This document shows, piece after piece, positions 1-64,000 of a DNA stretch of 64,000 nt (positions within the stretch are counted from its first letter, which is position 1; the number at the start of each line of letters is the position of its first letter). The translations under genes were made by a program, and so were the position numbers. Source of the DNA: Gemmatimonadota bacterium (GTDB lineage Bacteria > Gemmatimonadota > Gemmatimonadetes > Palauibacterales > Palauibacteraceae); assembly GCA_039584685.1 (NCBI GenBank), contig JBDGXI010000001.1, positions 15,239-79,238 of the forward strand. Reading direction: 5' to 3'. The notes beneath the pieces are model-generated. The model was not told the origin of the DNA. It ran no database searches and saw nothing but the letters and a program-made list of their open reading frames with translations.

Positions 1-2
1 AA

Positions 3-209
3 GCGATCGTGCCCTACCGGCTGCTGTTCGTCGCCGTGACGGCGGTAGCCGCAGTGGTCGAGCTGGACATCGTGTGGGCAGTGTCGCACGCGATGAACGG
101 CCTGATGGCATTGCCGAACCTGATCGGACTCCTGCTGCTGTCGGGGATCGTGCTGCGCGAAACGCGCTCGTATTTCAGCCGTTTCGGGAAAGAGCCTCCG
201 CGGACCTGA
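3..209 (+). CDS. C-terminal fragment of an alanine/glycine:cation symporter (AlsT/AgcS family), 5' end outside the window
   Basis: YRLLF...GAV-like segment, LDIVWAVSHAMNGLMALPNLIGLLLLS matches the family's terminal (D/N)xxNGLMAxPNL motif. Confidence 0.85.
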   Translation, partial: AIVPYRLLFVAVTAVAAVVELDIVWAVSHAMNGLMALPNLIGLLLLSGIVLRETRSYFSRFGKEPPRT

Positions 210-240
210 CCTGTCCGCGGAGAACCGTGGCAGACCGGTA

Positions 241-561
241 TCAGCCCTCGAACGCCCGGTAGTGTCCCAGGTCGAAGGCCCTGATACACAGCATGTCCCG
301 GGACCGGAACCCTATCGTGTCGAGGCTGGCACCCTCGTCCGGGACCTTCCGCTCTGCGTACTCGACATAGAAGTCTGCCGGGTCATCCGTCTCCCGCAGG
401 AGCATGGCCCGCAGCCCCATCCGCTTCGCGTCTCCCACGGTCGTCTCCGTCGGAAGCTCCACCACGTGTTCCAGCCAACGGTCGGGCATAGCCAACCGCA
501 CTGTGACCGTGCCGGCAGAGCCCACGGGCCCTGCGGTGTCTCCGGAGGCCGCCTCACTCAT
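241..561 (-). CDS. Small hypothetical protein (106 aa), probable ubiquitin-like beta-grasp fold (YukD/EsaB-like)
   Basis: ATG at 561 overlaps the stop of the upstream ORF (ATGA, 558-561). Pattern VTVRLAMP..VVELPTETTVGDAKRMGL..FYVEYAERKVPDEGASLDTIGFRSRDMLCI follows the Ubl beta-beta-alpha-beta-beta-beta layout; fold is inferred. Confidence 0.6.
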   Translation of the reverse strand: MSEAASGDTAGPVGSAGTVTVRLAMPDRWLEHVVELPTETTVGDAKRMGLRAMLLRETDDPADFYVEYAERKVPDEGASLDTIGFRSRDMLCIRAFDLGHYRAFEG

Positions 562-818
562 ACGTGCTCCAACGTGTACAGGAACCGTTTCGTGATGTCC
601 GTGACGTCGAGTCCGACGACCCGGTCGGTCTCGGCGTGCACGTTCGTGTGCCCGTGCTCCCGGTCGACCCGGATCGCCGCAGTCCCGATGTCGCCCTCGA
701 AACGCACCGTGTCCGCCGTCTCGTCGGCGACCTCGAGGCGCGTGTGGGCGGCGAAGAACTCCCTGGCCCGACGGATTACATCTTCCGGCGAAACGTAGGT
801 CATGACGAGGTATCGCAT
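558..818 (-). CDS. Hypothetical protein (86 aa, alpha/beta)
   Basis: Natural amino-acid composition, amphipathic helices and strands, coupled to the downstream ORF by a 4-nt overlap. Confidence 0.7.
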   Translation of the reverse strand: MRYLVMTYVSPEDVIRRAREFFAAHTRLEVADETADTVRFEGDIGTAAIRVDREHGHTNVHAETDRVVGLDVTDITKRFLYTLEHV

Positions 819-1035
819 CGAGCAGGCTCGCTGGTAAATGGACCGGGTCCGTCCTTGCCCGGCGCGGCGCCCGTGCCGACCGGAGCGTCAACTTCGGACT
901 ACCCGCCGGCCCCGTCAACCTCGAGAGGCGGCTGTCCCGAAGCGGCTTGCCCGACGGCCTGTACCGCAGGATCTTGCGCGGATCCACTGCGTCCGGACGA
1001 CGCCCGGGCGAACCCCCGATCCAGTTGAAGTCAGG

Positions 1036-2157
1036 ATGAGACAATCCACGGAGTTCGGTCGATTCTTCCTTCCCGGTCCCACCGAGGTCCGCCCGGAAGT
1101 GCTCGCGGCGATGGTCCGACCCGTGATCGGACATCGGGGGCCGGACATGGAGAGACTCCTCGGTGGCGTGGACGCGGCGCTCCGCCTGCTGTTTCGCACC
1201 ACGCGGCCCGTGTACGTCTCGACATCGTCCGCCACCGGGTTCATGGAAGCAGCGATCACCAACCTGAGCCGGCGCAGAATCCTCTGCCTGGTGGGCGGGG
1301 CCTTCGGAGGCCGGTTTCATCAGATAGCGCAGCGCTGTGGCCGCCCGGCGGACACCCTCGACGTGGAGTGGGGCAGCCCGCACACGCCGGAGCTCCTGCG
1401 GCGCACGCTGGAGGCCGATCCGGGCAGGTACGACCTCGTGACAGTGGTCCACTCCGAGACGTCGACCGGAGTGCTCAACCCCGTGGGCGAACTGTCGGCC
1501 GTCGCCCGGGCCTACGAGGACGTGCTCATCGCGGTGGATGGCGTGACGTCCGTGGGCGGCGCCCCGGTCGAGTTCGATGAATGGGATCTCGATTTCCTGT
1601 TGACGGGCTCGCAGAAGGCGCTGGCTCTTCCCCCGGGCCTGGCTCTGGCGGCGGCCTCCCCCCGGGCATTGCAGCGGGCGGACGAGATCGAGGCTCGGAG
1701 CTACTACTTCGACCTGCTCGAGTTCGAGCGCCGGGCCCCGGAGTTCCAGACGACGAACACACCGGCCGTCAACCTGTTCTACGCCCTCGAACTGCAGCTC
1801 GAACGAATCATGAGCGAGGGGCTGGAGAACCGCTGGGCCCGGCATCGGGAGATGGCCGAGCGGACGTGGGCCTGGGTGGACGACCTGGCGGCTCGCACTG
1901 GCCGAGAGTTCTCCGTGCTGGCGTCCAGGGACTATCGCTCCCCGACCGTGACCTCGGTGGTACTTCCAGATGGATTGTCAGGCCCGGGGATCGTCGCGGG
2001 TGCGGCCACCCACGGCTTCACCCTTGCCCCTGGTTACGGGAAACTGAAGCCTTCGACCATCAGGATCGGTCATATGGGCGATCATACGTTGGCCGAGCTT
2101 AACGACTTGCTCGCGGTTCTGGACGACGTAATCGCGGACGGAATGGACGCATCGTGA
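1036..2157 (+). CDS. Class V PLP-dependent aminotransferase (alanine-glyoxylate/serine-pyruvate/phosphoserine aminotransferase type)
   Basis: FLPGPTEV N-terminal motif, VHSETSTG, VDGVTS, PLP lysine in TGSQKAL, IRIGHMG; start at ATG 1036 inside the longer ORF. Confidence 0.92.
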   Translation: MRQSTEFGRFFLPGPTEVRPEVLAAMVRPVIGHRGPDMERLLGGVDAALRLLFRTTRPVYVSTSSATGFMEAAITNLSRRRILCLVGGAFGGRFHQIAQRCGRPADTLDVEWGSPHTPELLRRTLEADPGRYDLVTVVHSETSTGVLNPVGELSAVARAYEDVLIAVDGVTSVGGAPVEFDEWDLDFLLTGSQKALALPPGLALAAASPRALQRADEIEARSYYFDLLEFERRAPEFQTTNTPAVNLFYALELQLERIMSEGLENRWARHREMAERTWAWVDDLAARTGREFSVLASRDYRSPTVTSVVLPDGLSGPGIVAGAATHGFTLAPGYGKLKPSTIRIGHMGDHTLAELNDLLAVLDDVIADGMDAS

Positions 2158-3755
2158 TGACTGACAAACCGAGAGTGGTGCTGGCGGATTCTCTCGCCGC
2201 GGAGGGCGTGGCGATCCTCGAGGCCGACCGCCGCCTGCAGGTGGACGACTATTCGGCTCGAAGTCGGGCGGAGCTCGAGCTGGGGATCCCCGGGGCGACC
2301 GGGCTGATCGTGCGAAGCGGAACGCAGGCCGATGCCGCGCTGATAACGGCGGGCGACAGCCTCAAGGTCGTGGGGCGCGCCGGCGTCGGGCTGGACAACA
2401 TAGACGTAGATGCGGCAACCCGAAGGGGTGTCGCCGTGATGAACGCTCCGGCGGGAAATACGGTTTCGACGGCCGAGCTGGCCTTCGCTCTGCTGTTGTC
2501 GGCGGCCCGGCGCATCCCCGCGGCGGATCGATCGCTGCGCGCCGGAAAGTGGGACCGCAAGGCCTTCCGGGGTGCGCAGCTGTCCGGAAAGACGCTCGGC
2601 GTCATCGGCGCCGGCCGGATCGGTGCCGAGGTCATCCAGCGCGCGCGGGCGTTCGGGATGAAGGTCATGGTGGCAGATCCGTACATGACCGAGGAGCGGG
2701 CCCACGACCTGTATGTGGAGCTCGTGGAGCTGGACGACATGCTTCCCCGGGTGGATTTCCTGACCCTGCACGTTCCGCTGACAAGGGAGACGGAGGGCCT
2801 GCTCGACGCGGAGCGAATCGGACGCCTTCAGCCCCACGCAGTGCTGGTGAACGCCGCTCGCGGCGGGATCCTGGACGAAACGGCGCTGGCGGCCGCTCTC
2901 CAGGAAGAGCGGCTGGCCGCCGCGGCGCTGGACGTTTACGCTGAGGAACCCCTGCCACCCGACCATCCCCTGCGGGATGCTCCCAACCTGGTGCTCACGC
3001 CTCACCTGGGGGCTGCGACCCACGATGCCCAGCGGGAAGTGGCGATTGAAATCGCGGCGGCGGTCAGGGCCGCTCTGCTGGACGGCGACTACAGCGCAGC
3101 CGTCAACATGCCGCCGTACGACCGGGGTGACAGGGATCGCCTGCGGCCGGTGCTCGATCTGGCGGAACGGTTGGGCTCGGTACTGGGTGAAGTGATTCAG
3201 GGCGGCGTCGGCGAGGTCTCCGTCCGATACGGTGGCGAGGTGCAGCGCGGGCTCAGGCTCATTTCATCCGCGGTCCTCCTGGGGCTGTGGAAGGTGCGCC
3301 TCGATACGTCCATAAATCTGATCAACGCCCTGCCTCTGGCCAGGGAACGCGGGATCTCGGTATCACGAGCCCGTGTCGGTGAGATTACGGGCTACCGGGG
3401 AACCCTCGAAGTGACCGCCCGGTCCGGGGACGAGTCGCACGTGGTGACAGGCGGAGTCGCAGCGGATGGGCACCTGCGGCTCCGCCGCATCGACGGATAT
3501 CGCGTGGAAGTGGAGCCGCGCGGCTACCTGCTGATCTTCCAGAATCGGGACGAGCCCGGAGTAGTGGGCGAGGTCGGAACGCGTCTCGGGGCTGCGGGCG
3601 TGAACATCGCCGAGTTCCACCAGGCTCGGGATCCGAGCACCGGCGACTCGCTGGCCGTGCTGTCCCTGGACCAGCGGCCAGGCCCGGATCTGCTGGCAGA
3701 TCTGCGGTCACTGCCGCCGATCCTGTGGGCGCGAGGCGTCAGATTGGACAGCTGA
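2154..3755 (+). CDS. serA: D-3-phosphoglycerate dehydrogenase (long form with ASB and ACT domains)
   Basis: VVGRAGVGLDNID, GVIGAGRIG, VNAARGG, TPHLGA, C-terminal ACT domain (NRDEPGVVG...GVNIAEF). Confidence 0.95.
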   Translation: MMTDKPRVVLADSLAAEGVAILEADRRLQVDDYSARSRAELELGIPGATGLIVRSGTQADAALITAGDSLKVVGRAGVGLDNIDVDAATRRGVAVMNAPAGNTVSTAELAFALLLSAARRIPAADRSLRAGKWDRKAFRGAQLSGKTLGVIGAGRIGAEVIQRARAFGMKVMVADPYMTEERAHDLYVELVELDDMLPRVDFLTLHVPLTRETEGLLDAERIGRLQPHAVLVNAARGGILDETALAAALQEERLAAAALDVYAEEPLPPDHPLRDAPNLVLTPHLGAATHDAQREVAIEIAAAVRAALLDGDYSAAVNMPPYDRGDRDRLRPVLDLAERLGSVLGEVIQGGVGEVSVRYGGEVQRGLRLISSAVLLGLWKVRLDTSINLINALPLARERGISVSRARVGEITGYRGTLEVTARSGDESHVVTGGVAADGHLRLRRIDGYRVEVEPRGYLLIFQNRDEPGVVGEVGTRLGAAGVNIAEFHQARDPSTGDSLAVLSLDQRPGPDLLADLRSLPPILWARGVRLDS

Positions 3756-3765
3756 TCCAGCGGAT

Positions 3766-4998
3766 TCAGTACGTAGGCAGCGAGGGGTCGATCCTTCGCG
3801 CCCACTCGTTGATCCCACCGCGCAGATTAAGGGCCCGCTCGAATCCGACGGACGCCAGCTGCTTCACCGCAATAGCACTCCGGTGTCCCGTCCGACAGTA
3901 GACCACCAGGTCTTCATCCGGGTCGAGATCCGCCAGGACCTCCTGCAGTCGGCCCAGGGGTACCAGCCTGGCTCCGTAGGGTCCCAGGTTGCTGATGCGC
4001 CACTCGTGGGTCTCCCGCACGTCCAGGATCGCAGGGGCACGCCCCGATCCGAGGCGCGCCCGCAGCTCCTCGACATCGATCTCTGCCACCTGCGGACGCT
4101 CGAGAGGGGCGGCGAGCGGTGCCGTTGCACCTCCGCAGAATTCCTCGTAGTCGATCAGGGACGTGATCGATGGAGCGTCGCCACACACTGCGCAGTCCGG
4201 GTCCCGCCGGAGTTCGACTTCCCGGAATTCCATCGGCAGCGTATCCACGAGGAGCAGCCGTCCCGCCATCGGATCACCCACCCCGAGAACGAGCTTGATC
4301 GCCTCGGTCGCCTGGATCGTGCCGACGAGCCCGGGAAGGACTCCCAGCACACCCGCTTCCGCGCAGGTCGGCACCGCGTCGGGCGGAGGCGGATCGCGGA
4401 ACAGGCAGCGGTAGCAAGGCCCCCCCGGATGGGCGAATACGGACACCTGGCCCTCGAACCGGAAGATCGCGCCATACACGAAGGGGATCCCGAGCAGCAC
4501 GCAGGCATCGTTGACGAGATAACGGGTGGGAAAGTTGTCGCTTCCATCCACCACCACATCCCAGCCCTCCATGATGCCCAGCGCGTTGCTCGAGTCCAGG
4601 CGGACCGGATGCTCTTCGACCTCGACGTCCGGGTTGATCCGGGCGATTCGCCGGTGCGCCGATTCGGTCTTCGACCGGCCGACGGACGGCGTGTCGTGCA
4701 GCACCTGCCTCTGCAGGTTGCTGAGCTCGACCACGTCGGGGTCCACGATACCGAGCCGGCCGACGCCCACCGCCGCCAGGTACAGGGCGGCGGGAGAGCC
4801 GAGCCCGCCGGCACCCACCAGGAGAATCGAGGCGCTCTTGAGCCTCTCCTGCCCCTCGAGTCCCACCTGGGGCAGGATGATCTGGCGGTGATAGCGGAGT
4901 GTTTCCTCCGGGGTCAGGCCCACCGGGTCCCTTTCGTTCGGTCTTCCGATTCGTGCCGGCTCCGGCGCGTCCGAGCGGGCGGCTCCTTCGGTGAGCAC
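3766..4998 (-). CDS. moeB: E1-like adenylyltransferase/sulfurtransferase with C-terminal rhodanese domain (MoeB/MoeZ type)
   Basis: RYHRQIIL, VGAGGLG, SNLQRQ, CYRC and CAVC zinc ligands, rhodanese VYCRTGHRS. Confidence 0.93.
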   Translation of the reverse strand: MLTEGAARSDAPEPARIGRPNERDPVGLTPEETLRYHRQIILPQVGLEGQERLKSASILLVGAGGLGSPAALYLAAVGVGRLGIVDPDVVELSNLQRQVLHDTPSVGRSKTESAHRRIARINPDVEVEEHPVRLDSSNALGIMEGWDVVVDGSDNFPTRYLVNDACVLLGIPFVYGAIFRFEGQVSVFAHPGGPCYRCLFRDPPPPDAVPTCAEAGVLGVLPGLVGTIQATEAIKLVLGVGDPMAGRLLLVDTLPMEFREVELRRDPDCAVCGDAPSITSLIDYEEFCGGATAPLAAPLERPQVAEIDVEELRARLGSGRAPAILDVRETHEWRISNLGPYGARLVPLGRLQEVLADLDPDEDLVVYCRTGHRSAIAVKQLASVGFERALNLRGGINEWARRIDPSLPTY

Positions 4999-5307
4999 CT
5001 AGCCGCCCGCAACCGAAGGAACGATCGTCAGGATGGAGCCAGGACCAACCTCGCAACGGTCGGCCTCCAGGTGCCGAAGCTCCGTCCCGTTAACGAATAC
5101 GTTGATGAATCCCCGCACCCGCCCGTCGTCGGCGAACAGGCGTCCGGCCAGCAGAGGCTCCGTCTCCCGGATCAGATCCAGCACCTCGTCCACCGTGCCG
5201 GCTTCGAGCCGGATCTCCTCCCGTCCCCCCGTGAGCTCGCGCAGGGAAGCGGGTACCCGTACCGTCACCGCCGAACGGCCCGCTCCGTCCCGGATCGGTT
5301 CACACAT
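4999..5307 (-). CDS. MoaD/ThiS-family ubiquitin-like sulfur carrier
   Basis: VTVRVPASLRELTGG..INVFVNG..LTIVPSVAGG with C-terminal Gly-Gly; adjacent to moeB; exact start uncertain. Confidence 0.9.
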   Translation of the reverse strand: MCEPIRDGAGRSAVTVRVPASLRELTGGREEIRLEAGTVDEVLDLIRETEPLLAGRLFADDGRVRGFINVFVNGTELRHLEADRCEVGPGSILTIVPSVAGG

Positions 5308-5974
5308 CCACGGCCAGAGCGCGCTGAAGGGCACCGTAGTTCTCGGCGACCGTTCCCTCTCCGCGGAACACCGACGAGCCCGCGACCAGGACATCGGCTC
5401 CGGCTTCGGCCGCCCGGCGGGCGTTAGAGAGACCGATGCCACCGTCCACCTGCACGTGTAGCGACTCGATTCCCATTTCCACCTGCATTCGACGCACCTG
5501 GCGCACCTTGTCCAGGACCTCCGGAATGAATGCCTGACCGCCGAATCCCGGATTGACCGTCATGCACAGCACCAGATCGATCGCCGGCAGCACCTCTCGC
5601 AGCGTCTCGGCCTGAGTGGACGGGTTGAGGGCCACGCCCACCCGGCAGCCGAGGCGACGGATCTCGTGGATGTCCCGGTGCAGGTGGGGCGCCACCTCCT
5701 GGTGGATGCTGATCAGGTCTGCTCCGGCCCCGGCGAATGCCTCCAGGAAGGACTCTGGATTGTCGATCATGAGGTGGACGTCCATGAACGAGTCCGAGAC
5801 GGCGCGCAGAGACTCGAGGACCGGGATACCGATAGAAAGGTTGGGCACGAAGTGCCCGTCCATGACGTCCACGTGAAACCAATTCGCCCCCGCCTCCTCG
5901 GCCTCCCGGACCTGCTCGCCCAGTCGCGCGTAGTCGGCGGCGAGGATCGACGGTGCCAGCACGAGCCCGGCCAT
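5300..5974 (-). CDS. rpe: Ribulose-phosphate 3-epimerase
   Basis: LAPSILAAD, HVDVMDGHFVPNL, DVHLMI, MTVNPGFGGQ, VDGGI. Confidence 0.97.
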   Translation of the reverse strand: MAGLVLAPSILAADYARLGEQVREAEEAGANWFHVDVMDGHFVPNLSIGIPVLESLRAVSDSFMDVHLMIDNPESFLEAFAGAGADLISIHQEVAPHLHRDIHEIRRLGCRVGVALNPSTQAETLREVLPAIDLVLCMTVNPGFGGQAFIPEVLDKVRQVRRMQVEMGIESLHVQVDGGIGLSNARRAAEAGADVLVAGSSVFRGEGTVAENYGALQRALAVDV

Positions 5975-7200
5975 CAGATGACCCCCAGCCGCTTACCGAC
6001 CTTGTCGAGGGCGGCAATGGCGCGGTCGAGATGTTCGATCTCGTGCGCGGCTGAGACCTGACATCGAATGCGGGCTTCACCCCTGGGGACGACCGGAAAC
6101 CCGAACCCGATCACGAACACGCCCTCGTCCAGCAGCTCACGGCTCAGACGCATGGCGGCGGCCGTCTCGCCGATGACGACCGGGACAATCGGTGTGTCGC
6201 CCTCGATGGGATCGAACCCGAGACCGATCAGGTTGCGTCGGAAGTAGTCGGTGTTGTCGCGCAGTTTCTGGACACGCTCGGGGTGCGTTTCGAGATAGTC
6301 GATCGCGGCCAGGGCGCCACACGCGGAATGGGGCGGAATCGCGTTCGTGAACAGCTGCGTCCTGGATCGCTGCACGAGGTAGTCCACAACCGGCCGGCTG
6401 CTGGCCGTGAAGCCGCCGGCCATTCCTCCCAGCGCCTTGCCGAGGGTGGAGGTGATGATGTCCACCTCGCCATGCATGCCGAAGTGCTCGGGTGTGCCCC
6501 GGCCCGTATCGCCCAGGACGCCTGTCGCGTGCGAGTCATCGACGGTGAGCACCGCGTCGTATCGGTCGCACAGCTCACGGATCACGGGCAGGGGGGCGAT
6601 CTCGCCCTCCATGCTGAACACGCCGTCGGTCATCACCAGGCGGGTCCGCTTGTCCCGTGTCTTCCTGAGCGCATCCTCGAGAGCGTCCATGTCCATGTGC
6701 TTGTAGACGTGACGCTCGGCCTTGCACAGGCGGATCCCGTCGATGATCGAGGCATGGTTCAGCTCGTCGCTGATCAGCGCATCTTCGTCCGTGAGGAGCG
6801 GGGCGAACAGCCCCCCGTTCGCGTTCCAGCAGGACGTGTACGTGATCGAAGCCTCGGTCTCCAGGAAGTCCGCTATCCGGTCTTCCAGGTCCCGGTGAAC
6901 GTCCCAGGTCCCGCAGATGAAGCGGACCGAGGCGGTTCCGGCTCCGTACTTCGCGGCTCCCTCACGGACCGCTCCGACCACCTCGGGCACGTCGCACAGG
7001 CCGACGTAGTTGTTCGAGCACAGGTTGACAGTCTCCCCGTACTCCTCGAGATCGACCACCGCTCCCTGCATGCCCATGATATGCAGGAGGGTCTTGTATA
7101 CGCCCTGCTCCTGCATGTCTGCGAGCTCGCGGGCGAGCCTGCGATTGAGGCCTTCGTTCACGACGCTGCCGGAAACGTCCGCTTCCTTGTACAGGACCAT
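5974..7200 (-). CDS. kbl: Glycine C-acetyltransferase (2-amino-3-ketobutyrate CoA ligase)
   Basis: NLCSNNYVGL, GTASVRFICGT, LNHASIIDGIRL, VDDSHATG, STLGKALGG, FPVVPRGEARIRCQ; GGAGG RBS before ATG 7200. Confidence 0.92.
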   Translation of the reverse strand: MVLYKEADVSGSVVNEGLNRRLARELADMQEQGVYKTLLHIMGMQGAVVDLEEYGETVNLCSNNYVGLCDVPEVVGAVREGAAKYGAGTASVRFICGTWDVHRDLEDRIADFLETEASITYTSCWNANGGLFAPLLTDEDALISDELNHASIIDGIRLCKAERHVYKHMDMDALEDALRKTRDKRTRLVMTDGVFSMEGEIAPLPVIRELCDRYDAVLTVDDSHATGVLGDTGRGTPEHFGMHGEVDIITSTLGKALGGMAGGFTASSRPVVDYLVQRSRTQLFTNAIPPHSACGALAAIDYLETHPERVQKLRDNTDYFRRNLIGLGFDPIEGDTPIVPVVIGETAAAMRLSRELLDEGVFVIGFGFPVVPRGEARIRCQVSAAHEIEHLDRAIAALDKVGKRLGVI

Positions 7201-7217
7201 CTGATTCCTCCGCTGAG

Positions 7218-7880
7218 TCAATCCTGACTGTCGCTGTAGTAGTCCCCGATCCGGCGAGCGGTCACCCAGGCCGTATCGACCGTGATCACGGGCCGGGACC
7301 CGAAGGCTCCGCACAGGCTGAAACCGGAGAGATTCCCGATCACCTGTACCCGGCGCCCGCTGCCGACTTCGGCGCGGACCTCGGGGGGCGCGCCACGCAG
7401 GACGAACGGTCGCTGGTTACCGACCCACCCCGGACCAAACATCAGGCACCCGCCGGCTTCAGCCACCGTACCCTCGCCCCGGGCTCGCATCGACGAAAAC
7501 CGACCGGAATCGAGGGCCACGATGCTCCCGAACTCGAGTTCGCCGGCGGAGACACGATACCGGCCGGCGCTGTCGATTCGCAGAGGCCGGGCCTCGTAGA
7601 AAGCCACCGGACTGTCCGAGCACATCGTATCGTACACACTTCTTCGTCCGGAAAGCCTGATATCCGACCCGTCAAAGACGACCAGGGCCGTATCCAGACG
7701 GCCGCACGCATCCGGCGACACGGGTCCAGCGAATTCGAACGAAAACGCCTGTCCCACCACCACCGTGTCGGGGAACGCCGCCCACGTGATCACGGCAGCG
7801 CTCTCGGTCGGCTCACCGATCCGCCAGCACGCGGTGCTGAGAAGTGTGGCGATCAGAGCGATGGTCCCGGCACAGCGCAT
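7218..7880 (-). CDS. Hypothetical lipoprotein (220 aa)
   Basis: Hydrophobic signal ending in lipobox LSTA-C; beta-rich mature part with four further Cys; start at ATG 7880. Confidence 0.7.
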   Translation of the reverse strand: MRCAGTIALIATLLSTACWRIGEPTESAAVITWAAFPDTVVVGQAFSFEFAGPVSPDACGRLDTALVVFDGSDIRLSGRRSVYDTMCSDSPVAFYEARPLRIDSAGRYRVSAGELEFGSIVALDSGRFSSMRARGEGTVAEAGGCLMFGPGWVGNQRPFVLRGAPPEVRAEVGSGRRVQVIGNLSGFSLCGAFGSRPVITVDTAWVTARRIGDYYSDSQD

Positions 7881-8095
7881 GACACTTCCTGTCAGCCGTT
7901 GAAGGGAACCCTCTCGGGTGTGCGACCGGCGCACCACCGGAGACAGGTGGCGCAATCTGCTCTCGACATCCGGAGGCGGCAAGCGGGAACCTGTGGACCT
8001 CCGCAGAGTTAGAAACAGGTGCAAATCCCGGGCAAACGGTGCGCCGGGCGATCCGAGAGAACGCAGGAGACTCACCGGTGGGTGGGACGAGCCAC

Positions 8096-8812
8096 ATGGA
8101 CGAACCGCGGGGCAGCATACCGGTCGGAGACGGTCGCTTCCCGACCTCGGCGAGCGACAACGCCCGCCGTCACAGGCGGACGGCTGTGGTTGCGCTCGCC
8201 GTTTCTGCGGCCGTCCACGCCGCGGTGTTCCTGCTCTGGAAGACCGACCTGCAGCCCCTTCCGGAAACCGTCGCGGCCGGGCTGCGAATGGGTGACGCTT
8301 CCGCTGCGCCCGGAGGTGGGATTCTGCAGGCGATCGCCCTCGCGCCGCCGCGCGAGATAGTCGTTCCACCGCCCCCCGAAGAAGTGCCCGAGCTGGATGC
8401 CCCGGATGTCGAGGTACGGACACCTCCCGAGCCACGGCTTCAGGCGAGCTTTGCCGACATGCGCAGCGGCGTCTCGTTTCCGGGGCCCGGCGAGGGTCCG
8501 GGAAGACCCGACGGCGAGGGATTGGGCGATGGGGGAACGGAGGCCGAGGGGCGCTTCCGGGTCACGGCGCCGGAGCCCCGCGTCATAGTGCCGGAGTGGG
8601 ATCCGCCCGATGACATCAAGGGGATGCAGGTGCAGATCAGGGTCCTGGTGAGTGCGGAGGGCCGGGCTCTCGATGTAGAAATCAGGCCGCGGACGTCCAA
8701 CGCCGGCTTCAACCGGCGGCTCGTCGACACCTACATGCAGATGGACTACAAACCGGGCCGTCGCATGGGACGCGCGATCACGGCGCCGGCGGAGATCACT
8801 CTGATCTTCTGA
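8096..8812 (+). CDS. TonB-like energy transducer
   Basis: Single N-terminal TM helix with S-x3-H (VSAAVH), Pro-rich linker (VVPPPPEEVP), TonB_C-like C-terminus (VQIRVLVSAEG..DVEI..YKPG..G..I). Confidence 0.72.
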   Translation: MDEPRGSIPVGDGRFPTSASDNARRHRRTAVVALAVSAAVHAAVFLLWKTDLQPLPETVAAGLRMGDASAAPGGGILQAIALAPPREIVVPPPPEEVPELDAPDVEVRTPPEPRLQASFADMRSGVSFPGPGEGPGRPDGEGLGDGGTEAEGRFRVTAPEPRVIVPEWDPPDDIKGMQVQIRVLVSAEGRALDVEIRPRTSNAGFNRRLVDTYMQMDYKPGRRMGRAITAPAEITLIF

Positions 8813-8928
8813 GCCTTTGCGGAGACTCCCACCCTCCGTCACCCCCGTTTCGCCGACCCATCTCGCCCCGGCAGGTATACCGGATCTCATTTCCGCAGGG
8901 CAGCGGGCCTCCCTATATTGCGTCGCCC

Positions 8929-11900
8929 ATGTCCTGGCTCAGCGTCTCGTTTCGACGAAGAACCGGCGCGTCGAGGCCGCGTCGGCATATGGCGGCCGCG
9001 CTCCTGGTCCTGCTAGCGCTCTCGACCCTGTGGGTCCGGGCCTTGCCCGGGCAGGAAGTGGGCGGACGGCCCGAGCCGGCTGTTGCCGATTCCGTGCCGG
9101 CAGCCGATTCGTCGGTCGTGGGCGCCGTCGCCGGCGACACCCTGGCGGTAGACACCCTGGCGGTAGACACCCTGGCCGTCGTCACCCTGGCAGCAGACAC
9201 CCTGGCGGCCAGCGGGCCGGCAGCCGACACCTTGCCTCCGCAGCAGATCGAGCCGCCCGGACTGCGTCTCGGTATGACAGCCCTTCCGTACCCGTGGGAT
9301 ACCGATCTCGACCAGGTCCTCGAGGCGTACGGTTCGGACCTCGTCCGCTACACGTGGACCGATGCCCGCACCTGGCTGGCGGACGAGAACGCCGCGACCG
9401 ATCAAACGTTGATGGCTCGCCAGGACACCCTCGCTTGGCTCGGGCTCTCGGTGAACAAGCTCCCGGATGATTTCAGCCGGCGTCGGTTCCTCGCCGAACC
9501 GGAAGTCTCGGCGCCCGATTCGTTGATTCGAGAGCTGGCGCAGGAGCAACGCATCGACATCCTGCCGGACGCCCTGGAGAAGTACGCGGACCTGGAGATG
9601 GAGGTGGACGGCGCCGGGCAGATGAACTCGCGGTGGCAGACCTTCGACCCCTGCACGATCAACGTGGGACAGAAATGCAACGCCGGCGCCGTACCCACGA
9701 TCACTCCTGATTTCCAACTGCGGGCACTGGCCCGTGGGACGATCTCGGATCGGTTTCACGTGGATGTCGATTTCGACCAGACGCGAGAGTTCAACGCGAC
9801 GAACGATCTGCACGTCTACTACCAGGGCAAACCGGGGGAGATTCTCGAATTCGCCGAAGTGGGCCAGGTGAGCCTGCCTCTGCCCCGTTCCCGTTACCTC
9901 TCGCGAGGCATACCGGCGGGAAACTTCGGATTTCGCACCGACGCGCGACTGGGTCCGATGACCCTCCGCGGTGTCCTGGCCGAGCAGGAAGGCAACGTGC
10001 TCGACCGCGACATCACGCTCGACGTCTCGGGAGCGGGCGGTGAGAGCTCCGTTCTCCAGGACTTCGAAACCACCCTGGACGACGCCAGATATCAGACGGG
10101 ACAGTTCTTCTTCCTCGTCGATCCGCGACAAATCCAGGGGTATCCCTACATCGACGTTCTGGCTCTCGAGGGAACCGAGGTGGCGGACAGCCTGCGCCCC
10201 TCTTCTTCGGTGAAGCTGTACCGACACGAGGTGGCGGGCGGCGGTCAGCAGCAGAACGTTCAGGAAGGCGTCATCCAGGCGCGCGGCGTGGCCGCGCGTT
10301 CTCAGCTGGAAGATGATCCGACCGTCCCGGACAGCGTGCAGTTTCTCGGATTCTACCGACCCCTCGTCGAGGGGGAGGACTACATCGTGCACCGCAGCGG
10401 TCTGTGGGCCGTGGTTCGATCTCGCATCCAGCAGAACGAGGCCCTGGCCGGGACCTACATCGCCATCAGCGGTGACACGATCGGCGACTACAACGCCGAG
10501 GACATCTTCCGCAATCTCACTAACACGGGCAGCGGGGAACTCCCGGTCCTGGAGCTGTTCAAGGATGCCGAGACGCACCGTCCGGGAGGAGTCACCTGGG
10601 ATCGCGAGATGCACAACATCTACCGCATCTCCAGCTCGAACGACGTGGAGTGGGGCAGTATCCGACTGGTGGTGTCGCAGGGACCGGTCGAATCGGGTCC
10701 CGTGGTGCGCGTGGCCGATCAGACGGAGTATTCGTTTCTCGAGATCTTCGGCCTGGACGACCAGCCTCGGGACGACAGGCTCGATGACGGCCGGATCTGG
10801 CGTCCCAGCTCGAGCGGTGAGTTCGCCGGGACGGATGTGCTCACCGGCGTCTACCTGGTCTTTAAGGCTCAGGAACCGTTCAAGAGCCCGCCGCCCATCC
10901 AGGACGACCGGGTCCCGGCACTGCAGGGACAGCCGTTTCCGCTCGTCGCTTCGGACATCAACGACGCGATCTACGACGAGTCACTGGACCAGACGCGCCT
11001 GACCGCCTTCCTGTATCGGCTCAACTTCGAGTTCCGATCGCGCAGCTCCGAGGCACAGAGCTCATTCTCTCTCGGGGCGATCGGCATTCGACGGGGCAGC
11101 GAGAGAGTGACGCTGAACGGCAGGGACCTGACGCCGGGCGAGGACTACACGATCGACTACGACATCGGCCAGCTCACCCTGCTGCGTCCCGGAGACCTGT
11201 TCTCCGGTGCCGAGGATCCGCAGCTCGCGGTTCGCTTCGAACAGAAGCCTCTATTCCAGGTAGGCTCGAAGAGCATTCTCGGCTTCACCGGAGAGTACCG
11301 GCTGGGCCAGCACGGCTCGATCGGAATGGTGGGGATGTTCCAGAAGGAGGGTACCGTGCTCACGCGGCCCGACCTGGGACTCGAGCCCAGTGGCGTGACG
11401 CTGGGCGGCGCCGTCGCGAATTTCGACTTCCCATCGCGGGCGTTGGACAATTTCGTCAACAGCTTGCCCGGCATCCGGACTGATCTGGAGTCGCGGGTGA
11501 AATTCACGGGCGAGCTCGCCGCTTCGAGCCCGACGACGAACCGGCTCGGAACGACGTGGGTCGAGGACTTCGAGGTCGGGGCGGGATTCCGTGTCGGCCT
11601 GACCACTCGTTCCTGGCGCCACGGCTCGCTGGTGAGCCGTCCCGACGCCAGTGGCGGTTATCTTCCGGCGGTTCCCGACCTCAGCAATCAGCTGAGCACG
11701 GTGTGGCAATCGCAGTGGGAGGCCAACGGCATCCTGCAGGGTTCACTGCTTGTCAGACAGGTGGATCCGCAGTTGAACGTGCTGAACGCGGGAACCCAGA
11801 CAACCGTTCTGTGGCTCACTACCACGGACCCTCCCCCGGGCGGGGAGCCCGGCTGGTACTCCATCACCACCGTGTTGTCGCAGACGGGAATCGACCTGAG

Positions 11901-14900
11901 CACGAGCGAGTTCCTGGAGTTCTACGCCTCGACCGTGGACAATACCGACGAGAGTCTGGCGCTGATCGTCGACATCGGGACGGTCAGCGAGGACGCGTTC
12001 GTCGCCGACTCGCTCGGCAACCCGTCCGGCACTGGTATTCTGGACCAGGAGGTGGATCCGATCGTCGGCGTGTGGGGAAACCAGGACGACACCGGTCTGT
12101 GGGATACCGGGTGCACGGCGGAGCCCAACGCCTCCGCCTGGCCGCTCGGTGATCAGCGGGCGAACTGTACCAACAACAACGGTCTCGAGGATACCGAGGA
12201 CCTGAACCGCGACAACTTCCTGAACACCGATGAACGCTATTTCCGATACATCGTTCCGCTGACCCAGCCCTCGCGGTACCTGAACCGACCCACGGGCGGC
12301 GAGTTCAAGTTCAACCTGTACCGGCTGCCGCTCCGCCTGCCGGATCTAGAGGAGAACGCCTCTGGCAACGAGCAGCAGAATGTGAAGCACGTACGCATCA
12401 CGCTGACCAGCGCGGTCAGCTCGACCGTGCTGCTCAGCCGGATGCAGTTTTCGGGTTCGCCGTGGCTCAAGCGAGCCGGAACCGGGAGTGTCGTGGGGCC
12501 GATCGGGGATACGCCGGGCACGGCTACGCAGGTCGTGGTGGGGCCGATCTCGACCGTTGACCGGACCTACATTTCGCCTCCCGGGATAACCGACCAGGAA
12601 GCCGACAAGACGGACGAGCTGCGGCTGTCGAACGCCGTAATCAACGAGCAATCTCTGCAGATCGTCTACTCCGATATCCCGGTCGGCGAGAGAGTCGAGG
12701 TGTTCCGGAAGTTCGCGAATCAGCCGCGTGACTTCCTGCCGTACGGGCGCCTGCGAGCGTGGAGCCTCGCACAGGGAGACGATTGGGGCCCGGGAGGCTC
12801 GCTGCGGTTCTTCATCCGCATGGGGTTCGACGCGAACAACTTCTACATGTACCGCACACCTCTTCGGAATTCGCCGGCGCAGCCGAGTCGAGACGACTGG
12901 CTGCCCGAGGACCTGATCGATTTCGACCGCCTGCTGGCGCTCCGCGTGGAAGCGGAGCGTCTCATCGACGCGAGCGGGTCGAACCTGCCTGGAGACACGA
13001 CTTTCGTCCTGTGGGACGTGGACCTGTTTCCCGATGCGGACAGCACCCTGGCACTCGTGATCAACGACCGGTCCCGAGCCCCGAACCTGTCCGCCATACG
13101 CGAGATGGCTCTGGGGATCGAGAACGTGGGGACGGTGGACGCCGGACCGGGCGAGGTGTGGGTGGACGACCTGCGGTTGGACGCGGCGCCGGACGACAAC
13201 GGCGTAGCGGCCCTGGCGGACCTGCAGGTGGATCTGGCGGACGTGTTCAGCCTGCAGGCCGACGTGAACACCGTGAACCCGTTCTACCGGCAGCTCGGGG
13301 AGAAGCCATCGTTCATCCGTCAGCTGGACTATGGTGGCCGCGCCACCCTCCAGGTCGGGAAGTTCCTGCCGGACTCGTGGGGGCTGGTCATGCCGGTCGG
13401 GTTCGCATACGCCAACACCGGCGAGGACCCGTACTTCCTACCCCAGACCGATGTCCTCGCCGCCCCGTTGGAGAACCTGAGGACCGGCAGCTCTTCGGAG
13501 ACCCGCTGGAACGTGGCGCTCTCGAAATCGACCCGTTCGGGCAGCCCGCTGCTGAGGGCCACGATCGATGGCCTGCGCCTCGGTTACACCACCCGCAGCA
13601 GCAAGAGCACGGCGACGCAGACCGAGACGACCGGTTCGGGCTGGGGCGCCACCGGAGCCTGGTCGAGGCAGGTGGTGGACAAGTCCTTCCCGCTCGTGCC
13701 CGGGTTTCTGCGGTCGGCGATCGATGCTCTGCCGACGTTCATTTCACAGAGCGTGCTGATGCAGAACCTCAAGGGCATGAGGTTTCGCTGGACCCCTCGC
13801 CAGATGAACCTGGGCGCCGAGCTCACGAAGTCCGAGGACGCGCGGAGACGATTCCAGACCAGCACGATCCAGGCGACGGACGACGCGGTGATTCCGACGG
13901 TCAACCTGCAGAACGCGCTGCGCCCGCAGGCGGGATTCCAGCTGCAGCCTTTCCCGTCGATCGTGTGGGGGTTCAACTTCCAGTCTGTCCGCGACCTCGT
14001 CGACCCGGCCCTGCGAGCGTCGCGACCGGCGGGTCAGCAGCAGCTGGAGCAGGCCTCCCGCACGTTCCTCGGAATGGATGTGGGCTGGGAGACGAACCGC
14101 AACGTGCGGACGGATCTGAGCTGGCGACCACGACTGGCCAGCTGGTTCGACACCGACTTCGCGATGAACACGAACTACGGCACGAATCGGAACGTCTCGT
14201 ACATCCAGGATCTCGGCGGCGACACGACGCTGGTGCGCGATCTCTCGTTGCAGCGTGACCTGGGCTTCCAGTTCGACGTTCGGCCCGACCAGTTTCTCAC
14301 GGCATTCGGAATCGCGGGGGGGGGGGAAGCCACCGGGATGGCTCGCAGCCTGAGGGCATTCTGGGACCGACTCGCCCCTGTCCGGATCGACTGGCGCAAG
14401 GAGGTCAATTCTACGTATGACCGCCGGGACGTGTACCCCAACCTGTGGGATCAGCTGGTGCTGGTGGGCTTCGATGAGATGCGCGTGATGGGCGCAGATA
14501 CGGCCTCGGCCGCCGGCGACACGCGCGCGTGGTCGGTCGATGGAGGCTACCTGTTTCCGCTCGGCTTCGACCTCGACGTCGGGTACAGCTCGTCCGACCG
14601 GCGGACATTCACGGGTCTCAACGAACGTCGCGTGGTCGATCGCGAGTGGCCGACGCTAAACGTCCGGTGGCGGAACGTTCCCATTCCCGGGTTCGCGGAG
14701 AATCTGCTACGGGACATCAACATCAGCGGAGGGTGGCGCACGCGAGAGACCAACACCAGCACTACGACCGGGCAGGACAGGGGGACCGAGCAGACGGTCC
14801 GATCACTCCAGCTCGTGTTCATCCTGACGAACGGTTTCAATATCACGTACGGTCTCGACAACACGGGATCCGAGCGACTCGATGCGACGGGACTGAGCCA

Positions 14901-15285
14901 GTCAGAGCGTCTGTCACATTCCGTCCGACTGACCGGATTCCTGCCGCCCCCTGGCTTCCTCCCGTTCGTGAAGAACGATCTGCGCCTCTCGTTCGACTAT
15001 TCGAACAATGGAAACTCCGACTGCCGGGCTCTGGGCGGATCGGGGTTCGGGGAGATCAACCAGTCTTTCCGGGACGACTGCACGACGCACACCGACCAGA
15101 CCACGCAGAACGCCGAGTTCGCCATCGACACGGAGTTCACGGGCTACTCTATCGGCGTGCAGCTCGCGTGGGTGGCGCGCTCCAGCGCCGTCGGCCGGCA
15201 GCAATCGTCCAATCAGTTCAACTTCAACATCTTCGGCCGGTTCTTCTTCCGGGCCAGCGAGGGACAGAACCAGTTCAACCGTTGA
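8929..15285 (+). CDS. sprA: Giant outer-membrane beta-barrel protein, SprA/Sov (T9SS translocon) homolog, 2118 aa
   Basis: Signal peptide. VDFDQTREF..LHVYYQGKPGEILEFAEVGQVSLPL..NFGFRTDARLG resembles the SprA N-terminal conserved block; also VTLNGRDLTPGEDYTIDYDIGQLTL, EDTEDLNRDNFL and VWVDDLRL; C-terminal half is alternating amphipathic strands. Confidence 0.8.
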   Translation: MSWLSVSFRRRTGASRPRRHMAAALLVLLALSTLWVRALPGQEVGGRPEPAVADSVPAADSSVVGAVAGDTLAVDTLAVDTLAVVTLAADTLAASGPAADTLPPQQIEPPGLRLGMTALPYPWDTDLDQVLEAYGSDLVRYTWTDARTWLADENAATDQTLMARQDTLAWLGLSVNKLPDDFSRRRFLAEPEVSAPDSLIRELAQEQRIDILPDALEKYADLEMEVDGAGQMNSRWQTFDPCTINVGQKCNAGAVPTITPDFQLRALARGTISDRFHVDVDFDQTREFNATNDLHVYYQGKPGEILEFAEVGQVSLPLPRSRYLSRGIPAGNFGFRTDARLGPMTLRGVLAEQEGNVLDRDITLDVSGAGGESSVLQDFETTLDDARYQTGQFFFLVDPRQIQGYPYIDVLALEGTEVADSLRPSSSVKLYRHEVAGGGQQQNVQEGVIQARGVAARSQLEDDPTVPDSVQFLGFYRPLVEGEDYIVHRSGLWAVVRSRIQQNEALAGTYIAISGDTIGDYNAEDIFRNLTNTGSGELPVLELFKDAETHRPGGVTWDREMHNIYRISSSNDVEWGSIRLVVSQGPVESGPVVRVADQTEYSFLEIFGLDDQPRDDRLDDGRIWRPSSSGEFAGTDVLTGVYLVFKAQEPFKSPPPIQDDRVPALQGQPFPLVASDINDAIYDESLDQTRLTAFLYRLNFEFRSRSSEAQSSFSLGAIGIRRGSERVTLNGRDLTPGEDYTIDYDIGQLTLLRPGDLFSGAEDPQLAVRFEQKPLFQVGSKSILGFTGEYRLGQHGSIGMVGMFQKEGTVLTRPDLGLEPSGVTLGGAVANFDFPSRALDNFVNSLPGIRTDLESRVKFTGELAASSPTTNRLGTTWVEDFEVGAGFRVGLTTRSWRHGSLVSRPDASGGYLPAVPDLSNQLSTVWQSQWEANGILQGSLLVRQVDPQLNVLNAGTQTTVLWLTTTDPPPGGEPGWYSITTVLSQTGIDLSTSEFLEFYASTVDNTDESLALIVDIGTVSEDAFVADSLGNPSGTGILDQEVDPIVGVWGNQDDTGLWDTGCTAEPNASAWPLGDQRANCTNNNGLEDTEDLNRDNFLNTDERYFRYIVPLTQPSRYLNRPTGGEFKFNLYRLPLRLPDLEENASGNEQQNVKHVRITLTSAVSSTVLLSRMQFSGSPWLKRAGTGSVVGPIGDTPGTATQVVVGPISTVDRTYISPPGITDQEADKTDELRLSNAVINEQSLQIVYSDIPVGERVEVFRKFANQPRDFLPYGRLRAWSLAQGDDWGPGGSLRFFIRMGFDANNFYMYRTPLRNSPAQPSRDDWLPEDLIDFDRLLALRVEAERLIDASGSNLPGDTTFVLWDVDLFPDADSTLALVINDRSRAPNLSAIREMALGIENVGTVDAGPGEVWVDDLRLDAAPDDNGVAALADLQVDLADVFSLQADVNTVNPFYRQLGEKPSFIRQLDYGGRATLQVGKFLPDSWGLVMPVGFAYANTGEDPYFLPQTDVLAAPLENLRTGSSSETRWNVALSKSTRSGSPLLRATIDGLRLGYTTRSSKSTATQTETTGSGWGATGAWSRQVVDKSFPLVPGFLRSAIDALPTFISQSVLMQNLKGMRFRWTPRQMNLGAELTKSEDARRRFQTSTIQATDDAVIPTVNLQNALRPQAGFQLQPFPSIVWGFNFQSVRDLVDPALRASRPAGQQQLEQASRTFLGMDVGWETNRNVRTDLSWRPRLASWFDTDFAMNTNYGTNRNVSYIQDLGGDTTLVRDLSLQRDLGFQFDVRPDQFLTAFGIAGGGEATGMARSLRAFWDRLAPVRIDWRKEVNSTYDRRDVYPNLWDQLVLVGFDEMRVMGADTASAAGDTRAWSVDGGYLFPLGFDLDVGYSSSDRRTFTGLNERRVVDREWPTLNVRWRNVPIPGFAENLLRDINISGGWRTRETNTSTTTGQDRGTEQTVRSLQLVFILTNGFNITYGLDNTGSERLDATGLSQSERLSHSVRLTGFLPPPGFLPFVKNDLRLSFDYSNNGNSDCRALGGSGFGEINQSFRDDCTTHTDQTTQNAEFAIDTEFTGYSIGVQLAWVARSSAVGRQQSSNQFNFNIFGRFFFRASEGQNQFNR
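9136..9210 (+). repeat. Five tandem 15-bp units GACACCCTGGCNGYN encoding (D/V)TLA(V/A) in the SprA N-terminal linker
   Basis: GACACCCTGGCGGTA x2, GACACCCTGGCCGTC, GTCACCCTGGCAGCA, GACACCCTGGCGGCC read directly. Confidence 0.95.
14316..14326 (+). repeat. G11 homopolymer in frame within sprA (GCG GGG GGG GGG GAA)
   Basis: Seen directly; longest homopolymer I noticed in the window. Confidence 0.95.
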
Positions 15286-15338
15286 GCGGTTTACCTCCCG
15301 TTGAGACCGCCGCACATATCGCGATGGGGGGGGAACGC

Positions 15339-16007
15339 ATGACGTATTTCAACGGAACGGAGCTGCGCTCCATTCTACTGGCGGCCGGGCTGCTGCTTCT
15401 CGGGGCGGCGGCACGGCTGGGCCTCGGTCCGGAACCCGACGACTTCACCTGGACATCGGCCGAGCGGCCCGATGGCGAGCGGGCCGCGAGCCTCTCCACG
15501 GCCCGGCGGCTGGTATCCGAAGGAGCCGCCGAAGAGGAACTCGCCGCGACTCCTCTCGGACCGGGGGAACGACTCGACCCCAACACGGCCTCCGCGGCCG
15601 AGTTGCGCCGCCTTCCCGGCGTGGGACCGGCCCGGGCGGAAGCGATCGTCACCGAGAGGAACGCCGCCGGACCGTTCAAGAATCCCCCGGACATGGCGCG
15701 CGTGTCGGGAATCGGACCGCGAACCGTTGAGGCGCTGACGCCGCACCTCGCCTTCGATCGCCGCCCGTCGGTCGCCCGTTCGGCCCTGCATTCCCTGCGA
15801 GCGCGCGATTCCAGCCGGCGCGTGGATGTGAATCGGGCACAAATCACGGAACTGGAGCAAATCACAGGGATCGGACCGGCCCTGGCGGCCCGGATCGTTG
15901 CAACGAGGCGGCGCGTCGGACCCTTCGAACGGCCAGAGGACCTGCTTCGGGTGCCCGGAATCGGTCCTGCGATCTTGCAGCGAATAAGGGAGCAAGTGCG
16001 ATTCTGA
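15339..16007 (+). CDS. comEA: ComEA-family DNA-binding protein with two tandem HhH domains
   Basis: N-terminal TM segment; LDPNTASAAELRRLPGVGPARAEAIV..GPF and VDVNRAQITELEQITGIGPALAARIV..GPF; start at ATG 15339. Confidence 0.85.
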   Translation: MTYFNGTELRSILLAAGLLLLGAAARLGLGPEPDDFTWTSAERPDGERAASLSTARRLVSEGAAEEELAATPLGPGERLDPNTASAAELRRLPGVGPARAEAIVTERNAAGPFKNPPDMARVSGIGPRTVEALTPHLAFDRRPSVARSALHSLRARDSSRRVDVNRAQITELEQITGIGPALAARIVATRRRVGPFERPEDLLRVPGIGPAILQRIREQVRF

Positions 16008-16093
16008 CTGGCGGATCCGCACATCCGGTCCCTGCTGCCTTCGTCACTTCCGGCCCCCGATCCTTCCGCACGGTGTGGCGTGCGGCCCACACC

Positions 16094-16109
16094 GGGCACG
16101 CCGCTTGCT
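16094..16109 (+). promoter_or_regulatory. Sigma54 -24/-12 promoter upstream of pilB
   Basis: GGGCACGCCGCTTGCT = GG-N10-GC, close to the TGGCACR-N4-TTGCW consensus; intergenic and correctly oriented. Confidence 0.7.
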
Positions 16110-16214
16110 CGATTCCGGTCGCCGCGGGCGGTTTGCGCCCCGGATGTGGTCGGCGCTCGGGTTGGTCCCGACCGGGCCGGAGAGATCTGACAGCTTAGAA
16201 GCCGGCGGAGCGAG

Positions 16215-17927
16215 ATGGCATCAACTTCAATGGAACAAACCCAGATCGGCGAGTTGCTCCTGCGCGAGAACCTGATCACGCGGGAGCAGCTGGATAAGGC
16301 CCTCAGCGAGCAGCAGCAGGGAGGGACCCGGATCGGCTTCTCGCTGGTCTCCAGCGGTGCGTTGACCGAGACGGAGCTCACAAAGCTTCTGTCCAGGCAG
16401 TATCGCGTGCCGGCGGTAGATCTGTCCGAGGTGGAGGTCGATCCGAAGATCCTCCAGCTCGTGCCCGCGGATTTCGCCGCCAAGCATCTCGTGCTTCCTC
16501 TCAGGCGCGTCGGACGCACCCTCACCGTGGCCATGGTGAACCCGACCGACCTCGGGGTGGTGGACGACCTGAAGTTCATCACGCGGTTCGACGTGGACGC
16601 GGTAGTGGCCGGCGAGTACTCGCTGCGCATGGCGATCGACAAATACTACGAGGTCGCGAGCGACCGGTTGGGCGACCTTCTGGAGGAGCTCGAAGAGCAG
16701 GACGTGGAGGTCGTGGAGGAGGAAGAAGAGACCTACTCCACGATGCAGTTGCAGGCCCAGGTCGAAGAGGCGCCGGTCGTTCGCCTGATCAACGGCTTTC
16801 TCACCGACGCCGTCCGCCGCGGGGCCTCGGATATCCACATCGAGCCCTACGAGAAAGAGCTCCGGGTGCGCTACCGGATCGACGGTGCCCTGCAGGAGAT
16901 CATGAAGCCGCCCATCCGGATGAAGGCGGCGCTGATCTCGCGGGTGAAGATCCTGGCGGACCTGAACATCGCCGAACGCCGGGTACCGCAGGACGGCCGC
17001 ATCAAGATCAAGATCGGTCGGAAGGTGATCGACTTCCGTGTGTCCACTTTGCCGACCCTGTTCGGCGAGAAGATCGTGCTCCGCATCCTGGACAAGGGCA
17101 ACCTGACGCTCGACCTCGAGAAGTTCGGGATGGAGCAGAAGGCGGAGGCCGACTTCCTGGACGCGATCTCCAAGCCATACGGTATGGTCCTCGTCACCGG
17201 GCCGACCGGCTCCGGGAAGACGACGACGCTGTACAGCGCGCTGAGCCGGATCAACAAGGACGAAGTCAACATCATGACGGCCGAGGACCCGGTCGAGTAC
17301 AACCTGCACGGCATCAACCAGGTGCAGGTGCGAACCGAGATAGGAATGACGTTCGCCGCTGCCCTCAGGGCCTTTCTCCGCCAGGACCCGAACATCGTCA
17401 TGGTCGGTGAGATCCGTGACCTGGAGACCGGCGGAATCGCGGTGAAGGCGTCGCTCACGGGGCACCTGGTGCTGTCCACGCTGCACACGAACGACGCGGC
17501 GTCGACGATCACCCGCATGATCGACATGGGCATCGAGGCGTTCAACGTCGCGTCGGCGCTCAACTGCATCACGGCCCAGAGGTTGGTGCGCCGGATCTGC
17601 TCGAACTGTCGGGCCGAACACACCTACGGGCCCGAGGTGCTCCGGGCTGCCCGTATCACGGACGAGCAGGCGGCCACGATGACCTTCTTCCGCGGGGAAG
17701 GCTGCGACGCGTGCAACGGGTCCGGCTACTCCGGGCGTCAGGGCTTGTACGAAGTCATGCCCATGACGCCCGATCTGCGGAAGATGATCCTCCAGGGCGC
17801 GTCCACGGACGAGCTGAAGCGGACGGCCGTCGAGCACGGGATGATCACCCTGCGGGAGGACGGCATGCTGAAGGTCCGCAAGGGCATCACGACGCTCGAG
17901 GAAGTGATCAAGGAAACTGCCGCCTGA
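16215..17927 (+). CDS. pilB: Type IVa pilus assembly ATPase
   Basis: N-terminal GSPII_E domain, AERRVPQDGR, Walker A GPTGSGKT, LRQDP, CSNC/CDAC zinc motif. Confidence 0.96.
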   Translation: MASTSMEQTQIGELLLRENLITREQLDKALSEQQQGGTRIGFSLVSSGALTETELTKLLSRQYRVPAVDLSEVEVDPKILQLVPADFAAKHLVLPLRRVGRTLTVAMVNPTDLGVVDDLKFITRFDVDAVVAGEYSLRMAIDKYYEVASDRLGDLLEELEEQDVEVVEEEEETYSTMQLQAQVEEAPVVRLINGFLTDAVRRGASDIHIEPYEKELRVRYRIDGALQEIMKPPIRMKAALISRVKILADLNIAERRVPQDGRIKIKIGRKVIDFRVSTLPTLFGEKIVLRILDKGNLTLDLEKFGMEQKAEADFLDAISKPYGMVLVTGPTGSGKTTTLYSALSRINKDEVNIMTAEDPVEYNLHGINQVQVRTEIGMTFAAALRAFLRQDPNIVMVGEIRDLETGGIAVKASLTGHLVLSTLHTNDAASTITRMIDMGIEAFNVASALNCITAQRLVRRICSNCRAEHTYGPEVLRAARITDEQAATMTFFRGEGCDACNGSGYSGRQGLYEVMPMTPDLRKMILQGASTDELKRTAVEHGMITLREDGMLKVRKGITTLEEVIKETAA

Positions 17928-17970
17928 ACCGTCGCGGCATCGGACGACACGACTGGAGAACGAGGAAGAG

Positions 17971-35616: not shown

Positions 35617-36075
35617 ATGAGAAACAGCCGCTTCCTCGGGCCGGCGGGGGTCACCCTGCCGGAACTGCTCATCACGCTCACGGTGATCGGCACTCTCACC
35701 ACGCTGGGCGCCAGTGGCTTCAGGAATCTTCGCGACGCCACCTCGATGCGAGCTGCCACCTGGTCCGTGCGGAATCATCTGGTGCTGGCACGCTCCCTGG
35801 CCATCGCGAGACGGGAGAAGATCAGAATCCGCCAGGACGAATCCGGCGACCTGGTGCTCCTCACGCTATCCGGGGAGAGGGTGGCGGCGGCCTCGGTAGG
35901 CCCATCCTCCGACGTGCCCGTGGACTCGCTTCGGGTCCGGCCATCGACCCTCCGCTTCAACTCTCGCGGGCAGGCGGCGCCAGGAAGCGTGTACCTGTAT
36001 CGAGGCGACAGGGTCGTGCGCGTGGTATCCAATTTCCTCGGTCGGTTGCGCATAGAATCATACCGCGCGCCATGA
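35617..36075 (+). CDS. FimT/GspH-like minor pilin
   Basis: Prepilin site PAG|VTLPELLITL, LARSLAIARR helix, LRFNSRG. Confidence 0.82.
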   Translation: MRNSRFLGPAGVTLPELLITLTVIGTLTTLGASGFRNLRDATSMRAATWSVRNHLVLARSLAIARREKIRIRQDESGDLVLLTLSGERVAAASVGPSSDVPVDSLRVRPSTLRFNSRGQAAPGSVYLYRGDRVVRVVSNFLGRLRIESYRAP

Positions 36076-36527
36076 GGTCCCCGGGAAGCGTCAAGGATTC
36101 AGACAGGGATCGCTGCGTTATGCATGGAGACTCGGCCGGAATCGCCCTAAATACTGCATATTTCAGGCGTGTCGGGGTGGTCACGTTCTTGCACGCCGTG
36201 CTCCTGGGAAACCGCGCTCGGTCCGGTTTCGGTCTGCCGGAAGTAGTGGTGGCCGTCACCGTTCTGGGGGTCGGAGTTCTCGGGGTAGCAGCATTGGGTG
36301 GTGCGGCGAGCAAGCTGAGACACATCGGGGCGGTGCGCAGCGCACAGACGGTTGCCGTCGCCACGTTGCTCGAAGACGTCTCGGCGGTCGGGCCGACGGA
36401 CCTTGAAACCACGGTCGACACGACACGGGTGTTCGAGGGTCTGATCGAGCTCCGCGTGACGGTGAGCGGAGCCGGGCCGGCGGGACCACTGTCATGGGTG
36501 ACCAGAAGACCGTCGGAAGGGCCTTAG
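36072..36527 (+). CDS. PilV-like minor pilin (true start may be GTG 36177 or 36198)
   Basis: RSG|FGLPEVVVAVTVLGVGVLGVAAL prepilin motif. Confidence 0.7.
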   Translation: MRSPGSVKDSDRDRCVMHGDSAGIALNTAYFRRVGVVTFLHAVLLGNRARSGFGLPEVVVAVTVLGVGVLGVAALGGAASKLRHIGAVRSAQTVAVATLLEDVSAVGPTDLETTVDTTRVFEGLIELRVTVSGAGPAGPLSWVTRRPSEGP

Positions 36528-36539
36528 CTCAGTACCCTG

Positions 36540-36555
36540 GGGCGTGACCGTTGCG
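36540..36555 (+). promoter_or_regulatory. Weaker sigma54-like element upstream of pilM
   Basis: GGGCGTGACCGTTGCG = GG-N10-GC. Confidence 0.4.
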
Positions 36556-36614
36556 TGCATGCTACACGCAGGTGAAGTTGCTGCGACGGAGGAGGCGACG
36601 CGGGCCGAAATGAA

Positions 36615-36644
36615 TTGACGCGCCGGACGTATGCGCAGTATCGT
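36615..36644 (+). promoter_or_regulatory. Sigma70-like promoter upstream of pilM
   Basis: TTGACG-N18-TATCGT. Confidence 0.5.
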
Positions 36645-36693
36645 GCCACACCGTCCGGCTGGTCCCGACAAGATCTCGTTGAGCAAGTGTATC

Positions 36694-37740
36694 ATGGCTC
36701 TATTTGGCATCGGCCGAAAAAAGAAGACGGTTGGCCTTGACGTTGGAAGCGGCTTCATCAAGGTCGCGATCGTCGATCACACGGGACCCGTGCCCGAGGT
36801 CGAGCGTCTCGTCGTCCACCGCCTCGGAGCCGATGCCATCGTCGAGGGAGAGGTCATGGATCCGGGCCTCGTGGCCGAGACCATCGATACTCTGTTCGTC
36901 GAAGAGGGCATCCACGACAGGGACGTGGTGGCTTCGGTCGGAGGGCGGGACCTGATCATCAAGCCCATCCAGATGGACCGGATGAAGAAGTCCGACGCTC
37001 GCGAGGTCATCCGGTGGGAGGCGGAGCAGTACGTGCCCTTCGACATGGACGACGTGCAGCTGGACTTCGAGATTACGGACCCCGAGGGTGAAGGTCTGCA
37101 GATGAGCGTTCTGCTCGTCGCCGCCAAACGGGAGCTCGTCGAAAACAAGGTCGCGCTCCTCGAAGAGGCGAACCTCGCTCCTCGAATCATAGACGTAGAC
37201 GCCTTCGCTCTCCACAATTCGCTCCAGCTCAACTACCCGGAAGCCATGAAAGGCATCTCCGGTCTCGTGAGCATCGGCCACGAGACGGCGAACGTGAACA
37301 TCCTCGAGGATGGGGTGCCGGTCCTGACCCGCGATCTGACGTTCGGTACGCGGCGCCTGTCGCTGGACCTGCAGCGCGAGCGTGGGATGTTGGCCGAAGA
37401 GGCGGAGGCGGTTCTCAGGGGCGAGAACGTGGACGAGAGACTGCGGAATTTCCTCTACGAGCGGGCGCAGGAAGTGGGACGAGGGATCGAGCGGGCCACG
37501 GCGTTTCTCGAGACACAGGAAGTGGGGGCCAGCCTCGGGCGGCTCTACCTGTGCGGTGGCGGCGTGCGCGTTCCCGGCCTCGTCGAGGCGCTCGCCGAGC
37601 GGCTCGGAGTGGAGACGCGCGTGGCGAGTTCGTTCGAGGTGCTGAACGTCAAGCCGGGCGCCGCCGAAGCCGAGAACCTCGAGCACATGGGACCCATGAT
37701 GATGCTGGCCATCGGACTGGCCCTGCGGGAAGCGGCATGA
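36694..37740 (+). CDS. pilM: Type IV pilus assembly protein PilM (actin-like)
   Basis: VGLDVGSGFIKVA, EAEQYVPF, VLLVAAK, VDAFAL, LCGGG; start at ATG 36694. Confidence 0.95.
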   Translation: MALFGIGRKKKTVGLDVGSGFIKVAIVDHTGPVPEVERLVVHRLGADAIVEGEVMDPGLVAETIDTLFVEEGIHDRDVVASVGGRDLIIKPIQMDRMKKSDAREVIRWEAEQYVPFDMDDVQLDFEITDPEGEGLQMSVLLVAAKRELVENKVALLEEANLAPRIIDVDAFALHNSLQLNYPEAMKGISGLVSIGHETANVNILEDGVPVLTRDLTFGTRRLSLDLQRERGMLAEEAEAVLRGENVDERLRNFLYERAQEVGRGIERATAFLETQEVGASLGRLYLCGGGVRVPGLVEALAERLGVETRVASSFEVLNVKPGAAEAENLEHMGPMMMLAIGLALREAA

Positions 37741-37750
37741 GGTCCCTGCG

Positions 37751-38386
37751 ATGATCGAGGTCAATCTTCATCCGCAGGGATCCAAGAAGCGTCGGAAGGG
37801 GCGCAAGCTTCCGACGGCACCGGGCTGGTTGAAGTCGACCGGCACCGGCGAGGGTCGCGACCGGTGGCTGATCGCGGCCGTAGCGATCCCCGCCCTGGTC
37901 TTACTGGTCGTCGGCTGGATGTGGTTCACGCAGCGCGCCGAACGCGGCGCGCTGGACGAGCGGGTCGTGGAGGCCGTGGCTGATTCGAGCCGGCTTTCAG
38001 ACCTGAGAGCGTTGAGCGACAGCCTTATCGCCCGCGAGGCGCAGATCAGTGAGCGGCTCCGGCTTCTCGAGGGCCTCGACGGCGGCCGCTTCGTGTGGCC
38101 TCGCCTTCTGGACGAATTCAGCCGTGCTCTCCCGGACTACGCCTGGCTGACGTCGATTCGCGAAGCCAACGCCCTTCCGGATCTCCAGGTCCAGATCGAC
38201 GGAATGGCGGCGAATCCGCTTGCGATCACCGCCTTCGTCCGCAGCCTCCAGGAATCGCCTTTCGTTGAGGAGGTTCGGATTCTGGGGAGCCAGGAGCAGG
38301 ACCTGGAGGGATTCAGTGCGCACACGTTCAGCCTGATCGTCGGGTACTCGGAACCGGCGGCGCCTGATGCAGGGGAGGATACCTGA
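37751..38386 (+). CDS. pilN: Type IV pilus assembly protein PilN
   Basis: IEVNLHP (INLLP-type) motif, one TM helix, coiled coil, LPDYAWLTSI. Confidence 0.9.
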   Translation: MIEVNLHPQGSKKRRKGRKLPTAPGWLKSTGTGEGRDRWLIAAVAIPALVLLVVGWMWFTQRAERGALDERVVEAVADSSRLSDLRALSDSLIAREAQISERLRLLEGLDGGRFVWPRLLDEFSRALPDYAWLTSIREANALPDLQVQIDGMAANPLAITAFVRSLQESPFVEEVRILGSQEQDLEGFSAHTFSLIVGYSEPAAPDAGEDT

Positions 38387-38388
38387 CC

Positions 38389-38991
38389 ATGGCGATCCTC
38401 CCGCAGGACCAGCGCCAGCAGATGATGCTGCTCGCGATCATTCTCGCACTGGCAGCGGGCGCGTTGTACTACAACTTCAGCTACCGTTCCGGGGCCGAGG
38501 AGCTCGTGAGCCTGACGGACCGCGTGGAAGACCTCGAGACCCAGAACCAGCTCGCGGAAGCGCGGATCGGAAACCTGCAGCAGCTGCGCGATCGGATCAG
38601 TGAGGCCGAGATCCAGTTCGAGCTCGTCGAGCGGCTGGTGCCGTCGGATGCCGAAGTGGCGGCGATCTACGAGGCCATCGCGACCGAGAGTCAGGCCCTC
38701 GATCTGCGCCTGATCAACGTGGAGCCGAGCCTCCCGGAGCCCGCGGACAGTGGGGCTTACTTCTTGCGGCAGGAATGGCTGATGCAGGTGGAAGGGGACT
38801 ACCACTCGCTAGCCGAGTTTCTGACCCGGGTGGCTTCTTTCGACCGAATCGTGCGCCCGCGCGTGACGCAGGTGGCTCCCACCGCGCAGACTCCGAGTGG
38901 GCGGCAAAAGGTGATAGCCTCCTTCGGATTGGAGACCTACGTGCTGGCTCCCGAAGAGGCGCAGGCGGTTGTCCCGGAGGTGACGGAGTGA
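38389..38991 (+). CDS. pilO: Type IV pilus assembly protein PilO
   Basis: TM helix, coiled coil, LVPSDAEV, VEGDYHSLAEFL..FDRIV; position in the operon. Confidence 0.88.
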   Translation: MAILPQDQRQQMMLLAIILALAAGALYYNFSYRSGAEELVSLTDRVEDLETQNQLAEARIGNLQQLRDRISEAEIQFELVERLVPSDAEVAAIYEAIATESQALDLRLINVEPSLPEPADSGAYFLRQEWLMQVEGDYHSLAEFLTRVASFDRIVRPRVTQVAPTAQTPSGRQKVIASFGLETYVLAPEEAQAVVPEVTE

Positions 38992-39428
38992 TTGCGCGCG
39001 GGCTGGCGGCCCTGGCCGTTCTCCTCCTGGCAGCGCCGGGACTGTGGGCGCAGGAAGGCGAGCCGGATGATGCGGCCCCGGTGGAGGCGGTGCAGGCCGC
39101 TCCGACGCTGCAGCGAGAATCGTTTTCGTACTCCGGCGCCGGGCGGCGTGATCCGTTCAAGGCGCTGGAGGCTGGTGACGAGCTCGGACCTCGATTCGAG
39201 AACCTGGAGCTCGCCGGGATCATATTCAGCCCGCAAGCGGGCAGCGTGATCGTCCTGGTGGATCGATCGACGCAGAGGCGGCACCGCGTCTGGGAAGGCG
39301 ACATCGTAGGCGGCGCGACGTTGCTCGACGTGACGCCGGACGAGGCGGTCTTCAGGGTCACCGTCTTCGGCGTCAGCAGACAGGATACGCTGCGCCTGAA
39401 GAACACGGACAAGGAGCAGGGCGGATGA
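38988..39428 (+). CDS. pilP: PilP-like protein (no lipobox)
   Basis: RRDPF motif, LELAGII, position between pilO and pilQ; GTG start at 38988. Confidence 0.7.
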   Translation: MIARGLAALAVLLLAAPGLWAQEGEPDDAAPVEAVQAAPTLQRESFSYSGAGRRDPFKALEAGDELGPRFENLELAGIIFSPQAGSVIVLVDRSTQRRHRVWEGDIVGGATLLDVTPDEAVFRVTVFGVSRQDTLRLKNTDKEQGG

Positions 39429-41149
39429 TCGGCAAACAGGTCCTCGCGACCCTCCTGGCAACCCTCTGGGCGGCGGCGCCCGTGGGCCACGTTCAGGAGG
39501 TCCGGATCTCCTCTTCCGGAGATCAGACCGAGATCGCCGTCATCACGAACGGCGAGGTGGAGGTCCGGGACTTCATCCTGAGGGACCCGGCGCGCCTGAT
39601 TCTCGACGTTCACGGTGCGGTCAACGAACTTCCCGAGGGCACCTTCGAAGGCATCGGGCGTGGCGGAATCGTGCGACTGAGGAGCAGTCAGTTCAGAGAC
39701 GATGTGGTCCGCCTGGTGTTCGATCTCGCGCAGGCGCCGAGCTATCAGACGGCATCGGAATCCGGGCAGTACACCGTTCGCTTCACGAACCCCGGCGGGA
39801 CGTTCGATACGTGGAGCAGCGGATCCGTGGCGACAGGAACGGTCGCCATGCTGGATCGCGTGCCCGAACCGACTGTGGCTCCCGCTCGGGCGGCTGGTCG
39901 CACCATGCAACAGGATGCGACGGATCTCGAACGCATTACGGTGGCGTACGACAGCGCCAGCATGCTTGAGGTGCTGGCCGGGTTCTCGGAGTTCGCGGGG
40001 GTTTCGATCGTCCCGAGCACGGACGCTGCAGGGATGACCGTGCAGGGTGTCGACATCCGTAACCAGAGATGGGACGTGGCCCTCGACGCCATCCTCGCGT
40101 CGCAGGGTCTGGGGTGGAGGCTGCAGTCCGAGGGGATCCTGATCGTGGACAAGCTGGAGGGGATCCGGGCGCGCGACACGCTGCAGACCGAGACGCGGGT
40201 TTTCAAGATCAATTACGCCGCGGCCGATTCCGTGGCCTCGACACTCGAGCGGCTCGCCACGCCGAATCGCGGCCAGGTCGTTCCGTACCTGGGCGCCAAC
40301 TCCGTGATCGTCACGGATGCGCCTTCGGTCGTGGCCCGCATGGACAGCCTGATCCGCAACCTGGATGTGAAGACGCCCCAGGTTTCCATCGAAGCCAAGA
40401 TCATCTTCGTGGACCGCACGGACGTGATGGAGCTGGGGATCATCTACGATCTCAAGGACATGCAGGGGAACTCCATCAACGACGTGATCGGTGTTCCCGA
40501 TCCGCTGAATCCGGGCGAGATCACGAACCAGACGCTGGTGGACCTGGGCGGTAACTCAGTCGCCGTCCTGGCCAACGCCAACGACCAGGTTCTGACTCCA
40601 TCCCTGGAGATCCTCGCTTCCGTGGCGTTCGGTGACTTCTCGCTGTCCGCGTGGCTCCAGGCCCTCGAGCAGCACAAGCTTTCCGACGTGCAGGCCGCGC
40701 CAACGATCCAGGTGGTCGATAACCACCACGCCCGGATCCAGGTCGGTGAGAAGACCCCCGTGCGCGTCCTGGACGCGGGTACCGGGAACACCCAGGCGCA
40801 GGCGACCGTACAGTACGAGGACACGGGGATCATCCTCGATGTCACGCCGCACATCACGAACAACAGCCAGATCCTGCTCGACGTATCGGCCGAGCGGTCG
40901 GGTATCCAGACCGAGATCCCGGATATCGGATTCACGTTCCTGAAGCAGATCGGCCAAACGCGCCTCCTGCTGGACGACGGCGAGACCATGGTCATCGGAG
41001 GCCTCACTCTGAGCCAGGTGGACCGGTCGGAGACGGGAATCCCGCTTCTCATGGATATTCCGGTCCTCGGAGCGCTGTTCCGCACGACCAAGAACTCAGA
41101 ACGCAAGACGGATCTGATCATCCTGGTGACGCCTCACATCGTGGATTAG
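39425..41149 (+). CDS. pilQ: Type IV pilus secretin with N-terminal AMIN domain
   Basis: PARLILDV (AMIN), WDVALDAIL, QVSIEAKII, LDDGETMVIGGL, IPLLMDIPVLGALF, LIILVTPHI. Confidence 0.95.
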   Translation: MIGKQVLATLLATLWAAAPVGHVQEVRISSSGDQTEIAVITNGEVEVRDFILRDPARLILDVHGAVNELPEGTFEGIGRGGIVRLRSSQFRDDVVRLVFDLAQAPSYQTASESGQYTVRFTNPGGTFDTWSSGSVATGTVAMLDRVPEPTVAPARAAGRTMQQDATDLERITVAYDSASMLEVLAGFSEFAGVSIVPSTDAAGMTVQGVDIRNQRWDVALDAILASQGLGWRLQSEGILIVDKLEGIRARDTLQTETRVFKINYAAADSVASTLERLATPNRGQVVPYLGANSVIVTDAPSVVARMDSLIRNLDVKTPQVSIEAKIIFVDRTDVMELGIIYDLKDMQGNSINDVIGVPDPLNPGEITNQTLVDLGGNSVAVLANANDQVLTPSLEILASVAFGDFSLSAWLQALEQHKLSDVQAAPTIQVVDNHHARIQVGEKTPVRVLDAGTGNTQAQATVQYEDTGIILDVTPHITNNSQILLDVSAERSGIQTEIPDIGFTFLKQIGQTRLLLDDGETMVIGGLTLSQVDRSETGIPLLMDIPVLGALFRTTKNSERKTDLIILVTPHIVD

Positions 41150-41213
41150 GCACGCCGGACTTCGGCCGGCCGGCGCCTTGCCCGGCTCGTCCGGAGAACG
41201 ATCCTGCGGCGGA

Positions 41214-41247
41214 CGCGGGGCCGGGAGAAATCCCGGTCCCGCGTTTT
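41214..41247 (+). terminator. Rho-independent terminator after pilQ
   Basis: CGCGGGGCCGGGA-gaaa-TCCCGGTCCCGCG-TTTT: 13-bp stem, GNRA loop, U tract. Confidence 0.8.
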
Positions 41248-41313
41248 GCGTTCGGGGTGACCGCCGTATACTGGAGGCCGTCTCGGGCCCGGCACCATCC
41301 ACGGAAGGACGTC

Positions 41314-42519
41314 ATGCTCCAGCACGTACGATTCACCACCGCAGGCGAATCCCACGGCAAGGGAGCGCTCGTCATCGTCGAGGGCATGCCGGCCGGGGTT
41401 CCGCTCTCACCGGCGGACATCGCGCGGGACCTCGCTCGCCGCCAGCTGGGTCATGGCCGGGGCGGCCGGATGGAGATCGAGAGGGACACCGGGGAGATCC
41501 TGTCCGGCGTGCGATTCGGGGAGACCCTGGGCTCGCCAATCGCGATCTGGATCCCGAATCGGGACCACGCGAACTGGGCAACCTCGATGTCGGTTGACCC
41601 CCAGGCCGGGGCCGACGACGAGGAGCTCCGACGGGTCTATCTTCCGCGGCCGGGGCACGCGGACCTGGTGGGAATGTTGAAGTATGATCGGGCAGATGCC
41701 CGCGATATCCTCGAGCGGTCCAGTGCGCGTGAGACCTCGGCTCGCGCGGCCGCCGGCGCCGTGGCGCGTCGTCTGCTGTCCGAATTGGGCGTCTCCATAG
41801 GCAGTCACGTCACCCGGATCGGGGCGGAGCAGAGCCAGCCCCCGGCGGAGCTGCCCGCGGATCTCAACGCCCTATCCGATGCCTCGAAGGTCCGCTGTCT
41901 CGACGCTGAAGCCGAAGACCGGATGGTGGGGGCCATCGCCGTGGCCGGCGAAGCCGGGGACACCCTGGGGGGCGAGTTCGAAGTCGTGGCGACGGGACTT
42001 CCTGTTGGGCTCGGAAGCCATGTCTCGTGGGATCGTCGACTCGACGGACGCCTCGCGGGGGCGATGATGTCGATCCAGGCCATGAAAGGGGTGGAGATCG
42101 GTCTCGGCTTCGAGGCGTCCCGTCGGAGGGGGTCCGAGGTGCACGATGAAATCGCGGCAGATTCGTCGCGGAAACGGGCCGGCGGCTTTCGGCGCTCCCG
42201 CAACCACGCGGGCGGGCTGGAGGGGGGCACTACCACGGGGGAGCCTCTGGTGGTGCGTGTAGCGATGAAGCCGCTGAGCTCTCTCACCCGGCCGCTGGCG
42301 AGTGTGGACGTGCGGACCGGGGAGGCAGCAGCCGCCGTGCGGGAGCGAAGCGACGTGTGCGCGGTCCCCGCTGCGGCGGTGGTCGGAGAGGCCATGCTCG
42401 CACTGGTGCTGGCCGACGCGATGGTGGAGAAATTCGGAGGAGACTCGCTAGCCGAGTGTCGCGCCAACCTCGAGGCTTTCGTCCGGCGGGCGACCGATCG
42501 GGCACGGCTCTGGGAATGA
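41314..42519 (+). CDS. aroC: Chorismate synthase
   Basis: TAGESHG, RRQLGHGRG, PRPGHAD, ERSSARET, NHAGGLEGG, RSDVCAVP; start at ATG 41314. Confidence 0.97.
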   Translation: MLQHVRFTTAGESHGKGALVIVEGMPAGVPLSPADIARDLARRQLGHGRGGRMEIERDTGEILSGVRFGETLGSPIAIWIPNRDHANWATSMSVDPQAGADDEELRRVYLPRPGHADLVGMLKYDRADARDILERSSARETSARAAAGAVARRLLSELGVSIGSHVTRIGAEQSQPPAELPADLNALSDASKVRCLDAEAEDRMVGAIAVAGEAGDTLGGEFEVVATGLPVGLGSHVSWDRRLDGRLAGAMMSIQAMKGVEIGLGFEASRRRGSEVHDEIAADSSRKRAGGFRRSRNHAGGLEGGTTTGEPLVVRVAMKPLSSLTRPLASVDVRTGEAAAAVRERSDVCAVPAAAVVGEAMLALVLADAMVEKFGGDSLAECRANLEAFVRRATDRARLWE

Positions 42520-43052
42520 CCCGACCCGGACCGATCGTACTGGTCGGGCTGAGCGGTGCCGGGAAGACAGCCGTGGGACGGCTGCTCGCCGGGCGTCTCG
42601 ATTGGGCATTCGTCGACCTCGACGAGGAAGTGGAGCGCGTCTCGGGTCGCTCGATCGCCGCCGTGTTTGCCGAGGAGGGCCAGAGCCGTTTCCGCGATCT
42701 CGAGGCGCAGGTGACGCGTTCGGCCGCCGTCGATTCGAGGACCGTCGTATCGACGGGCGGTGGCTGGATGGCCCGACCCGAGCTCCGTGGGATATGGCCG
42801 GACGCGGTACGAGTGTGGCTTCGAGTCGAGCCCGGCAACGCCGTGGCCAGACTTGCGCGAGAACGCTCCACTCGCCCTCTTCTGGCGGGTCCGGACCCGG
42901 AGGCGGAGCTTCGGCTGCTGCTCGCCGATAGACTTCCGGCCTACCGCCAGGCCGAGATCGCGGTGCCGACGGACGGACTGGCGCCCGAGGCCGTGATGGC
43001 CGCCATACTGGACAGACTCGCTGAAGCGGGGCGACAGCCCGCCACACCCTAA
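42516..43052 (+). CDS. aroK: Shikimate kinase
   Basis: LVGLSGAGKT, FVDLD, FRDLE, STGGG, RPLL; start at ATG 42516. Confidence 0.93.
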   Translation: MTRPGPIVLVGLSGAGKTAVGRLLAGRLDWAFVDLDEEVERVSGRSIAAVFAEEGQSRFRDLEAQVTRSAAVDSRTVVSTGGGWMARPELRGIWPDAVRVWLRVEPGNAVARLARERSTRPLLAGPDPEAELRLLLADRLPAYRQAEIAVPTDGLAPEAVMAAILDRLAEAGRQPATP

Positions 43053-43071
43053 CGTTTCGCACTGGAAATCG

Positions 43072-45645
43072 ATGTCGAGCACCAAGAGGGCCAAGCACCT
43101 GGTCATCGTCGAGTCGCCCAAGAAGGCGCGTCTCCTGGGCCAGTATCTCGGAGACGACTATGTCGTCGAAGCTTCGGTAGGCCACGTCGTGGACCTTCCG
43201 AAGAAGGGCCTCGGCGTGGACGTGGACAACGGCTACGAACCGGAGTTCGTCACCGTTCGAGGCAAGGGGAAGGTGCTCGACGAGCTCAAGAAGCAGTCGA
43301 AGACGGCAGAGGATATTCTGATCGCCACCGATCCGGACCGCGAGGGCGAGGCGATCGGCTATCACATCGCGGTCAAGCTGGGCTACGACAAGGACGACGG
43401 TCGTCGGTTTCGGCGCGTCCGTTTCAACGAAATTACGGCGCAGGCGGTGAGAGACGCCGTCAAACAGCCGGGTGACCTGGACCTGAACCAGGTCGATGCG
43501 CAACAGGCGAGGCGTATCCTGGACCGGTTGGTCGGCTACGGCCTCTCGCCGCTGCTGTGGAAGAAGATCTCTCCGGTGGATCCCATCAGCCGGACACCTC
43601 TTTCCGCAGGGCGCGTGCAGTCCGTGGCCGTCCGATTGGTGGTGGACCGCGAGAGAGAGCGCCGGAGGTTCAGGAGCGGCGCCTGGTGGGACCTCGCCGC
43701 GACCTTCGCCCGCGAAGGGCAGGATTTCGAGGCACAGCTGGCGCAGGTGGACGGCGTTCCGGTCGTGAAGGGCGCAGATTTCGATTCCGCGACGGGGCAG
43801 CCGAAGAAGCCCGGTGCGGTGGTCGTGTTCGGGGAGCCCGAGGTCGATGCTCTGCGGGCCAGGCTCGAGGGTGTCGATTTCCACGTGCACGAGGTCGAAA
43901 AGAAGCCGGTCACCCTGAGGCCGTATCCCCCGTTTACGACGTCCACGCTGCAGCAGGAAGCGAACCGCAAGCTGAATCTCACTGTGCGACAGACCATGCA
44001 GGTCGCCCAGCGCCTGTACGAGGCGGGCCACATCACCTACATGCGGACGGATTCGGTCCACCTCTCGGGGCAGGCGATCGGAGCGGCCCGCGGCAAGGTG
44101 GAGGCACTCTACGGCGAGGACTACCTGAGCGCATCGCCCAGGACCTTCAAGACGAAGTCGAAGGGGGCGCAGGAAGCGCACGAGGCCATTCGGCCGGCCG
44201 GCACGTCCATGCTGACGGCCGCCGAGCTCAGGCTGAAGGCCGTCGACGCCGCCCTGTACGAGCTGATCTGGAAGCGCACCATGGCCACCCAGATGGCCGA
44301 CGCGAAACAGCTCCGGGTCTCGGCGTCGCTTCGAGGGGACGGCGTGGAATTCAGAGCCCGCGGTAACACGCTCGAGTTCGCCGGCTTTCTGCGAGCATAC
44401 GTCGAGGGGAGCGACGATCCCGAGGCGGTCCTGGAGGATAGGGAAGTCGTTCTTCCGCCCCTCGAGTCGGGCGACTCTGTCGAGACCCGGGATATCCGAC
44501 CGGAATCTCACGAGACCCGTCCGCCGGCTCGCTACACGGACGCTTCGCTGGTCAAGGCGCTGGAGGCCGAGGGGATCGGGCGACCGTCGACCTACGCCAC
44601 CATCGTGGATACGATCCGTCAGCGCGGGTACGTGGCCGGTCGCAACAAACAGCTCGTGCCCACATTCATCGCCTTCGCGGTCACCGGCCTGCTGGAGAGT
44701 CACTTCGAGGACCTGGTGGATCCGGGCTTCACATCGGAGATGGAGAAGGGCCTCGACGCGATCGCGGACGGTGAGGTGGACTGGCGCGCGTTCCTGGACG
44801 ACTTCTATCGGGGTAAGAACGGCTTCGAGGACCGGCTCGAGAATCGGGCGGCGGAGATCGACCCCCGTGTCGCGTCTACCCTGAGCGGGTTTGACGATCT
44901 CGGTGGGGAGCTACGTATCGGCCGCTTCGGGCCCTTCCTCGAAACCCCGGGGGATGGAGAGCCCCTTCGAGTGACGATCCCCGAGGACCTCGCTCCCGCG
45001 GATCTCTCGGCCGAGAAGGCCGCCGAGCTCCTGGCCGACCGGGAGCGGGCGGATCAACCGATCGGGCAGGATCCGGAGACCGGCCTCCCGGTCTATGTCA
45101 GGACGGGCCGCTTCGGGCCGTTCGTCCAGCTCGGCGAGCGGACGGAGGACGGAGAGAAGCCCAGGCGGGCTTCGCTCTCCAAGGGGATGAGTACGGACGG
45201 GGTGACGCTCGAGATCGCCCTGCGCCTGCTGTCCCTGCCCCGTGACCTCGGTCCCCATCCGGAGAGCGGTGAGCCCGTGCGTGCCGGCATCGGTCGATAC
45301 GGACCGTACGTCGTTCATGACGGCGACTTCCGCTCGCTCGAGAAGACGGACGACGTGTACACCGTCACCCTGGACCGGGCCCTGGAGCTGCTCTCACAGC
45401 CCAAGGGTGGACGTCGTCGCACGGGAGCCAAGCCACTGCGCGAGCTGGGGGCGCACCCGCACGATGGCCAGCCGGTGAACCTGCTGGATGGCCGCTACGG
45501 GCCGTACGTGAAGTGGGGAAAGCTGAACGCCTCGCTTCCGAAGGACATGCCACCCGATGACATCACGCTGGATCAGGCTCTCGAACTCCTGGCGGCGCGA
45601 GCCGCCCGCGGGCCGCGCCGCAAGGGTGGCCGGCGCAAGAAGTAG
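43072..45645 (+). CDS. topA: DNA topoisomerase I with C-terminal Topo_C repeats and a basic tail
   Basis: IVESPKK, ATDPDREGE, SAGRVQS, ITYMRTDS, GIGRPSTY, four GR(F/Y)GP(F/Y) repeats. Confidence 0.97.
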   Translation: MSSTKRAKHLVIVESPKKARLLGQYLGDDYVVEASVGHVVDLPKKGLGVDVDNGYEPEFVTVRGKGKVLDELKKQSKTAEDILIATDPDREGEAIGYHIAVKLGYDKDDGRRFRRVRFNEITAQAVRDAVKQPGDLDLNQVDAQQARRILDRLVGYGLSPLLWKKISPVDPISRTPLSAGRVQSVAVRLVVDRERERRRFRSGAWWDLAATFAREGQDFEAQLAQVDGVPVVKGADFDSATGQPKKPGAVVVFGEPEVDALRARLEGVDFHVHEVEKKPVTLRPYPPFTTSTLQQEANRKLNLTVRQTMQVAQRLYEAGHITYMRTDSVHLSGQAIGAARGKVEALYGEDYLSASPRTFKTKSKGAQEAHEAIRPAGTSMLTAAELRLKAVDAALYELIWKRTMATQMADAKQLRVSASLRGDGVEFRARGNTLEFAGFLRAYVEGSDDPEAVLEDREVVLPPLESGDSVETRDIRPESHETRPPARYTDASLVKALEAEGIGRPSTYATIVDTIRQRGYVAGRNKQLVPTFIAFAVTGLLESHFEDLVDPGFTSEMEKGLDAIADGEVDWRAFLDDFYRGKNGFEDRLENRAAEIDPRVASTLSGFDDLGGELRIGRFGPFLETPGDGEPLRVTIPEDLAPADLSAEKAAELLADRERADQPIGQDPETGLPVYVRTGRFGPFVQLGERTEDGEKPRRASLSKGMSTDGVTLEIALRLLSLPRDLGPHPESGEPVRAGIGRYGPYVVHDGDFRSLEKTDDVYTVTLDRALELLSQPKGGRRRTGAKPLRELGAHPHDGQPVNLLDGRYGPYVKWGKLNASLPKDMPPDDITLDQALELLAARAARGPRRKGGRRKK

Positions 45646-45668
45646 GGCCGGGAGCCGCCCGCAAACCG

Positions 45669-47015
45669 ATGGCTGATCGACGCATCACCGTGGTCGGAGG
45701 AGGTCTGGCCGGGTCCGAAGCGGCGTGGCAGCTGGCCCGCCTCGGGCACCAGGTGGATCTGTACGAGATGCGTCCCGCTCGTCCCACCGCCGCGCACCAC
45801 ACCGACCGTCTCGCAGAGATCGTGTGCACGAACTCCTTCAAGTCCGAGAACCACGACACGCCGCACGGTCTGCTGAAGGCAGAGATGAGGACACTGGGCT
45901 GCCTGCTCCTCGAAGTGGCGGATGAGTTCCGCGTTCCGGCCGGAAGCGCGCTGGCCGTGGATCGCCGCCTGTTCGCCGAGGCGGTTACCGCGAGGCTCGA
46001 GGGAGAAGCCGGAATCCGAGTCTTGCGAGAGGAAGTCACCGAGCTTCCCACCGCCCCGGCGATCATCGCCACGGGACCTCTCACGTCCGATGCCCTCTCC
46101 GAGTCGATCCGGGAGCGCCTCGGAACGGACGGCCTCTTCTTCTTCGACGCCATAGCCCCGATCTTCTTGCGCGAGTCGATCGACGAGAGCGTCGCGTGGC
46201 TGGGATCACGATATGGAAAAGGCGAGGCGGCTTACCTGAACTGCCCGCTCGGAGAGGACCAGTACGAGGCCTTCATCGACGAGCTCCTGGACGCGGACAT
46301 CCACGAGGGGCACGATTGGGAGAACGTTCCGTTCTTCGAGGGTTGTCTGCCGATCGAGGTGATGGCGCAGCGCGGAAGGGACACACTCCGCTTCGGTCCC
46401 ATGCGGCCCGTCGGGCTGAATGACCCCGAGACGGGCCTCAGGCACCACGCCGTGGCGCAGCTCAGGGCCGAGGACCTGCGGGGCCGCATGTGGAACCTGG
46501 TGGGTTTTCAGACACGCCTCAGGCGTGGCGAGCAGGAACGCGTGTTCCGGATGATACCAGGGCTCGAGGAAGCAGAGTTCCTCAGGTACGGGTCGATTCA
46601 CCGCAACGCGTACCTGTGCTTTCCCAGGGCGCTGTCCGCCCACGGAGGCTTGCCTGGGGACCCCGCGCTGCTGTTCTCCGGACAGCTCACGGGGGTGGAG
46701 GGCTATACCGAGTCCATAGCGAGCGGTCTGCTGGCGGCGCTCAACGTGGATCGAATGGAGCGGGGGCGGGATCCCGTGCTCCCGCCTCCGACCACGATGC
46801 TGGGCGGTCTGTACCGGTACTTGCGGGAAGCGAATCCGGATCACTTCCAACCCATGAACGCGAACTTCGGTCTACTGGACCCATTGAAGGAGAAGGTGCG
46901 CGGGGGGAAGAGGAAGCGCCGGGAAGCTTACTCGGCCAGGGCGCTGCGGGAGATCCAGGACTGGGCCGCCGCCCATCGTCCGGCCCCGGGCGACAGGATC
47001 CGGGAGAGTCCGTGA
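45669..47015 (+). CDS. trmFO: Folate/FAD-dependent tRNA m5U54 methyltransferase
   Basis: GGGLAGSEAAWQ, EIVCTNSF, FFDAIAP, FEGCLPIE, NLVGFQT, GQLTGVEGY, PMNANFG. Confidence 0.96.
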   Translation: MADRRITVVGGGLAGSEAAWQLARLGHQVDLYEMRPARPTAAHHTDRLAEIVCTNSFKSENHDTPHGLLKAEMRTLGCLLLEVADEFRVPAGSALAVDRRLFAEAVTARLEGEAGIRVLREEVTELPTAPAIIATGPLTSDALSESIRERLGTDGLFFFDAIAPIFLRESIDESVAWLGSRYGKGEAAYLNCPLGEDQYEAFIDELLDADIHEGHDWENVPFFEGCLPIEVMAQRGRDTLRFGPMRPVGLNDPETGLRHHAVAQLRAEDLRGRMWNLVGFQTRLRRGEQERVFRMIPGLEEAEFLRYGSIHRNAYLCFPRALSAHGGLPGDPALLFSGQLTGVEGYTESIASGLLAALNVDRMERGRDPVLPPPTTMLGGLYRYLREANPDHFQPMNANFGLLDPLKEKVRGGKRKRREAYSARALREIQDWAAAHRPAPGDRIRESP

Positions 47016-48022
47016 GCGCCGACCGCACCGCCTCGATCGAGGATTTCCTGCGGTACGTGCGGGTGGAGCGCCGGCTCTCGGCCCACACCGAGGCCGCCTA
47101 TCGACGCGACCTGAAGGACTTCGCCGTCTTTCTGGGCGGTCACATGGACCGGCCCGAGTGGACCTGGTCCGACGTGGACAGGCTGGACATCAGGTCCTGG
47201 CTCGGCAACCTGGAGCGCAGGGACCTGAAGCGTTCCACGGCCGCTCGGAAGCTATCTGCGGTACGGGCGTTCTACCGCTTTCTGCACCGGACCGACGCGG
47301 TGTCGCACAATCCGGCTCGGCTCGTACGCACCCCCCGGAAACGCAGGGAGCTTCCGGGGTACTACTCCCGATCGCAGGCGGACTACCTGTTCGAGCGGCT
47401 CGCGGACTATGCGGCGGCGAGAGGCACGCTGGCCGTGCGGGACCGGGCGATCATAGAGGTGGTCTACTCGAGCGGCCTGCGTCTCGCCGAGATACAGGGC
47501 GTGAATGACGGGGACATCGATCTGGAGCGGGGTCTGGTACGGGTAGTCGGGAAGGGTGGGAAGGAGCGGATCGTACCGGTGGGGAAGAGTGCGATAGCGG
47601 CGGTGCGGGAGTATCTGGACCGCCGTCAGGAGCTTGCCCATCCGCGCGAGGTGGCGGTGCGCGACGGGCCGCTCTTCATCTCTCGTCGGGGCACCAGAAT
47701 CTCCCGCCGCCAGATCCAGCGGGGGATGACCAACTGGCTGAATTGGGTCGTGGCAGAGGATCGACTGGCGGCGAGCGAGGGTCGTGAAACGAGCACCGGT
47801 GCCGGAGAGGATTCTCCGAACGACAGAAGCGTCCTGGAGGTGCTTTCGATCCACGCCCTGAGACACTCTTTCGCGACGCACATGCTCGATGGGGGCGCCG
47901 ACTTGATGGCGGTGAAAGAACTCCTCGGGCATTCGAGCCTCTCGACGACCCGCATATATACGCACACGTCGAGAGAGCGGCTGTTGCAGACCTATCGACA
48001 GGCTCATCCAAGGGCCGACTGA
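47012..48022 (+). CDS. xerC: Chromosomal tyrosine recombinase XerC
   Basis: SAHTEAAYRRDL, YSSGLRLAE, GKGGKER, HALRHSFATH, LLGH, TTRIYTH; in topA-trmFO-xerC-hslVU context; GTG start at 47012. Confidence 0.88.
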   Translation: MSADRTASIEDFLRYVRVERRLSAHTEAAYRRDLKDFAVFLGGHMDRPEWTWSDVDRLDIRSWLGNLERRDLKRSTAARKLSAVRAFYRFLHRTDAVSHNPARLVRTPRKRRELPGYYSRSQADYLFERLADYAAARGTLAVRDRAIIEVVYSSGLRLAEIQGVNDGDIDLERGLVRVVGKGGKERIVPVGKSAIAAVREYLDRRQELAHPREVAVRDGPLFISRRGTRISRRQIQRGMTNWLNWVVAEDRLAASEGRETSTGAGEDSPNDRSVLEVLSIHALRHSFATHMLDGGADLMAVKELLGHSSLSTTRIYTHTSRERLLQTYRQAHPRAD

Positions 48023-48064
48023 TTCCAACGGCGGCTCTGCCGCCGTCAGCGAGAGGAGATTCCG

Positions 48065-48604
48065 GTGAGCTCGGTGCGAGCGACGACCATCCTGTGCGTG
48101 CGGCGCGACGGAAGCGTCGCGATCGGCGGAGACGGCCAGGTCACGATGAACGATGCGGTGGTGAAGGCCGGCGCGAACAAGGTTCGTCGGATGAAAGGCG
48201 GACAGATCCTGGCAGGTTTCGCCGGTGGGGTCGCCGACGCCCTGACCCTGTTCGAGAAGTTCGAATCGCAGCTGGAACGCCACCCGGCCAATCTCATGCG
48301 GGCGGCGGTCGAGCTGGCCAAGGACTGGCGCTCGGACCGCTATCTGCGTCGCCTGGAGGCCCTGATGATAGTGGCGGACCGCGAGCACAGCCTGCTGGTC
48401 TCGGGCACCGGCGAGGTGATCGAGCCGGATGACGGAATGCTGGCGGTGGGCTCCGGGGGTACGTACGCGCTCGCGGCGGCCCGCGCCCTGGCCGCCCATT
48501 CCGACCTCCCGGTTACCGGCATCGTGCGTGAGGCCCTGGAGATCGCGGCCGACATCTGCGTCTATACGAACTCGAACATCACGGTCCTGGAGCTCGGCGG
48601 ATGA
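48065..48604 (+). CDS. hslV: ATP-dependent protease peptidase subunit HslV
   Basis: [37 protein letters not shown]. Confidence 0.97.
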
Positions 48605-50082
48605 CCACGCAGGGCGCCAACCGGGAACCGTTCGATTTTGCCTCGCTGACTCCACGGAAGGTCGTCGAGGAGCTTGACAAGTACATCGTGGGGCAGGACG
48701 AGGCCAAGAAGGCCGTGGCCATTGCGCTGCGGAATCGCTGGCGCAGGCAGAACGTGGATCCGGATCTGAGGGACGAGATTCTCCCCAACAACATCATCAT
48801 GATCGGACCGACGGGAGTCGGAAAGACGGAGATCGCCCGTCGCCTGTCTCGTCTGGCCGGTGCGCCGTTCGTCAAAGTGGAGGCCTCGAAGTTCACGGAG
48901 GTCGGGTACGTGGGCCGCGATGTCGAGTCCATGGTGCGAGATCTGGTGGACATCGCGGTCAACATGGTTCGCAGTGAACGGGAGGACGAGTTCAGGGATG
49001 TAGTGGCGGACCGGGTCGAGGAGCGATTGCTCGACCTGCTCCTTCCCCCCCTGGCCGGGGTCGAGTCCCCGGGCGGCGGCCAAGGCAGCGGGGCAGGCGG
49101 AGAGGCTTCCGGGCCGGACATCGCCCGCACCTTCGTGGTGGGCACTGCGGGTGAGGTGCAGCAGGAGACGATGGCTGGCGACGAGCCACTGGACGGGCGG
49201 CGGATGCGCACGCGGGAGAAGCTCCGTGACCTGCTGAATGCCGAGAAGCTGGAAGACCGGGAAGTCGAAGTGGAGGTTTCGGAGAGCGCCGTGGGGACCA
49301 TGGACATCGGGGCCATGGGCATGGATGGGATGGATTTCAACATCGGCGAGATGCTCCAGGACATGCTTCCCAAGCGCTCGCGGAGGCGCATGGTCACCGT
49401 CGCCGAGGCCCGGCGGATCCTGTTGTCGGAAGAGACGGACAAGCTGATCGACATGGACGAGGTGGTGGACGAGGCCGTGGCCCGCGCCGAGCACATGGGG
49501 ATCATCTTCCTCGACGAGTTGGACAAAGTGGCGGGCTCGCGGCGGGACCAGGGACCCGACGTGTCCCGGGAAGGGGTGCAGCGCGACCTCCTCCCGGTCG
49601 TCGAAGGCTCCACGGTGCAGACCCGCTACGGGATGGTCGGGACCGAGCACATCCTGTTCATCGCCGCCGGGGCGTTTCACGTCTCCCGGCCATCCGACCT
49701 CATCCCGGAGCTGCAGGGCAGGTTCCCGATCCGCGTAGAGCTGCACAGCCTTGGTGAGGCCGAATTCGTGAGGATCCTCCTGGAGCCGAAGAACGCCCTG
49801 CTCACGCAGTACATGGCCCTGGTGGCCACCGAGGGCGCGGAGCTGGAGTTCACGGAAGACGCGATCCGCGAGATCGCGCGGATCGCTGCGGATGTGAACC
49901 AGAGCCTCGAAAACATCGGGGCCCGGCGCCTGCATACCGTGCTGACTACGCTCCTCGAGGACGTGATGTTCAACCTGCCTGACGCCGACGGGCCGGCGCA
50001 CTTCGTGGTCGATGCACAGACCGTCCGTGAACGGCTGGCGCGAATCGTCGAAGACGACGACCTTCGGCGTTACATTCTCTGA
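48601..50082 (+). CDS. hslU: ATP-dependent protease ATPase subunit HslU
   Basis: [43 protein letters not shown]. Confidence 0.97.
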
Positions 50083-50099
50083 TTCCGTTGATCCATCAT

Positions 50100-50126
50100 C
50101 CGGCCCCGTCAGCAGGACGGGGCCGG
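50100..50126. terminator. 11-bp perfect hairpin between hslU and gcvT
   Basis: CCGGCCCCGTC-agcag-GACGGGGCCGG; no U tract on the + strand. Confidence 0.45.
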
Positions 50127-50152
50127 AAATAGAAAGGATTCGGGCGGCCATC

Positions 50153-51259
50153 ATGAGTGACCTGAAGCGAACGCCGCTGTATGAAGCCCATGTGGCTCTC
50201 GGAGCCAAGATCGTTCCTTTCGCGGGCTTCGAGATGCCCGTCCAGTATCCGACCGGGATCACGCGCGAGCACGAAGCCGTGCGCTCGGCGGCCGGCATGT
50301 TCGACGTGTCGCACATGGGCGAGTTCTTGGTCGAAGGTCCCGGCGCCCTCGCGTTCGTGTCCCACGTGACCACCAACGACCCCGCGCAGCTGGCACTCGG
50401 ACAGGTGCAGTACAGCGTGTTCTGCCTGCCGGACGGCGGCATCGTCGATGACCTGCTGGTCTACCGGATGGGTGAGCAGCGTTTCCGCCTGGTGGTCAAC
50501 GGAGCGAACATCGCCAAGGACTGGGCGCACGTGGTCGGGTTGGCCGGCGACTTCGATGTCGAACTCACGAACGAGAGCGATGACATCGGTCTCATAGCCC
50601 TCCAGGGGCCGGCCGCCGAGGCCATCCTCCAGCCGCTGGTGGATGTGGACCTGGCCCCGATGGGCTTCTACTGGTTCGCAGAAGGACACGTCGATGGAGC
50701 CCCGGGCGTCATCAGCCGCACGGGCTACACGGGAGAGGCGGGTTTCGAGCTCTACCTGCCGCCCGCTGCGACGCGGTCCGTATGGGATCGTCTCCTGGAG
50801 GCCGGCGAGGGGCATGCCCTCCTGCCTGCCGGCCTCGGGTGCCGCGACTCGCTGCGCCTCGAGATGGGATACGCGCTGTACGGAAACGACATTGACGAAC
50901 AGACGTCACCGCTCGAGGCGGGCCTGTCCTGGCTCGTGAAGATGGGAAAGGACTCTTTCGTGGGGCAGGAGACTCTGGCCGCCCAGAAGCAAGCCGGTCT
51001 GAGCCGGCGGCTCAGGGGCTTCAAGCTGAACGAGCGCGGGTTCCCGCGGCCCGGCTACGACGTGATCTTCAGGGGTGAGGCGGTGGGCCCGGTTCGCAGC
51101 GGAACGCTCAGCCCCACCCTGGGCTACGGCATCGGCACGGCGTATCTGCCGGCGGATGCCGGCCCTGGCGACGAGGTGAGCATCCGGATCCGGAGTCGAG
51201 ACATTCCGGGCCAGGTCGTTCCGCTTCCGTTCTACGATGGCGGGTCCCTGGAGCGGTGA
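50153..51259 (+). CDS. gcvT: Glycine cleavage system aminomethyltransferase T
   Basis: LKRTPLY, FAGFEMPVQY, FDVSHMGE, ALQGP, SRTGYTGE, GCRDSLRLE; start at ATG 50153. Confidence 0.96.
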   Translation: MSDLKRTPLYEAHVALGAKIVPFAGFEMPVQYPTGITREHEAVRSAAGMFDVSHMGEFLVEGPGALAFVSHVTTNDPAQLALGQVQYSVFCLPDGGIVDDLLVYRMGEQRFRLVVNGANIAKDWAHVVGLAGDFDVELTNESDDIGLIALQGPAAEAILQPLVDVDLAPMGFYWFAEGHVDGAPGVISRTGYTGEAGFELYLPPAATRSVWDRLLEAGEGHALLPAGLGCRDSLRLEMGYALYGNDIDEQTSPLEAGLSWLVKMGKDSFVGQETLAAQKQAGLSRRLRGFKLNERGFPRPGYDVIFRGEAVGPVRSGTLSPTLGYGIGTAYLPADAGPGDEVSIRIRSRDIPGQVVPLPFYDGGSLER

Positions 51260-51756
51260 ACGGGGAGCGGGCGATGCGAGTTGCGATCCTTGTCGTATCC
51301 GACGGGGTGGCAGCCGGAGTGCGGGATGACGCGTCCGGAGCTCTCATCGAAGAGTGGGTGCGCGAGCGTGGGTACCGGCTCGCCGAGCGAGTCCAGGTTC
51401 CCGATGAGACGGGTCCCATAGCGGATGCGCTCATCCGCCTGTGCGACCAGGACGAGTGCGATCTTCTGCTTACGACGGGTGGGACCGGGCTCACGCCCCG
51501 GGACGTGACCCCGGAGGCGACCCGAGCGGTGCTCGACCGATCGGCGCCCGGAATCGCGGAGGCCATCCGGGTCGAGGGTCTTCGCAAGACGCCCCGGGCG
51601 GCCCTGGGCCGAGGGCTCGCCGGGGTGCGGGGGGCCACACTGGTGGTCAACCTGCCGGGTAGTCCCGGCGGCGTCACGGACGGCCTGGAGGTACTGTCGG
51701 TGTTCGTCGATCATGCCGTGGATCTGGTCCGCGGCCGCTTCACGAGCCACGACTGA
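51256..51756 (+). CDS. mogA: MogA/MoaB-family molybdopterin adenylyltransferase
   Basis: VSD..RDDASG, VPDE, TTGGTGLTPRDVTPEAT, NLPGSP. Confidence 0.9.
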   Translation: MNGERAMRVAILVVSDGVAAGVRDDASGALIEEWVRERGYRLAERVQVPDETGPIADALIRLCDQDECDLLLTTGGTGLTPRDVTPEATRAVLDRSAPGIAEAIRVEGLRKTPRAALGRGLAGVRGATLVVNLPGSPGGVTDGLEVLSVFVDHAVDLVRGRFTSHD

Positions 51757-51770
51757 GCGGAGGCACCGAG

Positions 51771-53366
51771 TTGGCCCGAGTATTCGTGGAAATGGGAAAC
51801 CTGGAGAGTGCCGTCGCAGTTCGTGAGGCCGCCACGGCCGATGGACACGACGTCGAGATGGTGGAATCGCCTGCCGAGGTGGAATCACGGCTGCGCGGCG
51901 TGGACGAGGAAATGGCCCTCGTGCTCACCGGGATGCTCGACGAGACGGTCTCTTCTCAGGGGTCAGGGGCCTTCGCGGGTGCCATCCCGCGGCCGCCGCT
52001 GCTGGCGGTGGTGCCGGAGCACGACCCCGAAGAGCTTCGCCGGATCGCCCGCCTGTTCGATGTAGACGAGGCGATATCGGCTCCGCCCGACCCCGTCGAG
52101 GTCCAGGTCGCGCTTCGGACACAGCTGGACCGCTACAGGCTCCAGGCCGAGACGGGTATCGTCGGTCGCACCGAGGCGATACGCGAGGTACTCGATCGGA
52201 TCCAGCTGATCGCCCCCGTCAACTCGACCGTCCTCATCACCGGGGAGAGCGGGACGGGTAAGGAGATGGCGGCGCGGGCCATTCATCTGCTCTCTCCGCG
52301 CCGCAGCAAGCCGTTCATCGCGATGAACTGTGCAGCGGTTCCCGAGTCGCTGCTCGAGTCCGAGCTGTTCGGACACGAGAAGGGGGCCTTCACGGGCGCG
52401 ACCTCGCGGCGCAAGGGGATGTTCGAGCTCGCCGACGGCGGGACGCTGCTGCTCGACGAGATCGGCGAGATGCCGCTCCAGCTTCAGACGCGTTTCCTGC
52501 GTGTCCTCGAGACTCGACGCTTCATGCGCGTGGGAGGCGATGTCGAGATACAGGTGGACGTCCGGGTGATCGCGGCTACGAACCAGGACCTTCGCGAGGC
52601 GGTGCGGCACGGGATGTTCCGGCGTGACCTGTACTACCGACTCAACGTCCTCCACCTCGAGCTTCCCCCCTTGCGACTCAGAAAACCGGACATCCCGATG
52701 CTCGTGCGGTACTTCGTCCGGGCGATGAGCGAAGCCCACGATCGGGAGTTCAAGGGGCTGGCGCCCGAGGCGATGCAGATCCTCCTCGAGTACGACTGGC
52801 CGGGCAACGTGCGTGAGCTCCGCAACCTGGTCGAATCGATGGTTGTGCTGGCTCCAGGTTCGGTGATCCGGGCCGTGGACATTCCTCCCGAGATCAGCAC
52901 CGGGAAGGGCAGGTCTCTCCTGCCGATTTCGGCGATCGGCGTCGGGAGCTCCATCGAACCGTCGGTCGACGAAGACGGTGGTGTGACGGCCCGAATGCCC
53001 CAGATGGAGTTCATCTTCCGTACGCTGGTGGAAATGAAGATGGACCTCGAGGATTTGCGGGCCGCGTTCGAAAGCTACCGCGGACGCCACCCCGAGCTGA
53101 CCGGCGGCGCGCCCCTGATCGATTTCCACGTGGAGCCGATCGAGGTATCCGCCGGTAACGGAGGCGACTCTTCCGACCTGAATGCCGAGGAATCGATACC
53201 GGTCATCCGGTTGACACCGGACATGACCATGGAAGATGTGGAGCGGGAGGCGATTCGATTCGCCCTGGAGGAGGTGGGGGGGAACCGCCGAAAGGCGGCA
53301 GAACGACTTGGCATCGGCGAACGGACGCTGTACAGGAAGCTGCGGCAGTACGAGCTGGATACATGA
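51771..53366 (+). CDS. Sigma54-dependent activator (bEBP) with degenerate receiver-like N-terminus
   Basis: [61 protein letters not shown]. Confidence 0.92.
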
Positions 53367-53393
53367 GTCCGGGGGTCCCGGCCCCGCGGACTC
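53365..53393. terminator. Hairpin between convergent genes, possibly a bidirectional terminator
   Basis: GAGTCCGGGGG...CCCCGCGGACTC stem. Confidence 0.5.
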
Positions 53394-53417
53394 GAGGTGA
53401 CACCGGCGATTCCTGGC

Positions 53418-54131
53418 CTACTGCGCTTCAGGTACTGCCCGCGACATCACCTTCGACAGCTCGCGGTCCAGGATGCTGCGTATGCTGGACCAGCGGCCGC
53501 TCTCACGGTTCTGGTACTCGAGCACGAGCGGCAGGTCGAGGTCGATGTCGCTGTCGAACAGGTACAGGGCGATCTGGCTTTCCTGCTGCCTCAGTCTCTC
53601 CCGGTTGAAGTCCGGCGTCACCGGGATGATGTCGAAGGGCCGGATGACTACGTTCTGAGACCGGATCTGCAGATCGTAGGGCTCGTAGGTGCTCTCGACG
53701 GCGATGGTGTAGAACGACACGAACAGCACCAGCGGCCATCCGCGCTCGCCGTGTCGACGGGCCTGATCCAGGATCTGCTTCCCGCGGGCCACCTTGTACC
53801 CGTTGAGCCGCCGGTACGTGTCCGGCGCCGTCATCCGGATAACCCACTCGGTGAGCGGGGTAGCCTTGATGAACAACTGGCGCTCGGGCTGCTCGAGCGG
53901 GATCGTGATCGCGTCCTGATTCAGTGTGCCGTATCCGGCGGGTGGGAGGGGACGAGCGCCCGGAATCTCGAGCGACTCGTGCCACCCGTCCCGGGTGTCC
54001 TGGGCGGTCGCCGGGCGGGCGCCCACGGGCGCCTCGGGAGCCGGCGTTCCGCCGCACGATGCCCCCACCAGAACCGCGAACCCTGCAGCCGTGCGCCTCA
54101 GGAACCGGCCATGAATGACTCTCACTTTCAC
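53418..54131 (-). CDS. Hypothetical lipoprotein (237 aa) coupled to engB
   Basis: Basic N-region, hydrophobic stretch, VGAS-C lipobox, Pro/Ala linker, globular beta-rich domain; ATGA overlap with the engB stop. Confidence 0.7.
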   Translation of the reverse strand: MKVRVIHGRFLRRTAAGFAVLVGASCGGTPAPEAPVGARPATAQDTRDGWHESLEIPGARPLPPAGYGTLNQDAITIPLEQPERQLFIKATPLTEWVIRMTAPDTYRRLNGYKVARGKQILDQARRHGERGWPLVLFVSFYTIAVESTYEPYDLQIRSQNVVIRPFDIIPVTPDFNRERLRQQESQIALYLFDSDIDLDLPLVLEYQNRESGRWSSIRSILDRELSKVMSRAVPEAQ

Positions 54132-54760
54132 TTCGCCTCCACTGGGTCCGGGGTGACGAGTGCGAAGATGCTCTCGACCAGTGTATCGAGGCCCTCCCTC
54201 GTCCGTGCCGATGTAGCCAGAACCTGATCGGCGGGGGCTTCCAGGTCACGTCGCGCGGCTTCCACCGCCGCCCGCCGTCCCGCTCGATTCAGCTTGTCGA
54301 TCTTCGTCAGAACGTACAGGACCGGGATCTCGTGCCCGGCCAGGAACGAGAGCAGCCGCCTGTCGACCGGGAGCACTCCACGGCGGGAGTCCAGGAGGAT
54401 CACCACACCCTGGAGGTGGGGATTGTCGCCGAGAAACGGCTCGATGAGCGCCGGCCAGCGATCACGCAGCTCTTCCGGTGCCCGGGCATATCCGTAACCG
54501 GGCAGGTCCACGACGAAGAAGGCGTCGTTGACCTCGTAGAAGTTGATTTCGCGGGTCTTGCCTGGAGTCTGCGACACACGTGCCAGCCTCTTCCGGCCGA
54601 GCGCTGCGTTGATCAGGCTGGATTTTCCGCAATTCGAACGTCCGGCGATCGCCACCTGCGGCAGGTCACGGGGAGGAGCCTGGTCCGCCCGCCCTATCGC
54701 CCCGGCGAACTCCACCTGTCTGACGCGTGGCGGGTTTTCTGCGGCCAATGCGCGATCCAC
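54128..54760 (-). CDS. engB: Ribosome biogenesis GTPase YihA/YsxC
   Basis: GRSNCGKSS, SQTPGKT, DLPGYG, TKID; downstream of clpX. Confidence 0.95.
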   Translation of the reverse strand: MDRALAAENPPRVRQVEFAGAIGRADQAPPRDLPQVAIAGRSNCGKSSLINAALGRKRLARVSQTPGKTREINFYEVNDAFFVVDLPGYGYARAPEELRDRWPALIEPFLGDNPHLQGVVILLDSRRGVLPVDRRLLSFLAGHEIPVLYVLTKIDKLNRAGRRAAVEAARRDLEAPADQVLATSARTREGLDTLVESIFALVTPDPVEAK

Positions 54761-54768
54761 GGAGGCGG

Positions 54769-56007
54769 CTACGCTTCGCGTCGCTTGGGCTCCGGCTCGA
54801 GGATGAGGAGAGGCTCCTTGTCCTCGGAGATGGTCTCTTCCGTGATGACCACCTCGCGTACGTCGTCGCGTGACGGCAGGTCGAACATGATCTCCGTCAT
54901 CACCCGCTCCAGAACAGCCCGCAGACCTCGAGCACCGGTTCCCCGCTCCATCGTCTTTCGGGCCGTCGCGCGCAGCGACTTCGGGTCGAACGTCAGACCG
55001 ACCCCCTCGAGCTCGAACATCTTGGTGTACTGCTTGACGAGGGCGTTTTTCGGCCGGGTGAGGATCTCGACGAACGCGTCTTCGTCCAGGTCGTGCAGCG
55101 TGACCATGACCGGGAGCCGCCCGACGAGCTCGGGTATCAGTCCGTAGCGAAGCAGGTCCTCGGGCTCCACGTGCATGAGTGGCTCGTCATCGTCTGCGGC
55201 GGTGCGATCCTCCGCATCGTCGAATCCGATCTGCCGCTTCCCGAGCCGATCCTGAATGATCTCTTCCAGGCCGTCGAACGCGCCCCCGCAAACGAACAGA
55301 ATGTTGCTCGTGTCGATCTGTATGTACTCCTGCTGCGGATGCTTCCTCCCACCCTGAGGCGGGACGGACGCCACCGTTCCTTCGAGGATCTTGAGGAGCG
55401 CCTGCTGCACCCCTTCTCCGCTCACGTCACGCGTGATCGACGGATTCTCGCTCTTGCGGGCGATCTTGTCGATTTCATCCACGTACACTATGCCGCGCTC
55501 ACACTCGGCCACGTTGTAGTCACCGGCCTGGAGCAGACGGACGAGGATGTTCTCCACGTCTTCGCCCACGTATCCCGCCTCGGTGAGCGTGGTGGCGTCG
55601 GCGATCGTGAACGGCACCTGCAGCATGCGGGCGAGCGTCTGGGCGAGCAGGGTCTTGCCGACGCCCGTCGGACCGAGGAGGAGGATGTTCGACTTCTCGA
55701 TCTCTACGTCATCGACCACGCTCTGATTGTTGATCCGCTTGTAGTGATTGTACACGGCCACGGCGAGGGTTTTCTTGGCGACTTCCTGGCCTATGACGTA
55801 CTCGTCGAGAACGTCCTTGATCTCGGTGGGGGTGAGGACCTCCGCGATCTGGCTGGTCGTCTCGCGATCCTCCTCTTCGGCGAGGATCTCGTTGCACAGC
55901 GAGATGCACTCGTTGCAGATGTAGACGTTCGGCCCCGAAATGAACTTCTTGACGCTGTCCTTCGACTTCCCGCAGAACGAGCAGCGCAAGTGCTTGTCAC
56001 CGGCCAT
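54769..56007 (-). CDS. clpX: ATP-dependent Clp protease ATPase subunit ClpX
   Basis: CSFCGK..ICNEC zinc finger, [35 protein letters not shown] loop. Confidence 0.98.
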
Positions 56008-56033
56008 GCCTGAATCTCCTGACGAGGTCCCTG

Positions 56034-56726
56034 TCAGTCCGCATGGGGTCCGTCTTCACGGGCCTCCGTGGGCATCGCCCTCACCTCCCCGTCACCGTCC
56101 TCTTCCCGCTCCTCCCGCGGGCCGGATGCAACCGCCGCGAGCGTCGCGGGCTCGATCACCCGATCGATGAGACCGTAATCTACAGCCTCGGCGGGAGACA
56201 TGTAGCGATCGCGGTCCACGTCCTCCGAAATTTGCTCGATGCTCTGCCCCGTATGCTCGGCCAGGAGCTCGTTCAGCCTCTCACGGGCGTACAGCACCTC
56301 TCGCGCCTGGATCTCGATGTCGGATGCCGATCCCTGCGATCCGCCGGACGGCTGATGAATCATGATACGGGAGTTCGGAAGGGCCGAACGCTTCCCTGGA
56401 GTACCCGCGGCCAGCAGAAAGGCCCCCATCGAGGCTGCCATACCCATGCAGATGGTGGCCACCGGAGCGGTCAGGTACTGCATCGTATCGTAGATGGCGA
56501 GGCCTGAATACACGCTGCCGCCCGGGCAGTTGATATAGATGTTGATATCGCGATCCGGGTTCTCCGCCTGCAGGAAGAGAAGCTGCGCGATGACCACGTT
56601 CGCCACGTCGTCGTTGATGGGCGTGCCGAGAAAGACGATGCGATCCATCAACAGTCTGGAGAAGATATCGTAGCTTCGCTCACCGCGGCTCGATCGCTCT
56701 ATCACGTACGGCGCGTAGATCGGCAT
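56034..56726 (-). CDS. clpP: Clp protease proteolytic subunit
   Basis: DIFSRLL, YDTM, MAASMG (Ser), MIHQP (His), DRD (Asp); acidic C-terminal extension. Confidence 0.98.
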
Positions 56727-56802
56727 TTTCCCCCTTCTTGTAGCCCTGAAGCCTGTTTCTCAGCTCATCCTACCCGACTGCGAGACATGGTTCCTGCCCG
56801 CG

Positions 56803-58080
56803 TCATTCGATTCCGGACTCCCCCTTCAGGTACTCGAACACCTTCTCTACAGCAAGATTCCGGCCCACGGATTCGAAACTCCCCTCTCGGGCCAGCTGTC
56901 GACGGATCTCCTGGGTCGAGACACCTCGGATCTCCGCCAGGCGCTCGATCTCCGTCCGCACCTCGTCATCTGTTGCCTCGAGCTCCTTACGCTCGATGAT
57001 TCGGTCGAGGATCAGCTGCTCCTTGATCCGACCTTCGGCCAGCGGCGCCAGCTCCGTGCGGGCTTCGCGCAGCTTCTCCGGATCGGCGTCCTCCGGCGCC
57101 TGGATCATCTCGTCCAGGTATCTGTCCACCAGCGCCCGCGGCACGGCGAACGGGTTGGCGTCAATCACCGACTGCATGATCTGTCCCCGCAGCCGGGCCT
57201 CTGCTTCATCCTCGTGGTGTCTAGCGAGGTCGCTTCGTATGGCCTCCTCGAGACCCTGGAGGTCCTCGAAGTCGCCCGCTTTGGCAGCGAGGGCATCATC
57301 GAGATCGGGCAGCAGCTGCTCCTCGACCGATTCCAGCCGTATGTGCAGGCGACGCGTTTCGCCGCCGGCTTCTTCGCCTTCCTCCGCGAAAGTGATGTCG
57401 AAGGTGCCCGCTTCGCCCGGACCGATTTCCTTGATCGCGCCCTCCACGCCCTCGAGCGCCTGTCCCGAGCCGAGCACGAACTGGTACGGCCGCGCCTCGC
57501 CCGTGGGCTCCGAGTCCGGACCGGGAAGCGGCTCGATGGTTACGGACACCCGTTCGCCGTCCTCCGGGCTCCGGTCGACCTCGATCCACTCGGCCTGCTC
57601 CGAGCGAATCCGCTCCAGAATCTCGCCCACTTCTTCGTCCGTCACCGGGGCGATCTCTCGCTCGATCTTGAATCCCCCGACTCGATCGAGCTCGACCGTG
57701 GGCATGATCTCGAATTCGGCCTGGAAGGTCAGTCTCTCACCCGGAGCATACTGGACGTTCGTGATGTGAGCCGCCCCGGCAGGCTGAAGCTCCGTCTCAT
57801 CCACCGCCTCCCGGTACGCCTCCTCGACCAGGACGCTGCGCACGTGCTCATCCAGGAAGTCACCGTATCGCTGCTCGATGACATCGGCCGGGATCTTGCC
57901 CCGCCGGAAGCCCTTGATCCTGACCTTCTTTCCGAGACGCTTTCGCTCGGCCGCCCGCGCCCGCCCGACTCGCTCGGGGGGGATGGTGATCGTGAGCTTG
58001 CGCGTCCAGCCATCGCCCACCTCGACGGCGACATCCAGCTGCCGGTCCTGCGCCTCTCCGACGGATATATCTGCCGACAT
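56803..58080 (-). CDS. tig: Trigger factor
   Basis: IKGFRRGK signature, FKBP-like domain, SurA-like C-terminal domain; upstream of clpP. Confidence 0.93.
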   Translation of the reverse strand: MSADISVGEAQDRQLDVAVEVGDGWTRKLTITIPPERVGRARAAERKRLGKKVRIKGFRRGKIPADVIEQRYGDFLDEHVRSVLVEEAYREAVDETELQPAGAAHITNVQYAPGERLTFQAEFEIMPTVELDRVGGFKIEREIAPVTDEEVGEILERIRSEQAEWIEVDRSPEDGERVSVTIEPLPGPDSEPTGEARPYQFVLGSGQALEGVEGAIKEIGPGEAGTFDITFAEEGEEAGGETRRLHIRLESVEEQLLPDLDDALAAKAGDFEDLQGLEEAIRSDLARHHEDEAEARLRGQIMQSVIDANPFAVPRALVDRYLDEMIQAPEDADPEKLREARTELAPLAEGRIKEQLILDRIIERKELEATDDEVRTEIERLAEIRGVSTQEIRRQLAREGSFESVGRNLAVEKVFEYLKGESGIE

Positions 58081-58186
58081 CAACCGTTCCTCATTTCCTG
58101 AGTCATCGTGGGCACGAAGCTGCCCGGACGGCGCCCCTGTCCTCCGACGCTCGCCTCCCGATTACCGCGTCGTCGCTTCCGGTGGA

Positions 58187-58270
58187 TGCGAAAGGGGGGA
58201 CTCGAACCCCCACGGCCCTCGGGCCACCAGCTCCTAAGGCTGGCGCGTCTACCGATTCCGCCACTTTCGC
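58187..58270 (-). tRNA. tRNA-Leu (anticodon TAG), CCA not encoded
   Basis: GCGAAAGTGGCGGAATCGGTAGACGCG-CCAGC-CTTAGGA-GCTGG, long variable arm, GGGGGTTCGAGTCCCCC, CTTTCGC-A. Confidence 0.97.
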
Positions 58271-58300
58271 GCCGGCCGCCAGGTCCGACTGCGGCCTGAT

Positions 58301-58330
58301 ATTCTAACCTCTGCCCCGATTCACGGCCAA
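58301..58330 (-). promoter_or_regulatory. Sigma70-like promoter for tRNA-Leu-tig-clpPX
   Basis: TTGGCC-N18-TAGAAT about 30 nt upstream of the tRNA 5' end. Confidence 0.55.
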
Positions 58331-58449
58331 TGCTCGGGGTCCGGAGGGCGGGGAAGATGGCCGCGGGGACCAAGAGACAGCGGCGCCCTCGTGGAGGGCG
58401 CCGCCGAACGCGCGATCACTCGGAAGTGCTCCCCCCGGGAGCGCACGGG

Positions 58450-60003
58450 CTACTTGGGAATCGCTATCGTGAGAGGAGCCGAGGTTCCGTCGGCCGGATC
58501 GAAGACGTCCACTCCGACCACCGCGCCCGGTTCCAGGGCCTCCACTGCCTCACGATAATCGGCCATGTCACGGATCGGCTTCCGGTTGATCGACGTGATC
58601 ACGCTGCCGCGGAGATGTCCGGCGGAGCGGCGGGCGTAAGGGCCGTAGTCATCGTAGGACGCGATGACCACACCCTCGATGTCGCGCGGCAGGTCCAGCG
58701 CCCGCCGCACCTCGGCCGTGATTTCCTCGACCTCGATGCCCAGGGGGTCCGCACTCCGGGCCTCGACCACTCGAGGTGCGGCCTCGCGGTTCAGCTCGCC
58801 GGCGTCCATGAGGCGGACGCGGACGGCTTCACGCTGGAGGTCGTCCCGGCGGACGACGGTGACGGCCACCGTTTCGCCCGGCTCATGGCGGCGGATCTTC
58901 CTCTGAAGGTCGGGAACGGATTCGACCTTTTCGCCTTCGACCTCGATGATCACGTCGCCCACCAGGATGCCCGCCCGGTCAGCGGCCATACCCTCGTTGA
59001 CCCCCATGACCTTGGCTCCCGCCACCTCATCGAGCTCGTAGTAGCGGGCTTCGGTGTCGTCCACCGCCTGGATGGTCACACCGAGCAGGGCGCGCCGGAC
59101 TTCGCCATACTCGACCAGATCGTCGATCACCTCCTGGACCAGGTCGATGGGCACGGCGAAGCCGTATCCCTGGTTCGAGCCGGTGCTGGAGGCAATGGCC
59201 GCGTTCATGCCGATCACCTCTCCCCGGATGTTGAGCAGAGGTCCGCCGGAGTTACCCGGATTGATCGCGGCGTCCGTCTGGATGAAGTCCTCGATCGCCA
59301 GGTTGTCCTCGTTCCTATTCGCGTACTCCTGTCCGATGATGTTGATGTTCCGTCCCTTCGCGCTCACGATTCCGGCCGTGACCGTGGTGAGGAGCGGACC
59401 TCCCACACCCCTGAACCCGGGACTGCCGATCGCCAGCGCCCATTCGCCGACCCTGGTCGCATCGCTCGAGCCGAGCGTGACCGGCGTCAGGCCTTCCGCG
59501 TCGAGCTTCAGGAGCGCCACGTCGGTCGTCGGGTCCCGTCCCACCAGCTGCGCCGTGAACTGCCGTCGGTCGCTCAGCTGGATCTCGATCACGTCGGCCC
59601 CCTCCACGACGTGATTGTTCGTCACTATGTACCCGTCTTCACTGATGATGAACCCGGAGCCACTGCCGCGGACGCGTTGCGGCGGACGCTGCTGGAAGAA
59701 GTCCTCGAACGCCGGGGGGAGGGCGCGGCCGTCCCGCTCATGCTCGGGGATGCTACGCTCGACGAAAATCGTCACCACGGCAGGCGTAACCCGCTCGGCG
59801 ATATCAGAGAAGCCGGCTGCAGGCAGGGCGTCGCCCTGGACCGGGACCGGAGCCGCGACGTGGATGTTGAGCGGCGGATTGTCCGCAACTCGCGCCAGGC
59901 CTGGCGGCGTGAGGTCGAGTCGTCCCGCTATTCCGAGCCCCACCGCGAAGGCCACCGCAGCGGTCAGCATCAGGTTCAACTTGGTACGCAATGCGTCGTT
60001 CAT
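58450..60003 (-). CDS. degP: Do/HtrA-family periplasmic serine protease with two PDZ domains
   Basis: GSGSGFII, VTNNHVV, TDVALLK, IQTDAAINPGNSGGPL, two PDZ repeats; start at ATG 60003. Confidence 0.94.
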   Translation of the reverse strand: MNDALRTKLNLMLTAAVAFAVGLGIAGRLDLTPPGLARVADNPPLNIHVAAPVPVQGDALPAAGFSDIAERVTPAVVTIFVERSIPEHERDGRALPPAFEDFFQQRPPQRVRGSGSGFIISEDGYIVTNNHVVEGADVIEIQLSDRRQFTAQLVGRDPTTDVALLKLDAEGLTPVTLGSSDATRVGEWALAIGSPGFRGVGGPLLTTVTAGIVSAKGRNINIIGQEYANRNEDNLAIEDFIQTDAAINPGNSGGPLLNIRGEVIGMNAAIASSTGSNQGYGFAVPIDLVQEVIDDLVEYGEVRRALLGVTIQAVDDTEARYYELDEVAGAKVMGVNEGMAADRAGILVGDVIIEVEGEKVESVPDLQRKIRRHEPGETVAVTVVRRDDLQREAVRVRLMDAGELNREAAPRVVEARSADPLGIEVEEITAEVRRALDLPRDIEGVVIASYDDYGPYARRSAGHLRGSVITSINRKPIRDMADYREAVEALEPGAVVGVDVFDPADGTSAPLTIAIPK

Positions 60004-60204
60004 CGTTCTCCCGTCGCTTCTCTTGATGTCCTGCGGCGCCCACCGGCGCACCGCTCTGTCTCGCTCTCTCTAGTATGGCCTCGGAGCTCGTTCGGTTCCA
60101 CCCGTCCCGCGCTCCCGCATCCCATCCCCGCCACCAACTCCACCCTGAGACACGGAGTGACAACCTCGGGTTGCCCCGGCGCGCGACGCTCGGCGACGGA
60201 TGAG

Positions 60205-60230
60205 AAAACGGCGCCCCCGGGGGGACGCCG
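60205..60230 (-). terminator. Rho-independent terminator after dnaK
   Basis: Minus strand CGGCGTCCC-cccg-GGGGCGCCG-TTTT. Confidence 0.7.
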
Positions 60231-60259
60231 CCTCCTCGTTCTGGTTCATTTGAGGACTG

Positions 60260-62188
<1,929 letters not shown>

Positions 62189-62300
62189 TTCGTTTCCTTT
62201 CCGGTCTTGTCAGACGACGGCCCCCGGTAGAGAATCGTGCCGGCCACCGCTGCCCCGGTCCGCTCTGGAACCGGTGAGTTCGCTATCGCGCCCCGACTAG

Positions 62301-62316
62301 TGCAAGCGATGTGCCG
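62301..62316 (-). promoter_or_regulatory. Sigma54 -24/-12 promoter upstream of dnaK
   Basis: Minus strand CGGCACATCGCTTGCA, near-consensus GGCAC-N5-TTGCA, about 110 nt upstream of the dnaK ATG. Confidence 0.7.
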
Positions 62317-62320
62317 CGCT

Positions 62321-62343
62321 CAGGGGTTCGAAAACCCCTGATT
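62321..62343. promoter_or_regulatory. Palindrome CAGGGGTT-cgaa-AACCCCTG overlapping an IHF-like site (minus strand AATCAG-GGGT-TTT)
   Basis: Seen directly just upstream of the dnaK sigma54 element; one mismatch to WATCAR-N4-TTR. Confidence 0.45.
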
Positions 62344-62489
62344 TCAGCTATTTCCCCGACATTCTGACACCGTGGGCCGGATCGGGTGCCAGAACGGCAG
62401 TTGCCGGTGGCATGCCAGGATGGCGGGTCGTGCGCCGAGCCCTTCCGATTCACGTTGCGCGAGCAGATCCGCCTGCCTACCGTGGGTCC

Positions 62490-63257
62490 ATGTTTCCGCT
62501 TCGAGATGAGAACCCTACCGAACTCGTCCCCCTCGTCACGTTCCTGATCATCCTGGTCAACGTGGCCGTGTGGTTGTTCGTGCAGGGTGCGGGGAGCGTG
62601 CCGCTGTTCGTCGAGTCGCTGTGCGAGTACGGTGCGATCCCGGGTGAGGTGACCGGTGCGATCGCGGCGGGAACGGAAATCGCCCTCGGCCCGGAGGCAT
62701 CCTGCCGTGTAGGAGGATTGCGGGGCTGGACGCTGATCACCTCCATGTTCATGCATGGAGGGTGGATGCACCTGATCGGCAACATGTGGTTCCTGTGGGT
62801 GTTCGGGAACAACATCGAGGACTCGATGGGCCACGTCCGATACGTGATCTTCTATCTGTTGACCGGGGTCCTGGCAGCGGCCGCACACATCGCTACGGAT
62901 CCGTCGGGAGCCATACCTACGGTCGGCGCCTCGGGGGCGATCAGCGGCGTCCTGGGAGCGTACATCGTCCTGTATCCCAGGGTGCGGGTGCAGACACTGA
63001 TATTCCTGGTGATCTATATTCGTGTGATTCCGCTGCCCGCGTGGGCCCTGCTGGCGTACTGGTTCTTCCTCCAGGTCATGGGTGGGAGCGCGGCGCTCGG
63101 TGGCGATGGTGGTGGCGTGGCCTTCTGGGCCCACGTCGGGGGATTCGTGGCCGGCGTCGTGCTGATCAAGCTGTTCGAGAAACGGAAACTGGTCACGGCC
63201 AAACGGGCCGGCCACAGACTCACGCGAGAGGAGATGGGTCGTTGGGATCCCTGGTGA
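62490..63257 (+). CDS. Rhomboid-family intramembrane serine protease
   Basis: MFPLRDENP, TSMFMHGGWMHLIGNM, FGNNIED, GASGAIS (Ser), AFWAHVGG (His); start at ATG 62490. Confidence 0.95.
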   Translation: MFPLRDENPTELVPLVTFLIILVNVAVWLFVQGAGSVPLFVESLCEYGAIPGEVTGAIAAGTEIALGPEASCRVGGLRGWTLITSMFMHGGWMHLIGNMWFLWVFGNNIEDSMGHVRYVIFYLLTGVLAAAAHIATDPSGAIPTVGASGAISGVLGAYIVLYPRVRVQTLIFLVIYIRVIPLPAWALLAYWFFLQVMGGSAALGGDGGGVAFWAHVGGFVAGVVLIKLFEKRKLVTAKRAGHRLTREEMGRWDPW

Positions 63258-64000
63258 GTTTGAGGCGGATGGCGTCGGCCGGCCTCGCGATGCTCCTGTT
63301 CGTACCGGCAGCCGCCTCGGCCGTCCAGCAGGCTGGCGGGTCGACCCTGATCGAGACGGGCGAGATCGGCGAGCCGTTTCTGGTCAGGGTCGCGCGAGGG
63401 CTGCTGGCCCTGGCGGTGATTCTCCTGGTGCTGTGGAGGTTCTCGCCCAAGCGGAAGTCGATCGACTGGGCCCTGGTGGCGAAGGGGCTGGGGCTGCAGT
63501 TGGTCTTCGCGCTCCTCGTACTGAAGACCACGTGGGGGCGCGGGTTCTTCAGCGTGGTGAACGACGTGTTCATTGCCCTGATCAGTTATACGCTGGCCGG
63601 TGCCCGGTTCGTGTTCGGTTCCCTGGTCGACTACTCCACGCCCGTTGCCGGGGGTGAGGGAATCGTCGAGATCGGCTCCAACTTCGCCTTTGCCGTACTT
63701 CCGACGATCATCTTCTTTTCGGCCCTGATGACGGTGTTGTACTACGTCGGGGTGATGCAATGGATCGTGAAGGGCGTCGCGTGGGTCATGCAGCGGACGC
63801 TCAAGACGAGCGGCGCGGAAACGACGTCGGCGGCGGGTAACATATTCGTAGGCCAGACGGAGGCTCCGTTGCTGGTGAAGCCGTTCGTCAAGGACATGAC
63901 CATGTCGGAGCTCAACACCGTCATGACGGGCGGGTTCGCGACGGTCGCCGGCGGCGTCATGGCGGCCTACGTGGCCATGCTGGCCGGCTACTTCCCGGCC
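63254..64000 (+). CDS. Concentrative nucleoside transporter (NupC/CNT family), 3' end outside the window
   Basis: Not in the ORF track (no stop). Frame from GTG 63254 reads GLGLQLVFALL, FAFAVLPTIIFFSAL, SGAETTSAAGNIFVGQTEAPL, SELNTVMTGGFATVAGGV. Confidence 0.93.
   Translation, partial: MSLRRMASAGLAMLLFVPAAASAVQQAGGSTLIETGEIGEPFLVRVARGLLALAVILLVLWRFSPKRKSIDWALVAKGLGLQLVFALLVLKTTWGRGFFSVVNDVFIALISYTLAGARFVFGSLVDYSTPVAGGEGIVEIGSNFAFAVLPTIIFFSALMTVLYYVGVMQWIVKGVAWVMQRTLKTSGAETTSAAGNIFVGQTEAPLLVKPFVKDMTMSELNTVMTGGFATVAGGVMAAYVAMLAGYFPA

What the first reader, a model, noticed from the sequence alone, without database searches (positions are those of the whole stretch)
9070..9240. SprA N-terminal linker is a tandem array of D-(S/T)-hydrophobic motifs, the Bacteroidota O-glycosylation sequon
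Seen: ADSV..GDTLAVDTLAVDTLAVVTLAADTLAA..ADTL, i.e. one DSV and five DTL within about 50 residues, built largely from 15-bp DNA repeats. Known: Bacteroidota general O-glycosylation targets D-(S/T)-(A/L/V/I/M/T). The same motif recurs in other exported proteins here (PilN DSL; PilP DTL; PilQ DTL, DSV, DSL; the 7.2-kb lipoprotein). Inference: a mucin-like glycosylated stalk, and a Bacteroidota-type general O-glycosylation system outside that phylum, possibly served by the GT-C cluster in this window. Repeat number could also vary between strains.
Basis: partly seen in the sequence, partly recalled or inferred. Interest (0 to 1): 0.62.

Follow-up and report, generated by a model that had tools for sequence, protein, structure and literature searches.

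The report
Glycosylation-motif repeat in SprA's periplasmic tether
A secretion-pore protein (SprA) of an uncultured Gemmatimonadota bacterium starts with a variable-length repeat made of the three-residue motif that Bacteroidota use for protein O-glycosylation. The same motif is enriched in exported proteins across these genomes, so this glycosylation system probably extends beyond Bacteroidota.

Summary
Window 8929-15285 (+) encodes a 2118-aa SprA/Sov homologue. A 15-bp tandem repeat (9136-9208, 4.9 copies) builds a tether between the signal peptide and the first conserved domain, with one DSV and five DTL.

The motif, not the sequence, is conserved. Nineteen SprA orthologues from two Gemmatimonadota families have unalignable tethers, yet together carry 63 D-[ST]-[ALVIMT] triplets against 7.1±2.5 in shuffles. 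Unit number varies from 2 to 5 among close relatives, and one relative has DSLAV instead of DTLAV.

I counted the motif in the first 120 mature residues of exported proteins against per-protein shuffles:
- this genome: 1.48x (z 7.7)
- three other Gemmatimonadota: 1.73x
- five Bacteroidota: 2.30x
- E. coli plus S. meliloti pSymB: 0.95x

Cytoplasmic proteins and control motifs are flat. Asp specificity and the L/I/V/A/T preference match Bacteroidota.

Nothing ties the window's GT-C cluster to this motif. A TMEM260-like GT-C elsewhere in the genome is a better candidate enzyme, because among the control genomes only B. thetaiotaomicron has one. Glycosylation itself is unproven.

The parts
8929..15285 (+). 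sprA/sov homologue, 2118 aa (giant outer-membrane translocon of the type IX secretion kind)
   Evidence: TIGR04189 E 1e-141, 474 bits (cut-off 200). PF14349 E 1e-23. Residues 259-410 align to F. johnsoniae SprA 168-314 in 6H3I/6H3J. Orthologues in 26 of 31 related genomes.
8929..9042 (+). signal peptide (aa 1-38, predicted cleavage VRA|LPGQ)
   Evidence: My own heuristic predictor, score 34 from the ATG at 8929. The N-terminus MSWLSVSFRRR...VRALPGQ is conserved in all genus orthologues.
9043..9258 (+). variable N-terminal tether (aa 39-110) carrying six D-(S/T)-hydrophobic sequons
   Evidence: Length and sequence vary between a conserved signal peptide and the conserved GLRLGMTxLPYPW block. 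6 sequons against 0.57 in shuffles. No secondary structure in the low-confidence AF2 model. The homologous N-terminus of F. johnsoniae SprA is periplasmic and intrinsically disordered (PMC10994853).
9136..9208 (+). 15-bp tandem repeat, 4.9 copies, encoding DTLAV-DTLAV-DTLAV-VTLAA-DTL(AA)
   Evidence: TRF score 111, 86% matches, no indels. The window has exactly one 15-nt unit more than the 95%-identical relative L032. A metagenome contig (L181) has two DSLAV units.
9088..9096 (+). sequon DSV (aa 54-56), outside the repeat, conserved as D-S/T-V/I/L in the genus
9226..9234 (+). sequon DTL (aa 100-102) in the conserved AADT(L/I/V)PPQQ end of the tether, outside the repeat
9424..9525 (+). two further sequons (D166-T-L and D197-S-L) in the periplasmic N-domain, invariant in the genus alignment
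   Evidence: Invariant columns D166 T167 L168 and D197 S198. Positions listed.
7218..7880 (-). 220-aa lipoprotein with five sequons (DTV, DTA, DTM, DSA, DTA). It is the only other protein in the window with a significant excess.
   Evidence: 5 observed against 0.8 expected, 0 of 500 shuffles reach 5. No Pfam family.
25363..35524 (+). It follows the type IV pilin gene (24873-25244).
   Evidence: Pfam hits. The 658-aa member is conserved in 29 of 31 relatives, always 18-28 kb from sprA. PMT_2 does not hit the B. thetaiotaomicron control. No link to the sequon was found.

Best explanation
The repeat encodes the start of the mature SprA protein: a flexible, periplasmic tether between the signal peptide and the first folded N-terminal domain of a giant outer-membrane translocon. 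Replication slippage of a 15-bp unit changes the number of DTLAV units. Selection keeps one thing in this tether, the triplet Asp-(Ser/Thr)-(Leu/Ile/Val/Ala/Thr). That triplet is the acceptor site of the general protein O-glycosylation system known from Bacteroidota. Exported proteins of this genome and of other Gemmatimonadota carry the same over-representation of it as Bacteroidota do.

The most likely mechanism is this. After Sec export, a periplasm-facing membrane glycosyltransferase puts a sugar on the Thr/Ser of each unit. The tether then becomes a short glycan-coated stalk that is protected from periplasmic proteases and kept extended. The number of glycans is set by repeat number.

Shown: the repeat, its variability, conservation of the motif, the genome-wide signature and its controls. 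Inferred: that the signature means glycosylation, and which enzyme does it. My candidate enzyme is the TMEM260-like GT-C at C274:5126-7549 of the assembly, not the PMT_2/YfhO cluster in the window.
For: 1. Tether anatomy.

2. Nineteen SprA orthologues carry 63 sequons against 7.1±2.5 in within-tether shuffles. 72 of 107 Asp are followed by Ser/Thr. The excess holds separately in the genus (21 vs 2.8) and in a second family whose tethers read QDT[TAL]/QDS[IV] and cannot be aligned (18 vs 1.8).

3. Close relatives have 5, 4 or 2 units. The 2-unit relative has DSLAV, a Thr-to-Ser change that keeps the sequon.

4. Genome-wide counts in the first 120 mature residues of exported proteins, against per-protein shuffles:
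- G000: 319 vs 215.6±13.5 (1.48x, z 7.7)
- three family-f2 Gemmatimonadota: 90 vs 52.1 (1.73x, z 5.7)
- Bacteroidota pool: 185 vs 80.3 (2.30x, z 12.7)
- E. coli K-12: 36 vs 33.3
- S. meliloti pSymB: 26 vs 31.9

5. The enrichment falls from the N-terminus inward (1.56, 1.32, 0.97). Bacteroidota show the same gradient (2.51, 2.11, 1.34). Cytoplasmic proteins are flat.

6. An unbiased scan of the exported N-terminal 120 residues picks out the sequon. Ser (1.66) and Thr (1.24) stand furthest above their cytoplasmic values (1.02, 0.91) in D-X-h; Pro, Tyr and Arg reach 1.25-1.31 but score about the same in cytoplasmic proteins. Asp (1.46) is the top residue in X-[ST]-h, while Glu is 1.02. After D-[ST] the order is L>I>V>A>T. 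This matches the reported Bacteroidota preference (PMC12871550).

7. The signal is not driven by paralogues or by my thresholds.

8. In F. johnsoniae the SprA N-terminus is periplasmic, and the translocon partner SprE is O-glycosylated at this motif (PMC10994853).

9. PF11028 (TMEM260-like) hits only B. thetaiotaomicron among 14 control genomes. It is present in all 5 sampled Bacteroidota, in G000 (E 2e-43, 10 TM segments) and in 30 of 31 relatives. Human TMEM260 is a protein O-mannosyltransferase (PMC10214176). [quoted passage not shown]
Against: - No glycan has been observed. The whole case is statistical.
- The enrichment is weaker than in four of the five sampled Bacteroidota (1.5-1.7x against 2.6-5.8x in the first 60 residues).
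- Over whole proteins it is only 1.1-1.2x.
- The metG-wzx-glycosyltransferase locus described for Bacteroides is absent next to metG here.
- My gene caller and signal-peptide predictor are home-made heuristics.
- The negative controls are only two Proteobacterial replicons, 800 kb each.
- The Saprospiraceae genome has two TMEM260-like genes but only a weak signal (1.2x), so enzyme presence and signal strength do not track simply.
- The SprA units use Thr, whereas the genome-wide excess is stronger for Ser.
Confidence: 0.55

Rival explanations
1. A plain slippage-born low-complexity spacer. The DTLAV units are a by-product of duplicating one 15-bp unit, the tether only has to be flexible and of roughly the right length, and nothing is attached to it. 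The genome-wide excess of the triplet reflects some other property of disordered periplasmic tethers in these phyla.
For: Three to four of the six sequons come from one duplicated unit. Unit number drifts between relatives. One unit has already decayed to VTLAA. No glycan evidence exists. The AF2 model is uninformative.
Against: Orthologous tethers that share no alignable sequence and no repeat still hold about 9 times more sequons than their own composition predicts. The reversed triplet h-[ST]-D appears only 12 times against 63. The Thr-to-Ser swap in L181 keeps the motif. The genome-wide excess is specific for Asp (not Glu), for Ser/Thr and for L/I/V/A/T. It is seen only in exported proteins. 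It mirrors Bacteroidota, where it is known to mark glycosylation, and is absent in E. coli and pSymB.
Confidence: 0.2
2. The tether is glycosylated, but by the GT-C cluster in this window. A GT2 would make polyprenyl-phosphate-sugar, and the PMT_2/YfhO-type enzymes would transfer it in the periplasm.
For: The cluster has the right enzyme types for periplasmic glycosylation from a lipid-linked monosaccharide. It is conserved in 29 of 31 relatives and always lies 18-28 kb from sprA.
Against: It sits directly between the type IV pilin gene and pilMNOPQ, the classical position of pilin-modifying enzymes. The closest analogy I recall is P. aeruginosa TfpW, from my own knowledge and not tested here. 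The PMT_2 family gives no hit in the B. thetaiotaomicron control, so it cannot be the enzyme shared with Bacteroidota. PMT_2 is also present in organisms without the sequon signature, such as E. coli. The conserved distance to sprA is explained by a conserved sprA-comEA-pil super-locus.
Confidence: 0.12
3. The DTLAV units are docking strands rather than glycosylation sites. They could be TonB-box-like beta-strand motifs for the TonB-like protein encoded just upstream (8078-8812), or binding sites for a periplasmic chaperone such as the SkpA trimer that holds the SprA N-terminus in F. johnsoniae.
For: E. coli TonB boxes read DTLVVTA or DTIVVTA (my own knowledge). A co-directional gene that another first-stage note calls tonB-like ends 116 nt before sprA. 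The SprA N-terminus is held by SkpA in F. johnsoniae.
Against: The TonB-dependent transporters of this genome have boxes of the type P-I-x-V-T-x-x-R and none starts with D-T. The second-family tethers read QDTTRRP, QDTARARAP or QDTLPPP, which are rich in Pro and Arg and cannot form such strands. With about 10 transporters in the genome, TonB boxes cannot explain an excess of about 100 sites. The upstream protein matches no Pfam family.
Confidence: 0.07

Closest known systems
General protein O-glycosylation of Bacteroidota (B. fragilis, T. forsythia, P. gingivalis, F. johnsoniae; sequon D-(S/T)-(A/I/L/V/M/T))
   Same: The same three-residue motif. The same restriction to exported proteins. The same Asp requirement (Glu not enriched). 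The same preference order for the third residue. The same fall-off from the N-terminus of mature proteins when measured with one pipeline (PMC12871550).
   Different: The organism is Gemmatimonadota. The signal is about half as strong. No metG-wzx-glycosyltransferase locus is present. No glycan has been seen. The Bacteroidota transferase itself was still unidentified in the 2025 review, so enzyme homology cannot be tested directly.
O-glycosylated T9SS translocon partner SprE and the SkpA-held N-terminus of SprA in Flavobacterium johnsoniae (PMC10994853)
   Same: The same translocon family. The N-terminus is periplasmic and disordered on its own. A component of the same machine is glycosylated at this motif, and the glycans matter for its stability.
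   Different: In F. johnsoniae the glycosylated component reported is SprE, not SprA. The one Bacteroidota SprA I read (Saprospiraceae) has a single DTI near its N-terminus, not an array. Here the sites sit in a tandem repeat of variable number.
Human TMEM260 (PF11028 family), a protein O-mannosyltransferase (PMC10214176)
   Same: G000 encodes an 807-aa, 10-TM protein that matches PF11028 at E 2e-43. The family's spread among the genomes tested coincides with the sequon signature.
   Different: The gene lies outside the window, on contig C274. Bacterial members have no demonstrated activity. Human TMEM260 acts on folded IPT domains, not on a linear sequon. The link to this sequon is my inference.
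Ser/Thr/Ala/Pro-rich glycosylated linkers of actinobacterial secreted proteins (Pmt, GT39) and low-complexity acceptor regions of Neisseria PglL substrates
   Same: Disordered, repeat-prone segments of exported proteins that serve as O-glycan acceptors (my own knowledge).
   Different: Those systems have no strict sequon. Here one Asp-anchored triplet is what is conserved.

Membership tests
Bacteroidota-type general O-glycosylation (sequon system) | D-(S/T)-(A/I/L/V/M/T) over-represented in exported proteins relative to composition | tested here: met
   First 120 mature residues: 1.48x (z 7.7) in G000 and 1.73x in three other Gemmatimonadota. The same pipeline gives 2.30x in Bacteroidota and 0.95x in E. 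coli plus pSymB.
Bacteroidota-type general O-glycosylation (sequon system) | Asp is required at -1 and Glu does not substitute | tested here: met
   In X-[ST]-h, Asp scores 1.46 and is the top of 20 residues, while Glu scores 1.02. E[ST]h scores 1.04 in shuffles.
Bacteroidota-type general O-glycosylation (sequon system) | Third residue preference L, I, V, T, A | tested here: met
   G000: L 1.88, I 1.64, V 1.41, A 1.34, T 1.24. Polar residues, Phe and Met are depleted. The pattern is the same in the Bacteroidota pool and flat in the negatives.
Bacteroidota-type general O-glycosylation (sequon system) | Confined to non-cytoplasmic proteins | tested here: met
   Cytoplasmic proteins score 0.95-0.97 at all positions.
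Bacteroidota-type general O-glycosylation (sequon system) | Glycan covalently attached to the Ser/Thr of the sequon | not testable with these tools
   Needs glycoproteomics. The organism is an uncultured MAG.
Bacteroidota-type general O-glycosylation (sequon system) | LFG-type locus (metG followed by wzx flippase and glycosyltransferases) | tested here: not met
   metG lies at C180:18476-20011 and has no flippase or glycosyltransferase neighbours. This layout is described for Bacteroides and relatives, not for the whole phylum.
Bacteroidota-type general O-glycosylation (sequon system) | Organism belongs to Bacteroidota | tested here: not met
   The closest records are all titled Gemmatimonadota bacterium.
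Bacteroidota-type general O-glycosylation (sequon system) | The transferring enzyme | tested here: inconclusive
   The enzyme is unknown in the literature. The candidate PF11028 family is shared by Bacteroidota and these Gemmatimonadota and absent from 13 other control genomes.
SprA/Sov translocon (T9SS) | Matches the equivalog model over its cut-off and aligns to the solved barrel | tested here: met
   TIGR04189 scores 474 bits against a cut-off of 200. PF14349 matches. There is a match to 6H3I/6H3J.
SprA/Sov translocon (T9SS) | Works with T9SS motor, ring and shuttle proteins (GldKLMN/PorV) and CTD-bearing cargo | not tested
   Left to the separate finding on the tonB-sprA unit.
Coding tandem repeat of variable number | In-frame head-to-tail units whose number differs among close relatives | tested here: met
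   15-bp unit, 4.9 copies. 5, 4 and 2 units in sequences whose flanks are at least 93% identical.
Coding tandem repeat of variable number | Variation within one population (reads) | not testable with these tools
TonB box | Resembles the TonB boxes of the same genome's TonB-dependent transporters | tested here: not met
   The genome's own boxes read PIAVTATR, NPITVTTSRR, LEAITVEGER and similar. None is D-T-L-A-V.
PMT_2/YfhO GT-C cluster of the window as the sequon transferase | Family shared with organisms that use the sequon and absent from those that do not | tested here: not met
   PMT_2 hits E. coli and eight other controls but not B. thetaiotaomicron. YfhO hits B. subtilis, L. lactis and B. 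thetaiotaomicron.
TMEM260-like GT-C (PF11028) | Pfam domain over cut-off in a multi-pass membrane protein with a soluble C-terminal part | tested here: met
   C274:5126-7549 (-), 807 aa, 10 predicted TM segments, 148.6 bits against a cut-off of 24.2. It lies outside the window.
TMEM260-like GT-C (PF11028) | Transfers a sugar to the sequon | not testable with these tools
   No bacterial member has been characterised in the papers I could search.

The most novel reading that the evidence does not exclude
Gemmatimonadota run the same sequon-directed general O-glycosylation as Bacteroidota. The system would be inherited from a common ancestor of the FCB group and started by a TMEM260-like GT-C enzyme that puts the first hexose on D-(S/T)-hydrophobic sites. 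That enzyme would then be the long-missing Bacteroidota transferase. The SprA tether would be a slippage-tunable glycan stalk on the secretion pore.
Probability: 0.35. Interest if true: 0.8.

Novelty: new member of a known kind. Interest (0 to 1): 0.62.

Why it matters
The D-(S/T)-hydrophobic O-glycosylation system is treated as a hallmark of Bacteroidota, and its transferring enzyme was still unknown in the 2025 review. A clear, controlled sequon signature in a second phylum would move the origin of the system back to an ancestor shared by both phyla.

A second phylum also narrows the search for the enzyme. Families shared by both phyla and absent elsewhere become candidates, and the TMEM260-like GT-C fits that pattern. 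Cultivated Gemmatimonas species offer a new place to test it.

For the SprA protein itself, a repeat-encoded acceptor array means the glycan load on the periplasmic end of a secretion pore can change by simple slippage.

Tried and rejected
- **Whole-protein sequon counts.** Only 1.1-1.2x in exported against 0.97 in cytoplasmic proteins, too weak to judge alone. The positional analysis is what carries the signal.
- **First positive control.** 400 kb of a Saprospiraceae genome gave no clear signal. I replaced it with four SusD-rich Bacteroidota genomes.
- **Hypothesis-free 3-mer ranking over whole exported proteins.** DSL, DTL, DSI and DSA rank only around 100-150 of 4977, below beta-propeller motifs such as WSP and SPD.
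- **LFG-type metG-wzx synteny.** Absent.
- **TonB-box reading.** Rejected.
- **PMT_2 and YfhO as the shared enzyme.** Their phyletic pattern does not fit.
- **Wzy_C (PglL/WaaL-type).** One sub-threshold hit in G000, and the family is present in 9 of 14 controls, so it is not informative.
- **Apparent loss of the TMEM260-like gene in G024 and G025.** Both truncations abut runs of 100 N in the stored sequence. They are gaps or masking, not gene loss.
- **AF2 on the first 400 residues with a 7-row alignment.** Mean pLDDT 36.5. It is usable only as weak support that residues 33-126 have no predicted structure.
- **Literature.** No paper in the searchable library links Gemmatimonadota with this glycosylation, or DUF2723/TMEM260 with Bacteroidota.
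Full report
**What is in the sequence**

The ORF at 8929-15285 (+) gives a 2118-aa protein. It matches the SprA/Sov equivalog model TIGR04189 at 474 bits (cut-off 200) and PF14349. Residues 259-410 align to residues 168-314 of the solved F. johnsoniae SprA barrel.

After a signal peptide (aa 1-38) comes a 72-residue stretch: LPGQEVGGRPEPAVADSVPAADSSVVGAVAGDTLAVDTLAVDTLAVVTLAADTLAASGPAADTLPPQQIEPP. It ends at the conserved block GLRLGMTxLPYPW. Tandem Repeats Finder reports a 15-bp unit, 4.9 copies, at 9136-9208. The six sequons are DSV at aa 54 and DTL at aa 70, 75, 80, 90 and 100.

This is the densest cluster of the motif in all 2925 proteins I called in the assembly. Part of that density is one duplicated unit, so the copies are not independent events.

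**Organism and topology**

The nearest public records (79-95% identity over the protein) are all Gemmatimonadota MAGs. SprA homologues occur in 26 of 31 related genomes.

[quoted passage not shown] The partner lipoprotein SprE is O-glycosylated at the Bacteroidota motif (PMC10994853). The barrel starts near aa 259 here. The tether is therefore the extreme end of a periplasmic extension, where a periplasm-facing transferase could reach it. An AF2 model built on a shallow alignment was poor (mean pLDDT 36.5). It predicts no secondary structure for residues 33-126.

**The motif, not the sequence, is conserved**

I collected the tether from 19 orthologues: 10 in the same genus and 9 from a second family.

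Inside the genus the middle of the tether varies freely. Examples are PAVDV units in one relative and DPTATDSAATDL in another. In the second family it cannot be aligned at all and reads QDTAVQP, QDTLPPP, QDTTRRPQAGQDTTRSAAAPQDTTSRDSVSQDTAATTIAQDSVV and so on.

Yet the 19 tethers hold 63 D-[ST]-[ALVIMT] triplets against 7.1±2.5 when each tether is shuffled. The reversed triplet occurs 12 times. 72 of 107 Asp residues are followed by Ser or Thr. The excess holds in each group separately, 21 against 2.8 and 18 against 1.8.

The window has exactly one 15-nt unit more than a 95%-identical relative. A metagenome contig with near-identical flanks has only two units, and they read DSLAV. So unit number varies from 2 to 5, and a Thr-to-Ser change preserved the motif.

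**The genome-wide test**

No gene caller was available, so I wrote one. It uses a codon log-odds model with start and RBS weights and covers 89% of the assembly with 2925 genes. I also wrote a heuristic signal-peptide, lipobox and TM classifier. It gave 540 exported soluble proteins and 1392 cytoplasmic proteins.

Over whole proteins the sequon is only mildly enriched, 1.11-1.21 in exported against 0.97 in cytoplasmic proteins. The signal is positional:

| Mature residues, exported proteins | Observed / expected |
|---|---|
| 1-60 | 178 / 114.3 (1.56) |
| 61-120 | 1.32 |
| beyond 120 | 0.97 |
| cytoplasmic, all positions | 0.96-0.97 |

The control motifs E[ST]h, h[ST]D and D[AG]h are flat.

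Per-protein shuffles of the first 120 residues give 319 against 215.6±13.5 (z 7.7). 317 of the 319 sites have distinct contexts.

A scan of all residues in the exported N-terminal 120 residues picks out the sequon. In D-X-h, Ser (1.66) and Thr (1.24) stand furthest above their cytoplasmic values of 1.02 and 0.91; Pro, Tyr and Arg reach 1.25-1.31 but score about the same in cytoplasmic proteins. In X-[ST]-h, Asp (1.46) is the top residue and Glu is 1.02. After D-[ST] the order is L 1.88, I 1.64, V 1.41, A 1.34, T 1.24. That matches the order reported for Bacteroidota glycosites (PMC12871550).

**Controls with the same pipeline** (first 120 mature residues of exported proteins, sequon count against per-protein shuffles)

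| Set | Observed / shuffle mean | Ratio |
|---|---|---|
| G000 (this genome) | 319 / 215.6 | 1.48 (z 7.7) |
| Gemmatimonadota family f2 (G022, G024, G025; 800 kb) | 90 / 52.1 | 1.73 (z 5.7) |
| Bacteroidota pool (5 genomes, 1.2 Mb) | 185 / 80.3 | 2.30 (z 12.7) |
| E. coli K-12 (800 kb) | 36 / 33.3 | 1.08 |
| S. meliloti pSymB (800 kb) | 26 / 31.9 | 0.82 |
| Both negatives pooled | 62 / 64.9 | 0.95 |

Four SusD-rich Bacteroidota genomes give 2.6-5.8x in the first 60 residues, 1.8-4.0x in the next 60 and less beyond. That is the same gradient as in G000. A Saprospiraceae sample is weak at 1.2x. The three family-f2 Gemmatimonadota replicate the signal independently.

Only about 10 TonB-dependent transporters exist in G000, so TonB boxes cannot account for roughly 100 excess sites.

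**Which enzyme**

The window's GT-C cluster (25363-35524) holds a YfhO-like protein, three PMT_2 proteins, an unassigned multi-pass protein and a GT2. It lies directly after the type IV pilin gene and before pilMNOPQ. Its 658-aa member is conserved in 29 of 31 relatives, always 18-28 kb from sprA, as part of a conserved sprA-comEA-pil super-locus.

PMT_2 hits nine control genomes including E. coli, but not B. thetaiotaomicron. The pilin carries no sequon. I found nothing that ties this cluster to the motif. A pilin-directed role is the more economical reading.

PF11028 (TMEM260-like) behaves differently. It hits only B. thetaiotaomicron among the 14 control genomes. It is strong in all five sampled Bacteroidota, in G000 (C274:5126-7549, 807 aa, 10 TM segments, E 2e-43) and in 30 of 31 relatives. 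The two apparent truncations, in G024 and G025, abut runs of 100 N and are not losses.

Human TMEM260 is a protein O-mannosyltransferase (PMC10214176). The reducing-end sugar of the Bacteroidota glycan is reported as mannose, and the transferase is still unidentified. This makes the family a reasonable candidate, but that is inference. Earlier notes of this scan propose the same candidate in other phyla. I read them after and do not count them as evidence.

The metG-wzx locus typical of Bacteroides is absent.

**Rivals**

- **Neutral slippage spacer.** This fails to explain motif conservation across unalignable tethers or the specific genome-wide signature.
- **TonB-box or chaperone-docking.** This fails because the genome's own TonB boxes look different, and the second-family tethers are Pro- and Arg-rich around the motif.
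- **Glycosylation by the window's own GT-C cluster.** This remains possible but unsupported.

**Verdict**

The repeat is real. It encodes a periplasmic tether made of the Bacteroidota O-glycosylation sequon. That sequon is under selection both in SprA tethers and in exported proteins of Gemmatimonadota. Actual glycosylation, and the enzyme, remain to be shown.

**Limits**

- The gene and signal-peptide calls are heuristic.
- The negative controls come from one phylum only.

Noticed in passing
window 24873-41149: A six-gene membrane glycosyltransferase cluster (YfhO-like, three PMT_2, one unassigned multi-pass protein, one GT2) is inserted between the type IV pilin gene and the minor pilin and pilMNOPQ genes. 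The pilin has no D-S/T-hydrophobic site, so if it is the acceptor the rule must be different.
   Followed up: partly
window 8929-41149, and G019/G021/G024/G025/G026/G027 loci: sprA, comEA, pilBTC, the pilin, the GT-C cluster and pilMNOPQ keep the same order and spacing across two Gemmatimonadota families. sprA and the 658-aa GT-C are always 18-28 kb apart on the same strand. This is a conserved super-locus joining a T9SS-type translocon with type IV pilus genes.
   Followed up: partly
genome contig C274:5126-9436 (outside the window): The TMEM260-like GT-C gene is preceded on the same strand by a 592-aa acidic protein with no Pfam match. That protein has a low-complexity patch holding six sequons (DSIMATVGVDSFQ...DSVTVEGDLAVPDSLAVSDDLAVPDDPTLQDSLVVPDSL). 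I found no signal peptide at the called start. The GT-C protein itself has no sequon.
   Followed up: partly
L225 (G025:C1 around 310614) and L226 (G024:C1 around 3933819): In both single-contig relatives the TMEM260-like gene is cut by a run of exactly 100 N. This mimics gene loss in searches.
   Followed up: yes
window 7218-7880 (-): A 220-aa lipoprotein of unknown family, divergent from the tonB-like/sprA pair, carries five sequons against 0.8 expected.
   Followed up: partly
L081-L100 and L205-L224 (S. meliloti pSymB): Cytoplasmic proteins of pSymB are depleted in D-[ST]-hydrophobic (72 against 114 in shuffles, z -4.0), while the reversed triplet is normal. I have no explanation.
   Followed up: no
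G031:C1:1062922-1066710 (inside L042/L043): The Saprospiraceae genome has two TMEM260-like genes 3 kb apart, yet shows only a weak sequon signal in the 400 kb sampled.
   Followed up: no
genome-wide, G000 cytoplasmic proteins, first 60 residues: The reversed triplet hydrophobic-[ST]-D is enriched 1.25x at the N-termini of cytoplasmic proteins (289 against 231). E. coli shows a similar excess. This is unrelated to the finding.
   Followed up: no
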